From Bacillota bacterium (lineage in GTDB: Bacteria; Bacillota; Clostridia; Peptostreptococcales; Anaerovoracaceae), in contig JAFRYQ010000060.1 of assembly GCA_017437565.1 (NCBI GenBank), positions 1 through 43,236 of the forward strand: a stretch of 43,236 bases of DNA. Direction: 5' to 3'. Under the pieces are notes generated by a model that searched no databases, had not been told where the DNA came from, and worked only from the letters and a program-made list of their open reading frames with translations. Position 1 is the stretch's first letter, and each line of letters starts with the position of its first letter. Below, piece after piece: positions 1 to 43,236 of the stretch. The translations under genes were made by a program, and so were the position numbers.

Positions 1-3000
1 ATCGCTATACGTCCGATAGGTGATCGCGGTCAGGTTCGGCAGCGGATCGATCGGCCGGGTCTCAATATGGGATGGATCATTTTTACAATAGCGCGTTTCC
101 ACGCCGGCGATGCCCGGCTGCGGCGAGACCGTGACCTGCCATTCGCCCCAGTCGTGTCCCGTTGCCGAAACTTCAATGTGTTCTGTCGAGACGATCGCGT
201 CGCACACCTTACAGCGGACGACCTTATCATAACCGCCCGGCTCGATACAGGTAGCCGGCACTTCGTTTTCACGGCGCTCAGGTCCCGGCGTATGCCCGGT
301 CTTATCGATCACATAGGTATCCGTCGCCCCGCATATCGCGCATTCAAACTCCCGGACGCCATCCTCCGTGCAGGTACACGGCACGACCCGGCCGTTGGTC
401 CAGGTATGGCCGATCTCACTGACGCGGTAGAGTTCAAAGGTGACCGCCGCCGGCGGATTATCCTCGTTTTCCCACGTCTTATTGACCGTCAGCGACATTT
501 CCGCCCCCTCATTCAGGATCGGGAAGCGATAGGAAATAGACTTGCCGCCGGAAAGGAAGGAGCCATCGTTGACCACCACGGTCTGGCCTTCTTCTTCGCC
601 CTTGGCGATGACCATCACCGGCTGTCCGTCGACGACGATCCGGGCCCCCTGATCCCAGTTAAAGGGGTAATCCTTCGCGTTGATGACCTCGCCGGCCAGG
701 TCCGTAAAGATGCCGCTTTGATCGGGCTGGACCTCTACCGTCCAGATCGTATTGACTTTCTGATAGTGCGCGGGCGCTGCCGCCTCGACCAGATAATAGG
801 TCTCGCCGGCTTTCAGGATGAGGACGTCTTCGTCATCGCTTTCCAGATGGGCGATACCGTCCGGTCCGGATACCGCCGAAGCGACTTCCACGTATTTCCC
901 GGTCAGCCCGGTAATCGCCACGCCGTTCTGCTCATCCTTCTGATACAGCTTAAAGGTCGCCCCGGCGAGGCCTTCCTCGGCTTCGTTCGTTTTCAGGACG
1001 TCCAGGGTCTTCTTATAGACGTTGATAATATGGTTGTTGGTGCTGGTTTCGCGACCGGCTGCGTGGCCCTGGTACATGGCTCCGTAGGAACCGGTGCCGA
1101 ACTCATAATGGCCATGACCGCCTTGGCCGGGTGGCAAGACGTTGTTATAGTCCGGATTATACTGGACCGTAAGCACGTATTTTTCAACCGGTGTATCGCC
1201 CTCATTCACCACCGTCGTCGCGTGCGGCGAGTGGTTGACCAGATCCCGTTCTTCCCCGGTCAGGATCTCTTTCGTCAGCTTGATGATAAGATTGCTGTCG
1301 TCGCCCTCGGTCCCGTATGGATGATAGGGCACGACCACGCCCTCCGGCTTCTCAATATCGGTCAGGAAGGCCTTCCAGTTCAACTCGCCGGCCTGGATGT
1401 ATTTCGCGGCCAGGGTCGGATCCGCCTGGATCGCTTTCAGGATCTCCGCGGAAAGCGGGATGGTCTTAGCCGTGCCGACGGCGTTCTCTTCCCGGTTGTC
1501 AGTGATACTGTTGGGCAGCAGCGGGTAATGCAGAGTCCCGTCCTCATTCACTACTTCGGTGAGGGCGACGTCCTCATACAGTTTTTTCAGCTGCGCTTCC
1601 GGATCGACTTCCGTTCCCAGATAGACGGTCCATTCCGTGGACTCGTTCGAGAAGAGAAGCTCATTCACGTTGACACGCGGCGAGGAGAAATCCACTTCCA
1701 GGGATTTCAGATTGTCGTGGAGCGGAGAATCCTCAAAGGTATACTCTTTATCGTCCATCTTGTAACCGGTGGCAGTGACCGAGGCGTTGTCATTGGTCTT
1801 CACCGCGTTGCCGCCGATCAGGTCCTCCTTGGCCTTTACGTAGATCGTGCCGTGCCAGCCGGTCGCGGGATCGATCGCCTGCTTGTCCCATTTGATCGTC
1901 ACGCCGTCCGGCTGCACGATGCCGGCCGCCTGTACCGGATCGGTGGTCAGACGTCCTTCGATATCGATCCGGTCGCCGGGCTTCAGCGGCAGGCCGGTGG
2001 CCTTATCCACAGCGTAGAACGCCTCATTCACTGTATCGGTCACGTCCGCGTAAACGATCGCGTCATCCATGATGGTATCGGTGATCTGGCGGAGGATATT
2101 CGGCAGGTCGCTGGCGCTTTCGGCCATATAGAACATCTTATTGCCATTCTTATCGTTATCGGCGATATCATAGAGGAGCTTCTTGCCGCTGGGGACTTTA
2201 TCCAAACTTAAACCGACGGTGATGACCTTCACGTCGTCGTTCGTACCGGCGATGCCGTCCTTCCCCTTTTTCAATTCGGTCGCTGCGTCCCGTGCTGCTT
2301 GAATAATCTGATCAGGGTCTAGGGTTTCTCCGGTCCTTTTTCCCTGCGGGGCACCGTCGGTGATGAGGATCACGTAACGGTCGTCGCCGGACCAGCTGAA
2401 ATCCTGCGCGTCATTAAACGCCTGGTCGGGACGGGTGCCGCCGCCATGGGAATTGGAAAGATCGATGGTTATTTTCTGCACCGGCTGGAAATCATGGCCC
2501 TGCGCGCCCAGCTCTTTATTAAAGGTGTTGTAGGCGATGCGGATATCCGGGCTCTCATCCCCGGCTACTTCCAGGATCCCTTTGATCGTCTCCAGATCGT
2601 CCGTAGCCCCGGTGAAGCTCTGGTTCAGATAATAGAAACGGTTCCGGCCCTCGTCGCCGGCGTCGTAGATGGTATATCTGGTATCGTTATCATCGCCGGC
2701 ATTAAAGGGATGGGTCTTATCGGAAACGCCACTGGTCCAGTTGGTTTCAAACGCCTGCCCGATGATGAAAGACTTCTCGCTTTCCGTTGTCCGGGAAGCG
2801 TCCTGGGCCTTCCAGTTGCCGTCCTGATAGTAGACTTTAAAGACGGTCGCCGTGCCGGCCTGGTCCGCGATCAGATAATAGGGATCATTCCAGTTACGGG
2901 TTGTATCGAGCCAACTTTTGTTGTCCCCCCACCAGCCGCTGTTATTGATCTGATAGATTGGGATCGGATTGGTGTTATTGTCATAGAACGTGTCCGCCTC

Positions 3001-5760
3001 GACCAGCTTGGAGGGGAAGTACATGGAGTTGGATACGTCCATACAGAAGGCCATATCCACGTCTCCCTTAAACGTACGGAAATTCGCCTCGGACGCGATG
3101 TCGACCCGGTAGATGCGGTTCTCGTAATCGTATACTTCGGCGGTCTTGACGGTCTGCTCTTCATCCAGCGGCACGTGTTTTTCCTGAAGCCCGTCCAGCC
3201 AGTCGGTCATATCCGCGAAGCTGGAAGCCTCTTTCTCGCTGTCCGGAACGATATAGTCCGGATTCTGCCGGAAGTAGGCGACGAGCCGGCTGCCGTTAAA
3301 GGGGATCGGCAGGGAATCAGCGCTGATCGTGGCCGGATACTGATCCCGGTCTAAAGGAACGCCGTCCTGCGTCCAGTGATCAAAGATCCATTTATTGGTG
3401 TGGTTCACGTCCTGATGGTTGACCGGCGTCGCGGTGATCGTGCCGGCATTCATCTTCGCGGACGTGGACTCCGCCTCATAATAGTGCGTGGTCACCCCGT
3501 CCTGGGTCTCCGTCCGCGCCGTACCGCCAGCGATCGTCACCGTTCCCCGCTCTTCATCGGCGGAACGGGCCGTATAGGAATAGGTCGGCAGCGTATCCAT
3601 CTCGTAGATATGGACCGTTACGCCCTCGAAAGGATCGCCCTCCGTCGACTGCCTGGCCAGGAAAGCGCCGTCCGCGAAATCCAGCTTCACGTCGTTATAG
3701 CCAATCAGCTTAAAACCGCCGCCTTCCACCGGAACGACCGCCACGTTATTATTGCTCCGCTGCACCAGGAGTTCGCCTTCCGCGTTCAACGCGATGGTCT
3801 TCGTCTTATTGTCGATCGGTCGGATGAGGTAATAGATATAGGTCAGCGTTTCATCCAGATGCTTTTCCTCGAACACGTAGTTAAAGGTCCAGCAATAGGT
3901 GCTGTTCAGATTCTCAAAATTGTCCGGCGTGTGGCTGCTGTCGACAGACCCGTCGTTTTTCAGCAGGTAATACTGTCCGTCCACTTCGTAGCAGATCAGA
4001 TAGCTCTTATTCACGTCGATGGTCTCGGCGGAAGAATCCGGAATCTCTTGCGCGTCGGTGACCTGCACGGTCACCACGTCCCCGTTCGTCAGGGTCAGGG
4101 TCAGGCTCTCCGCGCTGTCAAAGGCCTGCAAACTGATGAGCGCCCAGTCGCCGGCCGCGATGGGTTCGGCGTCGATGGCGGCGCGCTCTTCTTCTGTCAG
4201 CTCCGCGCTGTAGGCGCAGGACAGGTCGGAAGCAGCTTTGATGGCGCCGCAGGTGGTGTCTTCCGCCACGCGGGTAACGTATAGGTATTCCGGCGCGCTG
4301 AAGGAGACATCCGCCACTTCGGCCACGCCGAAATCGAGCTCCAGCGCCGCGATAAGATCGGAGAGGCGCAGGAATCCGCCGCCTTCCAGGCTGTAATCAA
4401 AGCTCTTCCCGCTCGCTTCATAGTGGAAGTCGACGGTATAGACGATACCGTAGACGGAAAAATCAGCGGCTTTGAAGAGGATCTCGTCCGGCGCCGCATC
4501 GGCCGGGACTTCCTGCTTCACGATATCCGTTTCGCCCTCGTCGTCCAGATGAACGACGATCGCGCTGCGCTCTTCCGGATCCGCCGGCGGCACGTCCAGT
4601 CCGGCGAAACGCACGCGGATCGGCTTCCGCGGTTCGATCTCGTTTCCTTCCGCGTCCCGGAACGTGATATCAAAGGCTGCCGCCCGCGCGATCTCGTCCC
4701 GCGCCTGCGGGGCCCGCTCCGCGGCTTCGCGGATCTCCGTGAGGATTTCCTCATCCCGGATCTCTTCTACGGTCATGACCGTGCCCGCCGGGAAGGTATC
4801 GGCTTCCGCTTCCACGTAAACGGAGACTTTCCGGTTGTCATTCCCGGTCGTTTCTTCCTCTCCGGCTGCCGCCAGCTCGGCCGCCTTTTTCGCGGCTTTC
4901 CGATAAGCCTTCTGGGCTGCGGCTTCTTCCGCCTTCTCGGCAGCCGTCAGTTCTTCACCGGCCGCTTCCGCGCGCTGATCCTTCATTTCGACACGGAAAG
5001 CCATCGCCGGCATCGCTACGGTCTCTTCCTGCTGGTCGTCCGGCTTTTCTTCTTTCAGCTTTTCTTCTTCCGGCTTTTCCCCCGCTTCTGCTTCGCTCTT
5101 ATCCGCGGGTTCTTCGGCCTTGTCTTCCGGATTTTCCGGTTCTCCGGCATCGCCTTGGTCTTCCGCTGCCGCCGGGTCCCCGGTTTCCGCTACTTCTTCC
5201 GCTTCTCCCGGCTCTTCCGGATCTGCTATTTCCTCTGCTTCCTCCGGATCTGCGGGTTCTTCCGAATCCTCCGCTTCCCCGGTATCGATCGGTTCCTCCG
5301 GTTCCGCGGGCTCTTCCTCCCCGTCTGTCGGCTCCTGCGGCCCGGCCGGTTCTTGCTGCTCGTCGGTGTCTTCCGGATCCACCGGATCTTGTGGCCCCGC
5401 AGGCGCATCCGTATCGGCCGGCTCTTCTCCGCCTGCCTGATCCTCCGGATCCGCCGCTTCTTCCGTGTCTTCCGCGACCACCGGCTCTGCTCCGTCGACC
5501 GGTGTTTCCGTTTCCGTCGTTTCTGCCGGCAGTCCGGCTTCATCGCCGGTTTCCGGTTCCGCCGGAACCTCCGCCACCGCTTCGGTTAAAGCCAGGCCCG
5601 GCTCCTCCTCTGCCGTCTGCTGATCGATGGTGATCGCCGGCAGTACCAACGCATAGGTCGTTACAAATACAACAACCCCGGCCAGTATGCTGACCAGGGT
5701 CCTTCTGATTCTGATTCTATCCCTGTATTTCCGCTTATGTGCGCCCATATTCCCCGTCAT
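1..5760 (-). CDS. Large surface adhesin / pilus-tip-like protein (vWA + SpaA-like + CnaB-type domains), 3'-truncated by the window edge
   Basis: Absent from the ORF track (no stop in window). Segments read manually in one minus frame: N-term MTGNMGAHKRKYRDRIRIRRTLVSILAGVVVFVTTYALVLPAIT (start 5760 or 5748), acidic E/A/P stalk, vWA MIDAS MAFCMDVSNSM (~3020-3055), RYVILITDGAP (~2350-2380), SpaA-like LAGATFKLYQ...YYLVEAAAPAHY (~765-970), CnaB-like KTWENEDNPPAAVTFELYR (~425-480). The four long + strand ORFs here share one antisense register, consistent with one continuous gene. Confidence 0.88.
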   Translation of the reverse strand, partial: MTGNMGAHKRKYRDRIRIRRTLVSILAGVVVFVTTYALVLPAITIDQQTAEEEPGLALTEAVAEVPAEPETGDEAGLPAETTETETPVDGAEPVVAEDTEEAADPEDQAGGEEPADTDAPAGPQDPVDPEDTDEQQEPAGPQEPTDGEEEPAEPEEPIDTGEAEDSEEPADPEEAEEIADPEEPGEAEEVAETGDPAAAEDQGDAGEPENPEDKAEEPADKSEAEAGEKPEEEKLKEEKPDDQQEETVAMPAMAFRVEMKDQRAEAAGEELTAAEKAEEAAAQKAYRKAAKKAAELAAAGEEETTGNDNRKVSVYVEAEADTFPAGTVMTVEEIRDEEILTEIREAAERAPQARDEIARAAAFDITFRDAEGNEIEPRKPIRVRFAGLDVPPADPEERSAIVVHLDDEGETDIVKQEVPADAAPDEILFKAADFSVYGIVYTVDFHYEASGKSFDYSLEGGGFLRLSDLIAALELDFGVAEVADVSFSAPEYLYVTRVAEDTTCGAIKAASDLSCAYSAELTEEERAAIDAEPIAAGDWALISLQAFDSAESLTLTLTNGDVVTVQVTDAQEIPDSSAETIDVNKSYLICYEVDGQYYLLKNDGSVDSSHTPDNFENLNSTYCWTFNYVFEEKHLDETLTYIYYLIRPIDNKTKTIALNAEGELLVQRSNNNVAVVPVEGGGFKLIGYNDVKLDFADGAFLARQSTEGDPFEGVTVHIYEMDTLPTYSYTARSADEERGTVTIAGGTARTETQDGVTTHYYEAESTSAKMNAGTITATPVNHQDVNHTNKWIFDHWTQDGVPLDRDQYPATISADSLPIPFNGSRLVAYFRQNPDYIVPDSEKEASSFADMTDWLDGLQEKHVPLDEEQTVKTAEVYDYENRIYRVDIASEANFRTFKGDVDMAFCMDVSNSMYFPSKLVEADTFYDNNTNPIPIYQINNSGWWGDNKSWLDTTRNWNDPYYLIADQAGTATVFKVYYQDGNWKAQDASRTTESEKSFIIGQAFETNWTSGVSDKTHPFNAGDDNDTRYTIYDAGDEGRNRFYYLNQSFTGATDDLETIKGILEVAGDESPDIRIAYNTFNKELGAQGHDFQPVQKITIDLSNSHGGGTRPDQAFNDAQDFSWSGDDRYVILITDGAPQGKRTGETLDPDQIIQAARDAATELKKGKDGIAGTNDDVKVITVGLSLDKVPSGKKLLYDIADNDKNGNKMFYMAESASDLPNILRQITDTIMDDAIVYADVTDTVNEAFYAVDKATGLPLKPGDRIDIEGRLTTDPVQAAGIVQPDGVTIKWDKQAIDPATGWHGTIYVKAKEDLIGGNAVKTNDNASVTATGYKMDDKEYTFEDSPLHDNLKSLEVDFSSPRVNVNELLFSNESTEWTVYLGTEVDPEAQLKKLYEDVALTEVVNEDGTLHYPLLPNSITDNREENAVGTAKTIPLSAEILKAIQADPTLAAKYIQAGELNWKAFLTDIEKPEGVVVPYHPYGTEGDDSNLIIKLTKEILTGEERDLVNHSPHATTVVNEGDTPVEKYVLTVQYNPDYNNVLPPGQGGHGHYEFGTGSYGAMYQGHAAGRETSTNNHIINVYKKTLDVLKTNEAEEGLAGATFKLYQKDEQNGVAITGLTGKYVEVASAVSGPDGIAHLESDDEDVLILKAGETYYLVEAAAPAHYQKVNTIWTVEVQPDQSGIFTDLAGEVINAKDYPFNWDQGARIVVDGQPVMVIAKGEEEGQTVVVNDGSFLSGGKSISYRFPILNEGAEMSLTVNKTWENEDNPPAAVTFELYRVSEIGHTWTNGRVVPCTCTEDGVREFECAICGATDTYVIDKTGHTPGPERRENEVPATCIEPGGYDKVVRCKVCDAIVSTEHIEVSATGHDWGEWQVTVSPQPGIAGVETRYCKNDPSHIETRPIDPLPNLTAITYRTYSD

Positions 5761-5888
5761 CCTGTTGCCGGTAGCCCTGTCCCCAAGTTGCCCGTTTCCG
5801 CCAATTCCAAGCCAAAAGCACCGTAAGGTTCCCCTCCGATGCGCGTCTAGTCCATGATAAGCTCTATTTAAAGTCTCAATTTGGAATT

Positions 5889-5917
5889 ATTTTACTCCAT
5901 TTTTTGTCTTTTCGCAA
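5889..5917 (-). promoter_or_regulatory. Sigma-A-type promoter for the adhesin gene
   Basis: TTGCGA-17 nt-TAAAAT on the minus strand, ~130 nt upstream of the start. Confidence 0.6.
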
Positions 5918-6046
5918 TTCTTCCAAGCCCGCTTCCGCGCAAAATAGCCCTTTCCGGACTGCCAAGCCGCGATTCCAAAGGCAAAAACCGCAAGATAAGG
6001 CGGTTCCCATTCCTGTTTAATTACATATCTTGCGCTGCCCGCAGAT

Positions 6047-6089
6047 AAAAAACCCGGACCGTTTCGCGGGTTGCGGGAACGGTCCGGGT
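6047..6089 (-). terminator. Rho-independent terminator after the CWB2 gene
   Basis: Stem cccggaccgtt/aacggtccggg followed by a T run on the minus strand. Confidence 0.8.
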
Positions 6090-6123
6090 CTGAACGCTGC
6101 TTATTAACGCTTTGATCCCGTAT

Positions 6124-8445
6124 TTAGTTCACCAGGATCGTCTTCACGGTGAGGTCTTCCACCAGCGTCGGCCCGCCGAGGATATAGGCTTTCTTGACGC
6201 CGTAGATCCGGGCATAAGTCTTCACCGGGTAGAAATCGCTGCGGTTGTTATTCACGAGGAGCAGCGGCGCGCCCAGTTTGATGGCTAGCGGTCCGCCGGC
6301 AAGCGCGTCCGGGAAGCTCTCCGCGGAAGCGAAGACCGCCGTCTGCGGATTCTTGAAGTATTTGATCGCTACTTCCGCCGACATCCGGTATTTCGTCGTA
6401 GCCGAGATGCGTTCCACGTTCTTGGTCCCGACGATCTTCTTCAGTTCGGTCTCGATCGCTTTCGGCACCGACGCGGTATTGCCGATGACGGTGATCTTGG
6501 TCATCTTATTCTTGGTGAGGTAAGCGGCCTGCTCTTTCGTGAGCCCGCCCGCCGCGACGATCATCATCGGCCGGCCGGTGGCGGAGGCGATCAAAGCATC
6601 CGGGAAGTCGGCTCCGGTGCAGACCAGCAGTTCCTGGTTCTTGACCGCGGCAGCTTCCAGGATCTTCAGGTTGGTGCCGTAGCGGTTGGCCGCGCCGAGA
6701 CGGACGACCTTAAACCCGGACAGTTTCTTGACGAATTCCGGACGGATGGAACCTTCCCCGCCGAGCAGGTAGACGGTGCCGCCGGATTTCAGGTTGGCCT
6801 TAATGTATTTAACGGTCTGGTCCTCATGGACCGGAGCCGTCGAAGTCATGATCAGCGGAGCTTTCTTGACTTTCGCGAGATAAGCGCCGGTCAGCGCGTC
6901 CGGATAGTTCGTGCCGTTGGCGACCAGGATCGCGTCGTAACGGCTGACGCCCATCATCTTCTTCAGCGTGGTGCTGATCTTTTCCGCGGTCTCATACCGG
7001 TTCGCGCCGTAGATGCGCGTCAGGGTGCCCGCCGGCAGGTTGACGATCTTGAAGGTCTTCTTGATGGAGCCGGCGTATTCGCCCTTCCCGGTGAGGGTAA
7101 TGGTCGCGGTACCCGCTTTCACGTTATTGGCATATTTCACCGTGTAGTCGCGGCCTTCCCGCAGGCTCTTGCCAAGCGCGCTGACGTAGAGGTCCTGTGT
7201 GACGGCTTTGCCGGTGTAAGGCTTATTCTCGATCCCGTCTACGCCGACCGTCGACGCGTCAAAGACGATCTTGGTGTTGACGGAGAAATTATAGCTGCCA
7301 TAACCGCTCGCGCCCCGGATCTTGACATAATAAGTACCGGCATTCAGGGTGATCTTTCCGCGTACGAATTTATCCTTCGCGTCGACGATATAGCCGCCGG
7401 TGTCGGAATGGTACGTATCGTAAAGCAAGGTCTTGCCATCGCTCTTCAGGATAATCGAGTGGAAGCTCGTATACTCCCCGGTACGGGAGCCGGCTACATA
7501 GAGAGCTGTCTGTTTGGAAAGTACCAGTTTATAGAAGTCCTCGTCATTGCTATCGGCAATACTTCCGTAATACTTCTTATTCAGCGAAATCGGCAGTGCT
7601 GTTTTCACATTCGCGTTCGGTTCCCGCTCCCAGTCGGTCGCCGCTTTAAAGTTCATGGTGAAATTATAAGTCGTCCCCGTAGCACCATCGATCTGCATGT
7701 AATAGGTGCCGGCAGGTAAGCCAAGCGGCGCCAAAGCCTGTGATTTCGTCTTGGGGCTGACGTAGGAATAAAGCAGCTGGGTCTTTTTATCCTTACCGAA
7801 AATTTTAACGTAGGAAGACAGATCCGTTGCCTGATGCGCGAAATTCGCCGTTATATAGCCCGGCTGTTTGACCACGATCTTAAAGAAGTCATGATCGCTG
7901 TACAAGCCGATGCTGCCATAGGTCTTACTCCCGAAGGTGACCGGATTGCCCGTTTCCATCGTATCGTTTCCCTCACGCTCCCAGTTGTTGGCTGCCGTGA
8001 ACGTGGCTTTTACCGTATACGCGGTGTTTTCTTTATCCGAGCAGTAAACGTGCACGTAATAAGTACCCTTCCCGATGCCGACTTTCGGAGACGCCAGGGA
8101 CTTCTCCTTTTTCAAATACTGGGAAAAGAGCTGCTGCTTCTGGTCGCTGCCGATGATCTCCACCTTGAACCCGTAGTCGGTCGTTGCACTGCGCGTAAAA
8201 TTGACGCTGATCCAACCGGGCTGCGATGTCGTGATCTTATACCAGTCGTCGTCGCTATACTTCCCGTCCTGCTTGCCACTGTACACCGTGTTGACTTTCA
8301 TCGCATTTGCCGTAGCCGCGGTGTTGTTTTGCTCTTTCTCGGTTGCGGTCGCGGCATAGGTGCTGTTAACCGGTAGAGCCGAAAGGACCAGGATCAACGC
8401 CAACGCTAACGTCAGGATCCGGACCGGCTTCCATGTTTTTCTCAT
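6124..8445 (-). CDS. Secreted cell-wall-binding repeat 2 (CWB2) protein with three PPC-like repeats and an Ig-like domain
   Basis: Start moved to ATG 8445 (RBS AGGAGG; signal peptide MRKTWKPVRILTLALALILVLSALP). Three repeats with E.E.N(N/D)...D.D(W/F)(Y/F)K motifs; C-terminal triple CWB2 motifs GANRYETA, YPDAL, FPDAL, FPDALAGGPLA. Confidence 0.88.
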   Translation of the reverse strand: MRKTWKPVRILTLALALILVLSALPVNSTYAATATEKEQNNTAATANAMKVNTVYSGKQDGKYSDDDWYKITTSQPGWISVNFTRSATTDYGFKVEIIGSDQKQQLFSQYLKKEKSLASPKVGIGKGTYYVHVYCSDKENTAYTVKATFTAANNWEREGNDTMETGNPVTFGSKTYGSIGLYSDHDFFKIVVKQPGYITANFAHQATDLSSYVKIFGKDKKTQLLYSYVSPKTKSQALAPLGLPAGTYYMQIDGATGTTYNFTMNFKAATDWEREPNANVKTALPISLNKKYYGSIADSNDEDFYKLVLSKQTALYVAGSRTGEYTSFHSIILKSDGKTLLYDTYHSDTGGYIVDAKDKFVRGKITLNAGTYYVKIRGASGYGSYNFSVNTKIVFDASTVGVDGIENKPYTGKAVTQDLYVSALGKSLREGRDYTVKYANNVKAGTATITLTGKGEYAGSIKKTFKIVNLPAGTLTRIYGANRYETAEKISTTLKKMMGVSRYDAILVANGTNYPDALTGAYLAKVKKAPLIMTSTAPVHEDQTVKYIKANLKSGGTVYLLGGEGSIRPEFVKKLSGFKVVRLGAANRYGTNLKILEAAAVKNQELLVCTGADFPDALIASATGRPMMIVAAGGLTKEQAAYLTKNKMTKITVIGNTASVPKAIETELKKIVGTKNVERISATTKYRMSAEVAIKYFKNPQTAVFASAESFPDALAGGPLAIKLGAPLLLVNNNRSDFYPVKTYARIYGVKKAYILGGPTLVEDLTVKTILVN

Positions 8446-8579
8446 TTTCTTCCGCCTCCTGTAAGAATAGGGTAACGTTCTTCTCTTTATTAGTTTACCC
8501 AATTGGAAGGAAAATTCAATCATTTTCTGTTTCCGTATGGCAATCTGTACAGCAACCCTCCGATTTCCGGCCGGCTCGC

Positions 8580-9296
8580 TCATTCTCCGTGGGAAACACG
8601 GCCGTCCCCGGTGATTGGGATCGGTTCCCCGCCGACAGCCCGGTCATTCCCGGTCTTGATCTGGAAAAAGGCTTTGTCGCGGGCCAAAACCTCGCGCACT
8701 TCGCGAACCAGCTGCCCGAGATATTCCTCCTGATCGGACGCCGTCCCGTAAACGGTAAGCCCCAGCTCCCGTCCCAGGTAGAGCGCCCGGTACTCGTGAT
8801 AAGTCTGGGTCACGACCAGCGCCGTCCGCACCCCGAAGATATCCCGCGCGCGGACCATGGATTCCCGCGTGGAGAACCCGGCGTGATCGCAAAAGACGTC
8901 TTCCGGCGGCACGCCGCGGTCCAGACAGTAATTCAGCATCACGTGGATCTCATTATGCTGGTTGGTCCCGTTGTCGCCGGTCAGAAGAATCTTGGGCGCC
9001 ACGCCGGACCGGTAAAGCATGATGCCGGTTTCAAGCCGGTCGCGCAGCATATCGGTCGGAGTCTCGTCGTCCTTGATCCCGCAGCCCAGGACCAGGATGC
9101 AGTCCGCGTTAAAGCCGGACAGTTCCGCCTGTTCCGCCGCGGGCAGGGTCCCGCCGTAAGCTTTGGCGGAATAGCGGATATCGGCACGCGTACTTTCGAT
9201 CATATAAACGTTCACGCCAAAACCGGTCGCCAGTACGGCGACCAGCAGGAGCGCGCTCAGCGCGATGATTCTCTTTAACCATTTCCAACGTTTCAA
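8580..9296 (-). CDS. SanA/YdcF/ElyC (DUF218) family membrane protein
   Basis: N-terminal TM helix; CILVLGCG, MLRDRL, LLTGDN, DHAGFSTRES, VVTQTYHEYRA motifs. Confidence 0.85.
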   Translation of the reverse strand: MKRWKWLKRIIALSALLLVAVLATGFGVNVYMIESTRADIRYSAKAYGGTLPAAEQAELSGFNADCILVLGCGIKDDETPTDMLRDRLETGIMLYRSGVAPKILLTGDNGTNQHNEIHVMLNYCLDRGVPPEDVFCDHAGFSTRESMVRARDIFGVRTALVVTQTYHEYRALYLGRELGLTVYGTASDQEEYLGQLVREVREVLARDKAFFQIKTGNDRAVGGEPIPITGDGRVSHGE

Positions 9297-9319
9297 ACTG
9301 CAGTTCCTCTTTGTAGTTT

Positions 9320-9348
9320 TTGCAAATCCTGCCGTAATGTGTTATGAT
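9320..9348 (+). promoter_or_regulatory. Sigma-A promoter of aroB (probably leaderless)
   Basis: TTGCAA-17-TATGAT with extended TG, 6 nt upstream of ATG 9355. Confidence 0.65.
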
Positions 9349-9354
9349 TGCAAC

Positions 9355-10404
9355 ATGAAAAGATACACGGTTACGACGACAAGTAAATATGATATCCTGA
9401 TCGCTTCCGGCCTGCTGCGCCAGACAGGCAGCGCTTTACGTGAGGTGTTCGCGCCCTGTCGGGTCTGTCTGATCACGGACAGCAAGGTGAACGGACTTTA
9501 TTCGCAGGTCGTCATGAGCTCCCTGATCGAGAGCGGCTTCCAGCCGTCCAAGATCGTCTTCCCGGCGGGCGAGCATTCCAAGAACCTGACGACCTATGCC
9601 AATATCCTGGAAGCGCTGGCGGAAGAATGTTTAACCAGAAGCGACGTCATCCTCGCCCTCGGCGGCGGCGTGACCATCGACCTGGCCGGCTTTGTCGCGG
9701 GCACCTATATGCGCGGCATCCGCTACGCGGTGATCCCGACGTCCCTGCAGGCCGCCCTGGACACTTCCATCGGCGGCAAAGCAGCGGTCAATCTGCGCAG
9801 CGGCAAGAATCTCGCCGGTGTTTTCTGGCAACCGAGCCTGGTTCTCTGCGATCCCGATCTCCTGTCGACCCTGCCTGCCGCGAACCGGCTCGACGGCATC
9901 GCGGAAGCCGTGAAATGCGCGGCGATCTCCGACGCCGGCCTGCTTCCGCGTATCGCCCGCGGCGATCTGGAATATATGATCGAACGCTGTATTTCCATTA
10001 AAAAATCCCTGGTGGAAGCCGACGAACGCGCCAATAATCTGCGGCAGCTCCTGAACTTCGGCCACACGGTCGGGCACAGCATCGAAAAACTTTCGTCTTA
10101 CTCCGTTACGCACGGGCAGGCCGTGGCCAAGGGCATGATTGCCGAATCCCGCGGCGCTTACCGCACCGGCCTCACTAATACGGATATTTCCGGAGAATTG
10201 GCGGACCTTTTGGAATCCCTCGGCTTTGATACCCGTCTCTCCTCTTTCGACGCGGAAGAGGTCTACCATCTGGCCCTGATGGATAAGAAGATCGCCGGCG
10301 GCAAGATCAATATGATCATTCCGGAATTTCTCGGAAAATGCACATTGCATAAGCTTTCGCTCTCCGAGCTGGAAAGCCTGATCACGGCCGGTCTCCGCGA
10401 CTAA
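9355..10404 (+). CDS. aroB: 3-dehydroquinate synthase
   Basis: ALGGGVTIDLAGFVAGTYMRG, PTSL, GGK..VN...GKN, LLNFGHTVGHSIE, HGQAV motifs; start moved to ATG 9355. Confidence 0.88.
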   Translation: MKRYTVTTTSKYDILIASGLLRQTGSALREVFAPCRVCLITDSKVNGLYSQVVMSSLIESGFQPSKIVFPAGEHSKNLTTYANILEALAEECLTRSDVILALGGGVTIDLAGFVAGTYMRGIRYAVIPTSLQAALDTSIGGKAAVNLRSGKNLAGVFWQPSLVLCDPDLLSTLPAANRLDGIAEAVKCAAISDAGLLPRIARGDLEYMIERCISIKKSLVEADERANNLRQLLNFGHTVGHSIEKLSSYSVTHGQAVAKGMIAESRGAYRTGLTNTDISGELADLLESLGFDTRLSSFDAEEVYHLALMDKKIAGGKINMIIPEFLGKCTLHKLSLSELESLITAGLRD

Positions 10405-10422
10405 AGCCGCGCGTCTTACTCG

Positions 10423-11049
10423 CTATTTATACAGCGCTTCGTACTCGCTCCTCAACATGGAATAGACCTGCGAGTCGCGCAATTCTCCCGTATAGATCTT
10501 ATAGGTGCGGCGGATCGTCCCTTCGTAGACGAAGCCGCATTTTTTAATGACGCTCTGCGAACGCAGGTTGACGCGGCTGGTGCAGATCCCGATCTGGTCG
10601 AGCCCGAGCGTATCAAATCCGTAGGCAATCATCGCTTTCGCCGCTTCGGTCATATAACCTTTTCCCCATTCGGTGGAGACCAGCCAGTAACCCAGTTCCC
10701 GGCTGTTGGCATCCGGCCGGAGCCGGTCCGGTTCCAGCGCGGTGCAGCCGATGATCCGGCCACCTGTCGCCGCCGCTTCCGGCTTGCTGCCCATGGCTTC
10801 CGGCTTGCTGCCCGTGGCTTCCGGCTTGCTGCCCGTGGCTTCCGGCTTCTGGATAATGGACATCGCTCCCGGCGGCAGCAGGATCTCCCGCATCACCCAA
10901 CGGGATTCATCCAGATCCGCATGCGGCTTCCAGCCGGCGTGAACGCCGACGTTGGGGTCGCTGGCAATGGAAAATAAAGCCTGCACGTCCTCTTCCGTAT
11001 CTTCCCACGGCCTTAAGATCAGCCGTTCGGTCTCGATCCGTACTGCCAT
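10423..11049 (-). CDS. GNAT acetyltransferase, RimJ/RimL family
   Basis: ETERLILRPW, ELGYWL...WGKGYMTEA, N..S..VIKKCGF.YEG; RBS AGGAGG. Confidence 0.9.
   Translation of the reverse strand: MAVRIETERLILRPWEDTEEDVQALFSIASDPNVGVHAGWKPHADLDESRWVMREILLPPGAMSIIQKPEATGSKPEATGSKPEAMGSKPEAAATGGRIIGCTALEPDRLRPDANSRELGYWLVSTEWGKGYMTEAAKAMIAYGFDTLGLDQIGICTSRVNLRSQSVIKKCGFVYEGTIRRTYKIYTGELRDSQVYSMLRSEYEALYK
10775..10848. repeat. In-frame 21-bp tandem repeat (~3.5 copies) encoding KPEA(T/M)GS
   Basis: gcttccggcttgctgccc(a/g)tg x3 plus a partial copy. Confidence 0.95.
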
Positions 11050-11144
11050 TTGCTCCTCCTTTTCTGTCTATCCCGGCTCCGTTCCCCCTCCAGATCCAAC
11101 GCGCCTTTTAGCCCGTTCGCGTCGTTCCGACTGTTCCCCGATCC

Positions 11145-11219
11145 GTTCCGTTTTTTCAAAAAATGGGATTTTGCTACCACTTTTAGGTAGCAAAATCGAA
11201 AAATCGAAAAAAACGGAAC
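11145..11219. repeat. Nested intergenic inverted repeat
   Basis: Inner gattttgctacc/ggtagcaaaatc (11167-11178/11186-11197); outer gttccgtttttt/aaaaaacggaac (11145-11156/11208-11219). Confidence 0.8.
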
Positions 11220-11300
11220 ACATTCTCCTTTTTCCTCGCCGGTTTCCGCCCGCTCTGCCGGGTTTCTCCCGGTTGACGGGCCTCTATCCCGGCCGGTCGC

Positions 11301-12161
11301 TTACTCGCCGGCAAAGGCGTCGGTCAGCCTGCCAAAATCTTCCAGCGACAAGGTTTCCGCCCGGCGGACGGGATCGATGCCCGCGGCCTGCAGGGCGGCT
11401 TTGATGGTTTCTTTCCCGAAACCGGCTCCCGTCAGGGAATTCAGCAGCGTCTTACGGCGCTGGGCGAACCCGGCCTTCACGAGGCGGAAGAAAAGGGCCT
11501 CGTCGGCAACTTTTACCGCCGGCTCCTGACGCAGATCGAGCCGCAGCACCGTGGAGTCCACCTTCGGCGCCGGCACGAAAGCCTCCTTTGGCACCTGGAC
11601 GACTTCCCGGACGCGGGCGTAATACTGGCAGGCGACGGAAAGCGCGCCGTAAGTGCGGCCGCCCGGCGGCGCCGTCACGCGATCGGCGACTTCCTTCTGC
11701 ATCATGACCGTGATGCTCTCCGCCGGCACCCGTTTTTCCAGCAGCGCCATGAGGATCGGCGTCGTGATGTAATAGGGCAGATTGCCGATGATCTTGGTGT
11801 GGGCCATCCCGGCATCCGTGATCAAAGCCGCCAGGTCGACTTTCAGGATATCTTCATTCCGGATCTCCACGTTGGGGAAACCGCCGAACAGGTCGTGCAG
11901 GATGGGGATCAAAGCGCGATCCAGCTCCACCGCGCAGACTTTACCGGCCCGCCGGGCCTCTTTCGCCGTCAGAACACCGAGCCCGGGACCGATCTCAACG
12001 ACAAAATCCTCGGGACCGATCTCCGCCGCGTCGATGATCGCGTCGATGACGCTTTCATCCGCCAGGAAATTCTGCCCAAGGCTTTTGGAGTTTTTAAAGC
12101 CATATTTTTTTCGGATATAGTCGATACCCGCTTTGGTGTAGAGAAAACTTAAATCATTCAT
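11301..12161 (-). CDS. rsmA: 16S rRNA adenine dimethyltransferase RsmA/KsgA
   Basis: KSLGQNFL, EIGPGLGVLT, GNLPYYITTP, MMQKEVADR, P.PKVDS. Confidence 0.97.
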   Translation of the reverse strand: MNDLSFLYTKAGIDYIRKKYGFKNSKSLGQNFLADESVIDAIIDAAEIGPEDFVVEIGPGLGVLTAKEARRAGKVCAVELDRALIPILHDLFGGFPNVEIRNEDILKVDLAALITDAGMAHTKIIGNLPYYITTPILMALLEKRVPAESITVMMQKEVADRVTAPPGGRTYGALSVACQYYARVREVVQVPKEAFVPAPKVDSTVLRLDLRQEPAVKVADEALFFRLVKAGFAQRRKTLLNSLTGAGFGKETIKAALQAAGIDPVRRAETLSLEDFGRLTDAFAGE

Positions 12162-12167
12162 ATTTCG

Positions 12168-12797
12168 TCACGCCTTCAGCGCTTCTTCCAGTTCTTCCCG
12201 GGTGATGCCGAGCGCGTTCAGCCGTTTCAGGAAGGTTTTCGCGTTCCCGTAACCGATGCCGAGCCGCTTGCCGAGCGCTTCCCGGCGTTCCGCCGCGCCG
12301 TCCTCACCGGCCAGGCCCAGCCGCAGCAGGTCCTCCCTGGTAAAACCGGCCGGCAGCCGGACTGCCGCGGCGGACTCATTTCCCGTAGCTCCTGCGGGTG
12401 ACGCAGTTGCTGTCGCTCCCGCGCTCCCCGCGGAGGCCGGGCCGATTACCGTGCTCACCCGTTGCAAAGCCCGGCGGATATCCGCCGGCGCCGCGTTTTC
12501 GATGCCGATGTCGCCGGCCTTTTCCGCTTCGCTTTCCGTCAGATAGGCGTGTTTAGCCTGCGGAAAGTGTTCCTTCAACGCGCGGCGGATCATGCGGCCA
12601 GCGTGATCCGGATCGGTAAAGATGATCAGACCGGTGCACCGGTAGGCGGCTTCGAGCCTTTCCCAGGTGTCCCGCGCGATGCCGTAGCCGTGGGTCTCGA
12701 TGGTGATCGCTTCGACCGCCCTTAAGATCGCGGCGGTATCATCCCGGCCTTCCACGACGATCACCTCCGCGATGCGGGGCTTCGCAGATTCCGCCAT
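12168..12797 (-). CDS. rnmV: Ribonuclease M5
   Basis: Toprim IVVEGRDD, IIFTDPDHAG, IGIENA; C-term LGIGYGNAK; adjacent to rsmA. Confidence 0.95.
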   Translation of the reverse strand: MAESAKPRIAEVIVVEGRDDTAAILRAVEAITIETHGYGIARDTWERLEAAYRCTGLIIFTDPDHAGRMIRRALKEHFPQAKHAYLTESEAEKAGDIGIENAAPADIRRALQRVSTVIGPASAGSAGATATASPAGATGNESAAAVRLPAGFTREDLLRLGLAGEDGAAERREALGKRLGIGYGNAKTFLKRLNALGITREELEEALKA

Positions 12798-12799
12798 CG

Positions 12800-13468
12800 C
12801 TATTCGCCTCCGCCTTCGTCAGCCTCGCCGGAAGAGGCTTCCGCCGATTCGTCATAGCTATCGCCGCCCGATTCCTCGTAAGTCTCTTCCATCGGTTCTT
12901 CATAGGATTCCGGTTCCTCATAAGGTTCTTCCACCGGCTCTTCATAGGTCTCTGGCTCGGGTTCCCAGGCCGGTTCCTCGTAGGTTTCCTCTTCGGAAGT
13001 TTCTCCTTCCGCGGACTCCCCTTCCGAACTCTCCGCGCTCTCGTTGCTTTCTTCTTCGGTGCTTTCGGTGTTCCAGGGGTCCTCCCAGGTCTCGGCCTCG
13101 CCGCTTTCTCCTTCGCCCCCGGACTCCGTCACATCATAGGTTTCACCGGAATTCTGGTCGATGATGATGGGTTTCCCCTCTTCATTCAGCACGAAGAGCA
13201 CCTCGCCGGGCTTGATCATCTTCAGCTGCTTGCGGGCCTGTTCTTCGATATAGTCGAGATCGTTGACGTTCTTCAGTTCGGCTTCCAGGTCTTCCTTCTG
13301 CGCTTCCAGCTTCTCGTTCTCGGCTTTCAGTTCGGCGCGCTCCTGATGCAGGTCGGCGATATTATTGATCGACATGCCGCAGACGCCGATCAGCGCCGCG
13401 ATAACGACGAAGATCGCTACCTTGGTCAGATCGATTCCTTTTTTCCCCTTTTGTTTCTTCTCTGCCAT
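12800..13468 (-). CDS. Septum formation initiator (FtsB/DivIC family) with long acidic tail
   Basis: Basic N-term, one TM helix, coiled coil, YIEEQARKQLKMIKPGE motif. Confidence 0.85.
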   Translation of the reverse strand: MAEKKQKGKKGIDLTKVAIFVVIAALIGVCGMSINNIADLHQERAELKAENEKLEAQKEDLEAELKNVNDLDYIEEQARKQLKMIKPGEVLFVLNEEGKPIIIDQNSGETYDVTESGGEGESGEAETWEDPWNTESTEEESNESAESSEGESAEGETSEEETYEEPAWEPEPETYEEPVEEPYEEPESYEEPMEETYEESGGDSYDESAEASSGEADEGGGE

Positions 13469-14712
13469 TCCTCTGCCTCTAACATCCTCTCATTGATGCA
13501 TTTGCATCGTTCCCCCATGTCGGTAACGCCCGTATCGCCGCACAGCGGACAGAGATAACGGACATCCGTATAATCCATATCGTAATCGTTCTCGGTCAAA
13601 AGGATCGCGCGGTCTTCCGCCAGCTGCTCCATTTCTTCGTTCAGCTTGCGGCCGTCGCCCTCATCCCCCATGATGAGCGCGCGGGAGAGCAGCGATCCCA
13701 GTTCTTTGGTGCGGCGGTCGATCTTCTCGATCTCGGGAATACGCCGGTAGACCTCCGCGCGCCGCTGTTCGGCTTCTTTTTCCGCCTTGCCGCGCAGATA
13801 GTCGTAATAGCGGTTCAGCGTCGCCGCCGAGACCGGACGGCGTTCGTTCACGTCGCGTTTGGCTTTTTCCGCTTCGCCCTTCCAGCCTTCCAGAACACTG
13901 TTCACGTATTTGATATTCGGATTGGCGATGCCGGCCGTCTTGGCGCAGGCTTCCAGCACCTTATCCATATTGAAGCCCATCTGGTCAAACCAGGCGTCCA
14001 TCATCTCGCGTTCCGCTTCCGTCGGCGCGCGCGAGAAACCGAGCGCGCGCATCACGCGCTGGCTGCGCCCGTACTTCTGGTCGTTATCCCGCAGGTGCTG
14101 CCGGACGGCTTCCGGAGTCTTCAGGCCCTGATCGGCCCAGCCTTCTACCACCCGCGCGATATAGCGGAAATTCTTCTTATCGCGCTCCAGGCTGTAGGAA
14201 ACGGCCTGCCGGATCACCTCCAGGGGCATGCTTTGATCCTGGAGCCACCCGAGCACGGTTTCCATCTCGGTGCGGCTTAAGGTGTGGCCCAGCTTCAGTT
14301 CCAGGTCTCTCATGAAAGTCTGGATCGCCGGGTCGCCGAAAACGTCGACGGCCGGCGCCGCTTCCGGCGTTTCTTCCGGCACGTCCAGCCCGTCGCCATA
14401 GAGCTGCTCGCGCACGCTCAGGAACTCCACCGTATAATCAAAGCGGCCGTTACTGTCCTGATAGTGTTTGCGTACGGCGCCGCATTCTTCCCAGTAATTC
14501 CAGGCTTCCGCCAGGCGGTCGACCGTTAGGCCCAGGTGCTCCGCCAAGGCCTGGTCGGAAATGGCGTGGCCGGTTTCGGCGTGCAGGAGCGCGGTCAGAT
14601 AGACCTTCACGAAGTCGCCCGGCGCGGCTGGCATCAGCTCATTCAGGAAGATGTTCTCCACGCTGGTCGCGCCCAGATAGATATCCTTGATCCTCTGTTT
14701 TACGTAATTCAT
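13426..14712 (-). CDS. DnaD/DnaB_2-domain replication protein with C-terminal helical and 4-Cys (DnaI/DnaC N-terminal-like) extension
   Basis: N-term VENIFLNELMP.APGDFVKVYL; two DnaB_2 repeats (NFRYIARVVEGW, NIKYVNSVLEGW); C-term CPLCGDTG-x7-CKC. Confidence 0.85.
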   Translation of the reverse strand: MNYVKQRIKDIYLGATSVENIFLNELMPAAPGDFVKVYLTALLHAETGHAISDQALAEHLGLTVDRLAEAWNYWEECGAVRKHYQDSNGRFDYTVEFLSVREQLYGDGLDVPEETPEAAPAVDVFGDPAIQTFMRDLELKLGHTLSRTEMETVLGWLQDQSMPLEVIRQAVSYSLERDKKNFRYIARVVEGWADQGLKTPEAVRQHLRDNDQKYGRSQRVMRALGFSRAPTEAEREMMDAWFDQMGFNMDKVLEACAKTAGIANPNIKYVNSVLEGWKGEAEKAKRDVNERRPVSAATLNRYYDYLRGKAEKEAEQRRAEVYRRIPEIEKIDRRTKELGSLLSRALIMGDEGDGRKLNEEMEQLAEDRAILLTENDYDMDYTDVRYLCPLCGDTGVTDMGERCKCINERMLEAEEWQRRNKRGKKESI

Positions 14713-16025
14713 CAGAATTCATCCTGTGTCAAATCGGTGAATTTGGTATAGCGTTCCACCCAGGCCAGCTTAAAGCGGCCGGTGCCGCCGTTCCGGTGTT
14801 TCGCCAGATCGAGGTCGCAGACGTTGCGGGTCTCGCTCTCCTGGTCGTTGCTCTCCCGGGAAAGGAACATGACGATATCCGCGTCCTGTTCGATCGCGCC
14901 GGAATCGCGCAGGTCGGAAAGGCGCGGGTGCTTATCCTCACGCTGTTCGACGCTGCGGGAAAGCTGGGAGAGCGCGATGACCGGGCAGTCCATCTCGCGG
15001 GCGAGCAGCTTCATCTGGCGGGAGATCTTGCTGATCTCCTGCTGCCGGTTCTCCGCTTCCGTGCTCATCAGCTGCAGATAGTCGATGATGATGAGGTCAA
15101 GCCCGTGTTCCGCCCGCATGCGGCGGCATTTATTTTTCATCTCCAGCATGGTGATGCCGGGCGTATCGTCGATGACGATATTGGTGCGCGAGAGCACGTC
15201 CGTCGCCAGATTGATCCGCTGCCAGTCGTTCCGTTCGATCTGGCCGTTGCGGATGCGGTTCAGCTCCACCGCCGATTCCATGGAAAGGAGCCGCTGCCCG
15301 AGCTGCTCGCGCGACATCTCCAGGTTGAAGAAGAGGATGCTGGCGTTGGCCTGCTTGGCGGCGTTCAAAGCCATGGTGAGGGCGAGCGAGCTTTTGCCCA
15401 CGCCCGGCCGGGCGGCAATGATGATCAGGTCAGATTTATGCAGGCCGCCGGTCGTCTTATCCAGCTCCTTAAATCCGGTCGGTACGCCCACGGCGCCGCC
15501 GGACTTGATCGCCTGGTCGATCATCTCCAGATTGGCGAGCATGATGTCCTTAATATGCGAATAGTCGCGGGTCTGGCGCTGCTGGGCGATCTCGAAAATG
15601 CTCTTCTCCGCCGTATCGAGGATGATCTCGGTATCGGTCCCTTCGGCGAAGCTTTGTTCGCGGATCTCGTCCGCGGCGGCGATGAGCCGGCGCAGTACGG
15701 CCTTTTCGGCGACGATCTTCGCGTAGCCCGCGGCATTGGCCGCGGAGGGGACGCCCGCCGGCAGGGAGGCCACGTAAACGCGGCCGCCGGCGATCTCCAG
15801 CGTGCCGCGGCGCGTCAGTTCTTCGCAGACGGTGACGATGTCGACCGCGATGCTGCGGCGGAACAGCTCCACGATCGCTTCGTAGATCTCTTTATGCGCC
15901 GGATCATAAAAATCCTGCGGTTTCACGATATCGATGATATCCGCGAGCGCGTCTTTATTCAGCATCGCCGCGCCGAGCGTCGTCTGCTCGGCATCGCGGT
16001 TATGCGGAGGAATTCGTTCTGCCAT
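14712..16025 (-). CDS. dnaB: Replicative DNA helicase
   Basis: IPPHNRDAEQ, AARPGVGKS, IIIDYLQLM, LSQLSR, DLRDSGAIEQDAD, KHRNG. Confidence 0.97.
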   Translation of the reverse strand: MAERIPPHNRDAEQTTLGAAMLNKDALADIIDIVKPQDFYDPAHKEIYEAIVELFRRSIAVDIVTVCEELTRRGTLEIAGGRVYVASLPAGVPSAANAAGYAKIVAEKAVLRRLIAAADEIREQSFAEGTDTEIILDTAEKSIFEIAQQRQTRDYSHIKDIMLANLEMIDQAIKSGGAVGVPTGFKELDKTTGGLHKSDLIIIAARPGVGKSSLALTMALNAAKQANASILFFNLEMSREQLGQRLLSMESAVELNRIRNGQIERNDWQRINLATDVLSRTNIVIDDTPGITMLEMKNKCRRMRAEHGLDLIIIDYLQLMSTEAENRQQEISKISRQMKLLAREMDCPVIALSQLSRSVEQREDKHPRLSDLRDSGAIEQDADIVMFLSRESNDQESETRNVCDLDLAKHRNGGTGRFKLAWVERYTKFTDLTQDEF

Positions 16026-16100
16026 ATTTTACCACTCCTTGACCGGTGCCTGGCGCCGGTCCCGCCGGCCTGCTCTTCGCGCCGGCGCTTCTATCCGGGA

Positions 16101-16544
16101 TCAGTTGGTCAGCTCCACCTTCAGGACGCCTTTGATCTCCTGGAAAAGTTTGATCGTGACGTCATAGGTCCCCAGCTGTTTCAGCGGTCCTTCCAGGTCG
16201 ATCCGCTTCTTGTCGACCTTCATGCCGAGTTGCTTCTCGATGGCGTCGGCGATGTCCTTGGAGGTGATGGAACCGAAGAGGCGGCCGCCTTCGCCGGCTT
16301 TGGTCTTGATGACGACCTTCTTGGACTTCAGCTCCGCTGCCGTCTTTTCCGCGTGTGCCTTCTGGTCGGCCAGCTTTTTCTGCTGCAGTTCTTTCTGTTT
16401 CTCCAGGCTGTGGATATTGCCCTTCGTCGCTTCGATGGCCAGGCCCCGCGGTACCAGCATATTGCGGGCGAACCCGTCGCTCACTTCCACGATGTCCCCG
16501 GCTTTCCCCGTCCCCTGGACGTCCTTCTTCAAGATTACAATCAT
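16101..16544 (-). CDS. rplI: 50S ribosomal protein L9
   Basis: MIVILKKDVQGTGKAGDIVEVSDGFARN, GRLFGSIT. Confidence 0.98.
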   Translation of the reverse strand: MIVILKKDVQGTGKAGDIVEVSDGFARNMLVPRGLAIEATKGNIHSLEKQKELQQKKLADQKAHAEKTAAELKSKKVVIKTKAGEGGRLFGSITSKDIADAIEKQLGMKVDKKRIDLEGPLKQLGTYDVTIKLFQEIKGVLKVELTN

Positions 16545-18310
16545 GCCTCATTCTCCTTTTCTATGATTTCCAGGATCCGCTCCTGCGCTTCGCGCGGCGC
16601 GATCTCCACCTGGGCGCCAGCCGTGTTGAGATGGCCGCCCCCGCCGAGTTTTTCCAAGATTACCTGGACGTTGACCTGTCCCAGGGACCGCGCGCTGATG
16701 CAGGTAATTCCCTTTTCGTTTTTCCCGATGACGAAACTCGCCCTCACTCCCTTTACGTTTAACAGTTCGTCCGCCACCTGGGCGTTGATGATCTGCGCGT
16801 TCTCCGCGCATTCGTCGCTCACCGAGAAGACCAGGCCGTCCGGCCGGAATTCCGCCGCTGCCAGCGCCCGCGAGCGGATGGCAAAGGTCCTGCCGCCGAA
16901 CTGGAAGTACTTCTTCACGTCGGTGGTATCGGCGCCGGCCCGCCTAAGCCAGGCCGCTGCCTCAAAGGTCCGCACGCCGGTCTTCACGGCGAACCGGTTG
17001 GTATCCAGCGTAATGCCGGCCAGCAAAGCGTCCGCTTCCAGCTTGGCCAGCTGCCGGCGGTCGATCGTATACTGCAACATTTCCGTGACCAGCTCCGACG
17101 CGGAAGACGCGTAGGTCTCGATATAGGAGAGGGTCGGATTCTCGATAAAATCCTCCCCGCGCCGGTGATGGTCGATCACCACCACCCGCTGTGCCAGCTC
17201 CGGCAGTTCCGGCGCCTCCAGATAGCCCGGCCGGCTCGTATCCACGACGACGAGCAAGGTCTCGTGGCGCAGCAATTCCTTCGCTTTTGCTGCCGAGATG
17301 ATGTTATAGGTCTGCGCGTTGCGGATCGTCTCGTAGATGAGCTGCATCGATTCGTTCACCTCATCCAGCACGATGTGGCATTCCGTTCCCGCTGTCATAC
17401 AGAGGCGGGCGACGCCGAGCGCCGCGCCGATGGCATCCATATCCGCGTTGCGGTGGCCTATGATGAAGACCCGGTCGCTTTGTTCGATCAGCTTGCGCAG
17501 CGCCAGGCCGACGATGCGCGATTTCCCCTTGCTGCCGCTGCCGACCGCCTGCACCTTGCCGCCGTAATACTCGATCTCGCTGCCGTCGCGGATCACCGCC
17601 TGGTCGCCGCCCCGGCTCAGGGCCAGGTCCAGCGCCGCCATGGAGAATTCAGCGGTCTCGCTGACGTCGCTGCCGTTGACCCCGACCCCGATGGAGAGGC
17701 TTAAGGGGAAATCGGCGCCGGTCTCGATGGCGCGGACCTCGTCCAGGATGGCAAAGCGGTTCTTTCGCAACTCTTCCAGGCGGTTGCCCTGGAAGTAAAC
17801 GATATAGAGCGTGTCGCGGATATTGTCGATGGTCCCCGCCAGCTCGTTCGTCAGCCCGCGGATCAGGTTGTCCACGGTCAATTTCACCAGAGTGACCGTT
17901 TCCGGCGGCACCGCGGCGGTGAATTCGTCATAATTATCGATGTTGATGCGCATGACGCAGAGCTTCTCGTCGTCATAACGCTGTTTCAGGTCTTCATATC
18001 CGGTCACGTCGTCGAAATAGACGATGAGTTCCTCTTCTTCATCTTCTTCCCAGGCCGGCCGCCGGCTCACCACGATGCTGAACTTGCGTCCGTTCCGTTC
18101 AATGATGATGCTGCCGTTATTCTCCGGGGTCAGGGCGCTGACCTTCACCCCGGTAAGCTGGAAAAAATCAGCCTCTTCGATGTTGCTGTACAGAAATACC
18201 TGGTCGATCTTGCTGTTAGCGCTCAGGATCTTCCCCTTGCTGTTTACGACACAGACCGGGAGGGGGAGCTCGTCCGCCGTGATCTTCCGGATCATATCTT
18301 CGTTCATCAA
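16541..18310 (-). CDS. gdpP: GdpP-like c-di-AMP phosphodiesterase (PAS-like, degenerate GGDEF, DHH/DHHA1)
   Basis: GHRNADMDAIG, IDHHRR, DT..F...TG.RTFEAA, GGGGH; directly upstream of rplI. Start TTG 18310 or ATG 18307. Confidence 0.9.
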   Translation of the reverse strand: MMNEDMIRKITADELPLPVCVVNSKGKILSANSKIDQVFLYSNIEEADFFQLTGVKVSALTPENNGSIIIERNGRKFSIVVSRRPAWEEDEEEELIVYFDDVTGYEDLKQRYDDEKLCVMRINIDNYDEFTAAVPPETVTLVKLTVDNLIRGLTNELAGTIDNIRDTLYIVYFQGNRLEELRKNRFAILDEVRAIETGADFPLSLSIGVGVNGSDVSETAEFSMAALDLALSRGGDQAVIRDGSEIEYYGGKVQAVGSGSKGKSRIVGLALRKLIEQSDRVFIIGHRNADMDAIGAALGVARLCMTAGTECHIVLDEVNESMQLIYETIRNAQTYNIISAAKAKELLRHETLLVVVDTSRPGYLEAPELPELAQRVVVIDHHRRGEDFIENPTLSYIETYASSASELVTEMLQYTIDRRQLAKLEADALLAGITLDTNRFAVKTGVRTFEAAAWLRRAGADTTDVKKYFQFGGRTFAIRSRALAAAEFRPDGLVFSVSDECAENAQIINAQVADELLNVKGVRASFVIGKNEKGITCISARSLGQVNVQVILEKLGGGGHLNTAGAQVEIAPREAQERILEIIEKENEA

Positions 18311-18397
18311 AGCAAATCAATCCTTTCCGTTTTATTGCCTTATCCGACAAGCCGGCATCCTTCTGCCTGCGCGTGGGGATGGTCTACGGGATTTTAT

Positions 18398-18406
18398 ATT
18401 ATACCA
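18398..18406 (-). promoter_or_regulatory. Extended -10 promoter for gdpP-rplI-dnaB
   Basis: TGGTATAAT ~90 nt upstream of gdpP; no clear -35. Confidence 0.55.
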
Positions 18407-18553
18407 CAACAGAAGAAGAAAATCGTGATGATTTTATGATTCCCTGGAAATCCCTGAGGTCTTACACGTCTCCCTCACAGTTCTTATGATTGGAATGCTT
18501 ATTATCATTCATTTTTCAACGTTTTATACAACTTAAGCTTCCTGTTTCCCCAT

Positions 18554-18594
18554 AAAAAACGCCCTCCTCCTGTTGATGACAGAGAAAGGCGTTT
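18554..18594 (-). terminator. Terminator after parB
   Basis: aaacgcc...ggcgttt imperfect stem with T run on the minus strand. Confidence 0.65.
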
Positions 18595-18600
18595 CGCTAT

Positions 18601-18616
18601 CGTTTCACGTGAAACA
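18601..18616. promoter_or_regulatory. parS site
   Basis: cGTTTCACGTGAAACA, 15/16 to TGTTNCACGTGAAACA, just downstream of parB. Confidence 0.9.
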
Positions 18617-18620
18617 TGCC

Positions 18621-19520
18621 TTACGGACGCGCAGTTTTCAAGGAATCGATGAGGCGGTTCAGTTCTTCGGCATCGCTGTAAGTGATCTCGATGGTACCGC
18701 CGCGCCCCTTGGCGTTGATGCTCACCTTGGCCCCGAATAAGGAAGTGAGGTCGCTTTCCACGCTGCGCACGTCAGCGTTTTTCACGCGTTTAACGGCTTT
18801 CCCGCGTTTCCGGGGCTGGCCTTTCGCTCTCTTTTCCGTTTCCCGCACGGAGAGTCCCTGCTTCAGGACTTCCTGACAGAGCGCGACCTGGCCGGCGGGA
18901 TCAGCAACGCCCAGGATGGCCCGGGCATGCCCGGCCGACAGTTCTCCGGAAGCCACACAGGCCCGCACCGTCTCCGGCAGGTTCAAGAGGCGCAGCGCGT
19001 TGGAAATATAGGCGCGCGATTTGCTGACACTCTTGGCCGCCTGCTCATGGGTCAGCCCGTAGGTGTCGATCATGACGCCCAGGCCTTCCGCTTCCTCGAT
19101 TGGATTCAGGTCCTCCCGCTGCATATTCTCGATGATGGCCACCAGCATATTCTCTTCATCCGTGAATTCGCGGATCAGACAGGGGATCTCCTTCAGTTTC
19201 GCCTCGCGGGCAGCGCGCCAGCGGCGCTCACCGGCGACCAGTTCATACCCGACTTTCGCCTTCCTTACGACCAGCGGCTGGATGATGCCATGCTCCAGAA
19301 TGGAGGCCGCCAGTTCACTGATTTTCTCCGGATCGAAGCTTTTTCGCGGCTGCCTCTTATTCGGTTTGATATCGTTGATATTGATATAAACGACAGCGTC
19401 GGGATTTTCTTTCCCGGCGCTTATCGTATCTTCCTGCTGTTCTCTTTCGATCGTGCTGCTGTCAGCGAACAAGGCGTCCAGGCCTCTGCCAAGACCGCCG
19501 CCTTTCGGACGTCTTGCCAT
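18621..19520 (-). CDS. parB: Chromosome partitioning protein ParB/Spo0J
   Basis: GLGRGLDAL, QPRK.F, VAGERRWRAA, ENMQREDLNPIEEA. Confidence 0.96.
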   Translation of the reverse strand: MARRPKGGGLGRGLDALFADSSTIEREQQEDTISAGKENPDAVVYININDIKPNKRQPRKSFDPEKISELAASILEHGIIQPLVVRKAKVGYELVAGERRWRAAREAKLKEIPCLIREFTDEENMLVAIIENMQREDLNPIEEAEGLGVMIDTYGLTHEQAAKSVSKSRAYISNALRLLNLPETVRACVASGELSAGHARAILGVADPAGQVALCQEVLKQGLSVRETEKRAKGQPRKRGKAVKRVKNADVRSVESDLTSLFGAKVSINAKGRGGTIEITYSDAEELNRLIDSLKTARP

Positions 19521-20293
19521 TATTGATTCTCCTCTCTGTCCAGGAACTCCTCGGCAAAATCACTGTAGGCGTGCGCGCCGCGGGATTTCGGGTCGTATTC
19601 CATGATTGGCATCCCATAGCTCGGTGCCTCTGCTAGGCGGATGTTCCGGGGGATCACGGTCGAATATACTTTATTTCCAAAATATCGTTTCACTTCCTGT
19701 ACGACCTGCGCGGAAAGATTGGTGCGCCCGTCGAACATGCTTAAGATAACACCCTCGATCTCCAGATGCGGGTTCAGATTCTTGCGGACCAGTTCGATCG
19801 TGCTCACCAGTTGGCTGACCCCTTCCAAAGCGTAGAATTCACACTGGATCGGGATCAGGACGCTTTCCACGGCCGTCAGCGAATTGATGGTGAGCAGTCC
19901 CAGGGAAGGCGGGCAGTCGATGAAGATATAATCGTAATTATCCCGCACCTTATCAATAGAACGGCGCAGCCGCTTTTCTCTTCCTTCCAGCTGGACCAGC
20001 TCGATCTCGGCTCCGGCCAGATCAACAGAAGCCGGGATGATATCCAGTCCTTTCGTATTCGTATGCAGGATGGCTTTCTGGGTGGCAAAATCGTCTTCAA
20101 TTAAAAGATCATAAACGGTATATTTCAGGTTTTTCTTGCGGATGCCGATGCCGCTGGTGGTGTTCCCCTGCGGATCGATATCCAGAATGAGGACCTTCTT
20201 GCCCATCAGTGCCAGACAGGCTCCCAGATTAATATTGGTCGTCGTCTTGCCGACGCCGCCTTTCTGATTAAAGATCGCGATTGCTTTTCCCAA
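19520..20293 (-). CDS. parA: ParA/Soj ATPase
   Basis: NQKGGVGKTT, DIDPQGN, IDCPPSLG, IPRNIRLAEAPS. Confidence 0.96.
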   Translation of the reverse strand: MGKAIAIFNQKGGVGKTTTNINLGACLALMGKKVLILDIDPQGNTTSGIGIRKKNLKYTVYDLLIEDDFATQKAILHTNTKGLDIIPASVDLAGAEIELVQLEGREKRLRRSIDKVRDNYDYIFIDCPPSLGLLTINSLTAVESVLIPIQCEFYALEGVSQLVSTIELVRKNLNPHLEIEGVILSMFDGRTNLSAQVVQEVKRYFGNKVYSTVIPRNIRLAEAPSYGMPIMEYDPKSRGAHAYSDFAEEFLDREENQ

Positions 20294-20334
20294 TTTCTAA
20301 TCCCCCTTTATCGTAAGACCCACATGACACCCTT

Positions 20335-20363
20335 ATTATATACCATCTTATTTATAAAAACAA
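20335..20363 (-). promoter_or_regulatory. Sigma-A promoter for parAB
   Basis: TTGTTT-17-TATAAT. Confidence 0.6.
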
Positions 20364-20378
20364 ATTAAAACGCGTTAA

Positions 20379-20394
20379 GGTTTCACGTGAAACA
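20379..20394. promoter_or_regulatory. parS site within a 40-bp palindrome
   Basis: gGTTTCACGTGAAACA flanked by aaaacgcgtta/taacgcgtttt. Confidence 0.9.
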
Positions 20395-20410
20395 CTAACG
20401 CGTTTTGTTG

Positions 20411-21118
20411 CTATTTCAATGGTTCCCGGCTCGGAGTCCCTGCTTTGCGCGGAAATTTTTTCGGGGTGAGCCCGGTTTTTTCGATCACGATCAGATGGTG
20501 TTGGTCGTCTCCGGTCCCACCGCCGAAGATGCCGCTGACTTTTCCGCCGAGCAGACGGATCGCCTTTTCCGCTTCTTTTACCTCTGCCTCGGGAGCGATG
20601 CCTTTATAAGCGATGAAGGCGCCGCCCGGTTTCACGAAGGGAAGGCAGTATTCCGTCAGCACCGGCAGCGCGGCGACCGCCCGCGAGACCGCCAGGTCGT
20701 ACTGCTCCCGGTGCGCCGGATCCCGGCCGAGGTCCTCAGCCCGGCCGTGGCTGGTCCTGACGTTATGACAGCCTGCCTCCCGCGCTGCTTCCTGCACGAT
20801 CTTCAGCCGTTTGGCCAGTGAATCGGCGAGAACGAACTCTTTCTCCGGAGAGGCGATGGCGAGGGGGACGCCCGGAAAGCCGCCGCCGGTCCCGACGTCG
20901 ATCACTTTCCCGGCCTTCTGATATTCCTTTAATCCCAGGATCGCCAGGGAATCCACGTAATGCAGTTTTTCAAAACTTTCCGGATCCCGGATGGCTGTGA
21001 GATTGATATGCTCGTTATAGGCGAGAATGATCTCCATGTAACGCTGATAGGAGAGGAGTTTCTCATCTGTTCCGGGGATGCCGGCGGCGGTGAGCGCGTT
21101 TTGTAAGAGGCTTAACAT
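20411..21118 (-). CDS. rsmG: 16S rRNA m7G methyltransferase RsmG/GidB
   Basis: [31 protein letters not shown]. Confidence 0.96.
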
Positions 21119-23061
21119 GTTTCCTCCTTCTCCGGAGACGGCTTTCCGGACGCTTCGCCGCGATCCGCCAAACCCTTGGATTTTCCTGCCCGGCGCTGCT
21201 TTTCCAGATAGACGGTCAGCACGTTGATATCAGCCGGGGAAACGCCGGAGATCCTTGATGCCTGGCCTAAAGAAGCGGGGCGGATCATCTCCAGCTTCTG
21301 CCGCGCCTCAATGCGCAGGCCGCTGACATCGTTATAGTCTATTTCCGTTGGAATTCTGCGGTTTTCCAGCTTTTTCTGTTTTTCCACCTGCTGGCGCTGT
21401 TTCTCGATATATCCCTCGTATTTCACGCTGACTTCGATCTCGGAGACCGCGTGGAAGGGGAGCTCCGGACGCCCCGGATCGACCGGCGCCAGATCGGCAT
21501 AGGAGAGCTCCGGACGCCGCAGGAGCTCCTGCAGGGTGACCCCAGACTTCACCGGGGTGCTGCCTTTTTCTTCCAGAAGCGGATTGACCGCCTCTGGGGA
21601 GAGCCGGGTCTGGCCGAGGCGCGCGAGTTCGGCAGCGACCAATTCTTTCTTGGCCAGGAACTTCCGATAGCGCTCTTCCGTGACCAGTCCGAGGGCATAT
21701 CCCTTCTCCGTCAAACGCTCGTCGGCGTTGTCCTGCCGGAGAAGCAGTCTAAATTCGGCTCTGCTCGTCATTATTCTGTAAGGTTCATTGGTACCTTTGG
21801 TCACGAGATCGTCGATGAGAACGCCAATATAAGCCTCGTCTCTTCCGAGCACGAAGGGCTCTTTTCCATTTATTGCCAAATGCGCGTTGATGCCGGCCAT
21901 CAAACCCTGGGCAGCGGCTTCCTCATAACCGGAGCTGCCATTGAATTGTCCGGCGGCAAAGAGGCCTTTCACCGCCCTCACTTCCAGATTCGGTTTCAGC
22001 TGCAGCGGGTCGATACAGTCGTATTCGATGGCATAAGCCGGCCGGGTGATGCGGATGTGTTCCAGCCCCGGGATGGTATGGTAGAAATCGCGCTGCACGT
22101 CTTCCGGGAGGGAAGAGGACATCCCCTGGATATACATCTCCTCGGTATCCAGTCCTTCCGGCTCCACGAAGAGCTGGTGGCGCAGCTTATCCGGGAAGCG
22201 GTGCACCTTATCCTCAATAGAGGGGCAGTAGCGGGGACCGATGCCTTCGATCTGGCCGCCGAAAAGAGCCGACCGTGAGAAATTCGCCCGGATCACGTCG
22301 TGCGTGGCTTCGTTGGTATAAGTCAGCCAACAGGAGACCTGTTCGCGCTGCAGTTCATCGTTCAGGAAGGAGAAGGGGGTGATGACCGGGTCGCCCTTCT
22401 GCTCGACCATCTTGTCGTAATCGAAAGTCGTGGCTAAAGCCCGTGCCGGCGTGCCCGTCTTAAAGCGCCGCAGGGAAAGCCCATAGTCCGCCAGGTGGGA
22501 GGAGAGTTCGTTCGCCGGCGCCAGCCCGTTAGGACCGCTGGCGAAGACGCCATCACCGATAAAGATCTTGCCCCGCAGGAAGGTGCCGGTACAGATGATG
22601 ACCGCCCGCGCCCGGTATTCCGCGTGGATGCGCGTGATCACACCTTTACAGACGCCGTCTTCCACGATCAGGTCGGTCACTTCATCCTGCTTGAGATCCA
22701 GGTTTTCCTGGCGCTCCAGGACCCGCTTCATCTCGGCGTGATAGCGGGCTTTGTCCGCCTGCGCGCGCAAAGAGTGGACCGCCGGCCCCTTGCCGGTGTT
22801 CAGCATGCGGCTCTGGATGAAGGTCTTATCGATATTCACGCCCATCTCCCCGCCGAGCGCGTCGATCTCGCGCACCAGGTGGCCCTTGCCGGTGCCGCCA
22901 ATGGAGGGATTGCAGGGCATCATAGCCACCGCTTCCAGATTGGTGGAGAAGATGAGCGTGCGGCTGCCCAGACGGGCTGCGGCAAGCGCGGCTTCGCAGC
23001 CGGCGTGTCCGGCACCGATGACGATGACGTCATATTCTCCCATGAGATAGGTTTTCATCAT
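21112..23061 (-). CDS. mnmG: tRNA modification enzyme MnmG/GidA
   Basis: [51 protein letters not shown]. Confidence 0.98.
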
Positions 23062-23088
23062 GAATGCTTCTCTACTCCCGCTCTGTTC

Positions 23089-24357
23089 TTAGTCCCTTAA
23101 ACAACCAATAGGAACCACCATTACTTCATCTTTTCTCTTATACGCAAACGGTGCCACACCGCATAGGATCATCATAAACGCAGGTTCATTCATTTTTTCG
23201 CGGTCAATTCTTTCTCTGAGTTTTCGCAGGTTTGCTGCTCCCTCTTCAATCAGTTTGTCCCCGCCTAGTTTAATTTCAATCAAACCATACCGCCCGTTAC
23301 GCAGATGAACGACCGCGTCACACTCAAGCCCACTTTTGTCCCGGTAGTGATATACGTTGCCATCGCTCGCTTCTGCATAAACTCTAAGGTCCCGCACACA
23401 CATGTTTTCAAACAATAAACCCATTGTTGATAAATCGTTCATCAAATCTTGCGGCCCAATACCTAACGCGGCAGTTGCAATGGAGGGGTCAACGAAATAT
23501 CTCGTATCTGAAGAACGAATTGCAGTTTTCGATCTCAGATTTGGGTTCCAGGCAGGTGAATCTTCAATTACAAAGATCTTTTTTAATGCTGTAATATAGG
23601 ATCTCAGTGTGTTCTCGCTAAAAGGATCTCTTTCATCTGTTTTAACGTCTCTTAAAATGGAAGCAATACCCGCTTCTGAGGCAACGCTTCTTGCGTAAGC
23701 CCGCATAAGCCGTTTTGCTCTCCCCGGATCCCGTGATACCTGATCCACTCTCGATATATCCGATTCTACAACTGCATTATAATAATCGATTGCCTGGGCC
23801 AAGGCTACTTTTTTCGATTTGCCGACTGCCTTAGGCCATCCGCCTCTGCAAATTAAGAACGCAATATCTTCCAAATGATGATCGTCTACTCCACTAATAG
23901 CATGACCTTCCCGAAATAAATCCCCAAGAGATACGCTTCCATTCGAATCTCCGGATTCAAACAAAGTCATTGGCCGCATAAGCAGAGGAGTGATCCTTCC
24001 CGTTCCCGTGTGCGATATCTGAGAATCATCCTGCGGTACCGCGGAACCTGTCAGGATAAACTGTCCGAATTCATCTCTTTGATCGACTTCAAACCGTACC
24101 GCATCCCATAATTTCGGGGCAAGTTGCCATTCATCCAATAAATGGGGAACCTCACCTTGAAGCAAAGCGGAAGGATTTACATCTGCCATTTCAAGATACT
24201 GTTTCTTTTTTGAGGGGTCCTCCATATAAACCACTGACTTTGCCATATGCACAGCTGTCGTGGTTTTACCGCACCACTTCGCCCCCTTGATCAAAACAGC
24301 TCCTTTTGCTTCTAGTTTTTCCGCTAAAAGCCGATCACAAATTCTTTTGTAATACAT
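23089..24357 (-). CDS. AAA_14 + DUF4143 ATP-binding protein
   Basis: Walker A GAKWCGKTT, Walker B LLDEWQ, ILTGS, RGGWP, C-term ECDAVV...LIEIK (PD-(D/E)XK-like); visibly AT-richer than flanks. Confidence 0.88.
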   Translation of the reverse strand: MYYKRICDRLLAEKLEAKGAVLIKGAKWCGKTTTAVHMAKSVVYMEDPSKKKQYLEMADVNPSALLQGEVPHLLDEWQLAPKLWDAVRFEVDQRDEFGQFILTGSAVPQDDSQISHTGTGRITPLLMRPMTLFESGDSNGSVSLGDLFREGHAISGVDDHHLEDIAFLICRGGWPKAVGKSKKVALAQAIDYYNAVVESDISRVDQVSRDPGRAKRLMRAYARSVASEAGIASILRDVKTDERDPFSENTLRSYITALKKIFVIEDSPAWNPNLRSKTAIRSSDTRYFVDPSIATAALGIGPQDLMNDLSTMGLLFENMCVRDLRVYAEASDGNVYHYRDKSGLECDAVVHLRNGRYGLIEIKLGGDKLIEEGAANLRKLRERIDREKMNEPAFMMILCGVAPFAYKRKDEVMVVPIGCLRD

Positions 24358-24396
24358 ACCTTCCGTAAGCCTTCCTCTATTTGGAGTTTCCCAAAA

Positions 24397-24425
24397 ATTA
24401 TACCTTCTACTGGTAGATTTAGCAA
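24397..24425 (-). promoter_or_regulatory. Sigma-A promoter of the AAA_14 gene
   Basis: TTGCTA-17-TATAAT; spacer holds the palindrome tctac-tg-gtaga. Confidence 0.7.
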
Positions 24426-24431
24426 GTTATA

Positions 24432-24492
24432 ATTGATGGATTTGGCTTTCTTTTATTGATGACTTTGGCGCACATTTATTGATGACTTTGGC
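24432..24492. repeat. Three direct repeats with 23-bp period
   Basis: attgatggatttggc (24432), attgatgactttggc (24455), attgatgactttggc (24478). Confidence 0.9.
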
Positions 24493-24506
24493 ATATTTAA
24501 CAGTGG

Positions 24507-25946
24507 CTATTTTCCCAGACAGAAGCGGCTGAAGATTTCCTTTATGATATCGTCCTGTACGGAATCGCCGGTGATAAAACCCAGCGCTTCGTAAGCGCGG
24601 CGAACGTCGATCTCCAGGAATTCCAGGGCCAGGCCGGCTTCCACGCCTTTTTCCGCATCCAGTAAAGCTTCCCGCGCTTCCGCCAGCATGGCCCGGTGCC
24701 GGGCGTTGGCGGTGATGAGATTGCCGGCGCCGCGGGAAGAGGGGAGGGCCGGGTTTTCCCCACCGGCTCCGGATAAGTCGAAGATCGCGTCTTCACAGGC
24801 TTTGATGCCTTCCGGGGTCAGGACGGACGTGTAGAGGACACGCGCGCAGCCGGCTGCCTCCGGGAAGACGCGCAAAAGATCTTCTTGCGAAACAGCTTCT
24901 GCCTGATCGGCTTTATTGAACAGGCAAAGCGTTTTCGCGGCCGGAACAGAAGCGAGCAGCTGCCTCTCTTCCGCGATCAAAGCGGCCTGGCCGGCTTCCG
25001 CCGCGCCACCTGCGGCTTCCGCGGCATCGATCATCACGATGACGAGGTCGGCCTCCGCCAGCGACTTGCGGGACCGGTCGATGCCGAGCCGTTCCACTTC
25101 GTCTTCGGTCTCGCGGATGCCTGCCGTATCGGTGAGCAGGACCGGAATGCCGCGGAGATTGGCGAATTCCTCGATCGTATCCAGGGTCGTTCCTGGGATA
25201 GCGGTGACGATGGCCCGGTTTTCCCGGAGAAGCCCGTTCATCAAGGAAGACTTGCCGGCATTGGGACGGCCGACGATAGCCACCTTCAGCCCGTCACGCA
25301 CGATGCGGCCTGCTTCCGCTGATGCCAACAGGCCTTCCACGTCGGAACGCACGCCGTGTAGCGCCGTGAGCAGATGCTGATAGGTCAGTTCCTCAATGTC
25401 TTCGTCCGGATAATCGATGTTGACACCGATCTCCACGAGCGCGTCGGTCAGACTCTGGCGCAGTTTCCGGATCTCTTCCGAAAAGCGCCCCTGCAACTGA
25501 TCCAAAGCGGCGCGGGAGGCGGCTTCTGTCTTGGCGCCGATCACGTCCATCACCGCTTCCGCCTGCGAAAGATCGAGGCGGCCGTTCAGAAAAGCGCGCT
25601 TGGTGAACTCACCGGGTTCCGCCAGGCGCACGCCCTGCTTCAGAAGCAGGGAAAGGGTGCGGGAGAGGGGAATCGCGCCGCCGTGACAGTCGATCTCCGC
25701 CACGTCCTCGCAGGTATAGGTCTTCGGCGCGGGAAAATAGACCGCGAGCACTTCGTCGATCAGTTCCCCCGTCTCCGGGTCACAGACCTTCCCGTAGGTG
25801 AGCTCCCGCTCTTTTATATGTCCCTTCGCCGGCCGGAAAACGGTAAGCAAAGCGTTTCTTGCGTCCGGACCGCTGATGCGGATGATGCCGATGCCGCTTT
25901 CTCCCGGCGGGGTGGCGATCGCGCAAATGGTGTCTTCGTTCATCAT
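24507..25946 (-). CDS. mnmE: tRNA modification GTPase MnmE/TrmE
   Basis: DTICAIATPPG, GEFTKRAFLNG, GRPNAGKSS, DTAG, C-term FCLGK; start moved to ATG 25946/25943. Confidence 0.97.
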   Translation of the reverse strand: MMNEDTICAIATPPGESGIGIIRISGPDARNALLTVFRPAKGHIKERELTYGKVCDPETGELIDEVLAVYFPAPKTYTCEDVAEIDCHGGAIPLSRTLSLLLKQGVRLAEPGEFTKRAFLNGRLDLSQAEAVMDVIGAKTEAASRAALDQLQGRFSEEIRKLRQSLTDALVEIGVNIDYPDEDIEELTYQHLLTALHGVRSDVEGLLASAEAGRIVRDGLKVAIVGRPNAGKSSLMNGLLRENRAIVTAIPGTTLDTIEEFANLRGIPVLLTDTAGIRETEDEVERLGIDRSRKSLAEADLVIVMIDAAEAAGGAAEAGQAALIAEERQLLASVPAAKTLCLFNKADQAEAVSQEDLLRVFPEAAGCARVLYTSVLTPEGIKACEDAIFDLSGAGGENPALPSSRGAGNLITANARHRAMLAEAREALLDAEKGVEAGLALEFLEIDVRRAYEALGFITGDSVQDDIIKEIFSRFCLGK

Positions 25947-25986
25947 GTTTCTTCCTATTAAGATAGAGATCCTTGCGTCAACCGAC

Positions 25987-26019
25987 AAGAAAGGCTGCCA
26001 AAAGCAGGCAGCCTCTTTG
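25987..26019 (-). terminator. Terminator-like hairpin after jag
   Basis: aggctgcc/ggcagcct stem followed by ttctt on the minus strand. Confidence 0.55.
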
Positions 26020-26033
26020 ATCCTTTTCTATGA

Positions 26034-26951
26034 TCAGCTCAGTTCGATGATGATTCTCCGATACGGATCCTGACCTTCGCTTCTGGTCGTGACGCGCGGA
26101 TCCTTCTGCAGCGTCGCGTGAATGACCTTCCGCTCATAAGGATTCATCGGTTCCAGCTTGTAGCTGCGCCGCGACTTCACGACTTTATCCGCCAGTCTCA
26201 GCGCCAGCTTTTCCAGGGAACGTTCCCGTTTAGCCCGGTAATTTTCGGCATCGATGACCACGCGGACGTATTCGCCGCCTTCTTTATTGACGACGAGGCT
26301 GGCCAGATACTGGATGGCGTCGAGCGTGGAACCGAATTTACCGATCACGCTGCCGGTATCCTTTCCGTCCAGATAGAGGAAAATGTCTTTTCCGTCGGTT
26401 TTCGCGCTGACCTGGATGTCGAGTCCCATTTCCTTGACCAGGTTCTCGACGAAGGTGATGCTGACGTGTTCGGTAAGCGGAGTTAAGGCTGCCTCATCGA
26501 CGATCGGCATGATCGGATCGACTTCGCTGGCCAGTTTTTCATAATCGCGCTTCACGTTCCGTTCGCCGCGGTCTTTACGGTCCCGGCGCTTCCGGTTATT
26601 ATCCTTGCGGTTTCTTTCTCTTTTCCGTTCTCTCGGTTCCCGTTCACCGGTTTCGGCTTTCGGAGCCTCTTTCTTGGCTGCCGCCATCTCGACCTGCTTC
26701 TTAACGACGTCGGGTCTTGAGATTTCAGCTTCGATTTCTTTTTCGATTTCCTGCTTGATTTCTTCCGGTTTCTTGGGCGCTTCTTTTTTCGTTACCCGGA
26801 CGAGAGCCAGTTTGGATCCGATTCCGAAAAAGCCGCGCGACGGTTCGTCGAGGACTTCTACGTCCACCTCGTCGCGGGAAACACCCAGATCTTCCAGACA
26901 CAAAGCGACGGCTTCGTCAACGCTGCGTCCGTATTTTTCCGTTACATTCAT
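26034..26951 (-). CDS. jag: Jag/KhpB/EloR RNA-binding protein
   Basis: Jag_N (GRSVDEAV, GFFGIG), KH (VIGKFGSTLDAIQYL), R3H (ERKVIH). Confidence 0.95.
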   Translation of the reverse strand: MNVTEKYGRSVDEAVALCLEDLGVSRDEVDVEVLDEPSRGFFGIGSKLALVRVTKKEAPKKPEEIKQEIEKEIEAEISRPDVVKKQVEMAAAKKEAPKAETGEREPRERKRERNRKDNNRKRRDRKDRGERNVKRDYEKLASEVDPIMPIVDEAALTPLTEHVSITFVENLVKEMGLDIQVSAKTDGKDIFLYLDGKDTGSVIGKFGSTLDAIQYLASLVVNKEGGEYVRVVIDAENYRAKRERSLEKLALRLADKVVKSRRSYKLEPMNPYERKVIHATLQKDPRVTTRSEGQDPYRRIIIELS

Positions 26952-26972
26952 GTAATTATCCTTTCGCTGCCA

Positions 26973-27680
26973 TCAGGCAGTTTTTACTTTCTTCTTTGCC
27001 TTCTTCATGCTTTCCGCGTCTTTCATCTGCTGGCGGAGCTTGTTGAAGCGCAGGTTAAAGAATACCTGGGTCACCTGGCTGATGAACCAGTAGATGGCGA
27101 GGCCGGCCGGATAGGTTCTGGCTAACCAGACGATCATGATCGGGAAAACGAATTTCATCGCTTTACCGCCCATCGGGTTACCTGCCTGCTGCGGCATGCC
27201 CATCTGCGACATCGAGAAGGAAAGATAGGTAGCGATACCCGAGAGGATCGGCAGGATCCAAAGATCCGGCTGGCTCAGGTCTTTCATCCAAAGGAACGAT
27301 TCGTGAACCGCGAAGACCATCTTGTCGTCCGTGCTGATGTAGTTAAGCGGATAACGAAGCAGAATGAATAAGCCGGAAATGACGATCAGCTGAATGATCA
27401 TCGGCAGACATCCGGCCATCGGCGATCCGTTCTCTTTATAGAGTTCGGAAAGCTTCAGGTTCATCGTTTCTTTATCATTCGCGTATTTTTTCTGAATCTC
27501 CTGCTGCTTCTTCTGCAGTTCGGCCATATTGGAAGTCGACGTGATCTGCTTCTTATAGATCGGATACATCGCGAGACGGATCACCAGCGAAAGCAGGATG
27601 ATCGAGATCCCGTAATTTCCAACAAGGCTATAGAGAAGTTCCAGCAGTAATCCAAAGGGTCTGGCTAAAAAAGCTCCCAT
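26973..27680 (-). CDS. yidC: Membrane protein insertase YidC
   Basis: NYGISIILL..VIR, GCLPMIIQ, FLWMKDLSQPD, PAGLAIYW. Confidence 0.95.
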   Translation of the reverse strand: MGAFLARPFGLLLELLYSLVGNYGISIILLSLVIRLAMYPIYKKQITSTSNMAELQKKQQEIQKKYANDKETMNLKLSELYKENGSPMAGCLPMIIQLIVISGLFILLRYPLNYISTDDKMVFAVHESFLWMKDLSQPDLWILPILSGIATYLSFSMSQMGMPQQAGNPMGGKAMKFVFPIMIVWLARTYPAGLAIYWFISQVTQVFFNLRFNKLRQQMKDAESMKKAKKKVKTA

Positions 27681-27692
27681 TCATTTCCTCCC

Positions 27693-27923
27693 TTATACCA
27701 AAGGATCGTAGCCTCCCGGATTGCCCGGGTGGCACCTCAGGATTCTTCTGATTCCTAAATAGCTGCCCTTAAGGACACCATATTTCTGTAATGCCTGAAT
27801 AAAATAGGTCGAGCAGGTGGGGTAGAACCGGCATTTGCTCGGAAATAGAGGTGAAATAAATATCTGATAAAAGCGGATCGCCAGGATCATGATCGTACTT
27901 ATAATTCGATTTATATATTTCAT
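27693..27923 (-). CDS. yidD: Membrane protein insertion efficiency factor
   Basis: [20 protein letters not shown]. Confidence 0.96.
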
Positions 27924-28259
27924 CTATCTTAAAACGCCTATCCTTTTCAAGGCTTGTCGCATGGACCGCGTTACGTCCATGCATTTGACCCCGTTTATCG
28001 TGTTCCGCGCGATAAAAACGAGATCATGTCCGGTTCCGCAATCGCCCGCTATCTCTCTAAAGCTTTCCTTCATAAGGCGCCTGGCTCTGTTGCGGCGGAC
28101 ACTGTTGCCGACCTTCTTACTGGCAAGAAAGCCGGTACGGTTAAAGTCAAGACCGTTGGCACGACAAAAGACGACAACGTATTTATCGCCGGCCGATTTT
28201 CCTTTCTTATAAAGACGGTCAAAATCGGCTTTTTTCCGAAGCACATTGGGTCTTAACAT
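27924..28259 (-). CDS. rnpA: Ribonuclease P protein component
   Basis: SKKVGNSVRRNRARR RNR motif; synteny with rpmH and yidD. Confidence 0.96.
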   Translation of the reverse strand: MLRPNVLRKKADFDRLYKKGKSAGDKYVVVFCRANGLDFNRTGFLASKKVGNSVRRNRARRLMKESFREIAGDCGTGHDLVFIARNTINGVKCMDVTRSMRQALKRIGVLR

Positions 28260-28265
28260 TGGAAA

Positions 28266-28400
28266 TTAAGCAGAGAGTCTCTTTCTGCCCTTTGCTCTTC
28301 TTCTCTTGAGAACGTTTCTGCCGTTGGCGGTGCTCATTCTCTTACGGAAGCCGTGTTCTTTCATTCTCTGTCTGTTCTTCGGCTGGAATGTCTGTTTCAT
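28266..28400 (-). CDS. rpmH: 50S ribosomal protein L34
   Basis: [22 protein letters not shown]...[12 protein letters not shown] (44 aa); RBS AGGAGG. Confidence 0.98.
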
Positions 28401-28469
28401 TTCAATTACCTCCTGTCCCTGATACTTTATAAGCGGCGCCATCTGAATTTCAATGGCACACACTCTGAT

Positions 28470-28498
28470 ATTTTATAATGATATTAAGTTACTGTCAA
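28470..28498 (-). promoter_or_regulatory. rpmH promoter
   Basis: TTGACA-17-TAAAAT. Confidence 0.8.
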
Positions 28499-28513
28499 GC
28501 TTGGTTTTTAAAC

Positions 28514-28554
28514 TGTTGAAACTGATGATAATTTTATCAACAGCCTGTTAATAA
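28514..28554. promoter_or_regulatory. oriC upstream part: cluster of DnaA-box-like 9-mers
   Basis: TTATCAACA (28534), reverse TTATTAACA (28546), reverse TTATCATCA (28523), reverse GTTTCAACA (28514). Confidence 0.7.
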
Positions 28555-28594
28555 CTCTTTCGATAATTTCTTAATTTCTCTTTAGATTTTCCTC

Positions 28595-28623
28595 TTGCTT
28601 TATGATAACTAACTATGTACAAT
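28595..28623 (+). promoter_or_regulatory. dnaA promoter
   Basis: TTGCTT-17-TACAAT. Confidence 0.65.
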
Positions 28624-28657
28624 AGGCTTTAGCACTTATCAGGGAGTTTATTTTGGC

Positions 28658-30004
28658 ATGGATAAAAATGATTTATGGCAGCGGGTTATGAAAGATATTA
28701 AGCCCAGTGTTACCGGGCCTACTTTTAATTCGTTCATTTCTCCGGTTCAATTATATGAAGTTACGGACAATCCGAAGATCGCCTATCTGGCTACGCCAAA
28801 GGATTTTGTCGCTAACGTGATAAAAAAGCGCTATATTCCGCTTTTAGAGAAAAGTTTCCAAAGCGTTACCGGTGAAAAATACCGGGTCGTCATTCAAACG
28901 AATAACGACTATAAAGAAAACCGCGAAAAGAACGAAGATAATAAAGCCTCGGAAGCATTTGACCTGAAGATCCGTTTTAAAAAGGAGAACATCTTCAATC
29001 CGAAGTTTACCTTCGATAATTTTGTCGTGGGGGAAAGCAATAAATACGCCAGTGCCGTCTGTAAAGCCGTAGCCCAGAATCCTTCCGACGTCTATAACCC
29101 GCTGTTCATTTATGGAAAATCCGGACTCGGAAAAACGCATCTTCTGAACGCGATCGGCATCTATATGCTGGAACATTTCGAAGATCTCAGAGTCCTTTAC
29201 GTTTCTTCGGAGACCTTCCTCAACGATTTCATCAAATCGCTGATGGACGATAAGCCCCGGGAATTTAAGAATAAATACCGCAAGACGGACGTCCTTCTCA
29301 TCGATGATATCCAGTTTTTAGAAGGAAAAGACCGCATGCAGGAGGAATTCTTCCATACCTTTGAAGACCTCTATGCGGATAATAAACAGATCATCCTCTC
29401 CGGCGACCGTCCGCCCAGCCGTCTGACTGCTCTGGATGAAAGGCTTCGTTCCCGTTTTGGCAGCAATATGGTCGCGGAGATTTTAACGCCGGATTATGAA
29501 ACGCGCGTCGCCATCCTCATGAAAAAAGCCGAGAATATGAACGTGGCTGTAGATGAGAATATCTACCGTATTTTAAGTTATATCGCCGAAAACCTGGAAA
29601 ACGTCCGGGATATGGAAGGCGCGCTTACCAGCATTCTTTCCCTTTCGCAGCTTATGAATGAAAAACCGGAACTTTCCCTGGCCAAGCGCATCGTGCGTGA
29701 CCGTACAGCAGCCAATAACGTGACGCCGGAAAAAATCAAATCCGCAGTATGCCGTCATTATAAACTGAAGGTATCGGATCTGAACGCGCAGACCAGGAAG
29801 AAGAGCATTTCCTATCCCCGGCAGATCGCCATGTACCTCTGCCGCAGCATGACGGATCTTTCTCTTCCGCAAATTGCTTCTATTTTTTCCATGATGAACC
29901 ACTCCACCGTGAAGTACGCATGTGATAAAATAGAGAGTGAACTGAAAAACGACGCCAATCTGAAAGCGGAAATCGATAAGATAAAGGAAGATATTTGCGA
30001 TTAG
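28658..30004 (+). CDS. dnaA: Chromosomal replication initiator DnaA
   Basis: FTFDNFVVG, YNPLFIYGKSGLGKTHLL, LLIDDIQF, PRQIAMYL. Confidence 0.98.
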   Translation: MDKNDLWQRVMKDIKPSVTGPTFNSFISPVQLYEVTDNPKIAYLATPKDFVANVIKKRYIPLLEKSFQSVTGEKYRVVIQTNNDYKENREKNEDNKASEAFDLKIRFKKENIFNPKFTFDNFVVGESNKYASAVCKAVAQNPSDVYNPLFIYGKSGLGKTHLLNAIGIYMLEHFEDLRVLYVSSETFLNDFIKSLMDDKPREFKNKYRKTDVLLIDDIQFLEGKDRMQEEFFHTFEDLYADNKQIILSGDRPPSRLTALDERLRSRFGSNMVAEILTPDYETRVAILMKKAENMNVAVDENIYRILSYIAENLENVRDMEGALTSILSLSQLMNEKPELSLAKRIVRDRTAANNVTPEKIKSAVCRHYKLKVSDLNAQTRKKSISYPRQIAMYLCRSMTDLSLPQIASIFSMMNHSTVKYACDKIESELKNDANLKAEIDKIKEDICD

Positions 30005-30204
30005 TTCTTTTTAGAAAAACACTTAGGAATTCTTTATTTCTAAATATGTGTTCTTTCTACCCCTTTATCAAAAGCTTTCCGTGGACGATAAATCGGAAAA
30101 AGAAGCGCCTCATGGCACTTATCAACAGTATCAACAGGCCTTATTACTATTAATACTAAATAAAAAGATATAAAAGAAAGCCGTTTCGCTTCGCAAACGA
30201 TCAA
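30005..30204. other. oriC downstream part (unwinding region): tandem DnaA boxes, GGCC, DnaA-trios, AT-rich tract
   Basis: TTATCAACA-GTATCAACA (30119-30136), GGCC, then TAT TAC TAT TAA TAC TAA (30142-30159); same layout as the Bacillus subtilis basal unwinding system. Confidence 0.85.
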
Positions 30205-30216
30205 GTGGAGGTCATT

Positions 30217-31338
30217 ATGAAATTTACCTGCTCCAGACAAGATTTAGCCAAATCCTTAAATATCGTCTCGAAAGCCGTCAGCGTACGCACGACCATTCCT
30301 TCTTTAAAAGGAATCATGATGGAAGTCAAGGACGGAGAACTCATCATGACCGCTTCGGATATGGATATCACCATTCAGGACCGCATTCAGGTCGAACAGG
30401 CGGAAGCAGGTTCGGTCATCGTACCGGCCAAGCTCTTTGGTGACGTCGTCCGCAAATTAGCCGGCGAAGAAATCGCGATCTCCGCGGATGAAAGCAGCAC
30501 GATCGAAGTGAAATGCCTGAATTCCGATTTTGTCCTGACCGGGATCCAGGCTGATGAATTCGTCAACATTAAAAATACGGATGCCAACGCGACAGAACTG
30601 GTCCTGGACCGCCACGTCTTCAGTGAAATGGTAAAAAGCACTTCTTTCGCGGCCAGTATCGATCAGACAAAAGGCGTCATCACCGGTATTTTAACGGAAC
30701 TGGATAACGATCACCTGCGCATGGTCGCGATCGACGGTTATCGCATGGCAATCGCGACGGCTCCGGCAGTCAGCCAGGAAGCAAAGAAGATCATCATCTC
30801 CGCCCGCATCATGAATGAGATCGTCAAGATCCTTGCCGATACGGAAGAACGCGCGGAAGAAGAGACGATGAAAATTACCGTCGATGCCAAGAGCGCGGTA
30901 CTGGAGACCGGGAAGACGAAAGTGATCATGCGGCTGATCGCCGGTGACTTTATCCGCTATCAGGATATCATTCCGCACGAGAGCGCTATCCGCGTCTTCG
31001 TGAACCGGAAAGAGCTGGCCGAAAGCGTCGACCGCGCTTCGCTTCTTTCCAAAGAAGGCAGAAATAATCTGATCAAACTCGCCATCCGCGATAACGTCTT
31101 GACCATTACTTCCCGTTCGGAAGAAGGAAACGTGAAAGAAGACGTTCTGATCCAGAAGGAAGGCGATGACCTCGATATCGGTTTCAATGCCAAATATATG
31201 ACCGATATGCTGCGGGCCATTAATGATGACGAGATCGTGATGAACTTTAATTCCAGCCGCACGCCCTGTCTGGTGACCCCGAAAGAAGGGGACGCTTACG
31301 AATATCTGGTGCTGCCGGTCCGCATCAGCAATATGTAA
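30217..31338 (+). CDS. dnaN: DNA polymerase III beta clamp
   Basis: MKFTCSR, MVAIDGYRMA, IGFNAKY, YLVLPVR; ATG 30217 after GGAGG. Confidence 0.97.
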   Translation: MKFTCSRQDLAKSLNIVSKAVSVRTTIPSLKGIMMEVKDGELIMTASDMDITIQDRIQVEQAEAGSVIVPAKLFGDVVRKLAGEEIAISADESSTIEVKCLNSDFVLTGIQADEFVNIKNTDANATELVLDRHVFSEMVKSTSFAASIDQTKGVITGILTELDNDHLRMVAIDGYRMAIATAPAVSQEAKKIIISARIMNEIVKILADTEERAEEETMKITVDAKSAVLETGKTKVIMRLIAGDFIRYQDIIPHESAIRVFVNRKELAESVDRASLLSKEGRNNLIKLAIRDNVLTITSRSEEGNVKEDVLIQKEGDDLDIGFNAKYMTDMLRAINDDEIVMNFNSSRTPCLVTPKEGDAYEYLVLPVRISNM

Positions 31339-31373
31339 GAAAAGCGCTTTCCATTCGGACAGGGATCCTTTTC

Positions 31374-32489
31374 ATGTACGTCTATAAGCTGGAACTGAAT
31401 CAATTCAGAAATTATGAGGAGCTTTCTTTAAGCTTTGACCGCAACGTCAATCTCTTTTTGGGAAATAACGCGCAAGGCAAGACGAATCTCCTGGAAGCGA
31501 TCTATCTCGCGGGGATGGGTCGCTCTTTTCGTACTTCTCACGATCATGAGCTGATCCGCTTCGGCAGCGATTTCGCGAAAGTAAAGGTTTACGCGCACCG
31601 CGATTATCTCGATACCCAGGTAGAGATCCGGATCAAAGCCCGGGGCAAGAGCGCCGCTGATAAATTCATCAAAAAAGACGGAAAACCGCTCAGCAAGACT
31701 TCCCAGCTTCTCTCCAATATCATGATCGTCATTTTTTCACCGGAAGACCTGAAGATCGTAAAAGATGAACCGGAAAAGCGGAGAAGGTTTATTGACCGGG
31801 AACTCTGCCAGATCTCGCCTCAATATTATAACTGCTATACGAATTACAAGAAGAGCTTACTACAGCGGAATACCTATCTGAAAGAAGAACGCATCGATCC
31901 GGAGATCATGGATATCTGGGACGTCCAGCTTTCCCGCTACGGCGCGGTGATGATCTTAATGCGCGACGCCTTTATAAAGGACCTTTCCCGGTACAGTTCT
32001 TCCATCCATGCCGGTATTACCGGAGGCAGCGAATTTCTGAAACTGGTCTATGAGCCAAGCGTTAAAGTGTGCGCGGAGGCAGAAGAACAGGAAGAGGCCT
32101 TCTATTCCGCTTTGAAAAAGTCTTATGACAGCGACGTGCGCACGCGGAATACCGGTGTCGGCCCGCACCGCGACGACGTCAGTTTCTATGTGAACGATAT
32201 CGATATGCGCGCCTTCGGTTCCCAGGGGCAGCAGCGGACCTGCGCGCTGTCACTGAAGCTGGCGGAACTGAATCTGATCAAAGAGGAGACCGGCGAAGAC
32301 GCGATCCTTCTCCTGGACGACGTGATGAGCGAACTGGATGCCAGCCGGCAGGAATTCCTGATCGATACCATGAAGAAAAACCAGCTTTTTATCACCACCA
32401 CAGACATCGATCCCAAGATTTTGAACCGTTTTCAGGACGCTGCCGTTTTCCACGTGAAAGAGGGAAAAATCAGCAAGGAAAAAGTCTGA
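31374..32489 (+). CDS. recF: DNA replication/repair protein RecF
   Basis: GNNAQGKTNLLEA, GPHRDD, GSQGQQR, LLLDDVMSELD. Confidence 0.97.
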   Translation: MYVYKLELNQFRNYEELSLSFDRNVNLFLGNNAQGKTNLLEAIYLAGMGRSFRTSHDHELIRFGSDFAKVKVYAHRDYLDTQVEIRIKARGKSAADKFIKKDGKPLSKTSQLLSNIMIVIFSPEDLKIVKDEPEKRRRFIDRELCQISPQYYNCYTNYKKSLLQRNTYLKEERIDPEIMDIWDVQLSRYGAVMILMRDAFIKDLSRYSSSIHAGITGGSEFLKLVYEPSVKVCAEAEEQEEAFYSALKKSYDSDVRTRNTGVGPHRDDVSFYVNDIDMRAFGSQGQQRTCALSLKLAELNLIKEETGEDAILLLDDVMSELDASRQEFLIDTMKKNQLFITTTDIDPKILNRFQDAAVFHVKEGKISKEKV

Positions 32490-32537
32490 AAAATTGTCGG
32501 AAATCATATAGGGAAAAATTACATAGCTCAGAGAATT

Positions 32538-32564
32538 AAAAAACCGCCTTTCGGCGGTTTTTTT
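32538..32564. terminator. Bidirectional terminator after recF
   Basis: aaaaaaccgcc-tttc-ggcggttttttt. Confidence 0.9.
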
Positions 32565-32601
32565 ATGTTTTCCTGTTATTTTTAATATCGCGCCTAAAAA
32601 C

Positions 32602-32630
32602 TTGAATTAAAGCCTTATTTATAGTAAAAT
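32602..32630 (+). promoter_or_regulatory. gyrB promoter
   Basis: TTGAAT-17-TAAAAT. Confidence 0.65.
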
Positions 32631-32681
32631 AAACGTGATATATATTAAATAATAATGTAGAAAAAAGAAACGTAACGATAG

Positions 32682-34634
<1,953 letters not shown>

Positions 34635-34650
34635 GAAGGAGGGAAGAAGA

Positions 34651-37143
<2,493 letters not shown>

Positions 37144-37548
37144 ATGGATACGCTGAAATTTGTCATTCCCGGAAAGCCGGAATACATGACGATGGTCCGT
37201 CTGGCGACCGGCGCGCTGGCCGCTAAGGCGGGATTTACGCTGGATGACGCGGAAGACGTGAAAATGGCGGTGGCGGAAGCCTGTAAGAACGTTTCCTGCC
37301 ACGGCCAGGAGGGCTACAGCGATAAATACGAGATCGAATGCAATATCGACCACGGCTTTTTCGAAGTGACGGTCATCGACGCCTGCGACCATCATTCGCT
37401 GGAAAAAGTAAGCCCCCAGTGCCGCAACTGCCCGCAGGAAGGGGACATCGGTTTTATCATGCTCCGCTCGCTCATGACCTGCGTTGAACTCGGTCACGAC
37501 GATCAGGGCCACAAGTTTATCACGATGGTGAAGAAAGAACAGAGATGA
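37144..37548 (+). CDS. RsbW/SpoIIAB-like anti-sigma factor (HATPase_c_2 fold), degenerate and Cys/His-rich
   Basis: IPGKPEY...VRL...G.A...GF..DD.EDVKMAVAEAC.N...H and LRSLM..VE match RsbW; overlaps the sigma factor start. Confidence 0.82.
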   Translation: MDTLKFVIPGKPEYMTMVRLATGALAAKAGFTLDDAEDVKMAVAEACKNVSCHGQEGYSDKYEIECNIDHGFFEVTVIDACDHHSLEKVSPQCRNCPQEGDIGFIMLRSLMTCVELGHDDQGHKFITMVKKEQR

Positions 37549-38288
37549 CAGACCAGGAACTGTTTGAACGTTACAAACAAGATCCCTCGCCCGAGAACCG
37601 TAACGCCATCGTCGAGAAAAATCTCTATATGGTGGATATCCTGATTCGGAAATATCTCGGGAAGGGCGTGGATTACGACGATCTCTATCAGATCGGCGCG
37701 CTGGCTCTCGTCTCCGCGGTGGAACGCTTTGATCCGTCGAAAGGCTATGAGTTCAGCTCTTTTGCCACGCCTACCATCCTCGGGGAGATCAAGAAATATT
37801 TCCGCGACAAGCAGTGGAGCCTGAAGGTACCGCGGCGGCTGAAGGAGATCGCCGCCAAGGTACAGGAGGTCAGCGATAATTTCTACGCGGAAAACCAGAG
37901 GAGCGCGACGGTCGCCGAGATCGCCCAGCTCACCGGCTTCACGGAGGAGCAGATCATCGAGGCCATCGACGGCTCCCACGCCTACGGCACCTATTCGCTG
38001 GATAAGACTTTTGACGATGCCGGCGAAGACGGGGAGAACGCCTTTCTGGAAAAGTATACCGGTTTCGACGAGGCGGGTTATGCCGAAATCGAGACGGCGG
38101 AGATCATCGACAAAGTCGTCGGTAAGCTGAGCGATCAGCATAAGTATATTTTCCGGGAACGTTTCCTGAATAACCGGTCCCAGTCCGAGATCGCGAAAGA
38201 ACTGGGCGTTTCCCAGATGACGGTTTCCCGGGCGGAAAAAAGCATCGTAGCCAAGTTCCGCGCGGAACTGGCCGGAAAGAGCGCCTAA
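37545..38288 (+). CDS. sigB: SigB/SigF/SigG-family sigma factor, most like SigB
   Basis: YDDLYQIG, AVERFDPSKGYEFSSFATPTILGEIKKYFRDK.WSLKVPRRL, SQSEIAKELGVSQMTVSR. Confidence 0.85.
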   Translation: MTDQELFERYKQDPSPENRNAIVEKNLYMVDILIRKYLGKGVDYDDLYQIGALALVSAVERFDPSKGYEFSSFATPTILGEIKKYFRDKQWSLKVPRRLKEIAAKVQEVSDNFYAENQRSATVAEIAQLTGFTEEQIIEAIDGSHAYGTYSLDKTFDDAGEDGENAFLEKYTGFDEAGYAEIETAEIIDKVVGKLSDQHKYIFRERFLNNRSQSEIAKELGVSQMTVSRAEKSIVAKFRAELAGKSA

Positions 38289-38290
38289 AC

Positions 38291-38314
38291 AGCTCCCGGA
38301 AGGAGCTTTGTTTT
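38291..38314 (+). terminator. Terminator after sigB
   Basis: agctcc-cggaa-ggagct-ttgtttt. Confidence 0.55.
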
Positions 38315-38354
38315 CCTGTGTGTGTGGCCCGGCGGGCCGGAAGGAGAATGTGAT

Positions 38355-39149
38355 ATGAGAACAGAAGACGTCAGGATCGGCTTCATCGGTTTTGGCAATA
38401 TGGGCAGCGCCATCTGCGACGGCATGCTCGCCGCGGGCGTGATCCCGCCCGAGAACGTCAACGCCTGTGCCCACGATTGGGAGAAGCTCCTCGACAATAC
38501 CGAGAAGCGCGGCATCAACGCCTGCATGACCGCCGGCGAAACGGCTGAGAATTCCGACCTGATCGTCGTGGCGGTCAAACCTTATATGGTACGGACCGTG
38601 CTGGAGCCGATCAAGGATAAGCTGATCGGAAAAGCCGTCGTCTCCATCGCCGCCGGCTGCGGGTTCGACTTCTATGAAGACTTCCTGATCGAAGGCACCA
38701 ACCACATCTCGACGGTGCCGAACACGCCGGTCGCGATCGGCCGCGGCATCATCGTGACGGAAGAAAAGCACAGCCTGACCGACGAGCAGCTGGCCGTTTT
38801 CGAAGAGCTGTTCGGGGCCATCGGCGTCGTAGAATACGTGGATGCCGCGCACGTCTCCGTCGCCGGGACCCTGTCCGGCTGCGGCCCGGCCTTCGCCGCC
38901 ATGTTCATCGAAGCCCTGGGCGATGCCGGAGTGAAATACGGCCTGAAGCGTCCCGTCGCTTACCGCCTGGCCGCGCAGATGATCGCCGGCACCGGCAGCC
39001 TCTACATGGAGACCGGCACCCATCCCGGCGCCATGAAGGACGCCGTCTGTTCACCCGGCGGCACCACCATCCGCGGCGTCTCCGCTCTGGAGGAGTACGG
39101 CTTCCGGAATGCCCTCATCAAAGCCATCGACGCCATCGAAGGAAAATAA
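38355..39149 (+). CDS. proC: Pyrroline-5-carboxylate reductase
   Basis: IGFIGFGNMG, AVKP, PNTP, SGCGPA, VCSPGGTTI; start moved to ATG 38355 after AAGGAG. Confidence 0.95.
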   Translation: MRTEDVRIGFIGFGNMGSAICDGMLAAGVIPPENVNACAHDWEKLLDNTEKRGINACMTAGETAENSDLIVVAVKPYMVRTVLEPIKDKLIGKAVVSIAAGCGFDFYEDFLIEGTNHISTVPNTPVAIGRGIIVTEEKHSLTDEQLAVFEELFGAIGVVEYVDAAHVSVAGTLSGCGPAFAAMFIEALGDAGVKYGLKRPVAYRLAAQMIAGTGSLYMETGTHPGAMKDAVCSPGGTTIRGVSALEEYGFRNALIKAIDAIEGK

Positions 39150-39167
39150 AAGAAACCGGATATTATG

Positions 39168-39200
39168 AAAGGGGAGCTGCCGTCGCAGCTCCCTTTTTTT
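39168..39200. terminator. Bidirectional terminator between proC and the kinase gene
   Basis: aaaggggagctgc-cgtc-gcagctcccttttttt. Confidence 0.88.
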
Positions 39201-39227
39201 GTCGATCTGGCGGGATAACCGGAAAAA

Positions 39228-40607
39228 CTATACTCTCGGCAGCAAAACAGTAAAGCGGGAGCCTTCGCCCACCTGGCTTTCGACGGAGACGCTGCCGCCG
39301 TGGGCTTCCGCGATCCAGCGCACCATAGAGAGACCGAGGCCGAAGCTTTCGTCGGGAGCGGCGACGGAATGATCGCGGGATTTATCCGCTTTATAGAAGC
39401 GTTCAAAGATGTGATCGAGATCACTTTCTGCGATGCCGATGCCGTTATCAGCGACTTCGATCCGGGCCTTTCCGTCTTCGCAGCTTAAGGCAAACGAGAC
39501 GGAGGGCTCGTTTTTATTTGGATCGCGGTATTTGACCGCGTTATTGATCAGATTGATGAGCAGGCGCATGAGCAGCGTTTCATCACCGCGCACCAGGACG
39601 TCCGGCGCGATATCCCAGGTCAGCCGGACGCCTTTCCCGGCGGCGACGCCTTCCATTTCACAACAGATGCTCTCGCAGAGCAGGGAGAGGTCGAGTTCTT
39701 CCTCTTCGATCATGGAGGCTGCGTCGAGCTGGCGGGAGAGCTTCAGGAGCTGCTCGATCATGGACATGATACGGCGGCACTGGCTCTGAATGGTGGAGAG
39801 CGCTTCCCGGTATTCGGAAGGTGTCCGGTCCTGTTCCAGCTCGTGTTCACATTCGGCCAGGATGACCGAGACCGGCGTCCGCAGTTCGTGGGAAACGTCA
39901 GCGCTGAAATTCTTCTCGGCCAGGAAGGCGCCTTCCAGGCGGCCGATCATCTCATTCAGCGTTTCGGAGAGGTCGTAGAGTTCGTCTTTGTTTTCCGGAA
40001 GGGGCAGACGGCGCGAGAGATCGCCGCCGCCGGTGATCTGTTCGGCGGCCCGCGTGATGCCGGTCACCGGGTCCAGGGCCCGGCGGGCGATGAGGATGCC
40101 GCCGAGGATGGCCAAAAGCGCCAGGATCGGCAGTCCGGTCATGAGGATCCGGGCCGTCCGGGTCGTTTGCGAATAGTTCCGGTCGATGGTATAGATGCCG
40201 CGGATATACAGAGCCTGGCCATTTTCATAGGGGTTGCGCAGGTCGTAGAGGAGATATTCCCCGTCAGTTCCGGCAATCTGCTTAAAGGTGCCGCTTTCTA
40301 GCGGCAGGTTCTTCGGGAGATCCGCCGGCGGCGCGCCTTTCAGGCGGACCCCGCTCGCATCATAGAGGATGAGGGAGACGCCGCTGCGGTAAACGCTGAA
40401 GCCGGTCGGGATCTGCGGGTCGCCGGCGGGATCAGACGGGATCTCGCTGAAGCCGGCCTGCACGACCTGCAGGAGGTTTTCCCGGGCCCGGGCCTGCGAA
40501 AACTGCGAGGAATTGAAATAGATCAGCGCGCAGGAAGCCAGCACGATCACGGCGAGGACCGCGGTATAGTAGATGGTAAGCCTGGTTTTAATGGGACGGT
40601 TCTTCAT
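39228..40607 (-). CDS. Two-component sensor histidine kinase (2 TM, HAMP, HisKA, HATPase)
   Basis: SHELRTP, NLINNAVKY, DNGIGI, FERFYK, GLGLS. Confidence 0.95.
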   Translation of the reverse strand: MKNRPIKTRLTIYYTAVLAVIVLASCALIYFNSSQFSQARARENLLQVVQAGFSEIPSDPAGDPQIPTGFSVYRSGVSLILYDASGVRLKGAPPADLPKNLPLESGTFKQIAGTDGEYLLYDLRNPYENGQALYIRGIYTIDRNYSQTTRTARILMTGLPILALLAILGGILIARRALDPVTGITRAAEQITGGGDLSRRLPLPENKDELYDLSETLNEMIGRLEGAFLAEKNFSADVSHELRTPVSVILAECEHELEQDRTPSEYREALSTIQSQCRRIMSMIEQLLKLSRQLDAASMIEEEELDLSLLCESICCEMEGVAAGKGVRLTWDIAPDVLVRGDETLLMRLLINLINNAVKYRDPNKNEPSVSFALSCEDGKARIEVADNGIGIAESDLDHIFERFYKADKSRDHSVAAPDESFGLGLSMVRWIAEAHGGSVSVESQVGEGSRFTVLLPRV

Positions 40608-40624
40608 CGTTTTCTATTCTTTGA

Positions 40625-41302
40625 TCATTCTTTGATCGTATAGCCCATGCCGCGGACGGTCTCGATCCGCTTGCCGTAGCCGGGGGCGGCTTTCTCCAGT
40701 TTATTGCGCAGATTGCGGATATAGACGTCGACGATATTGCTGCTGCCTTCGTAATCGTAATTCCAGATGTGCTTTTCGATCTTCTCGCGGGACAGCACCG
40801 CGCCTTTATTCAGGAGCAGGAACTCGAGGATCGAAAACTCCCGCGCCGTAAAGCGGATCTCTTCGCCGCGGATGGTGACCACGCGTTTTTTCATATCCAG
40901 CACCAGGTCGCCGGTCACGAGCAGGTTGCCGGCGGTGCCGCTCCCCTGCCGGCGGATCAGTACCCGGATGCGGGCGTTCAGTTCCGCCAGCGCGAAAGGC
41001 TTGGTCAGATAGTCATCCGCACCGGAGTCGAGGCCGCGGATCTTGTCGGCGACCGTGTCTTTCGCGGTCAGCAGGATGACCGGGGTCTCGTTGCCGGCGC
41101 CACGCAGGGCCTTCAGCACGGCAATGCCGTCGCGTCCGGGCAGCATGACGTCCAGCACGATCACGTCGTACTCCGTACCGGCGGTGTAAGCGAGGGCATC
41201 GTTCCCGTCAAAGCAGACGTCGGTGGTAAATCCCTGTTCTTCCAGATATTTGGCTACGGTGCGCGCCAGGCGCTTTTCATCGTCTACGATCAGGATCTTC
41301 AT
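40625..41302 (-). CDS. OmpR-family response regulator
   Basis: ILIVDDE, LDVMLP, LLTAKD, GADDYLTKPF, ETVRGMGY. Confidence 0.96.
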   Translation of the reverse strand: MKILIVDDEKRLARTVAKYLEEQGFTTDVCFDGNDALAYTAGTEYDVIVLDVMLPGRDGIAVLKALRGAGNETPVILLTAKDTVADKIRGLDSGADDYLTKPFALAELNARIRVLIRRQGSGTAGNLLVTGDLVLDMKKRVVTIRGEEIRFTAREFSILEFLLLNKGAVLSREKIEKHIWNYDYEGSSNIVDVYIRNLRNKLEKAAPGYGKRIETVRGMGYTIKE

Positions 41303-41435
41303 AATGCCAGCAGGCCCCTTTCCGTTTCAGGCTTTTTCCCATCATAGCACAGGAAAGATAAATTTTTGATGAAAACGACCTATTTCGGGCGGCCTCATAC
41401 TATAATATAACAGAAAACCAAAGCGGAGGGCAAAT

Positions 41436-43097
41436 TTGAGCAATCAGGCAATCAAACGGATCATCGGCATCAGCGCGGCGGCACTTCTGGTAGTCGCCAT
41501 CTTGGCGTTCCTCTATGCCGGCGCGGGCGTTTCCCGCAGCGAGGCTTTGGCGGCAGCCCGGGAACAGGTGCCGGCTGCCGCGGAAGAAACGGAGATCGAA
41601 AAGCGTGGCGGCCGCTACGAGGTCGGATTTTACGACGCGGAGGCGGCAATGCGTTATCTGGTCACCGTCGACGGCAAGAGCGGCGCGGTGATCCGTGTCA
41701 CCGGCGAGCGCGAGCAGGCCCGGGGCAGCCGGTCCGTCCGTTTCAGCGAGGAAGACGCCTTGCGCGCGGTGCGGACAGCTTTTCCCGGCGCGGCGGATCT
41801 CCATACGGGTCTGATTTTCAATCAAAGCCGTTATTATTACCGTCTCACTTTCAGCGGGGATGGTTTCTATGGATATGCGGAGCTCGACGCGGAAGACGGC
41901 AAGCTCCTGTGTTATGGCATCTTCTACGGAAATGACGCGGTCATCCCGCTCGATGAGACCGTGATCGTGGCGGAAGACGCGGCAGGCGGGCAGGACGCGG
42001 CCGGGGATGAGGCGGCGTCGGCGGAAGCAGGGAATGAGCCGGCGGGAAACGATCCTTCTCAGGAGATCGCCCTGCTCACGGAAAAAGAAGCCCGGGCCGT
42101 GATTGCGAAAAAGGATGCCAAGGCCGAAGTGACGGAGATCCGCCTCGGGCAGCGTGAAGGCCGCAACGTCTACCAAGGCCAGGCGACTTCCGGGTCCCGG
42201 CTTTTCGCTTTTACCATCGATGCCGAAACCGGGAAGCTCCTGCAGTGGGAGGAAGTGGACTCTTCGTCCGGCGGGAGCACGTCCGGGGGGAACGCTTCCG
42301 GTTCCGGACCGGCGGGGACGTCCGGACAGGATAAAGACGCGGATGGCGATACGAAAGACGACACGGATGGCGACGGGAATGGCGACGCGTCCGATAAGGC
42401 CAGCGACGGTTCCGGCAGCAGCGGGGACGGGAATAACAGCGGCGGTGCCGATAGCAGTAGCGGGGACAGTAATAGCAGCGGCGGTTCCGATGATAGCGGA
42501 TCCGGCAGTTCGTCCGGTGATTCCGGCGACAGCACCGGTGCCCGCCTGATCTCCGAAGGAGCGGCGATCGCCGCCGTCCAGGCGAAAGCTCCCGACGCGG
42601 TCATCACCCGGATCTATCTTTCGGAAGAAGACGGCAGCTATTTCTACCGCGGCACGGCCCGGCGCGGCAATTATATCTGTTATTTCGGGGTCAATGCGGT
42701 GACCGGCGTCCTGGTGATCTGGGATGAGGAACCGGCTGACCAAACCGACCCGGAGGATCCTGCCGACCCGGAGGATCCTGCCGACCCGGAGGAGCCAACG
42801 GATCCGGATGACCCGTCTGATCCTTCCAACCCGGATGAGCCTGTGGATCCTGGCGAGCCTGTGGACCCGATTGATCCTGTTGATCCTGGCGAGCCGACTG
42901 ATCCGGACGATCCGGTTGATCCCAACGAACCGTCTGACCCCTCCGAACCGTCTGACCCGTCCGACCCGGATGAGCCAACAGATCCTTCTGAACCGTCTGA
43001 CCCCTCCAATCCGGGTGATCCGGCCGTCCCGACTGAGCCGGTCGATCCCTCCGATCCTTCCGACCCGACCGACCAGACCTTTCCGTCCAATTCTTAG
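41436..43097 (+). CDS. Exported protein with four PepSY-like domains, a Ser/Gly/Asp linker and an Asp/Pro/Glu repeat tail
   Basis: TTG start after GGAGGG; N-terminal hydrophobic helix; four repeats beginning (S/T)..(E/D/A)A and ending VDGKSG, LDAEDG, IDAETG, VNAVTG. Confidence 0.85.
   Translation: MSNQAIKRIIGISAAALLVVAILAFLYAGAGVSRSEALAAAREQVPAAAEETEIEKRGGRYEVGFYDAEAAMRYLVTVDGKSGAVIRVTGEREQARGSRSVRFSEEDALRAVRTAFPGAADLHTGLIFNQSRYYYRLTFSGDGFYGYAELDAEDGKLLCYGIFYGNDAVIPLDETVIVAEDAAGGQDAAGDEAASAEAGNEPAGNDPSQEIALLTEKEARAVIAKKDAKAEVTEIRLGQREGRNVYQGQATSGSRLFAFTIDAETGKLLQWEEVDSSSGGSTSGGNASGSGPAGTSGQDKDADGDTKDDTDGDGNGDASDKASDGSGSSGDGNNSGGADSSSGDSNSSGGSDDSGSGSSSGDSGDSTGARLISEGAAIAAVQAKAPDAVITRIYLSEEDGSYFYRGTARRGNYICYFGVNAVTGVLVIWDEEPADQTDPEDPADPEDPADPEEPTDPDDPSDPSNPDEPVDPGEPVDPIDPVDPGEPTDPDDPVDPNEPSDPSEPSDPSDPDEPTDPSEPSDPSNPGDPAVPTEPVDPSDPSDPTDQTFPSNS
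42748..43071 (+). repeat. Imperfect 9-bp-period repeat encoding (D/E/N)-P-x triplets
   Basis: DPEDPADPEDPADPEEPTDPDDPSDPSNPDEPVDPGEP... Confidence 0.9.
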
Positions 43098-43236
43098 ACG
43101 TCACCGGATGTGGCATAGCCGAATCATACGACGGTCCCGCCGGGTTCAGGCACGGGCTGTTCCAGATTTTCTGATAATGGCGTTTTAGTGCCGCTTTCTT
43201 GGACAAAACAGGTAACAAAAGCATAAAATCAAAAAA

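What the first reader, a model, noticed from the sequence alone, without database searches (positions are those of the whole stretch)
37144..38288. SigB module with no adjacent RsbV and a Cys/His-rich, apparently kinase-dead RsbW: candidate metal/redox-sensing anti-sigma switch
Seen: the RsbW-like ATG directly follows the gyrA stop (TAA-ATG) and its end overlaps the sigB start, leaving no room for an anti-anti-sigma, and no STAS gene is in the window. In the 134-aa protein the N-box survives (E45-A-C-K-N49), but G1 D-x-G-x-G/S reads D79-A-C81-D-H83-H84, G2 reads EGDIG, and the ATP-lid region carries C93-x-x-C96. It has 7 Cys (47,52,66,81,93,96,113) and 6 His. Established: RsbW is a GHKL kinase that phosphorylates RsbV, and Clostridioides difficile has rsbV-rsbW-sigB just downstream of gyrA. 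Inference: the nucleotide pocket has become a Zn or Fe-S site (C52/C81/C93/C96), so oxygen or thiol stress could release SigB directly without partner switching, a ZAS-like mechanism on a GHKL fold.
Basis: partly seen in the sequence, partly recalled or inferred. Interest (0 to 1): 0.85.

Follow-up and report, generated by a model that had tools for sequence, protein, structure and literature searches.

The report
Stress-sigma switch collapsed to one metal-site anti-sigma
In a large group of gut and oral anaerobes the three-protein phosphorylation switch that controls the stress sigma factor SigB has lost two of its proteins, and the remaining inhibitor has traded its ATP site for an invariant cysteine/histidine set that likely binds a metal and would let it sense oxygen or thiol stress directly.

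Summary
In 151 genomes of the family (likely Anaerovoracaceae), 103 have an rsbW-sigB locus, nearly all beside gyrA. 41 keep rsbV and intact kinase motifs, and 40 of these also carry a PAS-PP2C phosphatase. The other 62 have no RsbV orthologue, no phosphatase orthologue and broken kinase motifs. A main clade of 51, this genome included, keeps C52, H53, C93 and C96 in 51 of 51 at 42% mean identity. C81 (15/51) and N49 (21/51) are not conserved, which corrects the proposed ligand set. Thirteen near-complete genomes of this clade have no STAS domain at all. A predicted RsbW-SigB complex passes (0.66, best control 0.01), possibly from likeness to solved structures. SigB-type promoter motifs precede peroxide-, thiol- and Fe-S-stress genes in several rsbV-less relatives, but are not enriched in this genome. 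Best reading: a kinase-dead anti-sigma with a likely Cys3His metal site that would release SigB on oxidation (0.55). Metal, clustering and release are untested. No paper (9 searches) or earlier scan note on this DNA describes it.

The parts
37144..37548 (+). RsbW-like GHKL-fold anti-sigma, kinase-dead (RsbW*), 134 aa
   Evidence: kinase motif set broken in 62/62 rsbV-less and 0/93 rsbV-positive loci
37189..37263 (+). Residues 16-40 (helix 1 to start of helix 2): predicted SigB-binding surface
   Evidence: interface list
37297..37302 (+). C52-H53 at the end of the N-box helix; likely metal ligands (C52 new, H53 ancestral)
   Evidence: 51/51 in the main clade; helix 33-51 in the model
37378..37395 (+). 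Degenerate G1 box, D79-A-C-D-H83-H84 (G83 lost; C81 and H84 partly conserved)
   Evidence: G83 14/51 against 41/41 and 52/52; C81 15/51; H84 32/51
37420..37434 (+). C93-x-x-C96-P in the former ATP lid, just before helix 98-110; likely metal ligands
   Evidence: C93 and C96 51/51, CxxCP 48/51; DSSP
37438..37452 (+). Degenerate G2 box E-G-D101-I-G (first Gly of GxG replaced by D/N/E)
   Evidence: G101 0/51, D/N/E 50/51; G in 41/41 and 52/52 controls
37545..38288 (+). SigB-type sigma factor, 247 aa, start overlapping the rsbW* stop
   Evidence: TIGR02980 230 bits against cut-off 234, TIGR02941 next best; tree with the order's SigB
34651..37143 (+). gyrA; rsbV sits between gyrA and rsbW in rsbV-positive relatives and is cleanly absent here
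   Evidence: gyrA-rsbW gap 326-584 nt in 40 rsbV-positive loci, -38 to 167 nt in 46 of 47 main-clade loci
18311..18620 (-). 310-nt gap downstream of parB where rsbV-positive relatives carry the PAS-PP2C (RsbZ-like) phosphatase; absent here
   Evidence: parA/parB labels recalled from sequence, not from a family scan

Best explanation
RsbW* is a kinase-dead anti-sigma factor whose lineage lost both RsbV and its PAS-sensor phosphatase, and it is predicted to hold SigB through its first helices while a likely metal site (C52, H53, C93, C96) in the old ATP pocket would be disrupted by oxygen, peroxide or thiol stress and so release SigB onto likely oxidative-stress promoters. Shown: motif loss, the triple co-occurrence, the invariance of the four residues. 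Predicted: fold and SigB contact. Inferred: metal binding (Zn about 60%, Fe-S about 35% if a metal is bound), coupling of the lid site to SigB release, and oxidation as the signal.
For: Co-loss: RsbV orthologues (over 115 bits) in 41 of 151 genomes, each with a copy beside rsbW (one locus is split over two contigs), none in the 62 rsbV-less ones. PAS-PP2C orthologue (over 330 bits) in 40 of those 41 and 0 of 62. Kinase motifs broken in 62/62 against 0/93. No STAS domain of any kind in 19 of 50 main-clade genomes, 13 of them at least 90% complete, one a single-contig 1.1-Mb genome, so a partner switch cannot be the general route. C52, H53, C93 and C96 invariant at 42% mean, 22% minimum identity. 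The model puts C96-P97 at the start of helix 98-110, where G2 lies; short strands at 57-58 and 86-87 suggest the lid packs on the loop after C52/H53; lid pLDDT is 87 against 70-78 for a kinase-intact relative, and the lid is unresolved in apo RsbW crystals (PMC7340262 passages). Complex score 0.66, best of 3 controls 0.01; the mark was reached by 116 of 157 solved and 2 of 215 mismatched pairs (rough here); runs share at least 45% of contacts; partner pLDDT at least 62. SigB-type motif upstream of reverse rubrerythrin in 14/24 rsbV-less, 10/15 rsbV-positive and 1/21 sigB-less genomes. Genome-wide counts 104 against 55 for a spacing control in 30 rsbV-less genomes, and 25 against 26 in 23 sigB-less ones. 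Downstream genes include AhpC, thioredoxin, NifS and CysK, like the C. difficile SigB regulon (PMC7494833 section 8 part 1). The lost phosphatase carries C-x9-C-x2-C in its PAS domain in 16 of 20.
Against: No coordinates were available, so Cys clustering was not measured, and one search reports no Zn contacts. The predicted SigB interface (residues 16-40) does not include the Cys site, so release needs allostery or unfolding. The complex pass may come from likeness to SpoIIAB-SigF (1L0O) and 8JZT. Most zinc anti-sigmas use zinc structurally (PMC4598750 passage). Three rsbV-positive, kinase-intact RsbWs also have C52+C93+C96, so the set does not by itself mean a replaced switch. Eleven other rsbV-less genomes lack the full set (C52+C93 in 10 of 11, all three Cys in 2 of 11). 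G054 keeps sigB with no rsbW, and a C. difficile rsbW deletion is fit (PMC10210984 passages), so tight control is dispensable. In this genome the motif is not enriched at 16-17 nt (2 and 2, against 1-5 at other spacings), and its reverse rubrerythrin lacks the motif. The motif was defined after viewing the promoters. Independent pairs on supported branches number only 2.
Confidence: 0.55

Rival explanations
1. The Cys3His site is a purely structural zinc that staples the lid and replaces ATP as a fold stabiliser; SigB is released by another route, such as regulated proteolysis of RsbW* or an unknown non-STAS antagonist.
For: Most zinc anti-sigmas use zinc structurally (PMC4598750). The lid is unresolved without nucleotide in RsbW. 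The SigB interface is away from the Cys site.
Against: No clade-specific gene lies beside the locus: the downstream gene is the same trpS-like gene in most rsbV-positive and rsbV-less loci (label recalled). C-terminal tails vary, with no evident shared degradation tag. The likely regulon is redox-centred. A genome-wide search for a co-gained gene was not possible.
Confidence: 0.25
2. RsbW* has no release switch: it is a constitutive buffer or stabiliser of SigB on a path of decay (rsbV-rsbW-sigB, then rsbW*-sigB, then sigB alone, then none).
For: All four states occur in the family: G054 has sigB alone, and 47 of 48 further family genomes searched show no SigB orthologue. C. difficile lacking rsbW is fit and has less SigB (PMC10210984). 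Residues of the predicted SigB interface are less conserved in the main clade (0.59) than in rsbV-positive RsbW (0.81).
Against: Four invariant residues across a deep 51-genome clade, plus new conserved K48, K88 and D/N/E101, argue for an acquired function rather than decay. The lower interface conservation tracks the clade's overall divergence (0.57 against 0.71).
Confidence: 0.12
3. RsbW* still binds a nucleotide or other small ligand in a remodelled pocket and acts as an energy or metabolite sensor, with the cysteines as a side feature.
For: E45 (47/51), D79 (43/51) and H53 (51/51) persist, and K48 and K88 are new conserved basic residues. Nucleotide state controls SpoIIAB partner choice (PMC7340262 passage).
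Against: N49, G83 and G101 are lost, and G101 is an acidic or amide residue at the phosphate loop in 50/51. The model extends helix 98-110 over G2.
Confidence: 0.05
4. A STAS protein encoded elsewhere (such as the 98-aa STAS on contig C220, or the PP2C module on C67) acts as the anti-anti-sigma, as in mycobacteria.
For: This genome has a stand-alone STAS with a Ser motif and a PP2C/STAS-HATPase module. Kinase-dead anti-sigmas with separate kinases are known (PMC7693655).
Against: These score 50 and 37 bits on the RsbV profile against over 115 for orthologues, and similar weak STAS hits occur in sigB-less genomes. Both genomes of the same genus and 11 other near-complete main-clade genomes have no STAS.
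Confidence: 0.03

Closest known systems
RsbZ-RsbV-RsbW-SigB partner switch of Clostridioides difficile (and RsbU/P-RsbV-RsbW-SigB of Bacillus subtilis; structure 6M36)
   Same: Same fold (Z 17.6, rmsd 2.0 to 6M37), orthologous gyrA-linked locus, SigB-type sigma, predicted binding via helix 1, similar promoter motif and likely oxidative-stress regulon.
   Different: RsbV and the PP2C phosphatase are absent genome-wide, kinase motifs are broken, and an invariant C52-H53/C93xxC96 set is gained. [quoted passage not shown]
RsrA-SigR of Streptomyces coelicolor and other ZAS anti-sigmas
   Same: Proposed logic: a Cys3His metal site in an anti-sigma, oxidation releasing a sigma factor, thioredoxin in the likely regulon (PMC4598750 passages).
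   Different: GHKL fold, not the ASD helical bundle; no HxxxCxxC motif; group-3 SigB bound via region 3, not an ECF sigma; redox switching untested here.
Mycobacterial UsfX/RsbW1-SigF with RsfA/RsfB
   Same: Kinase-dead RsbW-fold anti-sigma (PMC7693655 passages; 8IH8 and 8JZT fold hits); redox input through cysteines exists in that system.
   Different: There the redox cysteines are on the anti-anti-sigma RsfA, STAS antagonists remain, and a separate kinase acts. Here no STAS partner is needed and the cysteines are on the anti-sigma.

Membership tests
RsbW/SpoIIAB anti-sigma kinases | GHKL (HATPase_c_2) fold | tested here: met
   Pfam E 2e-16; model pLDDT 93.5, best fold hits RsbW and SpoIIAB
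RsbW/SpoIIAB anti-sigma kinases | Intact N, G1 and G2 nucleotide motifs | tested here: not met
   H83 for G, D101 for G; motif set broken in 51/51 of the clade; below NCBIfam RsbW cut-offs
RsbW/SpoIIAB anti-sigma kinases | Binds the cognate sigma via helix 1 of the dimer | tested here: inconclusive
   Predicted complex 0.66 against control 0.01, interface residues 16-40; a like complex is solved, so the pass may be from memory
RsbW/SpoIIAB anti-sigma kinases | Kinase activity on an anti-anti-sigma | not testable with these tools
   needs an assay; no substrate orthologue found
Partner-switching system (PP2C-RsbV-RsbW-SigB) | RsbV anti-anti-sigma in the genome | tested here: not met
   0 of 62 rsbV-less genomes have an orthologue; 13 near-complete main-clade genomes have no STAS; own genome is 81% complete but the locus is contiguous
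Partner-switching system (PP2C-RsbV-RsbW-SigB) | Cognate PP2C phosphatase | tested here: not met
   PAS-PP2C orthologue in 40/41 rsbV-positive and 0/62 rsbV-less genomes; its site beside parB is empty in the window. That it is the cognate phosphatase is inferred from co-occurrence.
SigB-type group-3 sigma factor | SigB/F/G family match and orthology to the order's SigB | tested here: met
   TIGR02980 230 bits (cut-off 234), Sigma_B the next best model; syntenic with rsbV-rsbW-sigB loci and in one tree with them
SigB-type group-3 sigma factor | SigB-type promoters upstream of stress genes | tested here: inconclusive
   Enriched in rsbV-less relatives but not in this genome; motif defined post hoc
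ZAS (zinc anti-sigma, RsrA type) | HxxxCxxC motif | tested here: not met
   absent here; 2 of 51 in the clade
ZAS (zinc anti-sigma, RsrA type) | ASD helical fold and ECF partner | tested here: not met
   alpha/beta GHKL model; partner is SigB-type
ZAS (zinc anti-sigma, RsrA type) | Bound zinc released on oxidation, freeing the sigma | not testable with these tools
   needs biochemistry; one search reports no ligand contacts

The most novel reading that the evidence does not exclude
RsbW* is a one-component oxygen sensor: an Fe-S cluster held by C52, C93, C96 and H53 or D101 sits where ATP was, its loss in oxygen frees SigB, and SigB turns on the NifS system and peroxide defences that reset it. 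Sensing moved from the Cys-PAS domain of the lost phosphatase onto the anti-sigma, with related Cys sites arising in more than one rsbV-less lineage.
Probability: 0.22. Interest if true: 0.88.

Novelty: new variant of a known kind. Interest (0 to 1): 0.72.

Why it matters
RsbV and RsbW are described as always accompanying SigB (PMC10210984), and the signal and receptor for SigB in C. difficile are stated to be unknown (PMC11481553). Here a natural experiment removes the phosphorylation arm several times within one family. If RsbW* is redox-switched, it is a new way to build a direct-sensing anti-sigma, from a GHKL kinase pocket, and it gives a two-protein system in which the SigB signal of anaerobes can be tested in a tube. 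Cultured members exist ([Eubacterium] infirmum, E. sulci, E. saphenum). The analysis also points to a Cys-PAS phosphatase as the likely sensor in the rsbV-positive relatives.

Tried and rejected
Distal RsbV: rejected. Assembly artefact or rsbV remnant: rejected by bridging contigs and short gyrA-rsbW gaps. C81, C47, C66 and C113 as core ligands: rejected by conservation. Published C. difficile consensus scan of the own genome: 31 strict matches with no clear redox set; refined scans gave motif-like sites before Hsp20, Hsp90, NifS, an HMA protein and an Rrf2 regulator, but no spacing enrichment, so I do not count them as support. Desulfoferrodoxin, flavodiiron and classical rubrerythrin upstream regions in this genome gave no clean match. 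Independent-pairs tests were too few to be significant (2 pairs on supported branches). The careful SigB tree did not finish, so the quick tree was used. No viral relatives. ESM Atlas gave only HATPase_c_2 clusters. RNA-run contigs cover parts of rsbW and sigB but cannot show expression. Cys distances could not be measured because no model coordinates were available. Alignment A1 left out the 11 rsbV-less proteins outside the main clade and some near-duplicates; counts come from the full set. Four spoIIAB loci and three loci without an RsbW hit were dropped from the family count, and G092 (50 repeat-like hits) was dropped from the motif count.

Full report
OBSERVATION. The sequence is as described. 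gyrA ends at 37143, a 134-aa ORF starts at 37144, and its stop overlaps the start of a 247-aa sigma factor at 37545-37548. The small protein is HATPase_c_2, nearest to RsbW but well below the NCBIfam RsbW cut-offs; the sigma is SigB/F/G-type with SigB the best single model. The model (pLDDT 93.5) matches B. subtilis RsbW best (Z 17.6), then SpoIIAB and UsfX. Contigs of two other gut metagenome runs bridge the gyrA-rsbW-sigB junctions. The best DNA holders are gut metagenomes, several from goat, cattle or sheep. Named relatives are Clostridiales Family XIII/Anaerovoracaceae, [Eubacterium] infirmum, E. sulci and E. saphenum, so the family is likely Anaerovoracaceae (inferred).

FAMILY SURVEY. 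Of 151 genomes drawn from the family, 109 matched the protein. I read 110 loci from them and kept 103 genomes with an rsbW-sigB locus, nearly all beside gyrA; four loci were spoIIAB and three had no RsbW hit. Forty-one have rsbV between gyrA and rsbW; 62 do not. In the 62 the gap to gyrA is short, while it is 326-584 nt where rsbV is present. An RsbV profile finds orthologues (over 115 bits, next hits 60 or less) in those 41 genomes only. A Pfam STAS search of 61 rsbV-less genomes found nothing in 24. In the main clade that is 19 of 50, 13 of them at least 90% complete, including both genomes of this genus. This genome's own STAS proteins (C220, C67) score 50 and 37 bits and belong to other modules. 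In 53 loci from the 11 other families of the order, 52 are canonical rsbV-rsbW-sigB, so the rsbV-less state is derived.

CO-LOSS OF THE PHOSPHATASE. rsbV-positive genomes carry a PAS-PP2C gene downstream of parB. Its profile, built from 20 rsbV-positive genomes, finds orthologues (over 330 bits) in 42 genomes: 40 of the 41, plus two incomplete genomes with no sigB locus found, and 0 of 62 rsbV-less genomes. In the window that position is a 310-nt gap. Sixteen of 20 have C-x9-C-x2-C in the PAS domain. That this is the cognate RsbZ-like enzyme is inferred from co-occurrence.

MOTIFS. The set N49, D79, G83, G101, G103 is intact in 41/41 family and 52/52 outgroup rsbV-positive proteins and broken in 62/62 rsbV-less ones. 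A quick SigB tree (119 rows) puts 50 rsbV-less rows in one clade (SH-aLRT 99) and needs 5 changes of the label, at least 2 forced by supported branches. In the main clade (51 proteins, 42% mean identity) C52, H53, C93 and C96 are invariant. N49 is kept in 21, G83 in 14, G101 in 0 (D/N/E in 50), C81 in 15, H84 in 32; K48 and K88 are new conserved residues. C81 looked conserved among the closest homologues (73 of 75) only because that set is shallow. C47 is ancestral. Against a simple story: C52+C93 occur in 10 of 41 rsbV-positive proteins and all three Cys in 3, and the 11 rsbV-less proteins outside the main clade have C52+C93 in 10 but all three in 2. The cysteines seem to precede the loss, but independent pairs are too few for a test. 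A profile search of 1.84 billion representatives returned 17 hits at E up to 1e-30, all with the CH and CxxC pattern, so the type is a compact group.

STRUCTURE. In the model C52/H53 end helix 33-51, C96-P97 precede helix 98-110 that now covers G2, and two-residue strands at 57-58 and 86-87 suggest the lid packs against the loop after H53 (the pairing is my inference). Lid pLDDT is 87 against 70-78 in a kinase-intact relative, with alignments of different depth (86 and 41 rows). The lid is unresolved in apo RsbW crystals (PMC7340262, passages). Distances could not be measured. A complex of two RsbW*, SigB 85-247 and two Zn scored 0.66 against a best control of 0.01. The mark was reached by 116 of 157 solved and 2 of 215 mismatched pairs (rough here); runs share at least 45% of contacts and partner pLDDT is at least 62. 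The interface is RsbW* 16-40 on SigB 110-142. Like complexes are solved, so the pass may be from memory, and no zinc contacts were reported.

REGULON. Upstream of reverse rubrerythrin a TGTTT-N16/17-GGTA motif, close to the C. difficile SigB consensus (PMC7494833, passage), occurs in 14/24 rsbV-less, 10/15 rsbV-positive and 1/21 sigB-less genomes. The motif was set after viewing the data. A matrix trained on rsbV-positive sites only gave 15 bits or more in 9/24 against 1/21. Genome-wide, the 16-nt form against a 12-nt control counts 104/55 in 30 rsbV-less, 94/50 in 20 rsbV-positive (G092 dropped) and 25/26 in 23 sigB-less genomes; against the reversed pattern the controls are 73, 52 and 26. 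Kin are not independent. Of 23 sites in five rsbV-less genomes, 13 precede a gene: AhpC, thioredoxin, NifS and CysK pass NCBIfam cut-offs, ferritin scores below its cut-off, one is reverse rubrerythrin, rubredoxin and a 4Fe-4S protein are recalled labels, and five are unrelated. This resembles the C. difficile regulon (PMC7494833 section 8 part 1). Against: this genome shows no spacing enrichment and its reverse rubrerythrin lacks the motif; G015 of the same genus gave no redox target.

MECHANISM. Shown: loss of RsbV, phosphatase and kinase motifs together, and four invariant potential ligands. Predicted: fold and SigB binding. Inferred: a Cys3His metal site replaces ATP as what orders the lid, and oxidation of it frees SigB (0.55). 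Zinc is somewhat more likely than Fe-S from the CxxCP plus Cys/His pattern (my judgement). Rivals: structural zinc with release by proteolysis or an unknown antagonist (0.25); constitutive buffer in decay (0.12; G054 has sigB alone, and C. difficile tolerates rsbW loss); ligand-sensing pseudokinase (0.05); distal STAS (0.03).

KNOWN AND NEW. It is an RsbW orthologue by fold and synteny but fails the kinase and partner-switch tests. It would work like RsrA but is not a ZAS protein (PMC4598750, passages). Kinase-dead RsbW-type anti-sigmas are known in mycobacteria, with STAS antagonists kept (PMC7693655, passages). [quoted passage not shown] Nine searches of the open-licence library (listings, with passages or a section of six papers read) found no description of an rsbV-less, cysteine-site RsbW. 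Subscription papers and supplements were not seen. Earlier scan notes had nothing on this sequence; word search gave other kinase-dead RsbW systems that keep a kinase or STAS partner (unchecked).

VERDICT. Real, widespread in one family, apparently undescribed: a new variant of a known kind, with a plausible but untested direct-sensing mechanism. Interest 0.72.

Noticed in passing
L170-L189 (e.g. L186:602-1699), downstream of parB in rsbV-positive genomes: A 365-390 aa PAS-PP2C phosphatase with C-x9-C-x2-C in the PAS domain (16 of 20) tracks rsbV almost perfectly; likely the RsbZ-like sensor of the family and possibly itself a metal or Fe-S sensor.
   Followed up: partly
L119, L122, L123, L125, L127-L129: A second rsbV-less clade (7 genomes, SH-aLRT 100) with a different remodelling: C52 and C93 in 7 of 7, H53 and C96 lost, G2 replaced by a P-x-D-P motif.
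   Followed up: partly
L341:1492-2223 (G054): gyrA followed directly by sigB, with neither rsbV nor rsbW: an apparently unregulated SigB.
   Followed up: partly
L067, L085, L089: Kinase-intact RsbWs in rsbV-positive genomes that already carry C52-H53 and C93xxC96: possible dual-input intermediates.
   Followed up: partly
L132:698-1108 (G036): Apparently recent independent rsbV loss: N-box and G2 intact, G1 replaced by a segment with two adjacent Cys; genome 77% complete.
   Followed up: partly
L263:1486-1866 (G242, another family): Orphan, degenerate, Cys-poor rsbW after two small genes and before a secA-like gene (label recalled), with no rsbV or sigB hit.
   Followed up: no
G092, many contigs: 50 copies of the SigB-like motif, many near contig ends: possibly a repeat or mobile element carrying a SigB-type promoter.
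   Followed up: no
L011:5512-8912 and L001:1429-2353 (G000 C67, C220): Sigma-less partner-switch parts: a membrane PP2C next to a STAS-APH kinase-HATPase fusion, and a stand-alone STAS next to a 204-aa protein with no Pfam hit.
   Followed up: partly
L356 upstream (G000:C218, before 2022): The SigB-like motif before Hsp20 overlaps a CIRCE-like half-site (recalled), hinting at dual HrcA and SigB control.
   Followed up: no
window 41436-43097 (-): 553-aa secreted-looking protein with repeated domains and a long Pro/Asp/Ser-rich tail, no Pfam hit, upstream of a response regulator and histidine kinase pair.
   Followed up: no
L277:1321-1857 (G000:C111): This genome's reverse rubrerythrin is 91% identical to that of sigB-less G121 and has a sigma-A-like promoter, unlike most of the clade: possible replacement by transfer.
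   Followed up: partly
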